Positions 1 to 64,000 of a stretch of DNA of 64,000 bases are shown here, piece by piece. Position 1 is the stretch's first letter; the number at the start of each line of letters is the position of its first letter. The notes under the pieces were generated by a model. The model was not told where the DNA came from, did not search any database, and worked only from the letters and a program-made list of their open reading frames with translations. This DNA is from Alphaproteobacteria bacterium (lineage in GTDB: Bacteria; Pseudomonadota; Alphaproteobacteria; GCA-2731375). Made by a program: the position numbers and the translations under genes. The stretch spans positions 64,001-128,000 of the forward strand of contig CBDDBZ010000039.1 in NCBI GenBank assembly GCA_965225945.1. The letters are read 5' to 3'.

Positions 1-119
1 CGGACGACGGCGGGCGACGGCCTCGCCACGACACCCGATCGTTCGCGCCGGCCCCCCCTCGCGCGTGGCCCCGGTACGACATCGGAGCGCCGGGCGGTTT
101 GTCGCGCCGTGCTTTGTTG

Positions 120-148
120 TTGCGATATTTCCAGGGACGGCCTATATG
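120..148 (+). promoter_or_regulatory. Putative sigma70 promoter upstream of the cold-shock gene
   Basis: TTGCGA-N17-TATATG about 140 bp upstream of the csp start; long 5' leaders are typical of csp genes. Confidence 0.35.
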
Positions 149-289
149 GATCACGCCAGCATTTTGAGATACGTGGCGTATTTCGCTTCGTCACGCCGAC
201 CAAGTCGTCATACCCCTCGGAACTTGATCAGCTGAGACCCGCCGACGCGTGTTGCGCCGGTGGCCCACGAACCTTGAAGGATATGACGA

Positions 290-499
290 ATGACTATCGG
301 AACCGTGAAATGGTTCAATGCCGTGAAAGGCTTTGGCTTCATCGCCCCGGATGGCGGCGGCAAGGACGCCTTCGTGCACATTTCGGCGCTGGAGCGCGCC
401 GGCATTTCCGGCCTCGATGAAGGCCAGCGGGTCGACTACGAGCTGCAGCCGGGCCGCGACGGCAAATCTTCGGCGGAAAACCTGAAGATTGTCGAGTGA
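290..499 (+). CDS. cspA: Cold-shock protein
   Basis: GTVKWFN, KGFGFI (RNP1), DAFVHIS (RNP2); 69 aa. Confidence 0.95.
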
Positions 500-517
500 G
501 CGGATACGACTTCGCGA

Positions 518-550
518 GAAAGGGCCCGCCGCGTGCGGGCCCTTTCAATT
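518..550 (+). terminator. Intrinsic, probably bidirectional, terminator
   Basis: GAAAGGGCCCGC-cgcgt-GCGGGCCCTTTC hairpin between convergent genes. Confidence 0.8.
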
Positions 551-603
551 TGGCGCATCGTTCGGCCTGACGGAACCACCCGTTCCACCCCTCCTCGCAT
601 GCA

Positions 604-2412
604 CTATGGCGCCACGGCGTAGAGGCGCATGCCGCTTCGGGCGCGGAAAGGGGTCTCGATCTCGGCGAGCCAAGGGGGTGGGCGGCCCTCGGCGATCGCC
701 GCGACGAGACCGGCCGGCGCCCGGGCGCGGAGTTCGCGCGCCTCCGGGGCGCCGAGACAGACCAGCAGTAGATCGACGCCGCGCCGGCGGAAGATGGACC
801 GCGCGGCCTCCGGCGCGGCCTCGAGGGCGTGAAGGCTGTCCATGATGCTCGCCCAGTTGCGATGGTTCGGCGTCGCGATCACCTCGTGGCGGCTACGATA
901 AAGAATCTCGGGCGCGAAATTGACGTGGGTGATCAAACGTCGGGGGCCGGGGCCGAGGGCCGGCGTGTCCTCGAGCCAGCGCGCCGTTTCGCTCAGCGGA
1001 CAGGAGAGCCCGGCCTCGCCCGCGACCCGGGCCACGCCAGAGGGGATCAGCGCCAGACCCAGGATCGGGAAGCCCAGCAGCAACACGACCGTGGCGGCGG
1101 CGCGGGCGAGCGCGCGAAGCGTCGCCGGCAGCCCGTCGGCGCGGCGCAGGCAGGCGAGGATCAGGGCGGCGTGGGGGATCGCCAGGGCGCATTGCGCGAA
1201 GCCGCCCCAGCGTTGCTGGTAGGCCGCGAAGCCGACGAAGACGAGGCCAAGGACAGTGAGGTAGCGCCAGGCCCGCCGGCTGTCCAGTGGGCCGCGAACG
1301 GCCCGGTGAAGCGCCACCGGCAGGGCCAGCGTGGCGACACCGAGATGAAAGACGAAGAGCGGCAGGGTGGCGGAAAGGTCGCGCGCGTCGAGCATCGGCC
1401 GCATCTCGGCGATCGAGTCGATCCAGCGGCGGATCGATTCCGCCGACATCGCGGCGTAAGGTCCGTCGAGGAAGGCGGGGAAGAGCCAAGCGACGAGCCC
1501 GATGGGTAGCGCCAGGGCGAAGCTCGCCAGCAGCGCCCGCCGCCAGGCCGCCGCCGCCAGCCCCCCCATGCGGTCGAGGCTGGCGAGGATGAGAAGCCCG
1601 CCCGCCGCGCCGGCGAGAAGCGTCAGATGTGGCAACGACAGGGCGTCGTAGACCACGAGATCGAAGGTAGCGGTCCCGTGCTCGACGGCAAGCACCAACG
1701 CGGCCCCCACCGCCAGGGCCGAGGCGTGGACCGCCGCCTTCGCCACGAAGTCTCCCCGCACGACGATCCAGCCGAGGCCGAGCGCGGCGAGACCGATCCC
1801 GCTCGCGATCATCGCTTCCAGCGAGATCCAGAGGCCGAGCACCGCCGGCAGGGCGGCCAGGAGTGCAGGCCGGGGTCCCGCGTCGGCCGCCAGCATCCGC
1901 ATCGTCGCGCCGATCTGCCAAAGGAAGAGCAGCAGCAGCAAGGCGTGCTGGTCCGGACGCCCGAGCGAGGAAAGGTGGATGACGAAGAGGCCGAGGGCGA
2001 AAACGATGCCGAGATAGACCAAGCCCTGATCGTCGAAGAGCCGCCGCCCGGCCCAGAGCAGGACCATGAGGGAGAGGAGATGCAGGACCGGGCTGGCAAG
2101 GATGCCCGAGAGGTAGAGCGCCCCGGTCCGCTCGGTGAAGGGGAGGAACGCCAGCGCGCCGGCGATCAACAGCACGTCATAGGGCCGGGGCCAGTAGATG
2201 TCGTCGCCCGCCGGCGGATTGCCGCGCGCGAGGCGCCGGTCGAACCAGTCGCCGCCGGCCAGCAGGGCCTCGGCCCGAAGCAAGTGGGTGTAGCCGTCGA
2301 TGCCGACGAGACGGCCTTCCAGCACCGGTGCCCCGTCGCGGACATGGTTGGTGAGCTGCATCGCCAGCGCCAGCAACAGCGGAAAGAGCAGAATTTTGGC
2401 GTAACGACGCAT
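604..2412 (-). CDS. Polytopic membrane protein, STT3/AglB-like (GT-C) glycosyltransferase
   Basis: Start MRRYAKILL; many TM segments; GIDGYTHLLR..N-P-G..I-W and SIAEM motifs resemble AglB/STT3. Confidence 0.6.
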   Translation of the reverse strand: MRRYAKILLFPLLLALAMQLTNHVRDGAPVLEGRLVGIDGYTHLLRAEALLAGGDWFDRRLARGNPPAGDDIYWPRPYDVLLIAGALAFLPFTERTGALYLSGILASPVLHLLSLMVLLWAGRRLFDDQGLVYLGIVFALGLFVIHLSSLGRPDQHALLLLLFLWQIGATMRMLAADAGPRPALLAALPAVLGLWISLEAMIASGIGLAALGLGWIVVRGDFVAKAAVHASALAVGAALVLAVEHGTATFDLVVYDALSLPHLTLLAGAAGGLLILASLDRMGGLAAAAWRRALLASFALALPIGLVAWLFPAFLDGPYAAMSAESIRRWIDSIAEMRPMLDARDLSATLPLFVFHLGVATLALPVALHRAVRGPLDSRRAWRYLTVLGLVFVGFAAYQQRWGGFAQCALAIPHAALILACLRRADGLPATLRALARAAATVVLLLGFPILGLALIPSGVARVAGEAGLSCPLSETARWLEDTPALGPGPRRLITHVNFAPEILYRSRHEVIATPNHRNWASIMDSLHALEAAPEAARSIFRRRGVDLLLVCLGAPEARELRARAPAGLVAAIAEGRPPPWLAEIETPFRARSGMRLYAVAP

Positions 2413-2435
2413 CGCGCGCGGGGCCCGGCCGGCCG

Positions 2436-3935
2436 CTACCAGACCCCGATGAGATAGCCCCGCTGGCGCGAGGTGGCGGTGCGCCGCGCGATCTCCGCGT
2501 CCGACAGCGTGACCCGGGTACGGCGCGCGCGGAGCCAGGCAAAGAGCCGTTCGTGCAGCTCGGCCAGAACCGCCACTGCTGCCGGATCCGAGCCGAGGTC
2601 GTGCAGTTCCTCCGGGTCCTCCTGAAGATCGAAGAGCTGGGGGCGGAAGCCCTGGTAGTGGCAATACTTCCAGCGCGCGGTGCGGACCATGAAGGCCCGC
2701 GCGTCGGCCGGCGCCAGGTCCAGCGTCAGGCGGGCGCGGCGCAGCGAATAGTCCGCCTCGCTGATCGCCGCCTCGCCCCCCATCGCTTCGAGGAAGGTCG
2801 GCAGCAGATCGATAACCTCCACGAGGCGGGCATCGACGGTGCCGCGCGTCGCCTCGGCGGCAGGGCCGGGGTCGACCAGGATTAGTGGTATCCGCGCCAC
2901 GGGCTCGTGAAAGAGTTCCTTTTCGCCCAGCCAATGGTCGCCCAGATAGTCGCCGTGGTCGGAGGTGAAGACGATCATCGTGTCGTCCAGCCGCCCGGCC
3001 CGCGCCAGGAACGCCGTCAACCGGCCGATGTGGTCGTCGATTTGCTTCACCAGCCCCATGTAGGTGGGGATGACGTGGTGGCGGACCTCCTCGGACTGGA
3101 AGGCGCGGCTGTCGTCGTGCGCCATGAAGGCTGCGTGGACGGGGTGGGGCGCCTCCCGCTCCCTCGGGTGGCGGTTGGCGGCGAGGACCTGGTTGGCGCC
3201 GTACATGTCGTTATAAGGGGCGGGCGCGATATAGGGCCAGTGCGGCTTGATGTAGGAGAGATGCAGGCACCAGGGCGCCGCGCCCGCCTCCTCGATGAAG
3301 GCCATCGCGCGATCTGTCATGTAGGCGGTCTCGGAGTGTTCCTCGGCAACCCGGGCCGCCAGGCGCGCGTTTCGCAGGTGCCAGCCGCTCAGGATTTCGC
3401 CCGCCGGGCCCAGGGCGGCGTTGGCGGCGGTGTGCCAGGGGTTTTCGCCTTGGTAGCCTTGCTCTCGAAGATAGCGGTTGTAGGCGAGGTCGGGATCGGC
3501 GATTTGCTCGGGGTGCAGGCCGTCGTCGCGCTCGTAGGCTTCGAAGCCGCACTCGGCGATTCCACGGCCTACGGCCGACTCGGCCTCGAGCGCGAGCCTG
3601 GCCAGCCCCTCGAGGTCGGGGACCATGTGGGTCTTGCCGACCAGCGCCACGCGCAGGCCCAGTGGGCGCAAATAGTCCCCCATCGTCCACTCGTCGACCC
3701 GGAGCGGGATGTTGTTCCAGTTGGAGCCGTGGCTGAACATGTAGCGCCCGGTATAGAACGACATGCGCGAGGGCCCGCAGACCGGTGACTGGCAATAGGC
3801 CCGGGAGAAGCGGACGCCGCGCGCCGCCAGCGCGTCGATATGGGGTGTCTCCAGGTGCGGGTGTCCCTCGCAGCCGAGATAGTCGGCGCGGAGCTGATCG
3901 CACATGATGAAGAGGATGTTTCGAACCGCGCCCAT
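2436..3935 (-). CDS. Sulfatase / phosphonate monoester hydrolase family
   Basis: NILFIMCDQLR, CGPSR formylglycine motif, GKTH, SDHG. Confidence 0.9.
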   Translation of the reverse strand: MGAVRNILFIMCDQLRADYLGCEGHPHLETPHIDALAARGVRFSRAYCQSPVCGPSRMSFYTGRYMFSHGSNWNNIPLRVDEWTMGDYLRPLGLRVALVGKTHMVPDLEGLARLALEAESAVGRGIAECGFEAYERDDGLHPEQIADPDLAYNRYLREQGYQGENPWHTAANAALGPAGEILSGWHLRNARLAARVAEEHSETAYMTDRAMAFIEEAGAAPWCLHLSYIKPHWPYIAPAPYNDMYGANQVLAANRHPREREAPHPVHAAFMAHDDSRAFQSEEVRHHVIPTYMGLVKQIDDHIGRLTAFLARAGRLDDTMIVFTSDHGDYLGDHWLGEKELFHEPVARIPLILVDPGPAAEATRGTVDARLVEVIDLLPTFLEAMGGEAAISEADYSLRRARLTLDLAPADARAFMVRTARWKYCHYQGFRPQLFDLQEDPEELHDLGSDPAAVAVLAELHERLFAWLRARRTRVTLSDAEIARRTATSRQRGYLIGVW

Positions 3936-4178
3936 GCACAGCGCCTCGTTGGGGCGGACCCACTGGCCCAGCCGGTGGACTATAGTGAGCGCCCGAGGGC
4001 CGGGCAAAGACCCAGGGACTTCGGCAGGGAAACGTTAACATGGTGACGGCGGGCATATATCGACGATCGAGGCGCGCGCAGAAGAATCACCGCCGAGCTT
4101 CCGGGCTGCGCGTTGACGCAACCGCCCTTGGACTATTATACCATCGAGCCCATGAACGGACCCATCGGCCACACGAGT

Positions 4179-4293
4179 CGTCGTCGCGAGCGAAGCGTGG
4201 CGATCCAGGGCCGCGCGCCCAGCGCTTCGAGATTTTGGCGCGACTTCGACGCCTACTGGATCGCCACACTCGCTTCGGTCGTTCGCGATGACG
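4179..4293. repeat. CGTC-type REP doublet (REPIN-like)
   Basis: CGTCGTCGCGAGCGAAGCGTGGCGATCCAG ... CTGGATCGCCACACTCGCTTCG..CGCGATGACG inverted arms. Confidence 0.7.
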
Positions 4294-5342
4294 CCGAGAA
4301 GCGGGGAAGTCGATGAGTCATTTCGCAAGCTCGCCGGTATTAGGCCAAGTGCTTGGTCTGGCTGTGTGAACACCTGCCCAGCTTAGACGGCACGTTGGTT
4401 GCCCGCGCCCGCGAGCTACCGGCCCAGACAGGTTGCGTTGAAGCTCCGGAAGCGGGATTGGTGTCGTGGGACCGAGCGACACACAGGGTGGTGACGATCT
4501 AATTGGTTTGTTGCCGTTATTGCTTGCACTAGGGGCTGTATCCCACGATACTACAATTATCATACGACAAATGATCGAGACAAGGCGGCGGCGATTTTCT
4601 GCATTAACAGTCTAAAGGAGTTATGAATATGGCCCTCTATGATAAATCAGTGAGGGACTTAATGAGGGAAGATTTAGTGGAGAGTTTGAACTTGGATGGT
4701 GGTCGAAATTTTTATCGCCGGCAACTCATAAGTTGGTTTGGGGAACACTACCCGAAGGTAAAACAGGGAACTATAACTGCGCATCTTATTAGGTTGACGA
4801 CTAATGCGCCAAGTAGGACGCATTATCACGCGAAGCCAGGGGAAGATGACGTATTCTATCAGATCGACAGAGGCCGCTTTCGGCTATATGACGCGGATAC
4901 AGATCCCGAACCGATTAATACGACTGCCACTGCCTCTATCGCTGGAGAAACCGCGACAGAAAGTGAGCCAGAACCGGACGAAACAACAGACGGCAATGAA
5001 TTTGCATATGAGCGTGATTTACAAAACTTCCTTTCAAGAAATCTCAATTTACTCGAACCCGGCCTGAGACTATACGAAGACGAAGGCGTTACCGGGACTG
5101 AATTTCCTGTTGGTGGGCGTTTTGTCGATATTTTGGCGAAAGACGATCGGAGCCGGCTTGTAGTTATAGAACTTAAGGTTTCGCGTGGTTACGATAGGGT
5201 GGTGGGTCAAATTTTGCGTTACATATCGTGGATACAAAAAAACCAAGCCGAAGAAGGGCAAGAAGTTCGTGGAATTATCATTGCCAGGGAAATTACCGAG
5301 GATTTAATCCTTGCATGCGAAAACATACCGTTTATCGACTTA

Positions 5343-6512
5343 TACCAATCGGCATTAATCAGAACTCATGCGCCCATTTACGCCGCCCGATGGACGTGAT
5401 GTTCCATGGTTGATCGATGAGCTTGTTCCAGGCTTCGCAGCAGGAGGTGATGATCTGCTCGTCGGATTGGAAGACCAAGTTGGACAGCCAGTTGTCGCGC
5501 ATGAACTGCCAGATGTTTTCGGTCGGATTGAGCTCCGGCGAGCGTGGTGGCAGGGGCAGGAGGGTAACGTTGGCGGGGATCTTCAGCTTGTCCGTGGTGT
5601 GCCAACCCGCCTGATCGAGGAGCAGGAGGGCATGCGCGCGCGCGCCTACCCGGGAGGAGATCTCCTCCAGATGCAGCTGCATGGCCTGGGTGTCGCAGTG
5701 GGGGAGCACGAGGGCGGCGCCGACGCCGCGTTCGGGACAGATGGCGCCGAAGATATAGGCTGATTTGGTGCGCTGGTCATGCGGTGCGCGGGGCCGGGTT
5801 CCGCGCCGCGCCCAGCGCCGAGTGATCTTGTTCTTCTGGCCGACACGGGCTTCGTCCTGCCACCAGATTTCTATCTCGGTGCCGTCGGGCAGGCGCCGGC
5901 GGGCTTGTGCCACCAGCTCGGGGATTTTTTTTAAAATCCTCGATGACGCCCTCCTCCTGGGCATGGTGGCGCGGACGCGCCGTCATCTTCGTGAAGCCCG
6001 TCGCCTTCAATTCCCGGCTCACCGTGGTCTCGTCGAGCGAGATCGCGAACATATCCCGGATCCAGCCCGCCAGATCCTTCAGCCGCCAGCGCACCACGCC
6101 GTCGACCGCCGGGTTCGGCCCCGCATCGACGCGTGCCCCCAGCGCCTGGCGTTGTGCATCGTCGAGCTTCGCCACCGCACCGGGCGCCTTGCGATCGATC
6201 AAGCCGTCCGGGCCCTCGGCGTTGAAATGCAACACCCAATCTCGGATCACCTGAAGCCCCACGTGGCCGGTCCGTGCCGCATCCGTCCGCCGCCCACCGT
6301 CATAGATCACCGCGAGAGCCAAGAGCCGGCGGCTCTGGCCGGCATCCTTGGAAAGCTTCGCCAAGCGACGCAGCTCCGCCGCATCGAAATCCTCTCGTAA
6401 CCCGATCGCCGCTCCCATGGTGAACCTCCTCAACTCCGAATCACCGGAATTGAGTCAGAAATCATCCACCATGGGAATCCTCAAAGTGAGTCTCCCTCAA
6501 GGCCAATTGGTA
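5343..6512 (-). mobile_element. IS630-family element, copy 1
   Basis: IRs TACCAATCGGC / GCCAATTGGTA; TTA duplicated at 5340-42 and 6513-15. Confidence 0.93.
5359..6418 (-). CDS. IS630 transposase, two ORFs joined at an A8 tract; this copy is 1 bp shorter at the site
   Basis: HTH orfA plus DDE orfB (QDEARVG, DQAGWH, SPELNPTE). Confidence 0.85.
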
Positions 6513-6602
6513 TTATATGAGTATCAACTGTCCATCTCTTTAAAAAAATTGCGCCGAGATTGCTAGACGATTATAGCTTGATTTTCCCGGCAATGGCTCG
6601 TT

Positions 6603-6640
6603 GTTTAAAATAGTGCGCTAGGTTTAAAATAGTGCGCTAG
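6603..6640. repeat. 19-bp tandem duplication GTTTAAAATAGTGCGCTAG x2
   Basis: Exact adjacent copies at 6603-6621 and 6622-6640. Confidence 0.9.
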
Positions 6641-6901
6641 AGATATAAAACGGCATAGATTTGTCTTTAAACTTTCGCCGCCTGCAAACCCTATGGTCAA
6701 AATTTTCGTGTTTCGGTTCTCTAAATATTGTACTAATTGTCAATCGGCCAAACCTGCGACCGCGCCAGGGCGTTTTTCCCGATTTTTTCCCGACGCGACA
6801 CAACCGCCAACACGGCGCGAAATTGGTCGGCTAAATGCGAGATCGCGCTCGATCTGCTTACACGCGACGCCGCCGGAACCCGAGCCGGCCCACAGCCCCC
6901 C

Positions 6902-8050
6902 TCAAGCTTGTTGTACGGCCTGGGCGGCCTCCAGCGCGGCGATCTCATCGGCGCCGAAGCCCCAGTCCGACAAGCTTTCGCGGGTGTTGTCGCCGGGGCC
7001 GGCCGGCGGGCGCTGGACCTCGGGCTTGGTGCGGGAGAAGCGCGGCGTGGGCGCCGGTTGCAACACGCCCTCGACCTCGATGAAGCTTTGCCGCGCCTGG
7101 TTGTGGGCATGCTCGCCGACCTCGGCGAAGTTCAGCACCGGGGCGAAGCAGATGTCCGAGCCCTCCATGATTTCGCACCACTCGTCGCGCGTCTTGGACT
7201 TGAAGATCTCGGCCATGCGCGTCTTCATGGCGGGCCAACTGGCGCGGTCCATCTGTTCGGGTAGGTCCTCGTTGTCGAGCCCGGTCTTCTCCAGCAGTTC
7301 GCGATAAAACTTGCGCTCGATCGAGCCGATGGAGACGTATTTTCCGTCCTTGGTTTCATAGGTGTTGTAGAAGTGCGCGCCGGTGTCGACGATGTTGCTG
7401 CCGCGTTCCGGCGACCAGAAGCCCGAGGCTTGCCAGCCATAGGCGGAGGTGGCGAGATAGGCTGCCCCCTCGGTCATCGCGCAGTCGATCACCTGGCCCT
7501 CGCCGGACTGGCGCGTCTCCAACAGCGCGGCGACGACGCCGAAGGCGAGGAACATGCCGCCGCCGCCGAAATCACCCACCAGATTCAACGGCGGCGTCGG
7601 CGGCCCGCCGCTCTGGCCGATCGCATCCAGCGTGCCGGAGAGCGCGATGTAGTTGATGTCGTGGCCGGCGGCGTGCGCCACCGTGCCGTCTTGACCGAAG
7701 CCGGTCATACGGCCGTAGACGAGCCTGGGATTGCGCTCGAGGCAGACCTCGGGGCCGAGACCGAGACGCTCGGTGACGCCGGGGCGGAAGCCCTCGATCA
7801 GGGCGTCGGCGTTCTCGACCAGGCGCAGCACCGTCGCCACGCCCTCGGGGTTCTTCAGGTCGACGGCGATCGACCGCCGGCTGCGGTTCAGGACAGCGAA
7901 GCGCCGCTCGGTGGCGACGCCCAGATCGGCCTCGGCGGTGCGGTCGATCCGCAACACCTCGGCCCCCATGTCCGCCAGCAACATGGCGCAGAACGGCCCG
8001 GGGCCGATGCCGGCGAGCTCGATGATCTTGAGTCCCTCGAGTGGTCCCAT
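6902..8050 (-). CDS. CaiB/BaiF family CoA-transferase (alpha-methylacyl-CoA racemase-like)
   Basis: ELAGIGPGPF, EGFRPGV, GHDINY, DFGGGG. Confidence 0.92.
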   Translation of the reverse strand: MGPLEGLKIIELAGIGPGPFCAMLLADMGAEVLRIDRTAEADLGVATERRFAVLNRSRRSIAVDLKNPEGVATVLRLVENADALIEGFRPGVTERLGLGPEVCLERNPRLVYGRMTGFGQDGTVAHAAGHDINYIALSGTLDAIGQSGGPPTPPLNLVGDFGGGGMFLAFGVVAALLETRQSGEGQVIDCAMTEGAAYLATSAYGWQASGFWSPERGSNIVDTGAHFYNTYETKDGKYVSIGSIERKFYRELLEKTGLDNEDLPEQMDRASWPAMKTRMAEIFKSKTRDEWCEIMEGSDICFAPVLNFAEVGEHAHNQARQSFIEVEGVLQPAPTPRFSRTKPEVQRPPAGPGDNTRESLSDWGFGADEIAALEAAQAVQQA

Positions 8051-8192
8051 GAGGTGGCCTCGCTCCTCCTCCGATTATCGGCAGGCGGCACGATAGCGCA
8101 TGGCTTCGCCGTTCCAAAATCCGCGGTCGGGGAATCGCGTTTGGGCGCCGGCTCGTGTAAGGAAGCGCGAAGCCGAAGCCCGGAACGCCGCC

Positions 8193-8537
8193 ATGCCGCC
8201 CCGATTCAATCCCTTGAAACTCAATAAGCTGCAGCTCCGCACCCTTGTCGTGCTGCAGGAGTTGGCGCGCCATCCGGAGACCTCGACGACCAACGAGGCG
8301 AGTGGCGAGGTCCTCATCACCATGCTGCCGCGCCCGCACGGCAATCACATCCACGTCGGCCGGCGGATCGTCATGACCAAGGATGCGAGCGGCCTGTGGA
8401 ACGAGGCGGTCTGGCGGGCGCTGGAGCGCAAGGGCCTGGTGAGCCAGGAGTATCCGGTGGCGATCCGCCTGAAACCCGAGGCCGTGGCCTACGAGACCCG
8501 GATGGCCGAGGCTATATTCCTCGGCGCCGACCATTGA
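8193..8537 (+). CDS. Hypothetical protein
   Basis: MPPRFNPLKLNKLQLRTL; host-like codon usage; directly upstream of pheA. Confidence 0.7.
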   Translation: MPPRFNPLKLNKLQLRTLVVLQELARHPETSTTNEASGEVLITMLPRPHGNHIHVGRRIVMTKDASGLWNEAVWRALERKGLVSQEYPVAIRLKPEAVAYETRMAEAIFLGADH

Positions 8538-8592
8538 CGCCGTTCGCCATGATTCGCGCACAGCCAAACGCCGGCGGGAAAATCGACAGCGC

Positions 8593-9444
8593 ATGACCGA
8601 TAGCAACGAAGCCAAGCCTCGGATCTCCTTCCAGGGAGATTGGGGCGCCTATTCACACCTCGCCTGTCGCGAGGCGGCACCGGATTACGCGCCCCTGCCG
8701 GCCGAGAGCTTCGAGGAGGCCTTCGCCGCCTGCTCCGAGGGCCGCGCGGCGCGGGCGATGATCCCGATCGAGAATTCCGTCGCCGGCCGGGTGGCCGACA
8801 TCCACCACCTGCTGCCCAACTCCGACCTGTTCTTGATCGGCGAGCATTTCCAGCGGGTCCACCACCACCTCCTCGCCCTCAAGGCAGCGACGCTGGAGAG
8901 CATCCGGGAAGTGCACAGCCACATTCACGCCCTTTCCCAGTGCCGTAAGCTGATCCGCGAGCTGGGGGTGAAGCCGATTCAGCATGGCGACACGGCGGGC
9001 GCCTGCCGCATGGTGGCGGAGCGTGGCGACTCGACGATCGCGGCGCTCGGCTCCAGCCTCGCGGCCGAGACCCATGGCCTGAAGAGCTTGCGCGACGGCG
9101 TCGAGGACCACGACAACAACATCACCCGCTTCCTCGTCATGGCGCGGGAGCGGATCGTGCCGCACCCCAAGGACGGGCCGGTGATGACCAGCTTCATCTT
9201 CGCCGTCAACAGCGTGCCGGCGGCGCTCTACAAGGCGCTCGGCGGCTTCGCCACCAACGGCGTCAACATCACCAAGCTGGAGAGTTACATGCTCGAGGGC
9301 AGCTTCGAGCAGGCCCAATTCTACGCCGACATCGAGGGCCATCCCGACGATCCCGCGGTCGAGCGAGCGCTCGGCGAGCTCAATTTCTTCTGCAAGACGA
9401 TGAAACTGCTGGGCACCTATCCGCGCAACCCCTTCAGGGGCTGA
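8593..9444 (+). CDS. pheA: Prephenate dehydratase
   Basis: GAYSH, IPIENS, SHIHALSQC, NITRF, C-terminal ACT domain with TKLESY. Confidence 0.95.
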   Translation: MTDSNEAKPRISFQGDWGAYSHLACREAAPDYAPLPAESFEEAFAACSEGRAARAMIPIENSVAGRVADIHHLLPNSDLFLIGEHFQRVHHHLLALKAATLESIREVHSHIHALSQCRKLIRELGVKPIQHGDTAGACRMVAERGDSTIAALGSSLAAETHGLKSLRDGVEDHDNNITRFLVMARERIVPHPKDGPVMTSFIFAVNSVPAALYKALGGFATNGVNITKLESYMLEGSFEQAQFYADIEGHPDDPAVERALGELNFFCKTMKLLGTYPRNPFRG

Positions 9445-10336
9445 GTCCCACGTGAAGACGTCCTTCGCTTCGCGTCACGTGTACTTCGCCACATTCTCGA
9501 AACCGCGATAATGCGGCCCGGGTCAGCTTGGGGCGGCTTGGGGCGTATTTCCAAGCCTGGCCCATGTTTAGCAGCCCGTTGAAAAAGGCGCCATTGACCG
9601 GGTTTCACTCCATGGCGAAGCATATCGCGGCGAAGGCGGTTTCGCCGTCCTCCGAGAAGGCCCGGCCGGTGACGGCAGGACCTTCTGGTTTTCGGGACGG
9701 GGCGAGTGGTGGGTGAGCGCGGGACCCGGCGGTGATCCCTGGATTTCGGCGTACGGGCGCTGCATTCGAGCCCCGCGACATGGCAAGGTGACGCCCGATC
9801 CGGCCCGTTCGCGGGCGAAAACGACGAGTCGGCGGCGGTATATCTTAAATTCGGAATATGAAGGTATCGATCAAAGCATTGAAATGAATTGGCTTTCTCG
9901 AGCCGCGTGCGGCCGGTGGGATTTCGTTCTGCAAATTCTTCGATTTTTCCATTTTATATCCAATATACCGTATTTGCAGTACTATTAATAAATGATCGAT
10001 TCTCTCACCCCCGCGATGCGCGCAATAGGGGTCAGCGGAAATGGGTGCCCCTTGATTGCTATACAAAATACAAGACTTGACCCCCGGCTTAGCGGGCGGC
10101 GGGCCGAGGTGGACTCGGACGACGCGCTGGCCGCCTCCATCGGCGATCTTGCACCGAGCCAGTTGGCCTGATCATCGATTTGCGACGACTATGGGGTTCC
10201 GGGGCGAAAGCCTGCCCGGGCACGACGAAGTCAAGATCACTGGTGCCGACCCGGCGCCGGCAACGGGGACGTGGACGCCTCGTAGGCGACAAGCCTGCAA
10301 ACCGCGCGGCACGGCACCGTCGCGACGTCCTCGATG

Positions 10337-11977
10337 CTAGCCGGAGCGTGACTCGTCGGTGACGTAGCCGTCCTCGAGATCAAGCTGGAAGGACGCGGGA
10401 TCGCGCCTGGCCGGATCGCCGTAACCACCGCCGCCCGGCGTCGCCATACTGACCGTATCGCCGTGCTGCAGCACGTACTGGCGCTTGGGATCGACCTTGG
10501 CGCCGTTGATCCTGAGCTCACCGGTGGCGCCTTCCTCGCCGCCCTTGATCCCGAAGGCCGGAATGACGGTGCGTTCCGCCAGGAAGGAAACCGCGATCGG
10601 GCTTTCGGATCGGCTTTCGAAGAAGATCTCCTGGCCGAGCCCGCCGCGATGCTGGCCTGGTCCGCCGGAATCCGTGCGCAGACGCTTGTGTCGGAACCTG
10701 AGCGGCGCGATCTGCTCCGACAGCTCGATCGAGGTCGAGGACACATTGCTCGGCCAACTAAGGCAATTGGCGCCGTCGCGACGGTGACTGGCACCCATGC
10801 CGCCGTTGTAAAAGAACATGTTGGCGTATGGCTTGCCGGCTTCGTTCACGCCGGATTGATTCATCCCCCACATCGGCGAGCCGCAGGCCGCCATGACCCG
10901 TTCCGGCACCACCCCGCCAAGGCAGCCGAATACGAGGACCGGCAGATAATGACCGATCAGCATGCGCGAGCCGCCAGGGGCCGGGAACACCGGATTGACG
11001 ATGCAGCCGTCGGGCCCGTGGACGGTAATCGGTAGGAAGGCGCCTTCGTTGTTCGGCAGATTGGGGCTGGTACAGCACTTCACCCCATAGACGGTCAGCG
11101 CATAAGTGTAGCACATCGCCACGTTGATCGCCCGGTCGACCTGCGGATCGGTGCCGGTATAGTCGATGTCGATCGAGTCGCCGGCCACGGTCAGCGTCAT
11201 CTCCAGGCGAATGGGCTTGTCCATCACCCCGTCGGTGTCGAGCCCGCTGCGATAGACCCCGTCCGGCAGCTCGGCGATGGCGGCGCGCATGGCCCGCTCC
11301 GAGCGGCCCTGGATTTCGCTGGCCAGGGGCGTGAGATCCTCGAGCTGGTAGGCTCGCATCAGGGCCAGCAAGCGCTGTTCCATGAGATCCAGGGCCACCA
11401 CCTGGGCCCAAAGGTCACCCATCGTCTGGTCGGGGGTCCGCACGTTCTTGCGCAGGAGCTTGACCAGGCTCTCGTCGGTCCGGCCCGCCGCCTGAAATTT
11501 CATGATCGGGATCTGGAAGCCCTCTTCGAACACCTCGCGCGGCTCGGGCGAGCGGATCTTGCCGCCGATATCCGGCGCGTGCGCCGTACTCGCCGAGAAC
11601 CCGATCAGCCTGTCCTCGACGAAGATCGGCTTGGCCACGGTGATGTCGGGCAGATGCCCGGTGCCCTGAAAAATGTCGTTGGTGATCAGCACATCGCCGG
11701 ACGCCAGGGTCTCCGGCGGGTAGGCCTCGATGAAATGCTTGACCGTCGCCGGGAGGGTGCCGATGAAGGAGGGGATGCTGCGCGTCGCCTGCACCAGCGA
11801 TCGGCCCTCGGCGTCGGTGATGATGCAGGAAAAGTCGTGCGACTCACGCACCAGCGTCGAGAACGACGTACGGATCAGGGCCGCGGCGGCCTCGTCGACG
11901 GCACAGATCAGCCGCGTCCACAAGATTTTGAGCGTGACCGAATCGAACCGGGATCGCATGGCTATCATCGCATTCAC
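10337..11977 (-). CDS. Hydantoinase B / oxoprolinase family subunit
   Basis: RTSFS, ND..GTGHLPD, HAPDIGG, TPGGGGYG. Confidence 0.92.
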   Translation of the reverse strand: MNAMIAMRSRFDSVTLKILWTRLICAVDEAAAALIRTSFSTLVRESHDFSCIITDAEGRSLVQATRSIPSFIGTLPATVKHFIEAYPPETLASGDVLITNDIFQGTGHLPDITVAKPIFVEDRLIGFSASTAHAPDIGGKIRSPEPREVFEEGFQIPIMKFQAAGRTDESLVKLLRKNVRTPDQTMGDLWAQVVALDLMEQRLLALMRAYQLEDLTPLASEIQGRSERAMRAAIAELPDGVYRSGLDTDGVMDKPIRLEMTLTVAGDSIDIDYTGTDPQVDRAINVAMCYTYALTVYGVKCCTSPNLPNNEGAFLPITVHGPDGCIVNPVFPAPGGSRMLIGHYLPVLVFGCLGGVVPERVMAACGSPMWGMNQSGVNEAGKPYANMFFYNGGMGASHRRDGANCLSWPSNVSSTSIELSEQIAPLRFRHKRLRTDSGGPGQHRGGLGQEIFFESRSESPIAVSFLAERTVIPAFGIKGGEEGATGELRINGAKVDPKRQYVLQHGDTVSMATPGGGGYGDPARRDPASFQLDLEDGYVTDESRSG

Positions 11978-12154
11978 TCTACTTCCGCCGCTGGCGCCTC
12001 CCAGGGCAATCGCGTGAACGCGATTGCCCTGGATTCTTCTTGTTCCCTCACACGCCGGGCGCGCGCAATCGGGCGCTCGGGCGCTGCTCGCATGGGCTCG
12101 CGGGGCCTCAATGGCCCATTCGCGGCGGTCGACGCAGGTTCAAGGCCGTGTCCA

Positions 12155-14263
12155 TCACTTCTGGCGATTGCCCTGTGGCGCCTCCGAAGGCAGGGTGACG
12201 ACGATGCTGCCATCCGGCAGGATATGGCAGACCGCGCCCGGACCCACGATCAGCGTCGACTCGTTCTCCTCGAACACGGCCGGGCCCTCGACGACCGTCC
12301 CCGCCGGCATCAGGTAGCGATCGTAAATCGTGCTCTCGAGCATGCCGCCGGCTTCGGCGAAATAGACCTGACGGCTACCCTTGAAGGCGTCGCGCCCCGT
12401 GCCGGCGGGGCCCGCGAAGCCGATCTCGGCCAGGTCCACCGGCGCCGAGACCGAGACCCTGAGATTGATAATCTGAATGGCCACATCGGGCGGCGTGCGC
12501 GAGAACAGCTGGCGGTAGAGCGTCTCGAATGCCGCGGTGAGGGCGGGCTCGAAATCGGCGCCGTAAGGTCCCTCGGACAAGGGAACGGCGATCTCCGAGC
12601 CCTGGCCGACATACCGCATGTCGGCGAGCCGGCGCACGCCGAGCGCCGTAAGATCCGCGCCGGTGTCGGCCAGCACGGCCCGCGCATCCGCTTCGAGCTT
12701 TTGGTAGAGCGCTTCGAAAGCTGGCCAGTCGAGCGCATCGAGCCGCTGCACCATGGAGGCGACGCGGTCGATACGAGCCGGCGCCATCAAGAGCCCGATG
12801 GTAGAGCCGACGCCCGCCGCCGGCGGGCAGACCAGCGTGCGCAGGTTCAGCTTGGCCGCGACGTGATAGGCGTGCACCGGTCCGGCGCCACCGGTCGCCA
12901 GCATGGCATGGCCGCGCGGCTCACGGCCGCGTTCGGTGATGTGCACGCGGGCGGCACTCGCCATGTTCTCGTTGACCACGTCGTGCACACCCCAGGCTGT
13001 CTCGAGCGGCGTGAGACCGGTCGCGGCGCTGAGATTTTCGATGGCGCGCTCGGCCGCGCCCTGGTCGATCGTCATGCCGCCGCCGAGAAAGAAATCGGCG
13101 TTGAGATAGCCCAACAGCAGGTCGGCGTCGGTTACCGTCGGGGCGCCACCGCCGCGGCCATAGCAGGCAGGGCCCGGCTCGGCCCCGGAGCTTTCGGGTC
13201 CGACCTTGAGCAGACCGAGTTCGTCGACATAGGCAATCGAGCCGCCGCCGGCACCGATCTCAATCAACTCGATGCTGGAAATCTTGATCGGTAAGCCGCT
13301 GCCTTCCATGAAACGCTTGGCGCGTGCCGCTTCGAAATTGTAGGCGATCAGCGGCTCACCACCATCGACGAGACTGAGCTTGGCGGTGGTCCCGCCCATG
13401 TCGAAGGCGAGCAACTCATCTTCACCGATTTTGCGGCCGAAATAGGCGGCGGCAAGAGCGCCGGCGGCCGGCCCCGATTCGAGCAGGTGGACCGGGCTGC
13501 GCTTGGCTTCCTCGATATGAGTGAGGCCGCCATTGGACAGCATCAGAAAGAATTGGCTTTCGATGCCGAGCCCGTGGATTTCGCCGGCAAGTCGGTCGAG
13601 GTAGCTGCGCGCCAGAGGTTTGACATAGGCGTTCGCGACGGCGGTCGAGGCGCGCTCATACTCGCGGATCTCGGGCGCGACGTCACAGGACGCCGTGAGC
13701 AGGAGATCGGGGTATCTAGCCGCGATGCTCTCGAGCGCCGCGTGTTCGTGAATCGGATTGGCGTAGGCATGCAGGAACACGACGGCGATCGAGGTCACGC
13801 CATTCGCAACCAGATCGTCGACCTCGCGCATTAGCGCTACCCGGTCGAGTGCAACCTCTATGTCACCGGCCGGCGCCATACGTTCCGGCACCTCGCGGCG
13901 CAGTCGCCGCGGTACCAGCGGAGTCGGTGTCTCTATGAAAATGTCGTAGAGTTCGTATTTGCGCTCCCGCTGGATCTCGAGCACGTCGCGAAAGCCGTCT
14001 GTCGTGATCAACGCCGTCTTCGCGCCTTTGCGCTCGATCATCGCGTTGGTGAAGAGTGTGGTCGCGTGCACGATGCGGCCAATGGTTCGAGGTTCGATCG
14101 ATTCGCGTGCCAACAGGGACTTGATGCCGACGATCACACCGCGTGCGGGGTCGTCGGGCGTGGTCGATTCCTTAGCGATGAAGATCCGTCCCAACGCCGG
14201 ATCGTGGACGACGAGGTCCGTGAAGGTACCGCCGATGTCGATGCCTAACGAAAGAGCGGTCAA
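12155..14263 (-). CDS. Hydantoinase A / oxoprolinase family subunit
   Basis: IDIGGTFTD, ESGPAAG, DMGGTT, GAGGGS; TTG start after a GGAG RBS. Confidence 0.92.
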   Translation of the reverse strand: MTALSLGIDIGGTFTDLVVHDPALGRIFIAKESTTPDDPARGVIVGIKSLLARESIEPRTIGRIVHATTLFTNAMIERKGAKTALITTDGFRDVLEIQRERKYELYDIFIETPTPLVPRRLRREVPERMAPAGDIEVALDRVALMREVDDLVANGVTSIAVVFLHAYANPIHEHAALESIAARYPDLLLTASCDVAPEIREYERASTAVANAYVKPLARSYLDRLAGEIHGLGIESQFFLMLSNGGLTHIEEAKRSPVHLLESGPAAGALAAAYFGRKIGEDELLAFDMGGTTAKLSLVDGGEPLIAYNFEAARAKRFMEGSGLPIKISSIELIEIGAGGGSIAYVDELGLLKVGPESSGAEPGPACYGRGGGAPTVTDADLLLGYLNADFFLGGGMTIDQGAAERAIENLSAATGLTPLETAWGVHDVVNENMASAARVHITERGREPRGHAMLATGGAGPVHAYHVAAKLNLRTLVCPPAAGVGSTIGLLMAPARIDRVASMVQRLDALDWPAFEALYQKLEADARAVLADTGADLTALGVRRLADMRYVGQGSEIAVPLSEGPYGADFEPALTAAFETLYRQLFSRTPPDVAIQIINLRVSVSAPVDLAEIGFAGPAGTGRDAFKGSRQVYFAEAGGMLESTIYDRYLMPAGTVVEGPAVFEENESTLIVGPGAVCHILPDGSIVVTLPSEAPQGNRQK

Positions 14264-14308
14264 ATACCTGTCTCCACGACGGATCAAAACTCGATTGCGC
14301 CAGCAAAG

Positions 14309-14363
14309 CCGTGGTTCCTGAAAACCTCGTCTGTCGCGGAAGTCCTGGCCTTTCTAGCCTCGG
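14309..14363. repeat. Dispersed repeat, also present at 30086-30190
   Basis: CCGTGGTTCCTGAAAACCTCGTCTGTCGCGGAAGTCCTGGC..GCCTCGG is near-identical to ~30135-30189. Confidence 0.8.
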
Positions 14364-14763
14364 ACGCCTCCTCCTCGGCTCAGTGACCCCGGTCACTATA
14401 GGGCGCGCGGGCGGCCGCGGCCAGGTTGGGCAGATAGGCTGCCGCGCTGGCGCCCTCGAGCGCCTCCTCGACGACCTCGCGACCTGGCGTGCCGGGATCG
14501 AAGGTCAGGACCAAGGTTTCCGCCGCCATGCCCACCTCGCTCGAAAGGACTCGCGACGCGCCGCGAGCGGCCCCTGCCGTTTCGAATTCGCAAAGCTCGA
14601 AGCTTTGAAGCCTGCCAAGAGAACCATCGGGCAATCCGCGACCGCTTTCCAATCCGCCGCGACGGCGCGATACTCGACCCGACGACGTCAACGACAGAGT
14701 GCGGGTCTCGGGTCGGCGAGGCTGCGCTTGACAAGGGTCCGGGACGCCACGGGAGGGTGGGAC

Positions 14764-15747
14764 ATGATGCTAACGCAAGAGATCGCCAAAAAGATGTACC
14801 TCGATATGTGGCGGATTCGCCTGTTCGAAGAGGAAGCCAACCGCCAGACCTCTCTGGGCTCGGTGCAGGGCGCGCTGCACATGTACTGCGGCGAGGAGGG
14901 CGTGGCGGTCGGCGTCTGCAGCCAGCTCAGGGACGACGACTACATCACCGGCACCCATCGCAGCCACGGCCACTGCCTGGCCAAGGGGACCTCGATGGAC
15001 GCCATGATGGCCGAGCTCTTCGGCAAGGCAACGGGCAGTTGCTCGGGCAAGGGCGGCTCGATGCACATCGCCGACCTCTCGCTCAACATCCTCGGCGCCA
15101 ACGGCATCGTCGCCGGCGGCCTGGGCCCGGCAACCGGCGCCGGACTCGCCAGCAAGATCCGCGGCACCGATCAGGTCTCGGTCTGTTTCTTCGGCGATGG
15201 TGCCGCCGCCCGCGGCCCCTTCCACGAGGCCATTTTGATGGGCTCGCTCTGGAAGCTGCCGGTGCTCTATGTCTGCGAGAACAATCAGTACCAGCAATGG
15301 GTGCCGCGCAAGAATGTCGCCGTCGTCGACTCGGTGGCCGACATGGCGCCTTCCTATTCGATCCCCGGCGTATCGGTCGACGGGCAGAACATCATCGAAG
15401 TCTACGAGGCCGCTGGCGAGGCCATCGAGCGGGCCCGTCGTGGCGACGGCCCGACCCTGATCGAGGCCCGGACCTACCGCTTTTTCGGCCACAGCCTCGG
15501 CGACCGCGAGGAATACCGCAGCCGCGAGGAAGTCGAGGACTGGCGCGAGAACCGCGACCCGATCAAGCTGTTCCGCGCCCATATGGCGGAGCGCCAATGG
15601 CTCGGCGAGAGGGAAGCGGAGGAGATCGAGGCGGCGGCCAAGGCGGAGGTCACGGCTTCCGTCGGCTTTGCCGAGGAGAGCCCCTATCCCACTCCGGACG
15701 CGGCACTGACCGACGTCCTAGCGAGCACCGAGGGAGCCCGGCCATGA
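14764..15747 (+). CDS. TPP-dependent pyruvate/acetoin dehydrogenase E1 alpha
   Basis: THRSHGH, GKGGSMH, FFGDGA..ENN TPP motif. Confidence 0.92.
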   Translation: MMLTQEIAKKMYLDMWRIRLFEEEANRQTSLGSVQGALHMYCGEEGVAVGVCSQLRDDDYITGTHRSHGHCLAKGTSMDAMMAELFGKATGSCSGKGGSMHIADLSLNILGANGIVAGGLGPATGAGLASKIRGTDQVSVCFFGDGAAARGPFHEAILMGSLWKLPVLYVCENNQYQQWVPRKNVAVVDSVADMAPSYSIPGVSVDGQNIIEVYEAAGEAIERARRGDGPTLIEARTYRFFGHSLGDREEYRSREEVEDWRENRDPIKLFRAHMAERQWLGEREAEEIEAAAKAEVTASVGFAEESPYPTPDAALTDVLASTEGARP

Positions 15748-16715
15748 GGACGATCAGCTTCCGCGACGCGTTGCGCGAGGCCCTGCACGAGGAGATGGCG
15801 CGCGACGACGAGGTCTTCGTCATCGGCGAGGACGTAATCATGCATGGCGGCCCCTACGCCGTTACCGAAGGGATCAACGAGCGCTTCCCCGGCCGCATCT
15901 TCGAGACCCCGATCGCTGAAGCCGGCATTGTCGGCATCGGCGTCGGCGCGGCGATGGCCGGGATGCGGCCGGTGGTCGAGCTGATGTATCTCGACTTCGT
16001 CACCTGCGCCATGGACGAGGTGGTCAACCAGGCCGCCAAGATGCGCTACATGACCGGCGGCCAGGCCAGCGTGCCGCTCACCATTCGGCTGCCCTGCGGC
16101 CACGGCCGCCTGCTGGCTGCGCAGCATTCGCAGATCATGGAGTCCTGGTTCATGCACGTCCCCGGCCTGCAGGTCGTGGTGCCGACGACGCCCAGGGACG
16201 TCAAGGGCCTGTTCAAGTCGGCCGTGCGCTCCCCCGACCCGGTCCTGTTCTTCGAATACAAGCGCATCTACACCGTCGAGGGCGAAGTGCCGGAGGACGA
16301 CTACACCATTCCTTTCGGCCAGGCCGATATCAAGCGCGAGGGCGAGGACGTCACCGTCGTCGCCATCGGCCCGATGGTGCACAAGGCGCTCGAGGCCGGG
16401 ATCCTGCTCGAGGACGACGGCTACGACATCGAGGTGGTCGATCCCAGGACGCTGTCGCCGCTCGACACGGCGACGATCTGCGAGTCCGTCAGTCGCACCG
16501 GCCGCGTTGTCATCTGCGAAGAGGATTCGAGCTTCGCCGGCAGCGGCGCCGAGATCGCCGCCATGATCGCCGACAAGTGCTTCTCGGACCTGAAGGCGCC
16601 GGTCAAGCGGGTCGGCCTGCCGCACGTGCCGATGCCGTTCAGCGCCGGCCTCGTCGAGCATGTCATCCCGGACGTGCCACAGATCGTCGCGGCGGTGCGC
16701 GGCGTCATGGCTTAG
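15744..16715 (+). CDS. Pyruvate/acetoin dehydrogenase E1 beta
   Basis: GEDV, TPIAE, GMRPVVE, AQHSQ; ATGA overlap with E1 alpha. Confidence 0.92.
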   Translation: MRTISFRDALREALHEEMARDDEVFVIGEDVIMHGGPYAVTEGINERFPGRIFETPIAEAGIVGIGVGAAMAGMRPVVELMYLDFVTCAMDEVVNQAAKMRYMTGGQASVPLTIRLPCGHGRLLAAQHSQIMESWFMHVPGLQVVVPTTPRDVKGLFKSAVRSPDPVLFFEYKRIYTVEGEVPEDDYTIPFGQADIKREGEDVTVVAIGPMVHKALEAGILLEDDGYDIEVVDPRTLSPLDTATICESVSRTGRVVICEEDSSFAGSGAEIAAMIADKCFSDLKAPVKRVGLPHVPMPFSAGLVEHVIPDVPQIVAAVRGVMA

Positions 16716-16732
16716 GGCCCGGGAGACGATAG

Positions 16733-17878
16733 ATGGCAGTGCAGTTTCGTCTGGCCGCGCTGGGCCACACCATGGAGAAGGGCCGGATCGTCGAGTGGTT
16801 CGTGGCCGAAGGCGCCACGGTGAAGGAGGGCGAGCCGCTCCTGGCGGTGGAAACCGACAAGGCCACGGTCGACGTCGATTCGCCGGTCGAGGGCGTGATC
16901 TTGCGCCTCGTCGGCGAGGTCGACGTGGAATACCCCGTCGGCACCACGCTGGCCTGGATCGGCGACGCCGGCGAGGAGATCCCGGACGCGCCGGAGGCAC
17001 CGGCGCCCGCGCCGGCGAGCGCCCCGGCCAACCGCGTGACGCCGGTCGCCCGCCGCCTGGCCGAACGCCACGGCATCGACGCCGACGGGCTCCAGGGCAC
17101 CGGACCCGACGGTCGGGTCACCAAGGAGGACGTGCAGCGCGCCATCGAATCCGGCGCGCCGGCGGTCGCGAACGACACGAGCGGGGACGGCATCGCGCGC
17201 GCGCCCCTGACCGGCATCCGTCGCACCGCGGCGGAGCGGCTCTCCGCCAGTTGGCGCGAGACGCCGCAGGTGACCGAGGGGATCGAGGTCGACTTCACCG
17301 ACTGCCTGGCGCTCAGAGCCGAGAAGATGCCGGTATGGCGCGAAGCCTACGGCGTCGAGCCGACCATCAACGATGTCGTCCTGCAGGCCGCGACCGAGGC
17401 GCTCAAGGCCCACATGGCGCTCAACGCCGCCTATGTCGACGGCGCCATAGTGCAATATCCGGAGATCAACCTGGGGGTCGCCGTCGAGGTCGAGGACGGC
17501 CTGATCGTGCCGGTGATCCATGGCGCCGGCGAGATCAACATCGGCGAGCTCGCCGAGGCCGTCATCGGCATTGCCGAGCGCGCCCGCGCGGGCAAGCTCG
17601 GACTGGCCGAACTCGAAGGCGGCACCTTTACGGTCACCAACCTCGGCGGCCTCGGCATCGACTGGTTCACACCGGTCTTGAACCCGCCCCAGTGCGCCAT
17701 TCTGGGCATCGGACGGGTGCGCCGGGTACCGGCGGTGGTCGACGATGGGATCGCCGTGCGCGAGCATGCCAATCTGGTGCTGACCTTCGACCACCGCGTC
17801 GTCGATGGTGCCCCTTGCGCGCGCTATCTCGCTCACCTGAAGGCGCTGATCGAGAGCCCGGCGGCCTGGCTGGCCTAG
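16733..17878 (+). CDS. Dihydrolipoamide acyltransferase E2
   Basis: Lipoyl domain ETDKA, E3-binding GTGPDGRV, catalytic DHRVVDG. Confidence 0.93.
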   Translation: MAVQFRLAALGHTMEKGRIVEWFVAEGATVKEGEPLLAVETDKATVDVDSPVEGVILRLVGEVDVEYPVGTTLAWIGDAGEEIPDAPEAPAPAPASAPANRVTPVARRLAERHGIDADGLQGTGPDGRVTKEDVQRAIESGAPAVANDTSGDGIARAPLTGIRRTAAERLSASWRETPQVTEGIEVDFTDCLALRAEKMPVWREAYGVEPTINDVVLQAATEALKAHMALNAAYVDGAIVQYPEINLGVAVEVEDGLIVPVIHGAGEINIGELAEAVIGIAERARAGKLGLAELEGGTFTVTNLGGLGIDWFTPVLNPPQCAILGIGRVRRVPAVVDDGIAVREHANLVLTFDHRVVDGAPCARYLAHLKALIESPAAWLA

Positions 17879-17912
17879 CCGGACGAGACGCAGGTCCGCC
17901 ATTGGATCCGCC

Positions 17913-18098
17913 ATGATCGCGATTTCCGGTCATTGCCTGGCGTCGTTCGAGCCGGTCCGCGACGCCTTGGCCGCCATTCTGCGTGACGCCTATGTGATCG
18001 GCGAGGCCGTTGCCGTCAGGGTCGATGGTGAGTTGGTGATCTGTCACGACCCTGAACTCTGGGACAACTGGAAACCCTCCCCACATTTCTACGCCTGA
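17913..18098 (+). pseudogene. N-terminal fragment of a beta-lactamase-family serine hydrolase
   Basis: ISGHCLASFEPVRDA..AVAVRVDGELV resembles EstA-type N-termini, then breaks into unrelated sequence. Confidence 0.45.
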
Positions 18099-18183
18099 AC
18101 AGTGCCGGACTTATTCATTTGCCATCGCTTCGAATACACGCCAAAGCTTAACGCCGTGTATTTCCAGGGAGAGCAATCCCTTT

Positions 18184-19208
18184 GGCTCAATTCGTGAATT
18201 GTATGCATTAGTGATAGAGTGCCTGGAACGTCAGGAGGTTGGGTTATGGACGGCAAGGGTTTCCAGGTGTGGCTTTCGGCGGCGCGCGGGCTGACGCGCG
18301 CGCAGCGGCGCGAGGCGCTCGCGGTGCTGTCGGGCCGGAGCGAGGGCGAGGCATCGAAGGCCGCGATCGAGCTTGGTGTGGACGAGGCCCGGCGCTGTCC
18401 GCACTGCGCGAGCGAAGGGGCGGTTTCGCGCGGTATGGCGCGGGGTCTGCGGCGCTACCAGTGCAAGGGCTGCGGCAGGACCTTCAACGCGCTGAGCGGT
18501 ACGCCGCTGTCGGGCTTGCACCACAAGGAACGCTGGCTGTCGTTCGGGGCGTCGCTGGCGAAGGGGGAGACGGTGAAGGCGTCGGCGGCGCGCTGCGACG
18601 TGGCGGTGAGCACGGCGTTCCGCTGGCGTCACCGGTTTCTGGCGGCGGCGCGGAGCGATTCGGAGGTGCTCAAGGGGATCGTGGAAGCGGACGAGACCTA
18701 CGTCCTGGAGAGCCGGAAGGGCGCGCGCGGGCTGGGGCGCAAGGCACGGCGGCGGGGCGGCAAGGCGAAGAAGCGCGGCCTCTCGCGCGAGCAGGTACCG
18801 GTTCTCATGGCGGCGGACCGGAGCGGAACGACGGTCAGCGCGGTGCTGCCCAGGGTCGATGCGGCGGCGCTCACGGCTGCCCTCGACCCGGTGGTCGCGA
18901 AGGACGCCCTGCTGGTCTCCGACGGCGGCGCGAGCTACCCACCGTGCGCCGCCGCGCTCGGGGTGAGCCACGAAGCACTCAACCGCTCGATGGGGGAACG
19001 GGTTCGGGGCGATCTGCATGTGCAGACGGTGAACAGCCGCCACAGCCGGTTGAAGGACTTCCTGCGTCCCCGCCGCGGCATCGCCACCCGCTATCTGGAC
19101 AACTACCTGAGCTGGTTCCACCTCGTCGGCCTCGCCCCCGGCGCCAATGACCGAGCCTGCCTCGCCGCCGCCGTAACAAGGTGACGCATACAATTCACGA
19201 ATTGAGCC
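18184..19208 (+). mobile_element. IS1595-family element
   Basis: IRs GGCTCAATTCGTGAATTGTATGC; 8-bp TSD ATCCCTTT at 18176-83 and 19209-16. Confidence 0.95.
18246..19184 (+). CDS. IS1595 (ISXO2-like) transposase
   Basis: CPHC..CKGC zinc ribbon, EADETY, VSDG, HVQTVN, GIATRYL. Confidence 0.93.
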   Translation: MDGKGFQVWLSAARGLTRAQRREALAVLSGRSEGEASKAAIELGVDEARRCPHCASEGAVSRGMARGLRRYQCKGCGRTFNALSGTPLSGLHHKERWLSFGASLAKGETVKASAARCDVAVSTAFRWRHRFLAAARSDSEVLKGIVEADETYVLESRKGARGLGRKARRRGGKAKKRGLSREQVPVLMAADRSGTTVSAVLPRVDAAALTAALDPVVAKDALLVSDGGASYPPCAAALGVSHEALNRSMGERVRGDLHVQTVNSRHSRLKDFLRPRRGIATRYLDNYLSWFHLVGLAPGANDRACLAAAVTR

Positions 19209-19617
19209 ATCCCTTTTGCACCATCGGCAGCGTCCCGAGCCTCTCTTTGACCTCGTTCTCGCTGGTGGCCTCAACCACAATGACGCCACCTGTGCCGTCC
19301 GTGCGGTTGTAAATTTCTCTGATAAAATCCTCAGCCATTAGCTTGAGCGCCTGCTTCCCTTCTGATTCCAACAGGTCATCCGTTAGCTGAGGACGAGTTT
19401 GGGCTACGCGTCGCTATCACGAAGAATCTCATCAACTCTCTCCTTTCGAAGGGCGACACTGAGGCAAAATCACGCCATCTTCCGACCGACGTTACCCGAC
19501 TACGTCAGCGGCCACGACCGCTACCCATCGCCGTTGTATCCTTTCCGACACGACAAGAGTGTAGCGGTGCCCCCGAGCCCTCGGAACAGCAGATCGGACG
19601 GAATATGCCGATGCATT

Positions 19618-19652
19618 AGAGGTCAGGGGTTCGATTCCCCTCGGCTCCACCA
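19618..19652 (+). other. 3' fragment of tRNA-Ala (putative att-site duplication)
   Basis: AGAGGTCAGGGGTTCGATTCCCCTCGGCTCCACCA is a T-arm plus Ala acceptor 3' strand and CCA; no 5' half upstream. Confidence 0.8.
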
Positions 19653-20954
19653 CCCCCGCCGCAGCGAACGCGGGTTGTTTGGCGTCTCCGGAAATTCCCA
19701 CGATAATTCAGCAGGTTGCGCCGTATGAGTGCGCCAAATTGAGGCAGAGAGACCTCAGTGACGGCCGAATATCGACCGAAACTGAAGACCGTCTCCGCCG
19801 GCCGACTTTCATGACCCCAGTTTTGCGTGATGGTCGACGCCAAGCGGTCAATCGAAGCCCAGCAGACGGCGCTGGTCGCCCCACATTGGCGGCAATGAAA
19901 CTAGACGCTTGAGCCTGGATACATTCAGCTCGATGGGCTGGCAGCCGACCAAGATCGCGGAGACGATATCGGGCGCCCGATAGGCCAGCGCCAAAATCTT
20001 CCCGACGTCGCCGCGATCGGCGCCATGATGTCGTGCGAGGTTCGTGACGGAGTTGGCCTTGCCGGACATCAGCTCATCCCTCCAGAGACGCGCCGTTGCC
20101 AGGAGGGAGACCATCTCGGCATCGGGAGGAGCCGACTCCATACTCTCGCCGGTGAGTATGACCTTCGCCTCGACACCGCGCCGACGGACCTGGGTCGAGA
20201 CCGTCATCTCGGCCGTAACGGGATGCAGTTCAATGCTTTCGTCCAACGCATTGCCAAGCAACCGCTTGGCCAATGCCTGACGGTCGACGATGATCTCGAG
20301 GGCATCGGTATCGACACCGACACGCCGGACCCAGGCGATTTCTCGATGCAGCCCTGGCTCGCGATCGCCCATGGCCAATCGATCCGCCAGGGCCACCGCC
20401 GCACCGGCCATCGATTTCAGGTCGACGGTGCCGAGGCTTTCGAGATCCAGCGTCTTCATCACCCGTATGGGATCGCGCAGGAACTCGGCCAGGCCGCGAA
20501 GAATGGCAGCTTCGATGGTCTCGGCTCGTAGTCGCCAAAGATCTTCGTTCGGCACAGGCGCGTCGTCGGATTGCCGCGACACATAGTATCGATATCGCCG
20601 ATCTCCCTTTTGGGCATGCGTCGGAGACATCAGCCTCCCTCGAGGATCGAACAAGCGCCCCTTGAAGAGATGCCGAGAGGGTTGATTTCTCGCGTGGTGC
20701 CGCCGCGCCGAGTTGCCGCGGAACTGTTCCTGCGCCGCCTCCCAGGTGGCCCGATCAACGATGGCCTCATGCAGGCCCGGGTAGATTTCCCTCTTGTGCC
20801 GGATCTCTCCGACGTAGATCGGGTTCTGCAGCAGCTTATGGTGTTAGCGGTGGTTCCAGGGTGCGCTTATATGGTGCTCTTTTTGAGCGGTCGGTGGCGG
20901 TTGGCTGACGGGATGCTTTTGGGCTTGGCTGATTTTGTTTCGCGCTGTGGCTAT

Positions 20955-21851
20955 TCAGTCGAGGGGCCGGTCATCGATCTGGAGCGGTTCGCCGGCGCGG
21001 TCGCGCATGAGCATGTCGTTCCAGTCCAGGCCGTCGAGGGCAGGGCGCAGGCGGACGACCCTGCTGTCGTTTCGGATGAGCCGTGCCGCGGCGTCATCGC
21101 CCTGGCGGGTGGCGTCGTAGGCGCAGAAGATCCGGCCGGGGTTCCAGGCCTCGATCCATTCGGGGAGGCTTGCGGTGGCGCCGCCGGTTGAGACCACGGC
21201 GCATCCCTTGCGCCCGGCCGGGACGAGGTGGAGGGAGAGGACCGACAGGGCGTCGATTGCGTTCTTGGCGAGGATGACGGAGTTCGGCCAGTCGGGTTCC
21301 CACGACATCCAGAAGCCGCCGCGCGCGGCGGCGCCGGTCGGCGCGAGGCGGCGTGGCGCCGCGGCAGGGACGATCTCGGCGCCGAGAGCCTCGCCGGCCG
21401 CGTTTCGGCGGACGAACACGGCGTTGCCGTGGCGGTCGGCGTAGAGCAAGCCGAGGTCGCGGCACAGGGCGACGAGCACATCCGCGAGGCCGCGCTGCTC
21501 GACGAGGTAGCTCTGGATGGCGGGCCAGTGGCGGTCCGGGCACGGCGGCTTCGGGTGGCGATCGGCCGGGAACCGGTCACGGCACGGCAGTTCCGAGAAG
21601 AAGCCGAGGGCCTCGGGCACGGTGCACCGGCAGGCATGGATTACCAGGTCGATCGCTCCGCCCCCGCCCTCGCCGCGCAGATGTTCGTAGAACATAAAGC
21701 CGTTGATGCTGACGACGGATCCGGGACGCCTCCAGCGCGCGGCATCGGTGGGATCGCGGCGGTAGCCGAGGCGGCGGACGACGTCTTCGAGGGGATAGCC
21801 TCGCAGGGCCTCGGCCCGCACCCGCCGGTCCCAGAGGCGGGGACCATCCAT
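20955..21851 (-). CDS. Primase-like DUF3991/TOPRIM protein with degenerate acidic motifs
   Basis: GGGAIDLV, YL..RGL, LLYAD..GNAVF, AIDALS, STGG, AYDA, DWND. Confidence 0.75.
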   Translation of the reverse strand: MDGPRLWDRRVRAEALRGYPLEDVVRRLGYRRDPTDAARWRRPGSVVSINGFMFYEHLRGEGGGGAIDLVIHACRCTVPEALGFFSELPCRDRFPADRHPKPPCPDRHWPAIQSYLVEQRGLADVLVALCRDLGLLYADRHGNAVFVRRNAAGEALGAEIVPAAAPRRLAPTGAAARGGFWMSWEPDWPNSVILAKNAIDALSVLSLHLVPAGRKGCAVVSTGGATASLPEWIEAWNPGRIFCAYDATRQGDDAAARLIRNDSRVVRLRPALDGLDWNDMLMRDRAGEPLQIDDRPLD

Positions 21852-21853
21852 GG

Positions 21854-22642
21854 CTACGCCGGCGGCGGTTCCCCGCGGTCCTGCGCGCCGGCCTTGCCGG
21901 CTCGCCGCCGGCGGCGCTCGGCGCTGCGCTGCTTCTGGCGTTCCTCGGCCTCCTTGCGGCGCCAGGACTCGCCGTCGATGGCGATGATCTCGGCGTTGTG
22001 GACGAGGCGGTCGACCAGGGCGACGAGGCAGGCGGCGTTGGGGAAGGCCTCACCCCACTCGGCGAAGGGCCGGTTGGTGGTGATTATGGTGGAGTTCTGC
22101 TGGCTGCGGCTGGAGACGATGTTGAACAGCAGATCGGCATGGCGGTTGCTGTAGGACAGGTATCCGACCTCGTCGATCACCAGCAGGTGCTGGCGGGCGT
22201 AGAAGCGCAGCCTGCGCTGAAGCAGGGTGTCGCTGTCGAGGGCGGCGAGCTCGCCGAGCATGCTGGCCGCGGTGGCGAAGCGCACGGTGTGGCCCTCGAG
22301 GACGGCGCGGTGGGCGATATTGGCGGCGATGGTCGACTTGCCGACGCCGTTTGGGCCGACCAGGACGACGTTGGCGGCCTCGTTGAGGAACTCGAGGCTC
22401 ATGAGATCCTCGACGGCCATGCGGTCGCAGCGGCGCGGCCATGCCCAGTCGAAGTCGGCGAGCGGCTTGAACTGTCCGAGGCGGGCGTCGCCGAGGCGGC
22501 GCTTGAGGCTGCGGCTTCGCCGTTCCTCCTCTTCCCAGGCGACCAGCGCAGCGGGCCAGTCATGCCCGGCGACCTCGCCCCAGTGGGCGGCGAGGCCGTG
22601 CAGGCCGAGCGCCCGGGCACGGCCCATGAGGGTATCGTTCAT
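21854..22642 (-). CDS. istB: IS21 AAA+ ATPase
   Basis: [31 protein letters not shown]. Confidence 0.93.
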
Positions 22643-24144
22643 TGCTCGCTGTCCTCCTCGGGTTCGCCGGCCAGCCCGTCGTATCCGACGAGGTCGTGAT
22701 CGCGGACAGTGATGTCGCGCACTCTCGGATCGCCGGGCAGTTCGACGGGGATGGGCGGGGGTTGGTGCCGCAGCTCGCGCCGCCGGGTCAGGCTCAGGCG
22801 CACGGCGTTGGGATGGGGAACGTCCCGCTTCAGGGCCTCGTCGATGGCCGCCTCGAGCTCGGCGGCGCCGTAGGCGTCGAGGAGGCGCAACAGGGCGGCG
22901 ACGGTGGCGCCTATATAGCCGCCGCGCTGGGCGGCCTCGGCGAGCAGGCGCTCGCTGTTGGGCGCGGCCTGGACCAGCCGGTCCTGGCCGCGAAGGCGGC
23001 GGGCATGGCTCTTGCGCCTGACCAGCTCGGCGATGTGCTCGGGGTTCTCGATGCGGGCCGCCTTGTCGAAGCTGCGCGGATGGCTGGCGATGACGTCCAC
23101 ACCGTCGAGGATGCGCACCTCGTCGAGCGTCGCGACCACGACGAGGGTGCGCCGCACATGGGTGTGCGGCACGCTGTAATCGTTGAGATCGAAGCGGGCG
23201 TAGGGGGTCTTGCCGATGGCGACCTCGACCCGGTCGTGGTCGGGGAAGGGATCGCCGGGCAGCGCGATGAGAGAGCCGCGTTCCCGCTCGAAGGCCTCGC
23301 GCACGGTGATCGAGCGGTCTTCGGGCCAGGGGCGGTCGGCGGCGATGCCGTGGCACCAGGCCAGGGCCTGGGCGTTGAGATCGTCGATATCGCGCCACCG
23401 GCGGGCGGCGAAGAAGCTGGTCCGGACATAGCGAATCGCCCGCTCCACGCGCCCCTTCTCGTTGCCGCGCGCGACCGCGACGGGCTTGGGCAGGAAGTGG
23501 TAGTGGCCGGCGAGGTCGAGGATCCGGGGATTGAACCGGATGGCGGCGCCGCGGCGCTCCAGCACGACGCTCTTCAGGTTGTCGTACCAGAGCTCGCGGG
23601 GCACGCCCTGCCACGCCTCGAAGGCTTCGACATGGCCGCGCAGGAAGTTGCTCATCCCGGCGTCGAGGTAGAAGCGCAGGAAGATCCGCCGCGAGTAGCT
23701 GAGAACCATCACGAAGCCCATCAGGCGGCGCTCCGCGCGGCCGATCGTCACCTTGCCGAAGTGTCCCCAGTCGACCTGGGCCTGCTCGCCGGGAAGGGTC
23801 TTGAGGCGCAGATAGGCCTCGGCCACGGGCCTGGGCCTGAAGTGGCTGAGCAGATGACGGAAGTGGTCGCCGCCGCCCGGATAGCCGCGTTCGCGCACCA
23901 TCTGGTAGAGCCGGCTGGCGGGCAGCGTCGGCCAGGATGCCAGCGTCTCGGCGATGAACGGCACGTATGGATCGATCATCGACGGCCTGGGCGACCTCGC
24001 GTCCCGGGGCTCGCCGGCCGCGGTGAGGAGGCGCTCGACGGTGTAGCGATGCACGCCGAGCTGGCGTGTGATCGTGCCGACCGTCCACTTCTCGACGTGA
24101 TACAGGCGCAGGATCTCCGCGCGGGTCTCCTTGTCGATGGTCAT
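22639..24144 (-). CDS. istA: IS21 DDE transposase
   Basis: [31 protein letters not shown]. Confidence 0.93.
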
Positions 24145-24581
24145 CTCACCCCCTTTCCCGTCGGGCGCAGCCCCGGATAGACCGCCTGCCCGCAGAACCG
24201 GCCGCAGCGATCGCAGCGGAAGACCCTGGCGGGCCGCTCGTGCCCGAAGGGCCGTGTTCCGGGACGCCCTGCCGGCGTCCGCACCACAACAGGACGCCGC
24301 CGCGCGGCGGTCAAAGGGTGATGCGTCACTTCCTGCCCGCGGCGCCGATTCACCGGCGTCCGGCGCCGTCGGCGTTCGCGATAGCGCCGCTGGCGCTCAG
24401 CATGCTTGTGACGGCCCCGCCGGCTGTTCTGGTAGCGCTGCCCGGCATGGCGCTGCGATCGCCGGCGCACCCGATCGCTGCAGCTCCGTGAACAGTAGAT
24501 GTTGCCGTGGTCGCAGTGCCGGCAGAGAACCACCTGTTGATGGCACGAGGCGCAGTTGAACAGGCGGGCGGTGTTCTTCAT
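24141..24581 (-). CDS. Cys-rich, basic zinc-finger-like protein upstream of istA
   Basis: CASC..CRHC..YCSRSC and C-terminal CDRCGRFC; stop overlaps the istA ATG. Confidence 0.7.
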
Positions 24582-25681
24582 CGCGCAGCCGATGAGAACG
24601 GGGTGGACCCACGCCCAAACCCGCACGATACTGCGCATATGGGTCGTGCCTTGCATGGCTCGGGGGGTGCGGTGCCGGTCGTTGCCAGCAAGCAAACGGG
24701 GCCGGCGCCGCATCGTTCTCAGCGGCCCGAGTGTACTCCCGCGGCTCCCCTTGTCAGGTCCGCGGAACCGCCGCCGCCAGCCAGCCAAAACAGGAATCGA
24801 GACGCCCGCCCGCGGTGGATAAGCAGCCCGCCGCCGCCAGACTCTTGGCGGTCGCTGCGGCGGGCTACTTACCCACCGCTGCGCCGAGCCAACTCCCGCC
24901 TGCAAACCACGCAGCTACAGCGCCACGATGCCCGATGTCGCTGAAATCACCATCTAAGCGCGGTTTTTCATCGCCACCGACATATGGAGATGGCCCGACG
25001 TGAACGGCGCGTACCCCGGCCGCTTCTGATTGTTGGGACCGCGCGCCTTGGTGCGAAGTCCCATCCGATCCGCCGCCTCGTGGACTTTGTCCACCGTGCC
25101 CAGTTCGAGATAGAGCCGGAACAGGGTTCGGACGGTTTCCGCCTCTTGCTCGTTGACGATGAGCTTCCGATCCGCGGCGTCGTAGCCGAGCGGCACGAGG
25201 CCCCCCATCCACATGCCCTTCTTTTTCGAGGCGGCGATCTTGTCGCGGATCCGCTCGGCAGTGACCTCGCGCTCGAACTGGGCGAAGGACAGCAGCACGT
25301 TCAGGGTCAACCGCCCCATCGAGGTCGTGGTGTTGAACTGCTGGGTGACCGAGACGAACGACACCTCGTGGCGCTCGAAGACATCGACCAGCTTGGCGAA
25401 GTCGGTGAGCGAACGACTGAGGCGGTCCACCTTGTAGGTGACGATGATCTGGATCTTGCCGTCCTCGATGTCCTTTAGCAGGCGTCGGAGCCCCGGCCGC
25501 TCCATGTTGCCGCCGCTGAACCCGCCATCGTCGTAACGGGTCGGACTTGCATGCCACCCCTCGCCAACTTGGCTGGCGATGAAGGCGGCGCAGGCTTCGC
25601 GCTGGGCATCGAGCGAGTTGAAGTCCTGGTCCAACCCCTCCTCGGTCGACTTGCGGGTGTAGACGGCGCAGCGGAGCCGTC

Positions 25682-26140
25682 TCATGGCTTACCCCTCGTC
25701 ACGAGGCCGAAGAAGCGGGGTCCGGACCACTTGGCACCCGTGATCGCGCGGGCCACGGCGGTGAGGGAGGGATAGGTACAGCCCTGCCAGAGGAAGCCCC
25801 CATCGACGGCGTCGACCACATGGTTTCGTCCGTTCCACTCTCGAACCAAGCGGCTGCCGACGGATACGGAAGCGGTGTTGGGCGTCCGTGACCGAGCGTC
25901 GCTTTCGTTGCTGAGCCTCGCGCCGTCTCTCAGCCGGCGCCGGGCCACGGCGGACAAGCCGCCATGGCACTCGGCCTGCATCTCATAGGCGACCGCGAGG
26001 ATGATGAGGCGGCGGCTCATGCCTTTCAGAACGCTACGGTCGAAGAGCTGTTGCCATCGCTCGATCAGCTCGTCTCGAGGGAGATCGGCGAGTTGCTCGA
26101 TCTCCCCCTTCAGATCGCCATGCTTCTTTCGATCCGACAT
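25682..26140 (-). CDS. DUF2924 protein
   Basis: GSRLVREWNG, YPSLTAVARAITGAKWSGPRFFGL; overlaps the recombinase start. Confidence 0.9.
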   Translation of the reverse strand: MSDRKKHGDLKGEIEQLADLPRDELIERWQQLFDRSVLKGMSRRLIILAVAYEMQAECHGGLSAVARRRLRDGARLSNESDARSRTPNTASVSVGSRLVREWNGRNHVVDAVDGGFLWQGCTYPSLTAVARAITGAKWSGPRFFGLVTRGKP

Positions 26141-26152
26141 GTTGGCGACCCG

Positions 26153-26665
26153 TCAGCTACCCTCGACGATGCGGTAGATGCGTCCACGGATCTCGTCGGC
26201 TTCGGACGTGATGGTAAGGCCCAGCTTCTTCTTGAGCGCGCCACTGATCGCGCCGCGGATCGAATGGGCCTGCCAGCCGGTCACTTCCATCGCCTCGACG
26301 ATACTCCCACCTTCGGGTCGCGACAGCAGGGTGACGAGTTGGTCGCGCTTGGTTTGTCGGCAGGGAGCACCATCCCTCGTCTCCGCATGGCGATCGTCCG
26401 ACTTGACGTCAAGGCCGATCGCCCGCCGACCATCGTCGGTCAGGGCGAGCATCAATCGCTCGCGGTCTTTGCTCTCGCGCCAAATCTCGGCGCCACCGAC
26501 CGCCGCCCGCTCCTCGACGACTCCCGCCTTGAGCATTCGATTGAGCGTGCGACGTATAGTTTCGGGTGTCACTTTCAACTTGGCCGGCACCGGGAGGACG
26601 GCGCCATTGGCGCGCCGCGCGGCGGCGGACAGGATGACGAGCTGAGTATCGTTTAGCTTGGTCAT
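26153..26665 (-). CDS. DUF3489 protein
   Basis: KLNDTQLVIL; TK..LL.RPEG..TGWQAHSIRGAISG. Confidence 0.88.
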   Translation of the reverse strand: MTKLNDTQLVILSAAARRANGAVLPVPAKLKVTPETIRRTLNRMLKAGVVEERAAVGGAEIWRESKDRERLMLALTDDGRRAIGLDVKSDDRHAETRDGAPCRQTKRDQLVTLLSRPEGGSIVEAMEVTGWQAHSIRGAISGALKKKLGLTITSEADEIRGRIYRIVEGS

Positions 26666-26819
26666 GGGTGGTCTCCATCGTCTCGGGCGTCGCGGCAATC
26701 GCGATGCTCCCACCACCCAGAGCCCCGCCGACAGTCCGGCCGGGCCTCGCGGCCCGGGTCATTCGCCGGGGCGCGTCAATGCACAGCAATGCTTGCCTTG
26801 GCGGGGAAGTCCAGTCGTT

Positions 26820-27089
26820 TCAGAGGGTTTCCTTGTCCCGACTTTGGCCTTGATCAGCGGCCGTATTGGCGATGACGGAGATCGCGGCGGAAAGCGTGGT
26901 AATGTCCCGAGCCGTCGCCTCCAGGCACCGCGCACTCCCGACAAGGCTCTCCCGCGGCCGCCTGGCGTCCTGGCCCTCGACAGCGATCTCGTGCGCCTCT
27001 TCGAGGCGCTCGGTTAGGAGCGCAAAGAGCTGATGGATAAGATCCCGATTGTCGTCGTCCAAGGCAGCCCTCCCCTTCGGCAACACCAA
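26820..27089 (-). CDS. Hypothetical helical protein
   Basis: LFALLTERLEEAHEIAVEGQ; collinear with the DUF3489 block. Confidence 0.5.
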   Translation of the reverse strand: MVLPKGRAALDDDNRDLIHQLFALLTERLEEAHEIAVEGQDARRPRESLVGSARCLEATARDITTLSAAISVIANTAADQGQSRDKETL

Positions 27090-27182
27090 ACAGGGCTTGC
27101 CGGGCGGGTGAAGTCCAGGACTTTCAGAGGGACGTCACCAAGATCGGCTCGGGCAAGGTTGGATCCATCGTCGCTCGCTCTC

Positions 27183-27611
27183 TCATGACAGATCTTCTAG
27201 TCTCGCTTGGACTTCTTGCGCGTACTTCTCCCATTCCGCCATCGGCATTGTCTCAGGCGCGATAATGTAACCAGCCGGTTGATCCGGCTCTTGTGGCCCG
27301 TATTTCTTCAGAAGCCTGTGCACTTCGTCGTGCGCTCGGACATCACCCTTGAGAGCGAGATCGCGGAGCGTGAGAATCACGAGTTCAAACGTGGTGCGGC
27401 GGCCAGACCTGCCACCTTCGTTGACGCGATGGACCTCAGAGGCAATCTTCTCGACGATGCCTTTTCGACCCTCGGCTCCCTTCGGCCTTCCTTTGCGGTG
27501 GCCCGACCGCCCGGGTTTGAAGCGCGAGTGTTTGGGCGGGTTTCCGTAGCCAACCTTTTCATCATTTCCATTCTCCTCGGCTTCAGGTTTCCGATCATCC
27601 GTATTCGACAT
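27183..27611 (-). CDS. DUF5681 protein
   Basis: VGYGNPPKHSRFKPGRSG..GRPKG. Confidence 0.88.
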   Translation of the reverse strand: MSNTDDRKPEAEENGNDEKVGYGNPPKHSRFKPGRSGHRKGRPKGAEGRKGIVEKIASEVHRVNEGGRSGRRTTFELVILTLRDLALKGDVRAHDEVHRLLKKYGPQEPDQPAGYIIAPETMPMAEWEKYAQEVQARLEDLS

Positions 27612-27622
27612 CGGTGATCCTC

Positions 27623-28102
27623 CTAATATGATTCCAGTCGGGCGCGGGCCTCATCTGTCAAACCGTCATGCTCTCCGGGCCATGGCGGCGGGCCATGCAT
27701 CGCGAACATCTCCATCCACTTGTCCCAATCCCAGCAGCGCGGCACGACCAGTACTCCGCCCAGGGGCATCGGTTTCGGGGGAGGTGGGCTGATCTCGTAC
27801 GTCTCGCATAACCGAATGAAACGGAGGGCGGCGCCAAGGTACTTTTCATTGATGGCCCGCCCGACGAGCTTGCGGGTGCTCGCCTCGAATAGCGTCAGCT
27901 GTCGCACCGTGCCGGAAACCCTGACAGTGACGGGTTCTTCGAGGACTTTCCCGATGTCGATGGACTCCGGCTTCACCTTCCTGGGACGGCCGAGCTCGTT
28001 CCCACTCTTCCTAGGCTTGAACTGGTGTTCCTTCGGCGGCTTGCGATAGCCCACCCGGTAATCACCGTCGTCGGAACCCCCATTGTCGTTGCTCGTGCTC
28101 AT
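27623..28102 (-). CDS. DUF5681 protein
   Basis: YRVGYRKPPKEHQFKPRKSGN..GRP. Confidence 0.85.
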   Translation of the reverse strand: MSTSNDNGGSDDGDYRVGYRKPPKEHQFKPRKSGNELGRPRKVKPESIDIGKVLEEPVTVRVSGTVRQLTLFEASTRKLVGRAINEKYLGAALRFIRLCETYEISPPPPKPMPLGGVLVVPRCWDWDKWMEMFAMHGPPPWPGEHDGLTDEARARLESY

Positions 28103-28120
28103 GATCCTTCTCCCTGAACA

Positions 28121-28234
28121 GTTACGGTAGGAATGCGCATTGCTGCGCACCCCCCGCGGTTACGGTAGGAATGCGCATTGCTGCGCACCCCCCGCGGTTA
28201 CGGTAGGAATGCGCATTGCTGCGCACCCCCCGCG
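28121..28234 (-). repeat. Three exact 38-bp tandem copies of intron domain VI plus 3' end
   Basis: GTTACGGTAGGAATGCGCATTGCTGCGCACCCCCCGCG at 28121, 28159 and 28197. Confidence 0.95.
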
Positions 28235-28268
28235 CAGATCCGGACGTGGTCGTTGAACCATCCGGCTC

Positions 28269-29756
28269 CTACCTCGGGTGCTTGACGGCAAACCGCTGGT
28301 CCGGCCATGGGTGGCGGATGGAGGCGCGTGGCCACAGGATTTCGGTCATGCGCTCCAGTCGCTTCCAACTAAATCGGGCTCGCTGGGACCGGCGGCGTAG
28401 CGCCCGCATCCACCGGCGTTGCAGCCTGCGGAGGAACGCACGGATGAACCGGCCTGACCCTGGGACGGCAAAGTAGTTGAGCCAGCCATTGCAGACTCGC
28501 CCCAGCCACCTACCAACTTCCCAGATGTCGTGGTGCCAGCGCTTGCGGAGCACCTCGTCGATGCGCGCCAGGGTCCTGTTGACCCGTTTGGCGACCGGTT
28601 TGCGACCAAGCCGAAAGCGTCCTCTCAGGGTCGTCGTGCAATAGTGCGTGAGGCCCAGAAAGTCGAAAGTCTCCGGCTTGCCCACCCCGCGCTGGCGCCG
28701 GTTCAAATCCGCGAACCGGCCAAACTCCACGAGGCGGGTCTTGTCCTGGTGGAGGCTGAGACCGAACCGGGCCAGCCTCTCCCGAACGTCGCGGAGGTAC
28801 CGCTCCGCATCCCGCTTGTGTTGGAACCCGACAACGATATCGTCAGCGTAACGGACGATGATCGCTTCGCCATCCGGGACGTTCGGGCGCCATTTCTTGT
28901 GGAACCACAAGTCGAGCACGTAATGCAGGAACACGTTCGCCAAGACGGGGGAGACTATTGCCCCCTGCGGCGTGCCCATACCCGTATCTGCCCATGACCC
29001 ACTCTCTATGACGCCGGCGTTCAGCCATTTCCGGATCAGACGGATGACCCGCCTGTCTCCGATGCGGTGCTCTAGGAACGTGATCAACCAATCCCGCGGG
29101 ATCGTGTCGAAGTACGCCCGGAGGTCTGCATCGACTATCCAGCTGACCTTGCGCCGTTCTATCCCGAAGGCCAGGGCATCGAGCGCATCGTGCGCCCCCC
29201 GCCCCGGTCGGAACCCGTAGCTGAAGCCAAGAAACACCACCTCGTAGATCGGTGTCAGGATCACATCCACAACCGCCTTCTGGACGACCTTGTCCTCCAG
29301 CGCCGCGATCCCGAGCGGTCGTGTCCCCCCGTCCGGCTTGGGTATCTCTACCCGCCGAACCGGCGGCGCCCGGTACGCTCCCCCTCTGTGCAGGCGCCGG
29401 TGCAGGTCGAGCAGGCGCTCATCCAGACCCTCGCCGTACATGTCCCACGTAACGCCGTCGACACCGGCTGCTGCGTCCTTCTTCAATGCGAAGTAGGCCG
29501 CACCGAGCGCGTCCGGCGTAATGTGGTGGAAGAGCGCAGTGAGACGTTCCTTCGGGTTTCTCTCTGCAGCTTTCCGTATCCGGGCCGCCGCCTGTGGCAC
29601 GCTTACCCGACACTGTGTTCGGCGCGTGCTTTGGCAATCCGGATTCCCCTTGGTTGAGGCCCTTTCCTCCGGCGACTCCGCAGAAGCTCGCGCTCCCTTG
29701 TTCGCCGCCCTCACAGGTCGTACGGCCTCATCCGACTTCTTCAAACCGTTCATCAT
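28269..29756 (-). CDS. ltrA: Group II intron reverse transcriptase/maturase without an endonuclease domain
   Basis: AAGVDG, IPKPDGGTRPLGI, SYGFRPGR, GTPQG, RYADD, FDFLG. Confidence 0.93.
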   Translation of the reverse strand: MMNGLKKSDEAVRPVRAANKGARASAESPEERASTKGNPDCQSTRRTQCRVSVPQAAARIRKAAERNPKERLTALFHHITPDALGAAYFALKKDAAAGVDGVTWDMYGEGLDERLLDLHRRLHRGGAYRAPPVRRVEIPKPDGGTRPLGIAALEDKVVQKAVVDVILTPIYEVVFLGFSYGFRPGRGAHDALDALAFGIERRKVSWIVDADLRAYFDTIPRDWLITFLEHRIGDRRVIRLIRKWLNAGVIESGSWADTGMGTPQGAIVSPVLANVFLHYVLDLWFHKKWRPNVPDGEAIIVRYADDIVVGFQHKRDAERYLRDVRERLARFGLSLHQDKTRLVEFGRFADLNRRQRGVGKPETFDFLGLTHYCTTTLRGRFRLGRKPVAKRVNRTLARIDEVLRKRWHHDIWEVGRWLGRVCNGWLNYFAVPGSGRFIRAFLRRLQRRWMRALRRRSQRARFSWKRLERMTEILWPRASIRHPWPDQRFAVKHPR

Positions 29757-30085
29757 AGGCTTCGGTTTTCTCCATTCCCTACGCGGCCCCTTTACGACAA
29801 CCGGGGCAGTTTGAAGACCTCCCAGGGTCCCAACAGAAGGCGTGCGAACGTGCATGGGTTCTCTGACACCGCGGGGCTCGCCGACATCTCACCAAAACGA
29901 CGCCTGCGATATTGCCTTCGACCGATCTGAAAGCCTCGGCACCCCGGACCATCGCTTTTACGGTGCTCAATAGCCCTGCCCATCCATGCCGCTACCGACG
30001 CTTCGCCTGCCCCCTCACGGGAGCCAACGCACGGCTCGCGGAGAAACGTGGTTCGGTTACTCCTTCGTTCCGGGGGACTTGCACC

Positions 30086-30190
30086 TGTCGTTCCTCAAAA
30101 CCTCGTCGGCCGCGGAAATCCTGGCATTTCAGCCCCGTGGTTCCTGAAAATCTCGTCTGTTGCGGAAGTCCCGGCGTTTTTGGCCTCGGC
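30086..30190. repeat. Orphan transposon-end-like sequence with two internal ~50-bp units
   Basis: Starts TGTCGTTCCTCAAAACCTCGTC; second unit GTGGTTCCTGAAAATCTCGTC; homologous to 14309-14363. Confidence 0.65.
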
Positions 30191-30357
30191 TGGATGGTGT
30201 CCCCAACATGCACACGATCGTCGTTCGTCCTCTCCATTCAACGCTTCGCGATGCCTTCTGTTCGGATGATCGCGGTCGGCCTCCACGGATATACGCCGTG
30301 GTTGTAGGGTGGTGGTGCAGGGAGGCACTAGCGAACTCGTCTCTGTCGTCGCCGGGG

Positions 30358-30524
30358 CAATTTCCCTGTTATGCAGGGAATTTACAGGGAAATTCGCCGG
30401 ATTCGGCCGAAATTCGACCGCCTTCTCGGTCTAACCATCTGATATTGTTGGATAAAATCTGTAAATTCCCTACTCAACGGAACAGGGAATTTAAACGGCG
30501 TATCAGCGAAATAGCAGGGAATTC
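30358..30524. repeat. Array of CAGGGAA(T/A)T motifs in direct and inverted orientation
   Basis: Copies at ~30361(rc), 30374, 30385, 30463(rc), 30483, 30504 (variant) and 30515. Confidence 0.8.
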
Positions 30525-31022
30525 GAAGTGACCCGTTTGCCAGGCCGAGCCGATTCCTTCGATGCCGTGGCGCCATGTTTGGGTCGCCAGTCGGTTTGCA
30601 TCTGCTGACCGGCGAGACACACCCGCAGAAGTTCGCGAACATGCTGAACGCGTTGACCGATGGCCGTCGAACGCCGGCCATGATCGTCGCGCGGAAGGCG
30701 TAGGGACACGCGCTTCCGCCGGTCAGCCGGCAGTCTGGTGGCTCAGCTGGCGGCCTCGACCACGACCCGTCCACGACCACGGCGCACAGTGTATCGACCG
30801 CGTGGGAGGCTCTTGATAGTCCGGTCCTCGATCAGGCCCATCACCGCCTCAGCGATAGATTTCGCAGTCTTGTCGGTCGGGGGAGCCTTGGTGGCCGCAG
30901 GGCGCGATCTATGCCACTCGACAAATGCCTTGGTGCCGAGATCATCTCCGATGGACTTGCGCAAGGCGCTCAACTTACGGACTTCCATCTTGGTGAGGTT
31001 GGACTCGTCGAGGCTGGGCTTA

Positions 31023-32193
31023 TACCAATCGGCATTAATCAGAACTTATGCGCCCATTTACGCCGCCCGATGGACGTGATGTTCCATGGTTGATCGATGA
31101 GCTTGTTCCAGGCTTCGCAGCAGGAGGTGATGATCTGCTCGTCGGATTGGAAGACCAAGTTGGACAGCCAGTTGTCGCGCATGAACTGCCAGATGTTTTC
31201 GGTCGGATTGAGCTCCGGCGAGCGTGGTGGCAGGGGCAGGAGGGTAACGTTGGCGGGGATCTTCAGCTTGTCCGTGGTGTGCCAACCCGCCTGATCGAGG
31301 AGCAGGAGGGCATGCGCGCGCGCGCCTACCCGGGAGGAGATCTCCTCCAGATGCAGCTGCATGGCCTGGGTGTCGCAGTGGGGGAGCACGAGGGCGGCGC
31401 CGACGCCGCGTTCGGGACAGATGGCGCCGAAGATATAGGCTGATTTGGTGCGCTGGTCATGCGGTGCGCGGGGCCGGGTTCCGCGCCGCGCCCAGCGCCG
31501 AGTGATCTTGTTCTTCTGGCCGACACGGGCTTCGTCCTGCCACCAGATTTCTATCTCGGTGCCGTCGGGCAGGCGCCGGCGGGCTTGTGCCACCAGCTCG
31601 GGGAATTTTTTTTAAAATCCTCGATGACGCCCTCCTCCTGGGCATGGTGGCGCGGACGCGCCGTCATCTTCGTGAAGCCCATCGCCTTCAATTCCCGGCT
31701 CACCGTGGTCTCGTCGAGCGAGATCGCGAACATATCCCGGATCCAGCCCGCCAGATCCTTCAGCCGCCAGCGCACCACGCCGTCGACCGCCGGGTTCGGC
31801 CCCGCATCGACGCGTGCCCCCAGCGCCTGGCGTTGTGCATCGTCGAGCTTCGCCACCGCACCGGGCGCCTTGCGATCGATCAAGCCGTCCGGGCCCTCGG
31901 CGTTGAAATGCAACACCCAATCTCGGATCACCTGAAGCCCCACGTGGCCGGTCCGTGCCGCATCCGTCCGCCGCCCACCGTCATAGATCACCGCGAGAGC
32001 CAAGAGCCGGCGGCTCTGGCCGGCATCCTTGGAAAGCTTCGCCAAGCGACGCAGCTCCGCCGCATCGAAATCCTCTCGTAACCCGATCGCCGCTCCCATG
32101 GTGAACCTCCTCAACTCCGAATCACCGGAATTGAGTCAGAAATCATCCACCATGGGAATCCTCAAAGTGAGTCTCCCTCAAGGCCAATTGGTA
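31023..32193 (-). mobile_element. IS630-family element, copy 2
   Basis: Near-identical to copy 1; TTA TSD. Confidence 0.93.
31039..32099 (-). CDS. IS630 transposase (-1 frameshift at TTTTAAAAAAAA)
   Basis: orfA ..EDFKKN and orfB ..PELVAQ in the -1 frame. Confidence 0.87.
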
Positions 32194-32353
32194 TTACGGG
32201 CCATGGTGAGCATTCCGTTGTTTGTTGAGTTGATGGACTTGCTTATCTGTTTCCCCGAGGTTCGGCAAGGCGGTGGCCGCATCCAATTCGAGCACGTGCG
32301 AGAGCCGCAAGGGATTGAGCAACCTGATGTGTGGAAATTCGGAACGCCGTTGA

Positions 32354-33565
32354 TCAGTCATCCTCTGCTTTCCAAGTGATGTAGGGTTTTTCGGTGGTTT
32401 CCCATTTCTCGTCGATTTCGACGAGGATGGCGGTGACCAGACGTTCGAGCGAGGCCTCGTTGGGAAAGACCCTGACCTTTACGGTGCGGCGCTTGATCTC
32501 CTGCTGGATGGATCGCTCCATGGGGTTCGAGGTTCGCATGCGCTTTTGGTGGCGCTCGGGCAGGGCGAAGACGGCGAGGCCCTCGGGGATCGCCGTCTCC
32601 AGCCAATCGGCGAGCTTGGGGGCGCTATCGCGGTAGGCCGCCACCAGATGGCCCAGCTCGGCCTCGGCGGCCTTGCCGTCGGCGGCGTTCCAGACCCGGC
32701 GCAGCTCCTTGCCGATGGCCTTTCGGATGGCGAGGTTGGGGGCGTGATGGATGGCGTTTTGAGCCAGATGGTACTGACAGCGCTGCCAGACGGCGCCGCC
32801 GAGGACGGCCTTGCGCGCGGCGCCGAGGCCTGGATGATCATCGGAAACGATATAGGCGACACCGCGCATGCCACGGGCAACCAGGGTCTCCAGGAAGGCG
32901 CGCCAGTGCACTTCGGCCTCGGAGAGCGCACAGGAAACACCGAGCACCCGGCGGCGCTGGTCGGGGCCGATGCCGATCACCGAGAGCACGGCGGCGTCGC
33001 GCACCACGCCACCCTCTCGGACTTTCTCATAGCGCGCGTCGAGGAGCAGGTAGCGGATCTCGCCCAGCGGCCGGTTGCGCCAGGCATCCAGCTCCCCATC
33101 CAAGAGCTTGGCGGCGCGGCTGACCTGGCTCGACGACAGGCTCTCCAGGCCGAACTCGCGCATCACCGCCTCGGCGTCACGGGTGGAGACGCCTTTGATA
33201 TACATCTCCGCCACGGCCAGCATGACAGCGCGGCAGGAGCGCCGTCCGCGCTCCAGGGCTTGGGGGTAAAAAGGCGCCTCATGACCGGCGGTCTTGGGAA
33301 CCTCGAGCCTCACCGTACCGGCCGGGGTGTCGATCTTCTTGGGTCTGGTGCCGTTGGCGTATCCCCGCCGCTCGGGCGTGCGCTCATAGTGGCCGGCGCC
33401 CAAGAACCTCTCCCGCTCGATCCGCATGGCGAGATTGAAAAGGCCGGCGAAGACCGTCGCCATGTTCTCGCTACCGCCTTCGATCAATTGTTCCACCAAA
33501 GCCTCGACAGCGCTATCCTGGTCTTTCCGCATACTGGTTCTCCATGTTTGTTTGGACGCTTTCAT
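32354..33565 (-). CDS. IS256 (Mutator) transposase
   Basis: GVSTR, LDARYEKVR, SDDH.GL, QRCQYH, RTSN..ER. Confidence 0.93.
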   Translation of the reverse strand: MKASKQTWRTSMRKDQDSAVEALVEQLIEGGSENMATVFAGLFNLAMRIERERFLGAGHYERTPERRGYANGTRPKKIDTPAGTVRLEVPKTAGHEAPFYPQALERGRRSCRAVMLAVAEMYIKGVSTRDAEAVMREFGLESLSSSQVSRAAKLLDGELDAWRNRPLGEIRYLLLDARYEKVREGGVVRDAAVLSVIGIGPDQRRRVLGVSCALSEAEVHWRAFLETLVARGMRGVAYIVSDDHPGLGAARKAVLGGAVWQRCQYHLAQNAIHHAPNLAIRKAIGKELRRVWNAADGKAAEAELGHLVAAYRDSAPKLADWLETAIPEGLAVFALPERHQKRMRTSNPMERSIQQEIKRRTVKVRVFPNEASLERLVTAILVEIDEKWETTEKPYITWKAEDD

Positions 33566-33584
33566 GGATAACCAAAATGACGGA

Positions 33585-33620
33585 TCGCCCCGCGCCGGGG
33601 TATACCCCGGCGCGGGGCGA
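33585..33620. repeat. Perfect 36-bp palindrome inside IS256, upstream of the transposase
   Basis: TCGCCCCGCGCCGGGGTA|TACCCCGGCGCGGGGCGA. Confidence 0.95.
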
Positions 33621-33653
33621 AGCCAAATTTCCAGACCTCACGCTACACAAGCC

Positions 33654-34771
33654 GGCGGGGTCAGAAAGCTCGGCGTGCCTTGCGTCGTCGACAGACTGAT
33701 CCAGCAAGCCCTGTTGCAGGTCCTTCAACCGCGTTGGGATTCGACGTTTTCCGAGCACAGCTACGGCTTCCGTCCGGGGCGCTCCGCCCATCAGGCCGTC
33801 GCCCAAGCGCAACGTCATGTCGCCGAGGGCTATGGCGTCGTGGTCGATCTCGATCTCGAAAAATTTTTCGACCGGGTGAACCACGACAGCTTGATGGCGC
33901 GGGTCGCCGCGCGGCTGTCCGATAAGCGGGTGCTCAAGCTTATCCGGGCCTTCTTGAAGGCCGGGGTGATGGAAAACGGCTTGGTCAGCCCAGTGGACGA
34001 GGGGACCCCGCAAGGCGGTCCGCTTTCGCCCCTCCTCAGCAATCTCGTGCTCGACGACCTCGACAAGGAGCTGGAACGCCGCGGCCACCGCTTCTGCCGT
34101 TATGCCGATGACTGCAACATCTATGTTCGCAGTCACCGCGCCGGCCAGCGGGTCATGGCCTCGGTGAGCCGGTTCCTGACCAAGAAGCTGCGGCTGAAGG
34201 TCAACGAGGCCAAGAGTGCGGTGGCGCGACCGGAGGCGCGCAAGTTCCTGGGCTTCAGCATCTCGAACGATGGGAGCGAGCGGCGCATCGCGCCACAAGC
34301 GCTCAAGAAGTTCAAGACGCGGATCCGGGACCTCACCCGCCGGACACGGGGGCTCAGCCTCGAGCAGGTGATCGAAGAACTGGCACCATACCTGATCGGT
34401 TGGCGCGGCTATTTCGGTTTCTGCCAGACCCCCCGCGTGCTCACCCATCTGGAAGCCTGGATCCGCCGAAGACTACGAATGTATCTTTGGCGGCAATGGC
34501 GGAACGGGCAAAACCGCTTCAAGGAACTGCGCCGTCGTGGCGTCCCAAAGTTCAATGCAGCGGTCGCAGCCGGTTCACCGACCGGGTTCTGGCGCATGTC
34601 CGGACACCCGGCGGTCCAAATGGCCCTGCGAAACCACGCTTTCGACTCATTCGGTCTCCCCAGACTCCATGTCTCTGCCCATGCTTAACCCGGTCGAACC
34701 GCCGAGGTACGTGACCCGTATGCCAGGTGGTGTGGGAGGGGCGGCGCCGCGAGGCGCCCCCCTATCCCGAT
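33654..34771 (+). mobile_element. 5'-truncated group IIC intron (RT remnant 33654-34688 plus DV/DVI)
   Basis: GGVRKLG, GTPQGGPLSPLL, RYADD; DV GAACCGCCG..; ends CCTATCCCGAT. Confidence 0.88.
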
Positions 34772-34835
34772 CGTTGACCCAAAGGAGACCTCATGCGCAT
34801 TTTCTCGTTGATCCTAAAGCGCGTTGAATTTCCTC

Positions 34836-35263
34836 GTCAGCGTCATGGCGGGATCACCCTGTTGATGAGCGGCGCAACGTGGTGAGTTTGCCTTCCAGGG
34901 AATTGGGAGGTGGCTATGGACGAAGTGCACCATACGACTGACAGCAAGCTCGCGGCGTTTCATGAAGTGACGGTCATCGACGGTTCGGCGCGGCGGCGGC
35001 GTTGGTCGGCCGAGGAGAAGGCGCGGATCGTATCCGAGAGCCTGGACCCGGCGGTGAGCGTTTCCGCCGTGGCGCAACGCCATGGCCTCAATCCCAATCA
35101 GCTCTATGGCTGGCGGCGTCAATTTCGCCAAGAGGCGGTGCAGCGCCATGCGGCGGCGAGTGGAACTACGCCGCTACCCTCGACAAAGCCGCATAGCCCC
35201 CGTCAATCGTGTCCGGCCCGCGACGCTAACATCTCCTCTGTCATCCTCACTCTGCTAGTCTAG
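34836..35263 (+). pseudogene. IS66 left end and truncated TnpA
   Basis: GTCAGCGTC end; RRRRWSAEEKARIV.ES..SVSAVA..HGLNPNQLYGWRR; tnpB and tnpC absent. Confidence 0.7.
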
Positions 35264-35285
35264 GTCGTGGAGGGAGCTATCGCAG

Positions 35286-35458
35286 ATGGCGGACGATATT
35301 CGTCAGTGGTTGGAAGAGCTCGGACTCGGCAAGTATGTTGAACTTTTCGCCGAGAATGATATCGACTTGGTCGCCCTGCCGCACATTACCGAAGAAGACC
35401 TGAAGGAACTCGGCGTCACGCTTGGCGCTCGTCGTAAGATATTGTTAAGCGTTCTCGG
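35286..35458 (+). pseudogene. SAM-domain N-terminus (probably an adenylate-cyclase-type protein), truncated
   Basis: DIRQWLEELGLGKY..LFAENDID..L..L..LGV.LG.RRK, cut by mobile DNA. Confidence 0.75.
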
Positions 35459-35524
35459 TGAGTCGGACCCGATTTCCTTGGACACAGAATTGGCTTAATC
35501 GAAGTGTCCAAGGAGGACCGGAAC

Positions 35525-35935
35525 ATGACCGACAATTTTGAGAACAAAGTTGCTGTTGATGGGCCTGTGGTAAACGAGGGCGAGCTTGGCTCGTCCACGT
35601 TTTCCCCGGGCCAGGTTTCGCCGGCAGGCCCGCTGGGACTTGGCCAGCGGTGGACGGTGACGCGCAAGCGTGAGGTTGCCCTGCGGCTTTTGCGTGGCGA
35701 GCCGGTGGAACTTTTGTCGCGGCAGTTGGGCGTGGAGATTTTCCGGCTCGAGCAGTGGCGTGAGAAGGCGATCGCCGGGATCGATGCCTCGCTCAAGGAA
35801 CGCAAGGGCGATCCGGTAAAGGCGGAACTGGACATCGCCATGAAGCGGATCGGGGAGTTGATCATGCAGGTGGAACTGCTGGAGGCCAAGACGGAGACGT
35901 CCGGCCCTTTGGGGCGGCGGAGGTCGCGGCGATGA
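35525..35935 (+). CDS. IS3-like transposase OrfA (HTH)
   Basis: RWTVTRKREVALRLLRGE..LSRQLGV..LEQWR. Confidence 0.8.
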   Translation: MTDNFENKVAVDGPVVNEGELGSSTFSPGQVSPAGPLGLGQRWTVTRKREVALRLLRGEPVELLSRQLGVEIFRLEQWREKAIAGIDASLKERKGDPVKAELDIAMKRIGELIMQVELLEAKTETSGPLGRRRSRR

Positions 35936-36843
35936 GTGCCGCCACCTCTCCCGGCACGGGTTTGGCCTACGGCCTCCAGCGGGTCTGTGCGGCCTGGGGT
36001 TTTGCCCGTTCCTCGTTCTACGCCATGAAATCCCGGCAGCAGGCCACCGCTGAGCGCCCACCAGCAAAGCGCCGGGGACCGAAGCCCTCGATCTCGGACG
36101 AGGCTCTGCTGGTGGCCATCGAGGCCGACCTGGAGGCATCCCCCTGGGAGGGCGAGGGACACCGCAAGGTCTGGGCTCGGCTTCGGGTCTGTCGTGGCAT
36201 CCGTGTTTCCCGCAAGCGGGTGCTCCGGGTGATGCGCGAGAACAACCTGCTCTCGCCCCATCGCTGCCGCCGCCGTGGCGGAAATCCCCATGTCGGTGAG
36301 ATCATCACCCATGCCCCCAACCTCATGTGGGGCACGGACGGCGTTCGGGTGTTCACGGTGGACGACGGCTGGGGCTGGATATTCACCGCCATCGAGCATT
36401 GGAACGCCGAGTGCGTCGGCTGGCATGTGTGCAAGCGAGGCGACCGCTTCGCCGCCCTTCAGCCGATCTCCATGGGGCTTGCGAGGCTGTATGCCTCGAC
36501 CTCCGCCGGTGCGGCGCGGGGGCTGGCCTTGCGGATGGATCACGGCTCCCAGTATCTGTCGGACCACTTCACCAACCAGATCAAGTTCTGGGGCATCCAG
36601 CCGTCCTACGCCTTCGTCGAACAGCCCCAGACCAACGGCGTCGCCGAGAGGTTCAATCGCACGCTCAAGGAACAGATCATCCATGGCCGCATCTACCGCA
36701 ACATCGCGGAGCTGCGGAACGCCGTCCGCGGGTTCGTCGAACAGTACAATGCCCAGTGGATCGTGGAGAAGAACGGCTACCTGAGCCCCGCTCAAGCTCG
36801 TCAGGCGTGGCACACCGCGATGTCACTCAGGCCCGCCGCATGA
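35932..36843 (+). CDS. IS3-like transposase OrfB (rve DDE)
   Basis: G.RKV, PNLMWGTD, DHGSQY, NGVAERF; ATGA overlap with OrfA. Confidence 0.9.
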   Translation: MSAATSPGTGLAYGLQRVCAAWGFARSSFYAMKSRQQATAERPPAKRRGPKPSISDEALLVAIEADLEASPWEGEGHRKVWARLRVCRGIRVSRKRVLRVMRENNLLSPHRCRRRGGNPHVGEIITHAPNLMWGTDGVRVFTVDDGWGWIFTAIEHWNAECVGWHVCKRGDRFAALQPISMGLARLYASTSAGAARGLALRMDHGSQYLSDHFTNQIKFWGIQPSYAFVEQPQTNGVAERFNRTLKEQIIHGRIYRNIAELRNAVRGFVEQYNAQWIVEKNGYLSPAQARQAWHTAMSLRPAA

Positions 36844-37765
36844 GACAAACTTGTGTCCAAGGAACCGGGTGCGATACATTAAGCGTTGTCGGACACCTGC
36901 CGAGGCGCAGGGGTTGCATCCGGCGGACTGGATCGGCAGGTGTCGGACAACGCTCAAGGGAGGAAACCGCGGGCAGGACTAGGCTCGGCGGTGCGGCACG
37001 CTCGGTCTATGGGGATTTGCGAGCGGCGGGCCAGCTTTCTCGGGTGGCCGGCGCTGCTGGATGGCTCGGATCTGATTGGCGACGACACCGGCAGGGTGGT
37101 TTGATGGCGACTTCGGGTCGATGCCGGCGGGTCTCGCAGGTGGTTCCCTGCGCGCTCGATGGTGTTGCGGCGAGCGGGATCGTGGCCGCGGGTGAGCGGC
37201 GGCAATAGCGTTATTCGAAGCGGTGTCGGTCATGCTGCCGTGGCCCTGGCCAGGGGCCGTGCACGGGGCGGGGCGCGTGGTTGGGCGCCGGCCTCGAAGC
37301 GCTCGATGACGATCATACGGCCGCCGCACTGCGGGCAGGGCTCTGAGAGGGACGGCGGTTCGGTATCATCGTCACTCGCGGCATCGTCGGCCTCACTCTC
37401 CGGTGCCGGCATGGCAAGCAGTTCGCGGGCAAGGGAGATGTTGCGGGTGCGACCGCCGTTGGCGAAGAGGCCGTAATGGCGGATGCGGTGAAAGCCCGAG
37501 GGCAGGACATGGAGGAGGAAGCGGCGGATGAACTCGGGCACGGCCAGGGGCAAGGTCTTGTAGCGCTCGCGTCCTTTGCGCCGGTAGTCCTTGTACTTGA
37601 AGATGACGCCTTGGCTGTCGCAGCTGACCAGGCGGCTGTTCGAGATGGCGTGTGGAACGGCGTGCAAAGTTGACCCCTGTTGAGGGGTGATCGGCGTCCA
37701 AATTTGACCCCCTGAGCCTGGCTAGTCCAAGTCACCTCGTTTTTGGGCGGACGAGGTGGTGGGGG

Positions 37766-39277
37766 ATGTTGGTCGTGGAGACGATAGCGCGGATCCGGCG
37801 GGAGTATTTCGTCAAGGGGAAGCCGATCAAGGAGATCGTGCGGGACGTGAAGGTCTCGGGCAACACGGTGCGCAAGGTGATCCGTTCGCAGGCGACGGCG
37901 TTCACCTACGACCGGCGGGTCCAGCCGATGCCGAAGCTGGGGCCGTGGACGGCCGAGCTGGAGCGGATGCTGGAGGCCAACGAGACCAAGTCGAAGCGGG
38001 AGCGGCTGACGCTGCTACGGATCTCCGAAGCCCTCGAGGGTCTGGGCTATGGCGGCGGCTACGACGCGGTGCGGCGCTACGCCAAGGCGTGGCGGTGGCG
38101 CCGTTCGGCATCGACGGCGCAGACCTATGTGCCGTTGGTGTTCTCGCCGGGCGAGGCCTATCAGTTCGACTGGAGCCACGAGTACGTGGTGCTGGCGGGG
38201 GTGACGACCAAGGTCAAGGTCGCGCACGTCCGGCTGTGCCACAGCCGAATGTTCTTCGTCCGCGCTTATCCGCGCGAGAGCCAGGAGATGGTGTTCGACG
38301 CCCACGACCGGGCATTCCGGCTGTTCCAGGGTGCCTGCCGGCGAGGCATCTACGACAACATGAAGACGGCGGTGCAGACCGTCCTCATCGGCAAGGAGCG
38401 CGCGTTCAACCGGCGCTTCGTGCAGATGTGTGGCCACTACCTGGTCGAACCGACAGCATGCACGCCGGGAGCGGGATGGGAGAAGGGGCAGGTCGAGAAC
38501 CAGGTCGGGATCATCCGCGGTCGGTTCTTCACCCCGCGGCTGCGCTTCAAGACCTACGACGAACTCAACGCCTGGCTCTTGGACCAGTGCGTCGCCTACG
38601 CCCGGCGTCATCCCCACCCGGTGTTCAAGGACAGGACTGTCTGGCAGGTGTTCGAGGACGAGCGTCCGTCCCTGGTCGGCTATCGCGGGCCGTTCGACGG
38701 CTTCCACGCGGTCCCGGCGTCGGTGTCGAAGACCTGCCTGGTGCGCTTCGACAGCAACAAGTACAGCGTGGCGGCGCGCGCCGTCGGCCGTCCGGTCGAG
38801 GTCCATGCCTACGCCGATCGCATCGTCATCCGCCAGGACGGCGAGATCGTCGCCGAGCATGCCCGGCGCTTCGGCCGCGACCAGACCGTCTATGACCCGT
38901 GGCACTACGTGCCCGTGCTGGCGAGGAAGCCCGGTGCGCTTCGTAACGGCGCGCCGTTCAAGGACTGGGCGCTGCCCGGCGCCCTGGGTCGCGTGCGCGT
39001 CCGGCTCGCCGGCCACGACGACGGCGACAGGCAGATGGTCGAGATCCTCACCGCCGTGCTGGCGGATGGGCTGGCGGCGGTGGAGGCCGCCTGTGCCGAG
39101 GCGCTCGCTGGCGGCGTGTGCAGCGCCGACGTCGTGCTCAACATCCTCAATCGTCGGCGCCAGCCGTCCGAGACGGCGCCGATCCCGACGCCCGCGAACC
39201 TGCGTCTTCGCTTTGAGCCGGTGGCCGATTGCACCCGCTACGACCGCTTGAGGGGGGTCGGCCATGGAGCGCCATGA
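37766..39277 (+). CDS. istA: IS21 transposase
   Basis: [23 protein letters not shown]. Confidence 0.93.
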
Positions 39278-39992
39278 GGTCCTGGAGATGATGGCCGCAC
39301 TCAAGCTCGCCGGCATGCGCGACGCGTTCGACGAGGTGCTCGCCGACGGCCTCAAGCGCCAGCATCCGATGCAGCGAATCATCGGCGAGCTGTTGAAGGC
39401 CGAGATCGCCGACAAGCAGGCGCGATCCATCAAGTACCAGATGAGTGGCGCCAAGCTGCCGCTGGCCAAGGAGCTGGCCGACTTCGACTTCACCGACACC
39501 CCGGTCAACGAGCCGCTGGTCCGCGAGTTGGCGGTCGGCGGCTTCCTGGCCAACCAGCGCAACGCCGTGCTGATCGGCGGCACCGGCACCGGCAAGAGCC
39601 ATCTCGCCGTCGCCATCGCGCGGGCCTGCATCCGCGATGGCGCCCGGGGCCGCTTCTTCAACGTCGTCGACCTGGTCAACCGGCTCGAGGCCGAAGCCCG
39701 CGCCGGCCGCCAGGGCCGGCTCGCCGATCAGCTGGCCCGGCGCGACCTCGTCATCCTCGACGAGCTCGGCTACCTGCCCTTCGCCCAAACCGGAGGCCAG
39801 CTGCTGTTCCACCTCGTCAGCCGGCTCTACGAGCGCACCTCGATCATCGTCACCACCAACCTGACCTTCGGCGAATGGCCGTCCGTCTTCGGCGACGCCA
39901 AGATGACCACCGCGCTCCTCGATCGTCTGACGCACCACTGCGAGATCATCGAGACCGGAAACGACTCCTGGCGCTTCAAGAATCGGTCCTAA
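39264..39992 (+). CDS. istB: IS21 ATPase
   Basis: [20 protein letters not shown]. Confidence 0.93.
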
Positions 39993-41010
39993 AGGCAACC
40001 GATCCACCTGCCGCCCGGTCGCCCAGGTGGGCCCACAGGAACCTCCCACGCGCGGTCCGCCGCCAGCCGCGTGGTGGGCGCGTCGGCCCGCGCGCGGGCC
40101 CCTCCTATGGACTACCTGTACGACCTCCGCCGTGCATCCCCAAAGGGGTCAACATTGCACGCCGATAGGGGGTCAATGTTCAACGCCGATTGACAAGATG
40201 GCGACACGGTGGGTGTAGCGGGAGAGATAGGCGAGCACGGCCTCTGGTCCGCCGAAGGGCGGCTTGGCGTAGACGACCCATTCTTGTTTGCGCATCGGTG
40301 CGAGGAAGACACGGAAGGCCGCCGGCTCGGCGAGGCTGGTGTGGTCGGTGAAGAACTTCAGGCGCCCTGCCTCGTGGGCGGCGAGGAGCTTCTCGATGAA
40401 GAGGCGGCGGAAGAGGCGCGAGAGCACGCGGACGGGCAGGAAGAAGCCGGGCCGGCAAGAGATCCAACTGCTACCGTCAGGTGAGATTCCGCCACCCGGC
40501 ACGATCATGTGGATGTGGGGATGGTGGGTCATGGCCGAGCCCCAGGTGTGGAGCACGGCGGTGATGCCGATCTTGGCGCCGAGATGCTTGGGATCGGCGG
40601 CGATGGTGAGCATGGTCTCGGCGCTCGCCTTGAACAGGATATCGTAGATCACCGACTTGTTCTGATAGGCGATGTCGGCGATCGCCGCTGGCAGGGTGAA
40701 GACGAGATGGTAGTAGGGGACGGAGAGCAGTTCGGCCTCTCGCGCCGCCAGCCATTCGCGCGCGACCTGGCCTTGGCATTTGGGACAATGGCGGTTGCGA
40801 CAGGAATTGTAGGCGATGTGGTTCTGCCCGCAGTCCTCGCAGGCCGCGACATGACCGCCGAGCGCGGCGGTGCGGCAACACTCGATCGCCGACATGACCT
40901 TCAGTTGGCCGAGGCTCAGACGACCGGCCCGGGCCCGACGGAAGCCGGGCCCGTGGTCGCGGAAGATGTCCTGGACCTCGAGCGCGGGACGCGGCACCGA
41001 GGCCGCCGGC

Positions 41011-41916
41011 TCACTTCGGCGGCTTGCGCTTGGTCTTGGGCGTCGGCGGCTCGAGCAGGTCCAGTGGGCTCTTGGCGCGCCGCAAGGTGGTGCTGGCGAC
41101 CTGGGTGTAGTGAGCCGTGGTCTCCAGCTTCTTGTGCCCCAGTAGAACCTGGATCACGCGGATGTCGACGCCCTGTTCGAGGAGATGGGTGGCGAAGCAG
41201 TGGCGCAGCGTGTGAAGCGAGATCCGCTTCTCGATCCCCGCCCCCGCCTTGGCGCCATCGAGGGCGCGACGGAGCTGGCGGGTGGTCAACGGGTTGACCG
41301 GGTTCTGGCCTGGAAACAGCCAACCGCCGGGCAGCATCACGCCGCGGGCGCGGCCAAGCAACCACCAGACCCTGAGCTGCTCGACGGCGCGATCCGAGAG
41401 CATGGCGTAGCGATCTCGGCGGCCCTTACCTTGCTCGATGCGAAGCGTCTTGCGGTTGCTGTCGATGTCCGGGACCTTGAGATGGACCACCTCCGAAGCG
41501 CGCAGGCCGGCGCCATAGGCCAGCGAAAAGGCCGCCTTGTATTTGGGACCGGGGGCGGCATCGAGAAGCCGCGCCATTTCCTCGACGCTCAGGATCACCG
41601 GCAGCTTGCGCGGCATTGCCACCGTCGTCATGCCGATCTCGGCGTCGCCTCGGCCGAGCGTGACGCCGAAGAAGAACCGCAATGCCGAGACCGCCGCGTT
41701 CATCGTCGTCGCCGATGCGCCTGCTTTGCGCATATGCACTTGATAGCGCCTGAGATCCTCCGCCTCCGCCCGATCCGGAGAGCGTGCGAGAAAGTCGGAA
41801 AAGCCGGCCACCGCACTGATGTAGCCGCGCTGCGTGTTGGCACTGAAGCCGCGAAGCACCATGTCGTCGATCATGCGCTGGCGCAGCGGGCTGATGGTCT
41901 TGTCACTATCGGTCAT
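41011..41916 (-). CDS. Tyrosine recombinase of the IS91-like element
   Basis: GLRASE, KG..DR, HTLRH.FATH, LLGH..TT..Y. Confidence 0.92.
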   Translation of the reverse strand: MTDSDKTISPLRQRMIDDMVLRGFSANTQRGYISAVAGFSDFLARSPDRAEAEDLRRYQVHMRKAGASATTMNAAVSALRFFFGVTLGRGDAEIGMTTVAMPRKLPVILSVEEMARLLDAAPGPKYKAAFSLAYGAGLRASEVVHLKVPDIDSNRKTLRIEQGKGRRDRYAMLSDRAVEQLRVWWLLGRARGVMLPGGWLFPGQNPVNPLTTRQLRRALDGAKAGAGIEKRISLHTLRHCFATHLLEQGVDIRVIQVLLGHKKLETTAHYTQVASTTLRRAKSPLDLLEPPTPKTKRKPPK

Positions 41917-41942
41917 GGGTCTGCTCCCGTGTTGCGTGAGCT

Positions 41943-42192
41943 TCGGAACTCCAAACCTCAACACAGGATCGACCCATCCGTTACGCCACCGACCTCACCG
42001 CCCGGCACCACGAACTACCGCTGAAAGCGGTTTCGTTCTGTGGCTATACCCGGGCGTGGCCCAGTTGCGATCGGAACTCCAAACCTCAACACAGGATCGA
42101 CCCATCCGTTACGCCACCGACCTCACCGCCCGGCACCACGAACTACCGCTGAAAGCGGTTTCGTTCTATGGCTATACCCGGGCGTGGCCCAG
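41943..42192. repeat. Tandem duplication (period 128 bp) of the IS91-like end plus flank
   Basis: 41943-42064 and 42071-42192 differ by one base. Confidence 0.93.
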
Positions 42193-42215
42193 GCGATGAA
42201 GCCCATGGCGTGCCG

Positions 42216-43121
42216 CTAGCGGTTCGAGGCCGTGGGCGCGAAGTCGCTCGCCCGCTCGTCGCGCTCGGTGCTGGCCAGCTCGCTCGCCGGATCGCCGGCG
42301 ACGCGGGTGTGGCGCAAGACCCGGGCCTCGTTATAGTCGTAAGGGCAGGCCCGGTGCAGCACGCAGCGATTGTCCCAGATCACCACGTCACCCGGCCGCC
42401 AGGCATGGCTGTAGGTCCTGGGCGGCTGGCAGGCGAAGATCAGCAGGTCGTCCAACAGCGCCTGGGCCTCGGCGTCGTCCATTCCCGGAATGCGGTAGGC
42501 GTGGCGGCCGATGAAGAGCGACTTGCGCCCGGTCACGGGATGGGTCTTCACCAGCGGGCGCAACGGCGCGCCCTTGGTGTGGTAGCCGTAACCGTCGCCG
42601 GTCTTGAATTCGTAGCCGAACTTGACCTGGCTCTGGTACAGCGAGTGATAGGCCGAAAGGTCGGCGATGCGCGCCTTTCGGATATCGTCGAGTTCGTCCC
42701 AGGCGGCCCGCATGTCGGCCAGTCCCGTCTCGCCGCCGATCGAGGGCACGACCTGGGCCGACAGGATCGAGGCCTTGGCCGCGAGCGGCATGTAGGAGCT
42801 GTCGGTGTGCCAGCCCTCGTTGCCGCGGAGCTGCTTGTAGCGTTGCTCGTCCGGTTGCAGGAGGGTTCCGTCCGGCTTCCGGTTGCTCACCGAGACGGCC
42901 TTGATCTCGGGGTCGTCCCTGAGCAGCTCCATCTCGCCGAAGCGCAGCGCGAAGGCGATCTGCGCTGCGTCGTCTAGATGCTGCTCCGGGAAGATCAGCG
43001 CGGCGTATTCATGAAAGGCATCCTCGACGCTTTGCCACGTGGCCTCGTCCAATTGGGCGAGGTCGATATCGGTGATGGTGGCGCCGAAGGTGGCGTCGAG
43101 GGGCGTGATGGTCGGTTCCAT
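42216..43121 (-). CDS. TauD/TfdA family dioxygenase
   Basis: WHTDSSY, HPVTGRK, WDNRCVLHR. Confidence 0.92.
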   Translation of the reverse strand: MEPTITPLDATFGATITDIDLAQLDEATWQSVEDAFHEYAALIFPEQHLDDAAQIAFALRFGEMELLRDDPEIKAVSVSNRKPDGTLLQPDEQRYKQLRGNEGWHTDSSYMPLAAKASILSAQVVPSIGGETGLADMRAAWDELDDIRKARIADLSAYHSLYQSQVKFGYEFKTGDGYGYHTKGAPLRPLVKTHPVTGRKSLFIGRHAYRIPGMDDAEAQALLDDLLIFACQPPRTYSHAWRPGDVVIWDNRCVLHRACPYDYNEARVLRHTRVAGDPASELASTERDERASDFAPTASNR

Positions 43122-43376
43122 GAGGCGCTCCTGACCAGGGGGTTCGGCGACGGCGGGGCCCGCCGCCGCGCTCTCGCCGGGTTGGTAGCATAGTATGGCG
43201 AGGGAGGCGTGGTGAAGGCAAGTTCAGACGCTGTCGCGCGCGCGGCGGAAATCGTCCTGAAAGCTGGCGAAGCCGTGGCCATTACCAAGCGCCGCCTCGG
43301 GCTGGTCGGCGACGCGCGGGGCTGCTATACCGCCGCCGTCCTCGGCGCCCGGCGCCGGCGGAAGGGAGCGGTGGAC

Positions 43377-43970
43377 ATGCGCACGGCGAGCCTCGATAGA
43401 GAGACCACAGAGACCAAGATCTCGGTCACGCTGAACCTCGACGGCGACGGCGACCACGACGTCGCCACCGGCATCGGCTTTCTCGACCATATGATGCAAC
43501 AGCTCTCGCGCCACAGCCTGATCGACCTTCGGGTGCGGGCCGAGGGCGACCTGCACATCGACTATCACCACACCACCGAGGACGTCGGCATCGTCATCGG
43601 CGAAGCAGTTGCACGCGCGCTCGGCGAGCGCAAGGGCATCACCCGCTACGGCGATGCCCTGATCCCGATGGACGAGACCCTGACGCGGGTCGCCCTCGAC
43701 CTCTCCGGCCGGCCCTATCTGGTCTGGAAGGTCGAGTTCACCCGGCCGAAGCTGGGCGAGATGGACACCGAATTGTTCCACGAGTGGTTCAAGGCCTTCG
43801 CCCAGGGCGCCGGCGCGACGCTGCATGTCGAGACCCTTTACGGGATCAACAACCACCACATGATCGAGAGCTGCTTCAAGGGCCTGGCGCGGAGCCTCAG
43901 GACGGCGGTGGCGATCGATTCCCGCAAAGCGGACGCCGTGCCCTCGACCAAGGGCAGGCTCGGTGACTGA
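43377..43970 (+). CDS. hisB: Imidazoleglycerol-phosphate dehydratase
   Basis: [25 protein letters not shown]. Confidence 0.96.
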
Positions 43971-43978
43971 GGGCGCGC

Positions 43979-44434
43979 ATGGCCAGCGTCTACACCGTGC
44001 AGCTTCCGCCGGGCGGCGCCCCGGGCGAGGCGATCCTGATCGCCGAGGGCTTCTCCGGGCCGGCGCTGCTGAGCGGGCCCGTCTGGCTGATCTGGAACCA
44101 GGCCTGGTACGGCCTGCTCGCCTATTCGGCCGTCGGGCTGGCCCTGGCGGGCATCTGGAGCGCGATCGATCCCGCGAGCCACGCCCTCCTGGTGCTCGGT
44201 TTCCTCTGGCTGGTCGGCGCCAGCGCGAACGATTGGCTGCGGCGGGAATGGTCGCGCCGGGGCTGGCGCATGGTCGATCTGGTGCTCGCCGGCAACCGGA
44301 CCCAGGCCCTGATCATCCATCTCGGACGCTCCGCGCGTGATCACAGGTCCGCCGCGCCACCGCCTGAGGCGACGCCTCGTCGCGCCTTGTCCGTCGGCGG
44401 CTCGGCCACACCGCTCGCGCCCTGGTCGCCATGA
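43979..44434 (+). CDS. DUF2628-like membrane protein
   Basis: EGFS..A..GP.WL, hydrophobic helices, GW.MVDLV; lies between hisB and hisH. Confidence 0.75.
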
Positions 44435-45078
44435 GCGATTCCGTCGCCATCGTCGACTATGGCTCGGGCAACCTGCGCTCCGCCGCCAAGGCCTTCGAGC
44501 GGGCGGCGCAGGACCTGCCGCTTTCGGTGATCGTCACTTCCGAACCGGAGCTGGTGGCGGCGGCGCGTTGGATCGTGCTGCCCGGCGTCGGCGCCTTCGC
44601 CGATTGCCGGCGCGGGCTCGCCGCCGTCGATGGGCTGGAGGCGGCGCTCCGCGAAGCGGTGATCGCGCGCGCTCGGCCCTTCCTCGGCATCTGCGTCGGC
44701 ATGCAGCTCATGGCGCGGCGGGGCTTGGAGCACGGCGTGCACGAGGGGCTCGGCTGGATCGACGGCGAGGTGGCGGCGCTCCGGCCCCAGGACCCGGGCT
44801 TGAAGATCCCGCACATGGGATGGAACGACCTCGCCTTTCCCGCTGGCCCCCGTCATCCGGTCTTCGCCGGCATCGCCCAGGGTCGCCATGTCTACTTCGT
44901 GCATGGCTACGGGTTTCGAAGCGTCATCCCCGAGCAAGTGTTGGCGGTGGTCGATTACGGTGGCCCGCTGGTCGCCGCCGTCGGGCGCGACAATCTGATC
45001 GGGACCCAATTCCACCCCGAGAAGAGCCAGGCCGTGGGCCTCCGCCTGATCGCTGGCTTCCTCGCCTGGAAACCCTGA
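44431..45078 (+). CDS. hisH: Imidazole glycerol phosphate synthase glutaminase subunit
   Basis: DYGSGNL, LPGVG, GICVG, PHMGWN, QFHPEKS. Confidence 0.96.
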
Positions 45079-45121
45079 GGTGAGCACGGCTCGACGCGGC
45101 CGGGCCGGGCCGCCACCTTGG

Positions 45122-45262
45122 CTAGAGCAATATCCAAACGGATCGAACCGGTGCGGTTCGATCCGTTTGGATAAAATTGCTCTATTCTTCAATAAGATAG
45201 AGCAGCTTTATCCGCCGGTTGGATCGCTGAAAGCGATTCCAACCGGACGGATGCTGCTCTAG
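45122..45262. repeat. RIME/BRU-RS-like palindromic MITE between hisH and hisA
   Basis: CTAGAGCA...TGCTCTAG ends; two long internal hairpins separated by an AT-rich spacer. Confidence 0.8.
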
Positions 45263-45276
45263 TGGGGGGCGCGGCG

Positions 45277-46013
45277 ATGATCCTCTATCCGGCGATCGAT
45301 CTGAAGGAGGGCCGCTGCGTCCGCCTGGTCCGGGGCGAGATGGCGCGCGCGACCACCTTCAACGACGATCCCGCCGACCAGGCCCGCACCTTCGCCGCCG
45401 CCGGCTTCGCGCGGCTGCACCTGGTGGACCTGAACGGCGCCTTCGCCGGCCGGCCGGTGAACGCCCGGGCGGTCGAGGCGGTGCTGGCGGCGGTCGAAGT
45501 GCCGACCCAGCTCGGCGGCGGCATCCGCGACGCGGCGAGCGCGGAGGCCTGGCTCGCGGCTGGTATCGACCGGGTGATCCTCGGCACCCTCGCCTTGGAA
45601 GCGCCGGAATTGGTGACGGCGCTCGCGCGGCGCCATCCGGGCCGGATCGCCGTCGCCATCGATGCGCGCGACGGCAAGGTCGCGGTGGCCGGCTGGGCGC
45701 GGCAATCGGGGGTGCCGGCGATCGACCTCGCGCGCCGCTTCGAGGACGCGGGCGCCGCGGCCATCATCTATACCGACATCGAGCGCGACGGCGTCTTGGG
45801 CGGCCTCGACGTCGCCGGCACCGTGGCCCTGGCGGAAGCGATTTCGACGCCCGTCATCGCCTCCGGCGGGGTTGGCGGCATCGAGGATCTCCGCCGCCTG
45901 AAGGAGGTGGAAGGCGCCGGCATCGAGGGCGTGATCGTCGGCCGGGCGCTCTACGACGGACGGCTCGAGGCGAAGGCGGCGCTGGCGCTTCTCGAGGGCG
46001 AGGGGGCGCGGGC

Positions 46014-46020
<7 letters not shown>
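45277..46020 (+). CDS. hisA: ProFAR isomerase
   Basis: [29 protein letters not shown]. Confidence 0.96.
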
Positions 46021-46780
<760 letters not shown>

Positions 46781-46781
<1 letters not shown>

Positions 46782-47284
46782 TGCGCTCGCTCGTGCTCTT
46801 CCGCCATGCCCGGGCCGCGCCGGTGGTCGGCCCGGAGGATCACGCGCGAGCGCTCGGCGCGGCCGGCCGGCGGGCGGCGGCGGCGATGGGCCGGCGTCTC
46901 GCGGCGCTCGAAATCCGGCCCGATCGGGTGCTCTGCTCCAGCGCGCTACGCGCCATCGAGAGCTGGGAAGAGGCGCGCGAGGCCTGGGCCGAGCCGCCGC
47001 CGGTGACCGAGGCGCGGGCCCTCTATCTCGCCGATGCGGGCGATCTGCTCGAAATGATCAGGGAGGTTGAGGCCGGTGCCGAGACGCTCATGCTGGTTGG
47101 CCACAATCCGGGGATCCACCAGTTCGCGCTCGCGCTCATCGCCGAGGGCGAGGCGGACGCGCTGGCCCGGCTCGGGCGAGGCTTCCCGGCGGGCGCCGTC
47201 GCCGTGTTCGATTTCGCGATCCTGGACTGGCGCGGGATCGACGGCGGCAGCCGTTTGCGGCATTTCCTCGCGCCGGAAGGATAA
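46781..47284 (+). CDS. SixA-like histidine phosphatase
   Basis: LFRHA, CSSALRA, VGHNP. Confidence 0.8.
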
Positions 47285-47338
47285 GTGCCGCCGCGCATCG
47301 CTGTTCCCGCGCCGGGCGGTCTCGACTAGACTCCGCCC

Positions 47339-49099
47339 ATGACCGAGGGCACCGAGCGCAAACTGGCGGCCATCGTTTCCGCCGACGTCGCCGGCTACAG
47401 CCGCCTGATGGGGCTAGACGAGGAAGGCACCTTGGCGGCGTTGAAGGCGCACCGCGCCGCCGTCGATCCGGTGATCTACAGCCATGGCGGCCGTATCGTG
47501 AAAACCACGGGCGACGGCCTGCTGATCGAGTATCCGACGGTGATTTCCGCGGTTCGGGCGAGCCTCGCCACCCAGCGCAGCATGGCGGAGCGCGACGCCA
47601 TGCTGCCCGACGACCGCCGCATGCGGTTTCGCATCGGCGTCCATGTCGGCGAAGTGATGGTCGACGACGACGATATCTTCGGCGACACGGTGAATATCGC
47701 CGCGCGATTGCAGGAACGGGCCGAACCGGGGGGCATCGCCCTCTCGGGCGCGGCGCGCGACGCGACTCATCGCCAGGTCGACGCGGCCATGATCGATCTC
47801 GGTCCTCAAGCGCTCAAGAACATCGCGGAAGACGTCCAGGTCTGGCGAATCGACATGGACGATACCCAGCAGGCAGGCCTCAGGGCGGCGGCGGCCCGGC
47901 CCGAGCGGGAACGCTCGGCGATCGCCGTGCTGCCCTTCGAGAACATGTCGAACGACCCCGAACAGGAATATTTCGTCGACGGCATCACCGAGGATCTGAT
48001 CACCGCCCTGTCGTTGATCCGCGACTTGAAGGTGATCGCCCGCAACTCGACCTTCGCCTACAAGGGCAAGGCCAAGGACGTGAAGTTGATCGCGGCGGAG
48101 CTGGACGCGCGCTATGTCCTGGAGGGGAGCGTGCGCAAGGCCGGCAACCGGGTGCGGATCACCGCGCAGCTGATCGATGCCGACAACGGCCAGCACATGT
48201 GGGCAGAGCGCTTCGACCGGCAGCTCGACGACATCTTCGAACTGCAGGACGAGATCACCGGCAATATCGCCAGCCGCGCCGCGCCGACCCTGCAGCGGAA
48301 CGAAATCGAGCGTGCTCGACGGCGGCCGACCAGCGATCTCGACACCTGGGACATCTACCTTCGCATGCTCCACCACTACCACCGCACGTCGAAGGACGAC
48401 GTTCTGACCGCGATGGAGCTCTGCGAGCGGATCAAGGCCCGCGATCCCGACTTCGCGCCCGCCTACTATTTCGGCGCGCTACTGGTGATGTTCGGGGCTC
48501 AACAGCGCTACATCGCACTCTCGCCCGTGGTCTGGCGGGACATGCTGACGAACGTCGAGCAAGGGGTGGCGTTGGCTGGCGACGACTTCCTCGCCCACGC
48601 GATCCTCGCCTTCGCCTATGCCTTCTCTGGCCGACACGAGGAAGCGCTCAACCATGGACGGCAAGCCCTGGATCTGAACTCCTATTCACCCCGCGCCTGG
48701 TTCGCCCTGGGCACCGCGCTCTGGTCGAACGGCGATCACGGTGAGGCGGCAGAACACATGGAGACGGCCTGGCGGCTCGGCACCAACGATCCGGACCGCT
48801 TCCACTGGGCGGCCGTTCTGTCCTTCGTCCACTACCAGTTACGCAACTACGACGCGGCGCTCTCCTGGGCGGAGCAGTGTTTGAAGTTGATGTCCAATCA
48901 TTCCCAAGCCATCGGCTGCCGCGCGGCGGCGCTGGCGCAGTTGGGCCGCGTCGACGAGGCGCGAGCGGCCCTGGTGCCCTTCGAGGAGCGCTTCCCCGGC
49001 ACGTCGGCCTCGCGACACTTGCGCAACTTCGGCTGGCGTCTGCAAGAGGATCTCGACCACTATCGCGACGGTTTGGTCAAGGCGGGCCTGCGGGCGTGA
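47339..49099 (+). CDS. Adenylate/guanylate cyclase with TolB-like and TPR domains
   Basis: RKLAAI..ADV.GYS, GDG, GDTVNIAARL, SIAVLPF, TPRs. Confidence 0.9.
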   Translation: MTEGTERKLAAIVSADVAGYSRLMGLDEEGTLAALKAHRAAVDPVIYSHGGRIVKTTGDGLLIEYPTVISAVRASLATQRSMAERDAMLPDDRRMRFRIGVHVGEVMVDDDDIFGDTVNIAARLQERAEPGGIALSGAARDATHRQVDAAMIDLGPQALKNIAEDVQVWRIDMDDTQQAGLRAAAARPERERSAIAVLPFENMSNDPEQEYFVDGITEDLITALSLIRDLKVIARNSTFAYKGKAKDVKLIAAELDARYVLEGSVRKAGNRVRITAQLIDADNGQHMWAERFDRQLDDIFELQDEITGNIASRAAPTLQRNEIERARRRPTSDLDTWDIYLRMLHHYHRTSKDDVLTAMELCERIKARDPDFAPAYYFGALLVMFGAQQRYIALSPVVWRDMLTNVEQGVALAGDDFLAHAILAFAYAFSGRHEEALNHGRQALDLNSYSPRAWFALGTALWSNGDHGEAAEHMETAWRLGTNDPDRFHWAAVLSFVHYQLRNYDAALSWAEQCLKLMSNHSQAIGCRAAALAQLGRVDEARAALVPFEERFPGTSASRHLRNFGWRLQEDLDHYRDGLVKAGLRA

Positions 49100-49168
49100 C
49101 GCCGTAGCCGCCGCGCTCAGGCCTCCACATCACCCGTGATGGTCGCCGCCTCTCGTCGCGCCGCCGCG

Positions 49169-50113
49169 TCAGCCGCCGGCCCGGGCCATGATCTCCTCGC
49201 CGATGTGGTCGATCCGCTCCAGGCTGGCGGCAAGCGACGTCGCGCGGATGTCGAAGATCAACTCGGAGACGCCGAGCCCCTCGTAGGCGTGGATGTCCTC
49301 GATCACGTCGTCCGGCCCGCCGGAGAAGGGCCGCCGCTCGCCGGGCGCGTCGCGCAGGCCCGGGTCGTAGAGCGGCGCCTTGAAGGAAATCGTCAGCGTG
49401 TCGAAATCGCGCCCCTCGCCCTCGCAAGCTTGCTTCAGCTCGCTGACCAAGGAGGCGAATTCGGCGGGCGCGAGCGGCACCGCCCGGGTGGCGCCGACGG
49501 GATGCCAGCCGTCGCCGTGCCGTGCCGCGCGGCGGATGGCGGCGCGGCTGTGGCCGCCGATCCAGATCGGCGGATGGGGTTTCTGCACCGGATGGGGTAG
49601 GCAGCTGAGCGGGGCGAAAGAATAGAACTCGCCCTCGTAGGACGCGGGATCCCGGGTCCAGAGCGCCTTGAAGATCTCGATGTATTCGTCGCTCGCCTTG
49701 CCGCGGGCGTGGAAATCGGGGGACCGGAGCGCCTCGAACTCCTCCTTCATCCAGCCGACCCCGACGCCCACCGTGACCCGGCCCCCCGAGAGCACGTCGA
49801 TGGTGGCCAGCGCCTTCGCCGTCAGCAGCGGGTTGCGGTAGGGAATTACCATGACGCTGGTGACCAGGCGCAGACGATCGGTATGCGCGGCGATGAAGCT
49901 CATCAGCGCCATCTGCTCCAGCGCATCGCCATGGCCGGGGAAGGCGCCATCGACGGTATAGGGATAAGGCGAGTTGATCTCGACGGGGAAGACCACATGG
50001 TCGGCGATCATCACCGAATGAAAGCCCTTCGCCTCGGCGCGGCGGACCAGAGCGGCCAGCGCCTCGGGCGTGGCGTTCTCGCCCCGCGTCGGCAGATAGA
50101 ATCCGTACTTCAC
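49169..50113 (-). CDS. LLM-class (F420/flavin-dependent) oxidoreductase
   Basis: ADHV, DVLSGGR, GVGW..EEF, PPIWIGG. Confidence 0.88.
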   Translation of the reverse strand: MKYGFYLPTRGENATPEALAALVRRAEAKGFHSVMIADHVVFPVEINSPYPYTVDGAFPGHGDALEQMALMSFIAAHTDRLRLVTSVMVIPYRNPLLTAKALATIDVLSGGRVTVGVGVGWMKEEFEALRSPDFHARGKASDEYIEIFKALWTRDPASYEGEFYSFAPLSCLPHPVQKPHPPIWIGGHSRAAIRRAARHGDGWHPVGATRAVPLAPAEFASLVSELKQACEGEGRDFDTLTISFKAPLYDPGLRDAPGERRPFSGGPDDVIEDIHAYEGLGVSELIFDIRATSLAASLERIDHIGEEIMARAGG

Positions 50114-50338
50114 TCGGCGTCCTCCCCGTCCCCTCGCCCGATGGCACTCTACCCCCGAAGGCGCCAGGGGCGCGATAGACACGGCCACCAGGCCGGCTGA
50201 GAGCGCCAGTATTGGGGCGACGAAGTGGTGCGCTCGCCGCATCGCCGAGCGTCCAGCAGTCGGCCGATGCGGGCTTGCTCGACACCGTGAGGGGAGGTCA
50301 TCCGAGAGCGCGACCCCCTCAGCCTCGTTTCCGAGCCC

Positions 50339-51201
50339 TCAGAAGGGCCTCGAGCCGTTCACTGTAGTGCGGTACATCAGGCGGCGCTGCGGCAGCTCGT
50401 AGTCGCGAACCGCGATATGCTGGACCGCACAATTGTCCCATATCAGCAAGTCGCCGCCGTGCCACTTGTGGCGATAAATAAATTCCGGGCGCGTGCAACG
50501 CTCGGAGAGCTGCTTTATCAGGGTCAAGCTTTCCGTGTCCGCCATGCCGACGATACCAACGCACTCCCCCTCGCGGACGTAGATGCATTTTCGCCCCGTG
50601 ACCGGATGGATGCGAACCATCGGATGGACGACGTCCGGGTGGCGGTCGACTTGTTCGGCACTGAGTTCGACGGCCTTCTCGAAGCCTCTGGGCTTGGCGC
50701 TGAAGCGGTGTACGGCCTGGAGGCCTTCGAGCCGCCGCTTCTCCGCCGTCGGCAACGAGTCATAGGCTGCCGCCACGCTGGCTGAAGAGCGTGTCTCCGC
50801 GCACCTCGCCATCGACTTCCGGCACTTCGCACTTCGCGCGCAAGGAGCATTGTGCACCGTGGCGGCGTGGCCGTGTACGACATGTCGCTGTGCCAATGGC
50901 TGCCGGCGTCGCCATAGCCGATGTTCCTGCCGTCTTCGACGACGTTGGAAACGACGAGGATTTCCGGATATCCCTCGAGGGCGTATTTGTCGAACGCGTT
51001 GACCTCGATCTCGCCGAAGCGCCGGCTAAAGCCCAAAAACTGCTCTGGCGTGATGCTTTGATCGCGGATGACGATCACGGCGTGTTCGTTCAGCGCGCCG
51101 TCGATCTGGGCGAAGGTGTCAGCCTCGATCGAGCCGGCGAGAGCGATCCCGGTGATTTTAGCGCCGACAGGAGCGTCGCATTGTCGAACCGTCAGGGTCA
51201 T
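50339..51201 (-). pseudogene. TauD/TfdA dioxygenase with two frameshifts
   Basis: HWHSDMSY and WDN..QH lie in different frames; 7-bp GCACTTC duplication at 50822-35 and one extra base near 50784. Confidence 0.85.
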
Positions 51202-51343
51202 CGTCCCGCCAAACACCGCCAGCCCACGCCATCCCTGGACGTAGAGCCCTTGCATCGGAATGGACTATTGATCGCTTCGTTCGATCTCCGTCGATGATAA
51301 TACAATCGAAGCAGCGCTCCTCGATCATCTGGGGAATGTCGGT

Positions 51344-52150
51344 CTAGGGAGACAGGACCGCCTCCAAGTTCATGGCAACGGCTTTGACGATCTTGAGTGC
51401 GTCGATCGCGCCGCCGGCCTCGCCTTTCTCAAAGTCGCCGTGGGTCGTGGCCATGGCATTGGTGACGTGGGCGAGGCAGGCGATCGGCAGCCCGCGCGCC
51501 GCCGCGAGCGCATAGAGCGCCGCCGATTCCATCTCGATCGCCGCCAGGCCGAGCGCGTTGCCGCGTTCGATCACCTCGGCGGTTTCGCGAAACGGCGCAT
51601 CGGTGGTCCATGTCGCGCCTCTATACACATCCGCTCCGCAATCGGCGATCGCCGCGCCGAGGCGCACCAGTAGGCCGGGGTCGGCGTGGGCGTAATCTTC
51701 CGCCGGCCGATAGTGATAGCTCGTGCCTTCGTCCCTCAAGGCGCGCTCCACGAGGACGAAGTAAGGACGGGGGCCCAAAGGCGCAAGCTCGCCCGAGGAG
51801 GTGATGGAGAGCAAAAGCCGGCAGCCCGAGGTGAACATCTGCTCGGCGACCAATACTGCATAGGGCGCGCCCACCGCACAGCCGACGATTCCGACGCGCC
51901 GGCCGCCGAGTTCGAAGCCGTGCATGGCCGAGTGATAGCAAGCCCAGTCTCCGACCAGCTCGGCCATGCACGTGAGCGTTACATGTCGGACGATGTCGCC
52001 ATCCGGGTCGAGCAGGCAAAGCTCGGGGACGTGCGCCTGCTCGAGCTCCTTCTGCCGCCGCGCCTCTCGCAAGAGCGCGTCAGGTGCAAAGACCGACGGC
52101 GCATCGTGGTCCTTGTGGCGAAGGATGGGTGGGAGGGGCTTATCGTTCAC
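51344..52150 (-). CDS. Nucleoside phosphorylase family protein
   Basis: GAPYA, ALRDEGTSYHY, WTTDAPFRET, EMESAA. Confidence 0.85.
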   Translation of the reverse strand: MNDKPLPPILRHKDHDAPSVFAPDALLREARRQKELEQAHVPELCLLDPDGDIVRHVTLTCMAELVGDWACYHSAMHGFELGGRRVGIVGCAVGAPYAVLVAEQMFTSGCRLLLSITSSGELAPLGPRPYFVLVERALRDEGTSYHYRPAEDYAHADPGLLVRLGAAIADCGADVYRGATWTTDAPFRETAEVIERGNALGLAAIEMESAALYALAAARGLPIACLAHVTNAMATTHGDFEKGEAGGAIDALKIVKAVAMNLEAVLSP

Positions 52151-52441
52151 GAAGATCTCCGGGCAGCGCTGCAACAGATCTAGCAACACATCGCGACAGG
52201 GCATCCGCCGCCAGTATCGCTGCAAGCCTCCTTTGAGTGCGCCCTTCGGCCATCCTCTGCACCCAGCTTCTTGCTGCACGACGATGCTAGCCGGATGATC
52301 GAAATCGATCCAGTTCCATGCCGGACATCTTCATGTGCCATTGACATTCAGGCGCCGGCGCGCCGACTTGCGGGCCGGGTCGGCCCGGGGCAGGATCGGC
52401 CGAGCGGCCACGGCGCACAGCGGCGGACGGGTAGAGCGGAG

Positions 52442-53791
52442 ATGCAACAGGATTCCCGGGGCTTGCCCCTCACCACCAGCAGCCCGGAGGCGGCGGCGCA
52501 CCTGGAGCGGGCGATCGAGAGCTTCAACTATTGGAAGGTCGACGTGATGGACCATCTGGGGGCGGCGCTCGAGGCCGATCCCGATTGCCCCTTCGCGCAC
52601 ACCTTCAAGGGGATCTTCCTGGCCGGCGGCCGGAGCGAGCAATACGCCAGCGTGATCGCGGCTTCCATCGAGGCCGCCCGCCCCGGCCTGGCCGACGTCT
52701 CGGACCGTGAACGGCTCTATTTCGAGGGGCTGGAGCAGGCCGCGGCCGGCCGGCTGATGGACGCGGCGCGGAAATACGAGGCGGTCCTGGACGCCCATCC
52801 GAGCGACCTCTTTGCCCATCGCATAGCGCAGCAGGAGTATTTTTGGATGGGCCGGGCCGAGTGCATGCGCGACATGGTCGAGTTGGCGGCGCCCGCCTGG
52901 GGGGAGGCGACGGCGGACCTCTCCATGTTGCTCTCCTGCCGCGCCTTCGGCAACGAGGAGGCGCTGAATTACCAAGCGGCCGAGCGCCATGGACGCAAGG
53001 CCGTGGAGATGGACCCGAGCGACACCTGGGGCGCGCACGCGATCGCGCACGTGCTGTTGATGCAGGGCCGGTTCGACGAGGGGATCGATTGGCTCGAGGG
53101 GTTGGCGGACAATTGGGAGGGCCGGAACCAGATCGTCCATCACCTCTGGTGGCACCTCTGTCTCTTCCTCTTGGAGAAGGGCGCGCACGACCGCATCTTG
53201 AGCCATTACGACGACTATATCCGCAACCCCGAATCGGCCTTGGTGAAAGCGGTGCCCGACGCCTATATCGACTTGCAGAACTGCGCCTCGTTGCTGCTGC
53301 GGCTCGAACTCCGGGGCGTCGACGTCGGCCCCCGCTGGGAGGCGATCGCCGACGTGGCCGAGGGCCGCCTCGACGATCACGCCAGCCCCTTCACCGATGC
53401 CCACGTGGCGATGATCCTGGCCGCCGCGGGTCGTAATTCGCAGGCCGCCCTGCTGGTCGAATCCATGCTGGCCCGCTCGCTCGACGACGACGGGCCCCTG
53501 GGCGTCGCGCTCGGCCGCGCCGCGATCCCCGGCGCCCGGGCGGCGATTTCGCATCGCAAGGGTGATCACGAGGGCGTGGTGGCCGCCTTGATGGCGGCGC
53601 GCCACGAGTTCCCGGACATGGGCGCCAGTCATGCCCAACGCGACATCTTTTACCAGATGCTGGTCGATTCCTGCCTGAAGTCGGGCCGTGCCGACCTGGT
53701 GGCCACGCTGATCCAGGAGATCGAGCAGATCGGCTTCGCCCAGGTGGACGGCCGCACGCTCTATAGCGACGCGGCCACCGAGGCGAGCTAA
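52442..53791 (+). CDS. TTC38-like TPR protein
   Basis: D.WGAHA.AHV, HLWWH, GASHAQRD. Confidence 0.85.
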   Translation: MQQDSRGLPLTTSSPEAAAHLERAIESFNYWKVDVMDHLGAALEADPDCPFAHTFKGIFLAGGRSEQYASVIAASIEAARPGLADVSDRERLYFEGLEQAAAGRLMDAARKYEAVLDAHPSDLFAHRIAQQEYFWMGRAECMRDMVELAAPAWGEATADLSMLLSCRAFGNEEALNYQAAERHGRKAVEMDPSDTWGAHAIAHVLLMQGRFDEGIDWLEGLADNWEGRNQIVHHLWWHLCLFLLEKGAHDRILSHYDDYIRNPESALVKAVPDAYIDLQNCASLLLRLELRGVDVGPRWEAIADVAEGRLDDHASPFTDAHVAMILAAAGRNSQAALLVESMLARSLDDDGPLGVALGRAAIPGARAAISHRKGDHEGVVAALMAARHEFPDMGASHAQRDIFYQMLVDSCLKSGRADLVATLIQEIEQIGFAQVDGRTLYSDAATEAS

Positions 53792-53798
53792 GGACGCA

Positions 53799-54035
53799 TC
53801 AGGCCCGCGCGCGGGGGCAGTCCGCGCGGGCGCAGGCGGGCGCGGTGGCCTCGACATAGTCGCCACAGCTCGCGCAAGCCACCAGATCGAGGGCCGGATT
53901 GTCCGGGGGCTCGGCGGCCGCCGGCTTCCGCCGACCAGCGCTCTTGGCTACGGCGCGCCCGCGCAGGAACCGGGTGGCGAGTATCACCCCGGCGATCACC
54001 GCCAGGGTCAACAGGATCTTCGATAGACTGAGCAT
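53799..54035 (-). CDS. Small membrane-anchored Cys-containing hypothetical protein
   Basis: N-terminal TM helix; LVACASCGDYV..C. Confidence 0.6.
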   Translation of the reverse strand: MLSLSKILLTLAVIAGVILATRFLRGRAVAKSAGRRKPAAAEPPDNPALDLVACASCGDYVEATAPACARADCPRARA

Positions 54036-54212
54036 GGCTAGGCTGCCCGTGCGTCTCGCGTCGAGCGGAGCTTATCGGTTCCGCCGTCCCCGCTCCAGGG
54101 CGGGCTCGCCGGCCCGATCGTCGGGTCTCGAACAGATTTGTGATTTGTTTTCCCGCGACCGGTCCCCAATTATACTGGGCGAGAGCGGAACGGCGCGGAG
54201 AAAGGGGCGACC

Positions 54213-55211
54213 ATGTTCTATTTCAGGCGAAAAGGCTGGGAGATTACCGAGGCCCAGGCGACGCCCGAGACGATCTTCGAGGAGCGCCGGCGTTTTACCA
54301 AGGCGCTGGCCGCGGGCTCGATCCTGGCGAGCACGGCGCCCGCCGCGCTGCTCGCGAGCGGCGGCCCGGCAAATGCCATGCGGGTGCCGCTGACGGTGGA
54401 GGGCGATCCCTCCGCCTCGCTCTATCCCGTCATGCGCAATCCTCGCTACAAGGTGGAGCGCGAGATCACCAAGGCCGAGATCAACGCCACCTACAACAAC
54501 TTCTATGAATTCGGCTCGCACAAGACGATCTGGAAGGCGGCGCAAAATCTGGTGACCCGGCCCTGGATGGTGAAGGTCGACGGTATGGTGGAGACGCCGT
54601 TCGAGATCGCCATCGATGAATTGCTGGGGAAGATGAAGCTGGAGGAGCGGGTCTATCGCCACCGCTGCGTCGAGGCCTGGTCGATGGTGGTGCCGTGGAG
54701 CGGCTTCCCCTTGGCCGATCTGGTGAAGCTGGCGAAACCGCTCGACTCGGCGAAATACCTCCGCTTCGAATCGTTCCACGATTCGTCCATGGCCAGCGGC
54801 CAGAAGGCCTTCTGGTATCCCTGGCCCTACGTCGAGGGCGTGACGATGGCGGAAGCCGAGAACGAGCTCGCCTTCATGGTCACTGGCTCCTACGGCCAGC
54901 CGATGGCGAAGCAACACGGCTCGCCGCTGCGCCTGGCGCTGCCCTGGAAGTACGGCTTCAAGCACATCAAGTCGATCCAGCGGATCACGCTGACCGACCA
55001 ACGGCCGCAGACCTTCTGGGAAAAGGTGGCCGGCCGGGAGTACGGCTTCTGGGCCAACGTCAACCCAGAGGTGCCGCATCCCCGCTGGTCGCAGGCTACC
55101 GAGCGGGTCATCGGCACCCAGACACGGGTGCCGACGCACCTGTTCAACGGCTACGCCGAATTCGTCGCCAGCCTCTACACCGGACTGGAGGGCGAGGCGC
55201 TCTACATGTGA
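54213..55211 (+). CDS. msrP: Protein-methionine-sulfoxide reductase catalytic subunit
   Basis: YNNFYEFG, YRHRCVEAW, PWKYGFK, YGFWANVNP; Tat-like RRRF. Confidence 0.93.
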   Translation: MFYFRRKGWEITEAQATPETIFEERRRFTKALAAGSILASTAPAALLASGGPANAMRVPLTVEGDPSASLYPVMRNPRYKVEREITKAEINATYNNFYEFGSHKTIWKAAQNLVTRPWMVKVDGMVETPFEIAIDELLGKMKLEERVYRHRCVEAWSMVVPWSGFPLADLVKLAKPLDSAKYLRFESFHDSSMASGQKAFWYPWPYVEGVTMAEAENELAFMVTGSYGQPMAKQHGSPLRLALPWKYGFKHIKSIQRITLTDQRPQTFWEKVAGREYGFWANVNPEVPHPRWSQATERVIGTQTRVPTHLFNGYAEFVASLYTGLEGEALYM

Positions 55212-55504
55212 TGCTGGCGCTGGTGGCGAGGCGCTGGCCGAGCCGATCACCGACCCCGAAACCCCGACGCGAGTGCGGGGCGGAGACGGACGGGGTGGTC
55301 TTGGGATGAACTACGAGATCTTGGATCCCATCCTTGAGAGCTGGGCACGGCGGCACGATCTCCACATCCACAGGATGCACCGTGATGATCCAGTGAGGTC
55401 CCTGAACGTCGTGAGCCCTACCGGTCAACGCTTTCAAATGTGGCTCGATCCGCCATCCGAAATAGGAGATACGGCGGTTCATGGGTGGGACTTTAAGGAC
55501 CTAA

Positions 55505-56675
55505 TACCAATCGGCATTAATCAGAACTCATGCGCCCATTTACGCCGCCCGATGGACGTGATGTTCCATGGTTGATCGATGAGCTTGTTCCAGGCTTCGC
55601 AGCAGGAGGTGATGATCTGCTCGTCGGATTGGAAGACCAAGTTGGACAGCCAGTTGTCGCGCATGAACTGCCAGATGTTTTCGGTCGGATTGAGCTCCGG
55701 CGAGCGTGGTGGCAGGGGCAGGAGGGTAACGTTGGCGGGGATCTTCAGCTTGTCCGTGGTGTGCCAACCCGCCTGATCGAGGAGCAGGAGGGCATGCGCG
55801 CGCGCGCCTACCCGGGAGGAGATCTCCTCCAGATGCAGCTGCATGGCCTGGGTGTCGCAGTGGGGGAGCACGAGGGCGGCGCCGACGCCGCGTTCGGGAC
55901 AGATGGCGCCGAAGATATAGGCTGATTTGGTGCGCTGGTCATGCGGTGCGCGGGGCCGGGTTCCGCGCCGCGCCCAGCGCCGAGTGATCTTGTTCTTCTG
56001 GCCGACACGGGCTTCGTCCTGCCACCAGATTTCTATCTCGGTGCCGTCGGGCAGGCGCCGGCGGGCTTGTGCCACCAGCTCGGGGAATTTTTTTTAAAAT
56101 CCTCGATGACGCCCTCCTCCTGGGCATGGTGGCGCGGACGCGCCGTCATCTTCGTGAAGCCCATCGCCTTCAATTCCCGGCTTACCGTGGTCTCGTCGAG
56201 CGAGATCGCGAACATATCCCGGATCCAGCCCGCCAGATCCTTCAGCCGCCAGCGCACCACGCCGTCGACCGCCGGGTTCGGCCCCGCATCGACGCGTGCC
56301 CCCAGCGCCTGGCGTTGTGCATCGTCGAGCTTCGCCACCGCACCGGGCGCCTTGCGATCGATCAAGCCGTCCGGGCCCTCGGCGTTGAAATGCAACACCC
56401 AATCTCGGATCACCTGAAGCCCCACGTGGCCGGTCCGTGCCGCATCCGTCCGCCGCCCACCGTCATAGATCACCGCGAGAGCCAAGAGCCGGCGGCTCTG
56501 GCCGGCATCCTTGGAAAGCTTCGCCAAGCGACGCAGCTCCGCCGCATCGAAATCCTCTCGTAACCCGATCGCCGCTCCCATGGTGAACCTCCTCAACTCC
56601 GAATCACCGGAATTGAGTCAGAAATCATCCACCATGGGAATCCTCAAAGTGAGTCTCCCTCAAGGCCAATTGGTA
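55505..56675 (-). mobile_element. IS630-family element, copy 3
   Basis: Near-identical to copies 1 and 2; TAA TSD. Confidence 0.93.
55521..56581 (-). CDS. IS630 transposase (-1 frameshift)
   Basis: Same orfA/orfB arrangement as copy 2. Confidence 0.87.
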
Positions 56676-56854
56676 TAAGAATAGAAATTCACACGATTAT
56701 AGAAGATTTGGAAAAAAATCTGGAACTCGTTTATCGAGAGATCGTCTCTAATTTTTAAGAAAATCGTTTTCTGAATCAGAATCTCTTTCAAACGGTTGCA
56801 TACTCTCTTGATTTGGAATAACGCCTCGCTGCTACATTTTCCGACTCGACTCGT

Positions 56855-59188
56855 TCATCGTGCCGCCTTCGCGTCCTGTATCTCGCGCCAGACCCGCTCC
56901 GGCGTCGCCGGCATGTCGAGGGCCCTCACGCCAAGCGGGCGGAGTGCATCGAGGATCGCGTTCATCGCCGCCGGCGGCGCGCCGATCGCGCCCGCCTCGC
57001 CGCAGCCCTTCACCCCCAGCGGATTGGTCCGGCACGGCACCTCGTTATAGGTGAAATCGATCTCCGGCATCAGGTCGGCGCGCGCCACGGCGTAGTCCAT
57101 GAAGGAGCCGGTGGAGAGCTGGCCACTCTCGTCGTCATAGACGCAGCCCTCCCAGAGTGCCTGGCCCAGCCCTTGCGCGATCCCGCCGTGGACCTGGCCC
57201 GCCACCAGCAGCGGGTTCATGACCCGGCCGAAATCGTCGACCACGGTGTAGTTCACCACTTCGACGATCCCGGTCTCCGGATCGACCTCCACCTCCACCA
57301 CGTGACAGCCGTTGGGGTAGCTCCAGGTCTCCAGCTTGTAATAATGGGCTTCGTCCAACCCGGGCGCGATCTCCGCCGGCAGCCCGGCGACGTCGAAGGC
57401 GAGCCCCACGACCGCGTCCCAGCTAACCCGCCGATCGGTGCCGGCGATGGCGAAGGTGCCGTCGGCGAAGGCGACATCGCCCACGTCCGCCTCCATCAAA
57501 TGCGCGGCGATCCGCTTGGCCTTGTCGACGATTTTTCCCGCCGCGCCCTGGAGCGAGGCGCCCGCGACCATCAAAAAGTGGGAGCCGCCGACCCCGCTCG
57601 ACAGTTCCGCGATCGCGTCCGTGTCGCCCTCCACCACGCGCACCCGGTCGAATTCGACGCCGAGCTGGTCGGCGACCAGTTGGGCATAGGCCGTCTCGTG
57701 GCCCTGGCCGTTGGAGACGCTGCCGGCGTAGACCGTGACGCCGCCGGCCGGATCGAACTTCAGCCGCGTGGTATCGCCGTCGGTCCAGCCGGCGAGCTCG
57801 AGGTAATAAGCGGCGCCTAGGCCCAAGTGCTTGCCGCGCGCCGCCGCCGCTCGCCGCCGCGCCGCCAGGTCGTCGCCCGCCGCGCGCTGGATCGCGCTCT
57901 CCATGTTGGCCGCGAACTCGCCGCTGTCGTAGGTGGTCTCGAAGACCGTGGTGTAAGGCATGGAGTTGGGGCGGATCATGTTTCGCCGGCGCAAGTCCGC
58001 CGCCTCGATTGCCCCTTCCACCGCCGCCTGGTCGACCAGCCGCTCGATCGCGTAGGCCGCCTCCGGCCGGCCGGCGCCGCGGTAGGCGTCGACCGGCGCG
58101 GTGTTGGTGAAGACCACCCGGACATCGAGGTCGATCGCGCCCCAATCATAGACCGCTGGCAGGGCGAGGCCATGGCACTCGGTCGGGATGTTGAGGCTGA
58201 AGAGCGAGAGATAGGCGCCGATGTTGGCGATGGTGCGGACCCGGAGCGCCAGGAAACGGCCGTTGGCGTCGAGCGCCAGTTCCAGCCGGCTGACATGGTC
58301 GCGGCCCTGGGTGTCGGCGAGGAAGGCCTCGCCTCGCTCCGCGATCCAGCGCACCGGCCGGGCGAGCCGGCGCGCGGCCCAAAGCACGCCCGCCTGTTCC
58401 GGATAAGCGAAGGCCTTCATGCCGAAGCCGCCGCCGACGTCGGGCGTGACCACCCGTAATGCGCCTTCGGCGACGCCCAGCACGCCGGCGAGCGCGCTCC
58501 GCAGCAGGTGCGCCCCCTGATTGTTGGCAATCAGCGTGTATTCGCCGGTGCCGGCATCGAAGCGGCCGATGGCCCCGCGCGGCTCCATCGAGGCGACGAT
58601 CAGGCGGTTATTGACGAGTTCCGTACGGACCACGCGGTGGGCGGCGGCGAAAGCGGCATCGCTCGCGTTCGAATCGCCGAGACGCCAGTGGACCGCGATG
58701 TTGTCCACCGCCTCGTCCCAGAGCTTGGGTGCCTCGGGCGAGGCCGCGCGCTCGGTGTCGGTGACGGCGGGCAGCGGGTCGTAGTCGACCTCGATCGATT
58801 CGGCCGCGTCCTTGGCTAATTCCAGGCTCTCGGCGACGACGAAGGCGACGGGCTGGCCGACATGGCGGACCTTGCCCCGGGCCAGGATCGGATAGGGCGG
58901 CATGAAGCTCTGGCGGCCCTCGACGCTTTCCGGCGCGCCCAGCACCGGCAGGCCGGCCAAGCCGTCCGCCGCCACGTCCTCGCCGCTCAGCACCGCGCGC
59001 AGCCCCGGCATCGCCCGCGCTTCCGCCGTCTCGATCGCGCCGAGGCGGGCATGCGCGTGGGGCAAGCGCAAGACGTGGAGATGGAGCGCCCCCGGCAGCT
59101 GGATATCATCGACATAGCGGGCGCTGCCGGTGAGAAAACGACGATCCTCGCGGCGCCGGATCGGCTGGCCCATGCCGAACTTCGCCAT
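56855..59188 (-). CDS. Xanthine dehydrogenase/CoxL family molybdopterin subunit
   Basis: RREDRRFLTG, VGGGFG.K, AYRGAGRPEA, GQGHET, KGCGE. Confidence 0.92.
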   Translation of the reverse strand: MAKFGMGQPIRRREDRRFLTGSARYVDDIQLPGALHLHVLRLPHAHARLGAIETAEARAMPGLRAVLSGEDVAADGLAGLPVLGAPESVEGRQSFMPPYPILARGKVRHVGQPVAFVVAESLELAKDAAESIEVDYDPLPAVTDTERAASPEAPKLWDEAVDNIAVHWRLGDSNASDAAFAAAHRVVRTELVNNRLIVASMEPRGAIGRFDAGTGEYTLIANNQGAHLLRSALAGVLGVAEGALRVVTPDVGGGFGMKAFAYPEQAGVLWAARRLARPVRWIAERGEAFLADTQGRDHVSRLELALDANGRFLALRVRTIANIGAYLSLFSLNIPTECHGLALPAVYDWGAIDLDVRVVFTNTAPVDAYRGAGRPEAAYAIERLVDQAAVEGAIEAADLRRRNMIRPNSMPYTTVFETTYDSGEFAANMESAIQRAAGDDLAARRRAAAARGKHLGLGAAYYLELAGWTDGDTTRLKFDPAGGVTVYAGSVSNGQGHETAYAQLVADQLGVEFDRVRVVEGDTDAIAELSSGVGGSHFLMVAGASLQGAAGKIVDKAKRIAAHLMEADVGDVAFADGTFAIAGTDRRVSWDAVVGLAFDVAGLPAEIAPGLDEAHYYKLETWSYPNGCHVVEVEVDPETGIVEVVNYTVVDDFGRVMNPLLVAGQVHGGIAQGLGQALWEGCVYDDESGQLSTGSFMDYAVARADLMPEIDFTYNEVPCRTNPLGVKGCGEAGAIGAPPAAMNAILDALRPLGVRALDMPATPERVWREIQDAKAAR

Positions 59189-59292
59189 CTCGCCCCTCCC
59201 CGAAATTCGCCGCGCGGTCCCCTGGTTCCGCCCCCGCGACGGCGCTATGGTGCGCGCATACACGGGAGTTTGGCGTGGCGGGAGCAGAGACG

Positions 59293-59397
59293 ATGGCGGG
59301 CGCCAAAGTCAAGGTGGCCTACGAGATCCAGCCGGACGCCCGACGAAAGCTGGAAACCATCGCCGAACGCCACAAGCTGCGCCGCCGCCGTGTCTGA
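59293..59397 (+). pseudogene. Truncated small protein fragment abutting the sdhB-like gene
   Basis: GGAG RBS plus MAGAKVKVAYEIQPDARRKLETIAERHKL, then runs out of frame. Confidence 0.4.
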
Positions 59398-60112
59398 GCC
59401 TGCGTCCGAGGTCACCGCGCGGATCTGGCGGGGCGGGGCCGACGGTGCCTATCGCGACTACCGGCTGGGCTACCACGGCGACCAGACGGTGCTCGACCTG
59501 GTGACGGAGATCCAGCGCCGGCACGATCCCACGCTCGCCTATCGCTTCTCCTGCCGGGTCGGCATGTGCGGCTCCTGCGCGATGATGGTCTCGGGCCGGC
59601 CGCGCTGGACCTGCCGGACGCTGGTCGCCGACGTGGTGAAGGCGGGCAGGCTGACGCTCGCGCCCCTCGCCAACCTGCCGGTCATCCGCGACCTGGTCGC
59701 CGACATGACGCCCTTCTTCGATAAATGGCGCGAGGCCGGCGGCCGCTTCGAGGCCGGCACGACAGCGGCCGACGACTTCGCCCCGATCACGCCCGACGAT
59801 CCGGCCCGCCAGTTAGTCGACGCCGGCATCGAATGCATCAACTGCGGCATCTGCCACGCCGCCTGCGATGTGGTGCGCACGACGCCCAGCTATCTCGGGC
59901 CCGCGGCGCTCAACCGCGCTTGGACCCTGGTGAACGACGCCCGCGACCAGGGCGGCGCGGCGCGGCTCGCCCGCGTGGCGGCGGGCGGCTGCCTTTCCTG
60001 CCACACCCACCAGGCTTGCGCGCAATATTGCCCCAAGGGACTGAACCCGACGCGGGCCATCGCCGGCCTCAAGCGCGCCATCGCCAAGGCGGCCTTGGGG
60101 GGCACGCTTTGA
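59390..60112 (+). CDS. Succinate dehydrogenase/fumarate reductase-like Fe-S subunit
   Basis: CRVGMCGSC, CINCGIC..C, C..C.....C...CP; start uncertain. Confidence 0.88.
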   Translation: MSEPASEVTARIWRGGADGAYRDYRLGYHGDQTVLDLVTEIQRRHDPTLAYRFSCRVGMCGSCAMMVSGRPRWTCRTLVADVVKAGRLTLAPLANLPVIRDLVADMTPFFDKWREAGGRFEAGTTAADDFAPITPDDPARQLVDAGIECINCGICHAACDVVRTTPSYLGPAALNRAWTLVNDARDQGGAARLARVAAGGCLSCHTHQACAQYCPKGLNPTRAIAGLKRAIAKAALGGTL

Positions 60113-60189
60113 GCGGCCGGCTCGACGTCTGGCTCTGGCTGCTGCACCGCGCCAGTGGCGCCTTGCTGGCGCCGTTGATCATCGCCCAC

Positions 60190-61272
60190 CTAGTGTACCG
60201 ACTCTAACGCCTGTCGCCCACGAGCGACTTTTTCGAGTATGGCGGTGGCGGAAGCGGTCCATACGAAGGGTTTTGGATCGGCATTGTGGTGCTCGAGGTA
60301 TTCCTGAATGGCTGTTTCGAGTTCGGCGACGCTCTTGAACACGCCGCAACGGATTTGATCGCTGGTGATCAGGCTGAAGAAGCGTTCGACCTGGCTGAGC
60401 CAGGAGGCGGATGTCGGAGTGAAGTGCATATGGAAGCGAGGATGTTTTGCCAACCACGCCTTGACCTTGGGATGCTTGTGGGTGGCGTAGTTGTCGGCGA
60501 TCAGATGCAGGTCGAGCTTCTTGGGCGTCTCGGCGTCGATACGGCGCAGGAATTTCAGCCATTCCTGATGGCGGTGCCGCTTCATGCAGTGGCCGATGAC
60601 CTTGCCGGTGGCGACGTCGAGCGCGGCGAACAATGTCGTCGTGCCGTGGCGCTTGTAGTCATGCGTCATGGTGCCGGCTCGGCCCTTCTTGATCGGCAAG
60701 CCGGGCTGTGTGCGGTCGAGCGCCTGGATCTGGCTCTTCTCGTCGACCGAGAGAACCAGCGCCTTGTCCGGCGGATCGAGATAGAGACCGACGATATCGC
60801 GCACCTTCTCGACGAAGTGTTCGTCATTCGACAGCTTGAAGGTCTTCACCAGGTGCGGCTTGAGGCCGTGCGCCTTCCAGATCCGCTGCACGCTGGTGTA
60901 GCTGAGGCCGACGGCACGGGCCATCTTGCGGATGCTCCAATGCGTCGCCGCCTCCGGCGTCTCGTGCAAGGTCTTATGCACAACCCGCTCGATCACCTCG
61001 GCGCTCAGCGGCGGCTTGCGTCCCGGTCGCGTCGCATCGCGGCGCAGTCCGGCGATGCCTTTGGCAAGGTAGCGCTCCTGCCAGCGCCACACCGTCACCT
61101 TACTTTTGCCGACCAACCGGACGATCGTCATCGTGCCGATCCCGTCAGCCGACAGCAACACTATCCGTGCCCGCCAAACCAGCTTCTGCGGCGTGTTCCG
61201 CCCAGAAACCAACCCTTCCAGCGTCGCCCGCTCCGCGGGAGACAGCCAGATGCATGCCAATGTCTTCGTCAT
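60190..61272 (-). CDS. IS630 transposase
   Basis: VDEKSQIQAL, YKRHGT, DNYATH, SWL.QVE; stop codon formed by the target TAG. Confidence 0.92.
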   Translation of the reverse strand: MTKTLACIWLSPAERATLEGLVSGRNTPQKLVWRARIVLLSADGIGTMTIVRLVGKSKVTVWRWQERYLAKGIAGLRRDATRPGRKPPLSAEVIERVVHKTLHETPEAATHWSIRKMARAVGLSYTSVQRIWKAHGLKPHLVKTFKLSNDEHFVEKVRDIVGLYLDPPDKALVLSVDEKSQIQALDRTQPGLPIKKGRAGTMTHDYKRHGTTTLFAALDVATGKVIGHCMKRHRHQEWLKFLRRIDAETPKKLDLHLIADNYATHKHPKVKAWLAKHPRFHMHFTPTSASWLSQVERFFSLITSDQIRCGVFKSVAELETAIQEYLEHHNADPKPFVWTASATAILEKVARGRQALESVH

Positions 61273-61329
61273 TCCCCCAGAATCGCAGAACACAAGCCCT
61301 TTGGGAAACTTTTGTTAGGATCGGAACAC
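60193..61329 (-). mobile_element. IS630-family element of a second, single-ORF type
   Basis: IRs GTGTACCGA / TCGGAACAC; TA duplicated within a CTAG target. Confidence 0.92.
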
Positions 61330-61585
61330 TAGTGAACATCGTCGTCGCCGTGCAGGGCGGGCTCGACGCGGCGGAGATCCTCGCCCGCACCCAGGGCAGC
61401 GTGTTCTGGGGCGGGTATTATTTTCTCTTCGTCGCGACCGCCGGGCTGCACGCGGCGATCGGAATGCGGAGTTTCCTGGCCGAGCATGCGCGTCTGGCGC
61501 CGCCGCTCGCCACCGCCGTCGGCGGCGTGATCGGCTGCGTGCTCCTGGCGATGGGCTGGCGCGCGGTCGCCGGGCTGGTGCTCCG

Positions 61586-61930
61586 GTGATCCCGAGGCGG
61601 AGAGCCGAGGCGGCGGGCTACTGGGCCTCCTGGGCCCAGCGGCTGAGCGGCGTGTTGCTGGCGCTCTTTCTGCCGGCGCACTTCCGGGTCTTGGGGTTGG
61701 CGATCGAATCCGAGGCGCGGCTCGACGGTTTCCTGCGCTGGACCGATTCACCCCTCGTCAAGCTGGCCGAGGCCGCCCTGGTGGTGCTGCTCACCGTTCA
61801 TCTGGTCGGCGGACTGCGCCTTCTGATGATAGAGTTCCTGCCGTGGCGGGATTGGCAAGGCCGCCTCGTCGCGCTCGGCGGCGGCGTCTCGCTCGCCGTC
61901 GGGTTATTGTTCCTGGTGGGGGCCTTCTAG
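61586..61930 (+). CDS. Sdh/Frd-like cytochrome b anchor subunit
   Basis: QRLSG..LALFLP.HF; VHL.GGLR. Confidence 0.8.
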   Translation: MIPRRRAEAAGYWASWAQRLSGVLLALFLPAHFRVLGLAIESEARLDGFLRWTDSPLVKLAEAALVVLLTVHLVGGLRLLMIEFLPWRDWQGRLVALGGGVSLAVGLLFLVGAF

Positions 61931-61938
61931 TGGGCGCC

Positions 61939-63672
61939 ATGGAGCGGCTGGAAACCGACATCCTGATCCTCGGCAGCGGCGGCGCCGGGCTGCTGGCGGC
62001 GCTGCACGCGCATGAGGCCGACCCGGACCTCGACATCACCGTGGCGGTCAAGGGCCTGATGGGGAAGTGCGGCTGCACTCGGATGGTGCAGGGCGGCTAC
62101 AACGCCGCGATCGATCCCAGCGATTCGATCGAGCGGCACTTCATGGACACGATCCGGGGCGGCTCCTGGCTGCCCAACCAAGAATTGGCTTGGCGCCTGG
62201 TGTCGAGCGCGCCGGCCCGGGTGCTGGAGCTGGAGAACCGCCACGGCTGCTTCTTCGACCGCAACCCCGACGGCACGTTGCACGGCAAGGCCTTCGCCGG
62301 CCAGACCTTCGATCGCACCATCCACAAGGGCGACCAGACCGGAATCGAGATCGTCAACCGGCTGATGGAGCAGGTGCTGGCCCGCCCGATCCGCCGGCTG
62401 GAGGAACACCGCGCGGTGGCCCTCGTGCCTGCTCGCGACGGCGGCCGCATCGCCGGCGTCGTGTTGCTCGAGATGAAGACCGGTGCGCTGCGCTACGTCG
62501 CCGCCCGGGCGGTGCTGCTGGGGACCGGCGGCGGGCCGACCATGTACCGCTATCACACCCCCTCCGGCGACAAGGCCTGCGACGGCATGGCGATGGCGCT
62601 GCGCTGCGGCCTGGACTTGCGCGACATGGAGATGGTGCAGTTCCATCCGACCGGCCTGCTGGCGGGCGAAGACACCCGGCTCACCGGCACGGTGCTGGAG
62701 GAGGGCCTGCGCGGCGCCGGCGGCCATTTGCTGAACGGCGAGGAAAAGCGCTTCATGCTCGACTACGACGAGCGGGCCGAGCGGGCGACCCGCGACCTGG
62801 TCTCCCGCGCCATCTTCGATCAGATCCGCAAGGGCCGCACCTCGCCCGCCGGCGGCGTCTACATCTCGATGGCGGCGCTCGAGCCCGAGGCCGTCAGGCG
62901 CCAGTTCAAGGGCATGGTCGAGCGCTGCGCCGACGTCGGCTTCGACCTCGCCGCCGGCCTGGTCGAGGTGGTGCCGACGGCGCATTACATGATGGGCGGC
63001 GTCGAGGTCGGACTCGATTGCGAAACCGCTTTTCCCGGCCTGTTCTGCGCCGGGGAGGACGCGGGTGGGGTCCACGGCAGCAACCGGCTGGGCGGCAACG
63101 GCGTCGCCAATTCCACCGTTTTCGGCGGCATCGCCGGCGAGGTCATGGCGCGGTGGCTCGCGCGCGAGGGCCAGGGCGGCCCGGCGCCCGCCGACGAGGG
63201 GGCAATCGAGGCCGCGCGGGCCCGGGTCGAGCAGCCCTTCGGCCAGCCCGCCGGAGACCTCAATTCGATCCGCCTCGGGCTTCTCGACCTGATGTGGGAC
63301 GAGGCCGGGATCATCCGCGACGCCGCCGGTCTCGCCCGCGCCCGCGACGGTCTCGCGAGGCTGCGGCGCGAACTCGACGCCACGGGGTTGGCCGACGACC
63401 TCCGCGGCTATAATTTGACCTGGCACGACTGGCTCAACCTCGATTCCCAGATCGAGGTCTCGGGCGCCATCGTCGCCGCCGCGCTGGCTCGCGAGAATTC
63501 GCGCGGCGCGCATTTCCGCGAGGATTTCCCCGACGCCGGGCCGTTGGAGGCCTCGAGCTATACCCGGGTGCGCTTGGCCGACGCGGGGCCCGTCACCGAG
63601 AACGTGGCCGTCGAGTTTACCCGGGTCCGGCCGGGGAAAAGCCTGATCGCCGAGGAAATGGCCGCCGAATGA
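61939..63672 (+). CDS. Sdh/Frd/NadB-family flavoprotein
   Basis: GSGGAG, QFHPTG, E.LRG.GG, RDLVSRA, HY.MGG, HG.NRLGGN, SRGAH. Confidence 0.92.
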   Translation: MERLETDILILGSGGAGLLAALHAHEADPDLDITVAVKGLMGKCGCTRMVQGGYNAAIDPSDSIERHFMDTIRGGSWLPNQELAWRLVSSAPARVLELENRHGCFFDRNPDGTLHGKAFAGQTFDRTIHKGDQTGIEIVNRLMEQVLARPIRRLEEHRAVALVPARDGGRIAGVVLLEMKTGALRYVAARAVLLGTGGGPTMYRYHTPSGDKACDGMAMALRCGLDLRDMEMVQFHPTGLLAGEDTRLTGTVLEEGLRGAGGHLLNGEEKRFMLDYDERAERATRDLVSRAIFDQIRKGRTSPAGGVYISMAALEPEAVRRQFKGMVERCADVGFDLAAGLVEVVPTAHYMMGGVEVGLDCETAFPGLFCAGEDAGGVHGSNRLGGNGVANSTVFGGIAGEVMARWLAREGQGGPAPADEGAIEAARARVEQPFGQPAGDLNSIRLGLLDLMWDEAGIIRDAAGLARARDGLARLRRELDATGLADDLRGYNLTWHDWLNLDSQIEVSGAIVAAALARENSRGAHFREDFPDAGPLEASSYTRVRLADAGPVTENVAVEFTRVRPGKSLIAEEMAAE

Positions 63673-63688
63673 GGAGAGGACCCCAGCG

Positions 63689-64000
63689 ATGCCGGAAATG
63701 ATCCCAATCGAGAGCGTCGAGCACGTGGCGGGGGAAATCATGCGCCGCGCCAGCATCGAGATCCCGCGCGACTATAGGGACGGGGTCGAGGCGATGGTCG
63801 AGGAGGAGACCAGCGAGCTCGGCCGTTTCGTCCTCCGCTCGATGCTCTAGAACTGGGACGCGGCGGAGGCCGACCAGCGCCCGATGTGTGCCGACACCGG
63901 CTTGCCGCGCTATTACGTCAAGGTCGGCAACGAGGCCCGGGTCGAAGGCGGCTTCGTCGCGCTGGAGGCGGCGCTGAGAAGGGCGACGGCGGAGACGACG
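63689..64000 (+). pseudogene. Class I fumarate hydratase / tartrate dehydratase alpha subunit with an in-frame TAG; runs off the window
   Basis: ..RSML*NWDAAEADQRPMCADTGLP; stop at 63848-50. Confidence 0.75.

Follow-up and report, generated by a model that had tools for sequence, protein, structure and literature searches.

Insertion sequences are usually regarded as carrying nothing beyond what their own mobility requires, and the IS21 family is the model of transposases controlled by an AAA+ ATPase. Canonical members of this family are about 2 to 2.6 kb in size. The family is defined by imperfect terminal inverted repeats of the TG..CA type combined with repeated internal motifs and generates target-site duplications of 4 to 8 bp. 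To our knowledge, canonical IS21 elements contain no primase-like gene. The IstA/IstB mechanism of the family has been described (PMC11208146; see also PMC10122671).

Analysis of a 64,000-nucleotide stretch of alphaproteobacterial DNA (the window, to which all coordinates refer) revealed that positions 20842..24982 form an IS21-family insertion sequence that has transposed recently and many times and comprises four genes, all on the minus strand. The element, of 4,141 bp, opens with TGTTAGCGG and closes with CCACCGACA. Reading of the sequence confirmed the boundaries proposed in the first-pass annotation, namely, TG..CA ends and a 5-bp target-site duplication, TATGG, present at 20837..20841 and 24983..24987. 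The right (3') end (20842..20954, minus strand) contains the terminal TG and repeated GGTGG-type motifs, and its terminus (...CGCTAACA) is common to relatives L013, L014, and L015. The left (5') end (24920..24982, minus strand) begins with TGTCGGTGGCG... on the gene strand. Comparison with relatives indicated that the element termini are common to L013 to L015 and L024. The ends display the imperfect inverted repeats and repeated internal motifs of the IS21 family. The same 4,141-bp unit recurs in this genome 19 times in full length and twice in interrupted form (99.3 to 100% identity), indicating that the unit is real beyond chance. Duplications within the range of the family flank 17 of the 21 copies (5 bp in eight copies, 6 bp in six, and 7 bp in three) and are lacking in the other 4, in agreement with the earlier proposal that the whole unit moves as one. 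Fifteen of the 21 copies retain open frames for each of the four genes.

In the window, the element is inserted in a serine recombinase gene, as deduced from ORF coordinates and Pfam matches. The N-terminal piece of this gene (Resolvase domain) is located at 24983..25685 and the C-terminal piece (rest of the Recombinase domain onward) at 19848..20841, both on the minus strand. Removal of the element and of one copy of the duplication brings the Resolvase piece in frame with an open downstream frame, which begins with a stretch matching positions 47 to 101 of the Pfam Recombinase profile. The claim that excision restores the recombinase reading frame agrees with this result, which was obtained by arithmetic on the ORF coordinates.

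The four ORFs are arranged in the order Cys-rich ORF, istA, istB, and DUF3991/Toprim gene. The first two junctions overlap in the ATGA fashion, and 2 nt separate the istB stop codon from the ATG of the last gene, as expected from the tight coupling noted at first reading. This order is conserved in L013, L014, L015, L023, L024, and L035 and departs from an IS21 organization restricted to istA and istB. The istA gene (22639..24144, minus strand) encodes a DDE transposase of 501 residues matching the NCBIfam IS21 transposase model NF033546 (249.1 bits; cut-off, 160) and the Pfam families HTH_23, rve, and Mu-transpos_C_2. The istB gene (21854..22642, minus strand), located directly after istA and overlapping it as in other family members, encodes a helper AAA+ ATPase of 262 residues (NF038214, 206.7 bits for a cut-off of 200; PF01695 IstB_IS21, 184 bits). 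The Cys-rich ORF (24141..24581, minus strand) encodes 146 residues, among which C10, C13, C20, C23, C30, and C34 are conserved, and its product also contains a helical hairpin of basic character and a CxxC motif at the C terminus; a longer in-frame upstream extension is not kept in frame in relatives. This protein did not match any Pfam family at E values up to 0.1, and neither TniQ nor TnsD was detected. Structural comparison did not return any significant match, the best being YacG (E value of 1.7).

The last gene (20955..21851, minus strand) encodes a protein of 298 residues consisting, according to Pfam, AF2, and Foldseek, of a zinc-less ZBD-like domain, DUF3991, and TOPRIM. Both Pfam matches exceed the gathering cut-off (DUF3991, 36.6 versus 24.5 bits; Toprim_2, 22.9 versus 22.1 bits). 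The AF2 model (mean pLDDT of 86.5) was best matched in the PDB by the ZBD and polymerase domain of Aquifex DnaG (2au3; E value of 1e-5), Twinkle (7t8b), a T7 gp4 primase fragment, and DnaG polymerase domains, with probabilities of about 1.0 for the top matches 2au3, 1nui, 5guj, and 4edg. The modeled protein thus has a DnaG/T7 gp4-type primase fold, with a ZBD-like domain followed by an RNA polymerase domain containing TOPRIM. The active site is degenerate. The catalytic Glu of TOPRIM is replaced by Lys196 (KNAID for ESAID) and the DxD motif by D246-A-T248 (DAT). Alignment verified both substitutions, and the modeled fold supports the earlier description of a primase fold with degenerate active-site residues. 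The CHC2 zinc motif of DnaG-type primases is also absent, since the first 90 residues contain only C74, C76, and C90 without any CxxC and zf-CHC2 was not matched at E values up to 0.01. Both the Glu and DxD are lost (DAT or worse) in 13 of 85 aligned homologues, all belonging to a single clade, and 72 keep both. The loss noted in the first-pass annotation is therefore conserved throughout the clade of this element but, among the homologues aligned, not beyond it. Within the clade, the former Glu position is occupied by K, G, D, or N, as expected of an unconstrained site, and conserved blocks are found outside the active site (INGFMFYDH, GGGGAIDLVIH, GGFWMSWE, and DWNDML).

The first-pass annotation raised the question of whether homologues consistently lie within istAB elements, and the loci examined support this. 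Among 84 loci from other sources, the homologue directly follows istB in 64 and an AAA_22 ATPase gene located after an rve transposase gene in 7, the remaining loci being too short (n = 9) or of another type (n = 4). In 71 of 75 informative loci (64 and 7, respectively), the gene thus has a transposition ATPase gene as its immediate upstream neighbor, often with an overlap between the two. Since the loci were retrieved with the primase-like protein as the query, this count gives no measure of the frequency with which the gene is missing from close IstAB relatives. Terminal repeats enclose the primase-like gene in the relatives of the element and in three of the four five-gene elements tested. 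The five-gene relatives also carry a ParB-like gene. At one further locus, the homologue directly follows a Tn3-family transposase gene; Tn3-family elements transpose replicatively. RNA libraries from two studies contained contigs covering the element, including the primase-like gene, a weak indication given that these are contigs only and that DNA carry-over is possible. Carriage of a primase-like gene by IS21-type transposons, of which the present element represents one branch, is widespread and apparently undescribed, our literature searches having returned no description of it. The gene is a dispensable and exchangeable module. Among the IS21 relatives found at 50 to 63% IstA identity, all of which contain the Cys-rich gene, the Toprim gene is missing in four of five (Aromatoleum/Alicycliphilus, two G240 loci, and G113) and present only in L035, a distribution that goes against the targeting role initially proposed. 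Since it is absent both from canonical IS21 and from these four relatives, the gene is dispensable for IS21-type transposition.

On balance, and with moderate confidence, we favor the view that the primase-like protein acts as a functional, non-catalytic accessory factor of transposition. The family would have begun as transposon-borne primases helping DNA synthesis after strand transfer, either by replication through the element or by repair of the intermediate. Since the Glu and DxD are retained by the majority of IS21-linked homologues (72 of 85), the ancestral role of the family probably needed catalysis. In the degenerate clade, the enzyme would have become a pseudo-enzyme retained as a non-catalytic accessory subunit, unnecessary for the chemistry of transposition. 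In our view, this pseudo-primase most likely still binds either the transposition intermediate, where its DNA is single-stranded or forked, or the complex of IstB and IstA, and it may pass the intermediate to host replication or repair; this assignment of a specific step is tentative. Repair of a 5- to 7-nt gap requires no primase, which weighs against this scenario. In a more ambitious proposal, which we regard as speculative and rather improbable, AAA+-dependent DDE transposons, namely, two IS21 lineages, rve/AAA_22 elements, and possibly certain members of the Tn3 family, would employ DnaG-like TOPRIM proteins as an additional, dedicated subunit that couples strand transfer to priming or replication. 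In the clade of the present element, the pseudo-primase would sense single-stranded or forked DNA and steer or license IstB, as a minimal, protein-only counterpart of the TnsE pathway of Tn7.

The gene could alternatively be cargo serving the host replicon, such as a relic of the mobilization primases of plasmids or ICEs. Distant homologues (<32% identity) are indeed present on 66 plasmid records, as MobV relaxase fusions or as stand-alone DUF3991/TOPRIM proteins of mobilizable or conjugative plasmids, one metagenome locus is a Mob_Pre fusion, and several related IS21 elements lack the gene. However, cargo would not be expected to lie within the terminal repeats and at a fixed position after ATPase genes of two unrelated types, and a dead primase has no obvious use to a replicon, so that we consider this origin unlikely.

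The first-pass annotation had proposed Tn7-like target selection, in which the dead primase fold would bring IstB to the replication forks, or to the single-stranded or conjugating DNA, that it recognizes, by analogy with TnsE in Tn7. The position of the gene next to the ATPase gene and the loss of catalysis with retention of the fold are compatible with this proposal, as is the location of about 8 of the 21 copies within genes of other mobile elements, namely, an IS1595-type transposase gene (one site present twice), the istA of another IS21 (three times), and genes for a group II intron reverse transcriptase, a serine recombinase, and perhaps a Strawberry-notch-like helicase. Mapping of the insertion sites did not support it. 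No sequence motif is common to the target sites of the 17 copies with duplications, and the genes hit are neither related to one another nor of a shared class. When copy orientation was compared with the GC skew of the surrounding DNA, the outcome was 5 of 10 and 7 of 11, the skew being too close to zero to be informative. In an IS-rich genome, purifying selection on insertions would also concentrate copies in mobile DNA, and catalytic residues, which most IS21-linked homologues keep, would not be needed by a pure selector. We therefore consider a targeting function very unlikely.

Decay is similarly improbable, although a functionless gene on its way out after loss of the active site would account for several observations. 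The primase-like gene is the fastest evolving of the four, with about 66% protein identity to relatives versus 85 to 90% for IstB and the highest NG86 dN/dS ratios between diverged elements (0.35 to 0.68, leaving out one pair with a dS of 0.009, versus 0.07 to 0.32 for istB, 0.23 to 0.48 for istA, and 0.24 to 0.49 for the Cys-rich ORF). The stem branch of the degenerate clade has a value of 0.9 in the tree, and the former catalytic site is variable. Within the genome, disruptions affect the primase-like ORF in 3 of the 21 copies, the other 18 keeping it open, and each other gene in one copy, a difference that is not significant; SNPs of the primase-like gene are 10 nonsynonymous and 2 synonymous. 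However, the excess of nonsynonymous SNPs is also observed for istB (8 versus 0), the conserved blocks persist outside the active site, and the open frame is retained in the 12 members of the clade across dS values of 0.16 to 0.69. The dN/dS ratios, well below 1, show that the primase-like gene remains under purifying selection in the degenerate clade.

The upstream end of the element contains 401 bp of noncoding DNA (24582..24982), close to the 400 bp initially estimated. A leader of about 150 nt preceding the Cys-rich ORF (24582..24731, minus strand) is better conserved than any other part of the element (90 to 95% identity to relatives; Cys-rich gene and istA, 84%; primase-like gene, 77%). 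Next to it is a promoter-like site conserved in relatives (CTGACA-16-TACACT; 24730..24757, minus strand). In the interval separating the promoter from the left end, a 26-nt inverted repeat (24812..24879) is predicted to form a long hairpin (-67.7 kcal/mol; z score of -6), and L015 and L024 retain this hairpin with changes on both arms. The conserved leader and the hairpin, acting as an insulator, suggest tight control of the operon. Pseudo-enzymes often act as regulators, but we doubt strongly that damping or timing of transposition is the role of the pseudo-primase, whether by itself or together with the Cys-rich protein, for instance through competition for IstB or for the DNA intermediate, since beyond this upstream organization the idea draws on the copy number of the element (about 21 versus roughly 50 for another IS21-type element of the same genome), a contrast that has many other possible causes.

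In many IS21-type elements, and in a second kind of transposon whose transposase and ATPase are of another type, a primase-shaped gene is fixed immediately behind that of the ATPase. This points to a transposition step served by a factor of the element's own, probably DNA synthesis or handling of the intermediate. The existence of catalytically intact and dead versions, the dead one in an element with about 21 fresh copies, offers a natural experiment on the replication or repair of IS21-type intermediates and on whether accessory proteins steer IstB. The five-gene relatives add unstudied components.

Compared with IS21 and IS5376, the element has in common a DDE transposase and an AAA+ ATPase whose genes overlap, TG..CA termini bearing repeated motifs, short target-site duplications, and many genome copies, but it is larger (4.1 kb) and its operon includes an additional conserved gene on either side of istA and istB, the Cys-rich ORF upstream and the primase-like gene downstream. 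The primase-like protein resembles DnaG and phage T7 gp4 in fold and domain order (a ZBD look-alike, the polymerase N-subdomain DUF3991, and TOPRIM), whereas it lacks the CHC2 zinc site, the TOPRIM Glu, the full DxD, and any helicase or helicase-binding domain, ending after TOPRIM. One of the best structural matches, the N-terminal primase-like domain of human Twinkle, retains a TOPRIM primase fold but has no primase activity; it is fused to a helicase involved in mitochondrial replication, whereas the protein described here stands alone in a transposon. Tn7 and Tn7-like elements (TnsB, TnsC, TnsD/TniQ, and TnsE) also rely on a DDE transposase steered by an AAA+ ATPase and on extra element-encoded proteins, one of which is a zinc-finger protein according to abstracts on Tn7-like elements. 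In contrast, the present element has neither TnsA nor a TniQ/TnsD-type selector, the Cys-rich ORF having no such match at E values up to 0.1, and its insertions show no pattern specific to a site or DNA structure. The DUF3991/Toprim proteins of conjugative and mobilizable elements, including MobV fusions, which are listed among conjugation genes in excerpts of two reports (PMC4073490; PMC13055273), belong to the same Pfam families and have the same three-part module, but they are distant (<32% identity), linked to relaxases rather than to transposases, and keep the catalytic residues where examined (L094). Finally, IEE, presented in an excerpt of a preprint (10.1101/2023.06.07.543989) as a PrimPol-type insertion sequence excision enhancer acting on IS transposition intermediates, is also a member of a primase family; according to that excerpt, however, it is an archaeo-eukaryotic-type PrimPol encoded outside the insertion sequence rather than a TOPRIM protein encoded inside it.

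The insertion sequence occupies positions 20842 to 24982 of the window, starts with TG, ends with CA, and is bordered by direct copies of TATGG at 20837-20841 and 24983-24987. Its genes lie on the minus strand in the order Cys-rich open reading frame (ORF) (24141-24581, 146 aa), istA (22639-24144), istB (21854-22642), and a DUF3991/Toprim_2 ORF (20955-21851, 298 aa). ATGA-type overlaps join the first three genes and a 2-nt gap separates istB from the last ORF, as expected from the four tightly coupled ORFs described in the first-pass annotation. The IS21 family assignment is firm for IstA and IstB, both of which exceeded the curated Pfam and NCBIfam cut-offs, and the last ORF matched DUF3991 and Toprim_2 with scores above the Pfam cut-offs. 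The Cys-rich ORF matched no family in Pfam or NCBIfam, and a structural search with its product returned no significant match. The insertion splits a serine recombinase gene: the Resolvase domain lies upstream of it, and the open frame downstream enters the Recombinase profile at position 47. By coordinate arithmetic on the separate pieces, removal of the element and one TATGG places both in a single frame, so that the proposed restoration of the recombinase frame upon excision holds on this basis.

A search of the genome carrying the window (39 contigs, 6.27 Mb) revealed 19 full-length copies with 99.3 to 100% identity, two further copies broken inside the last gene by an unrelated repeated sequence, and additional fragments. 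Direct duplications flanked 17 of these 21 copies (5 bp, n = 8; 6 bp, n = 6; 7 bp, n = 3) and were absent from the remaining four. All four ORFs were open in 15 of the 21 copies, and frameshifts were found in one copy each for istA, istB, the Cys-rich ORF, and the last gene. An in-frame 6-bp deletion, which turns the Gly loop RGEGGGGA into the shorter RGGGGA, was common to seven copies, indicating that two sub-lineages have both multiplied. Single-nucleotide differences between copies comprised 25 non-synonymous and 6 synonymous changes across all genes, a bias that young copies without individual selection should show. The end sequences and the genome copies confirmed that the TATGG duplication and the TG..CA ends bound one unit. 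The element moves as one unit and has done so recently.

Two of the copies (contig C18, 73087-77221, and contig C37, 75401-79541) are flanked by identical sequence and an identical 7-bp duplication within an IS1595-type transposase gene, and differ from each other by the 6-bp deletion. This pair could result from duplication of a carrier element followed by conversion, or from repeated insertion at one site. The repeat that interrupts one copy in contig C27 (62270-62601, 332 bp) has dozens of near-identical genomic copies, and a 43-nt portion of it is found again close by in the opposite orientation; it is possibly a MITE or a small IS. The genome carries a heavy load of insertion sequences, including another IS21-family element present in roughly 50 copies (e.g., contig C39, 101778-103998, or about 37778-39998 in the window) and displaying about 31% and 35% identity to IstA and IstB, respectively.

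Scans of metagenome and genome contigs with the family alignment of the last protein afforded 80 and 4 loci, respectively. The homologue directly followed istB in 64 of the 84 loci, in keeping with the prediction that such genes lie in istAB elements, and in 7 loci it followed an AAA_22 ATPase gene, itself located behind an rve-type transposase gene. Nine contigs were too short for the context to be judged, and the last four showed one case each of a Tn3-family transposase, a Mob_Pre fusion, an IS66 neighbor, and convergent istAB genes. Because the Toprim protein served as the query, these loci give no measure of how frequently the gene is absent. Four genes in unchanged order were found in the close relatives L013, L014, L015, L023, and L024, with the termini of the window element present in L013 to L015 and L024, where the ends were comparable. 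The more distant four-gene element L035 (50% IstA identity) encodes a Toprim protein that still has the Glu and DxD residues. Five-gene units of about 5 kb accounted for 36 of the 84 loci (e.g., L095, 454-5004; L062, 92-5175; L058, 16-4982); in these units, a Cys-rich ORF and then the gene for a ParB/KorB-HTH-like protein precede istA and istB, and the last gene encodes a DUF3991/Toprim protein of 282 aa whose active site is intact. All five genes were surrounded by terminal inverted repeats of 50 to 62 nt in three of the four five-gene loci tested. The second transposon type (L026, L027, L029, and L031 to L034) contained a Cys-rich ORF followed by genes for an rve/HTH_32 transposase, an AAA_22 ATPase, and the Toprim protein.

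In a quick maximum-likelihood tree, the proteins of the five-gene elements formed one clade (58 rows, support 99) and those of the rve/AAA_22 elements a second group (23 rows, support 98), inside which both four-gene IS21 lineages were nested. The clade of the window protein (12 rows, support 100) had a long stem of length 0.9. This arrangement suggests transfer of the module between types of transposon. Several other associations were considered. Two copies of a related primase-like gene adjoining a UPF0236-type transposase gene within a duplicated region of the same genome (L011, 6341-7135, contig C30; L012, 350-1144, contig C38) display 64% identity and the same dead active site; they were rejected as an independent link, since homology starts only at residue 44 and the tree places both with an IS21 remnant, identifying them as 5'-truncated relics. 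The IS66 transposase neighbor in L076 was likewise discarded because L076 and L078 encode identical Toprim proteins and the L078 gene is located behind istB. The five-gene elements also begin with a Cys-rich gene, but an hhalign comparison did not show it to be homologous to the Cys-rich ORF (probability 3%, E 0.013, 45 columns), and the CRHC...C-x3-C pattern common to both is a visual lead only. In L040 (757-5461), a DUF3991/Toprim homologue lies 49 bp behind a Tn3-family transposase gene (996 aa), which is accompanied by a divergent gene for a tyrosine recombinase.

A search with IstA identified an IS21 relative (63% IstA identity) on plasmids of Aromatoleum aromaticum EbN1 and Alicycliphilus denitrificans BC. 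It has a homologous Cys-rich ORF before istA, absent from the annotated features (NC_006823.1, L017, 3399-3578; NC_014911.1, L018, 5316-5495), and, in the place of the Toprim gene, a 70-aa hypothetical ORF overlapping the end of istB. Matches to IstA were also found in 2 of 400 other genomes of the class, one being the unpublished genome G240, both on contigs of about 3.4 to 3.5 kb that have istA, istB, and the Cys-rich ORF but lack a Toprim gene. Since the relatives found with IstA keep the Cys-rich ORF and miss the Toprim gene, the former is the more constant of the two extra genes in this IS21 subgroup, and the latter is an exchangeable, dispensable module. In a profile search, 3 of 400 genomes of the phylum contained the Toprim family, inside larger open frames, and 72,556 plasmid records contained distant homologues only (<32% identity), as MobV fusions or stand-alone proteins. 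The family comprised 1070 members at E values up to 1e-3 among 1.84 billion representative proteins, and many of these were domains within much larger proteins. Dispensability and the distant plasmid homologues are what unrelated cargo could display, and the recurrent position behind transposition ATPase genes speaks for a link with transposition; we regard the cargo explanation as unlikely.

An AlphaFold2 model of the last protein, based on an alignment of 54 homologues, had a mean pLDDT of 86.5. Its top matches among solved structures were Aquifex DnaG (zinc-binding and polymerase domains) and the primase-like region of Twinkle, together with a T7 gp4 primase fragment and DnaG polymerase domains. 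Since its N-terminal part lacks a CxxC motif, the canonical zinc site cannot form. In an active-site alignment of the window protein and 84 homologues from other loci, the TOPRIM Glu was replaced by K, G, or D and the DxD motif by DAT or worse in 13 of 85 rows, every one from the clade at least 60% identical to the window protein, whereas ES..D and DxD were intact in the other 72. The loss of the catalytic Glu and DxD noted at first reading is therefore real. One clade protein retains the Glu in a separate alignment. The protein thus has a predicted primase fold without its active site; the alignment indicates an inherited loss confined to this clade, in which the former Glu position varies freely. 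The protein atlas yielded nothing beyond generic Toprim cluster names.

Loss of the active site could also signal that the last gene is a relic. Between diverged elements, its dN/dS ratio (NG86) was 0.35 to 0.68, below 1 as anticipated, in comparison to 0.07 to 0.32 for istB, 0.23 to 0.48 for istA, and 0.24 to 0.49 for the Cys-rich ORF, all four values probably being overstated by NG86 in this GC-rich genome. Conserved blocks persist outside the active site. These comparisons argue that the gene is not decaying, and we consider a relic very improbable.

The first-pass annotation had proposed that the dead primase may act as a target selector recruiting IstB in a Tn7-like pathway. Insertions interrupted an IS1595-type transposase gene (one site, two contigs), istA of another IS21 element (three times, at different places), and genes for a group II intron reverse transcriptase, a Strawberry-notch-like helicase, the serine recombinase, a TPR protein, a tRNA-editing-domain protein, a methyltransferase, a sulfotransferase, and a DUF6880 protein. 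The excess of mobile-element genes might suggest selection of targets, but in a genome rich in IS elements the same excess would arise if insertions that do no harm survive, and no motif was common to the 17 duplicated sites. The orientation of the 21 copies was compared with local GC skew, which was near zero within 20 kb on either side. Prediction of a complex between IstB and the primase-like protein (alignments A3 and A2) scored 0.00, which has no bearing on binding either way. The selector proposal found no support, and we hold it to be very improbable.

The 401 bp upstream of the Cys-rich ORF contain, behind the left end, a 26-nt inverted repeat (24812-24879) predicted to form a hairpin of very high stability (-67.7 kcal/mol, z -6) that L015 and L024 retain with changes on both arms. 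It is followed by a promoter-like site (24757-24730, minus strand) and by a leader of about 150 nt (24582-24731, minus strand), which is the most conserved part of the element (90 to 95% identity to relatives, versus 84% for the Cys-rich ORF and istA, 88 to 89% for istB, and 77% for the primase-like gene). An upstream ATG is separated from the accepted start by frame-breaking indels, indicating that the leader is not coding. Folding of the leader was no better than that of shuffled sequences (z -1.0), and Rfam returned nothing above chance in 20700-25100, leader included. The element was covered by contigs from four RNA libraries of two studies, in one case over its full length; since these are RNA-library contigs only and DNA carry-over is possible, they provide a weak hint of transcription. 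No meaning is attached to the parts left uncovered in the RNA contigs of X16 to X18. The best DNA samples with the element were labeled sponge metagenome. That the primase-like protein is a regulator has little probability.

On balance, we lean slightly toward a functional accessory role of the primase-like protein in transposition. Its ancestors would have been active transposon-borne primases, most plausibly engaged in DNA synthesis on the strand-transfer intermediate; the window protein would have lost priming and been retained as a non-catalytic partner. Within this accessory role, binding to a single-stranded or forked intermediate or to IstB, for hand-over to host replication or repair, is a tentative proposal. 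Full-text literature searches uncovered no paper on such a gene in IS21-type elements, although the element may have an ISfinder name, and PMC11208146 contains none of the words primase, toprim, passenger, or accessory. The papers found for DUF3991 concern conjugative elements. From their family membership, IstA and IstB are expected to transpose the element as in IS21, following the mechanism described in PMC11208146 (see also PMC10122671).
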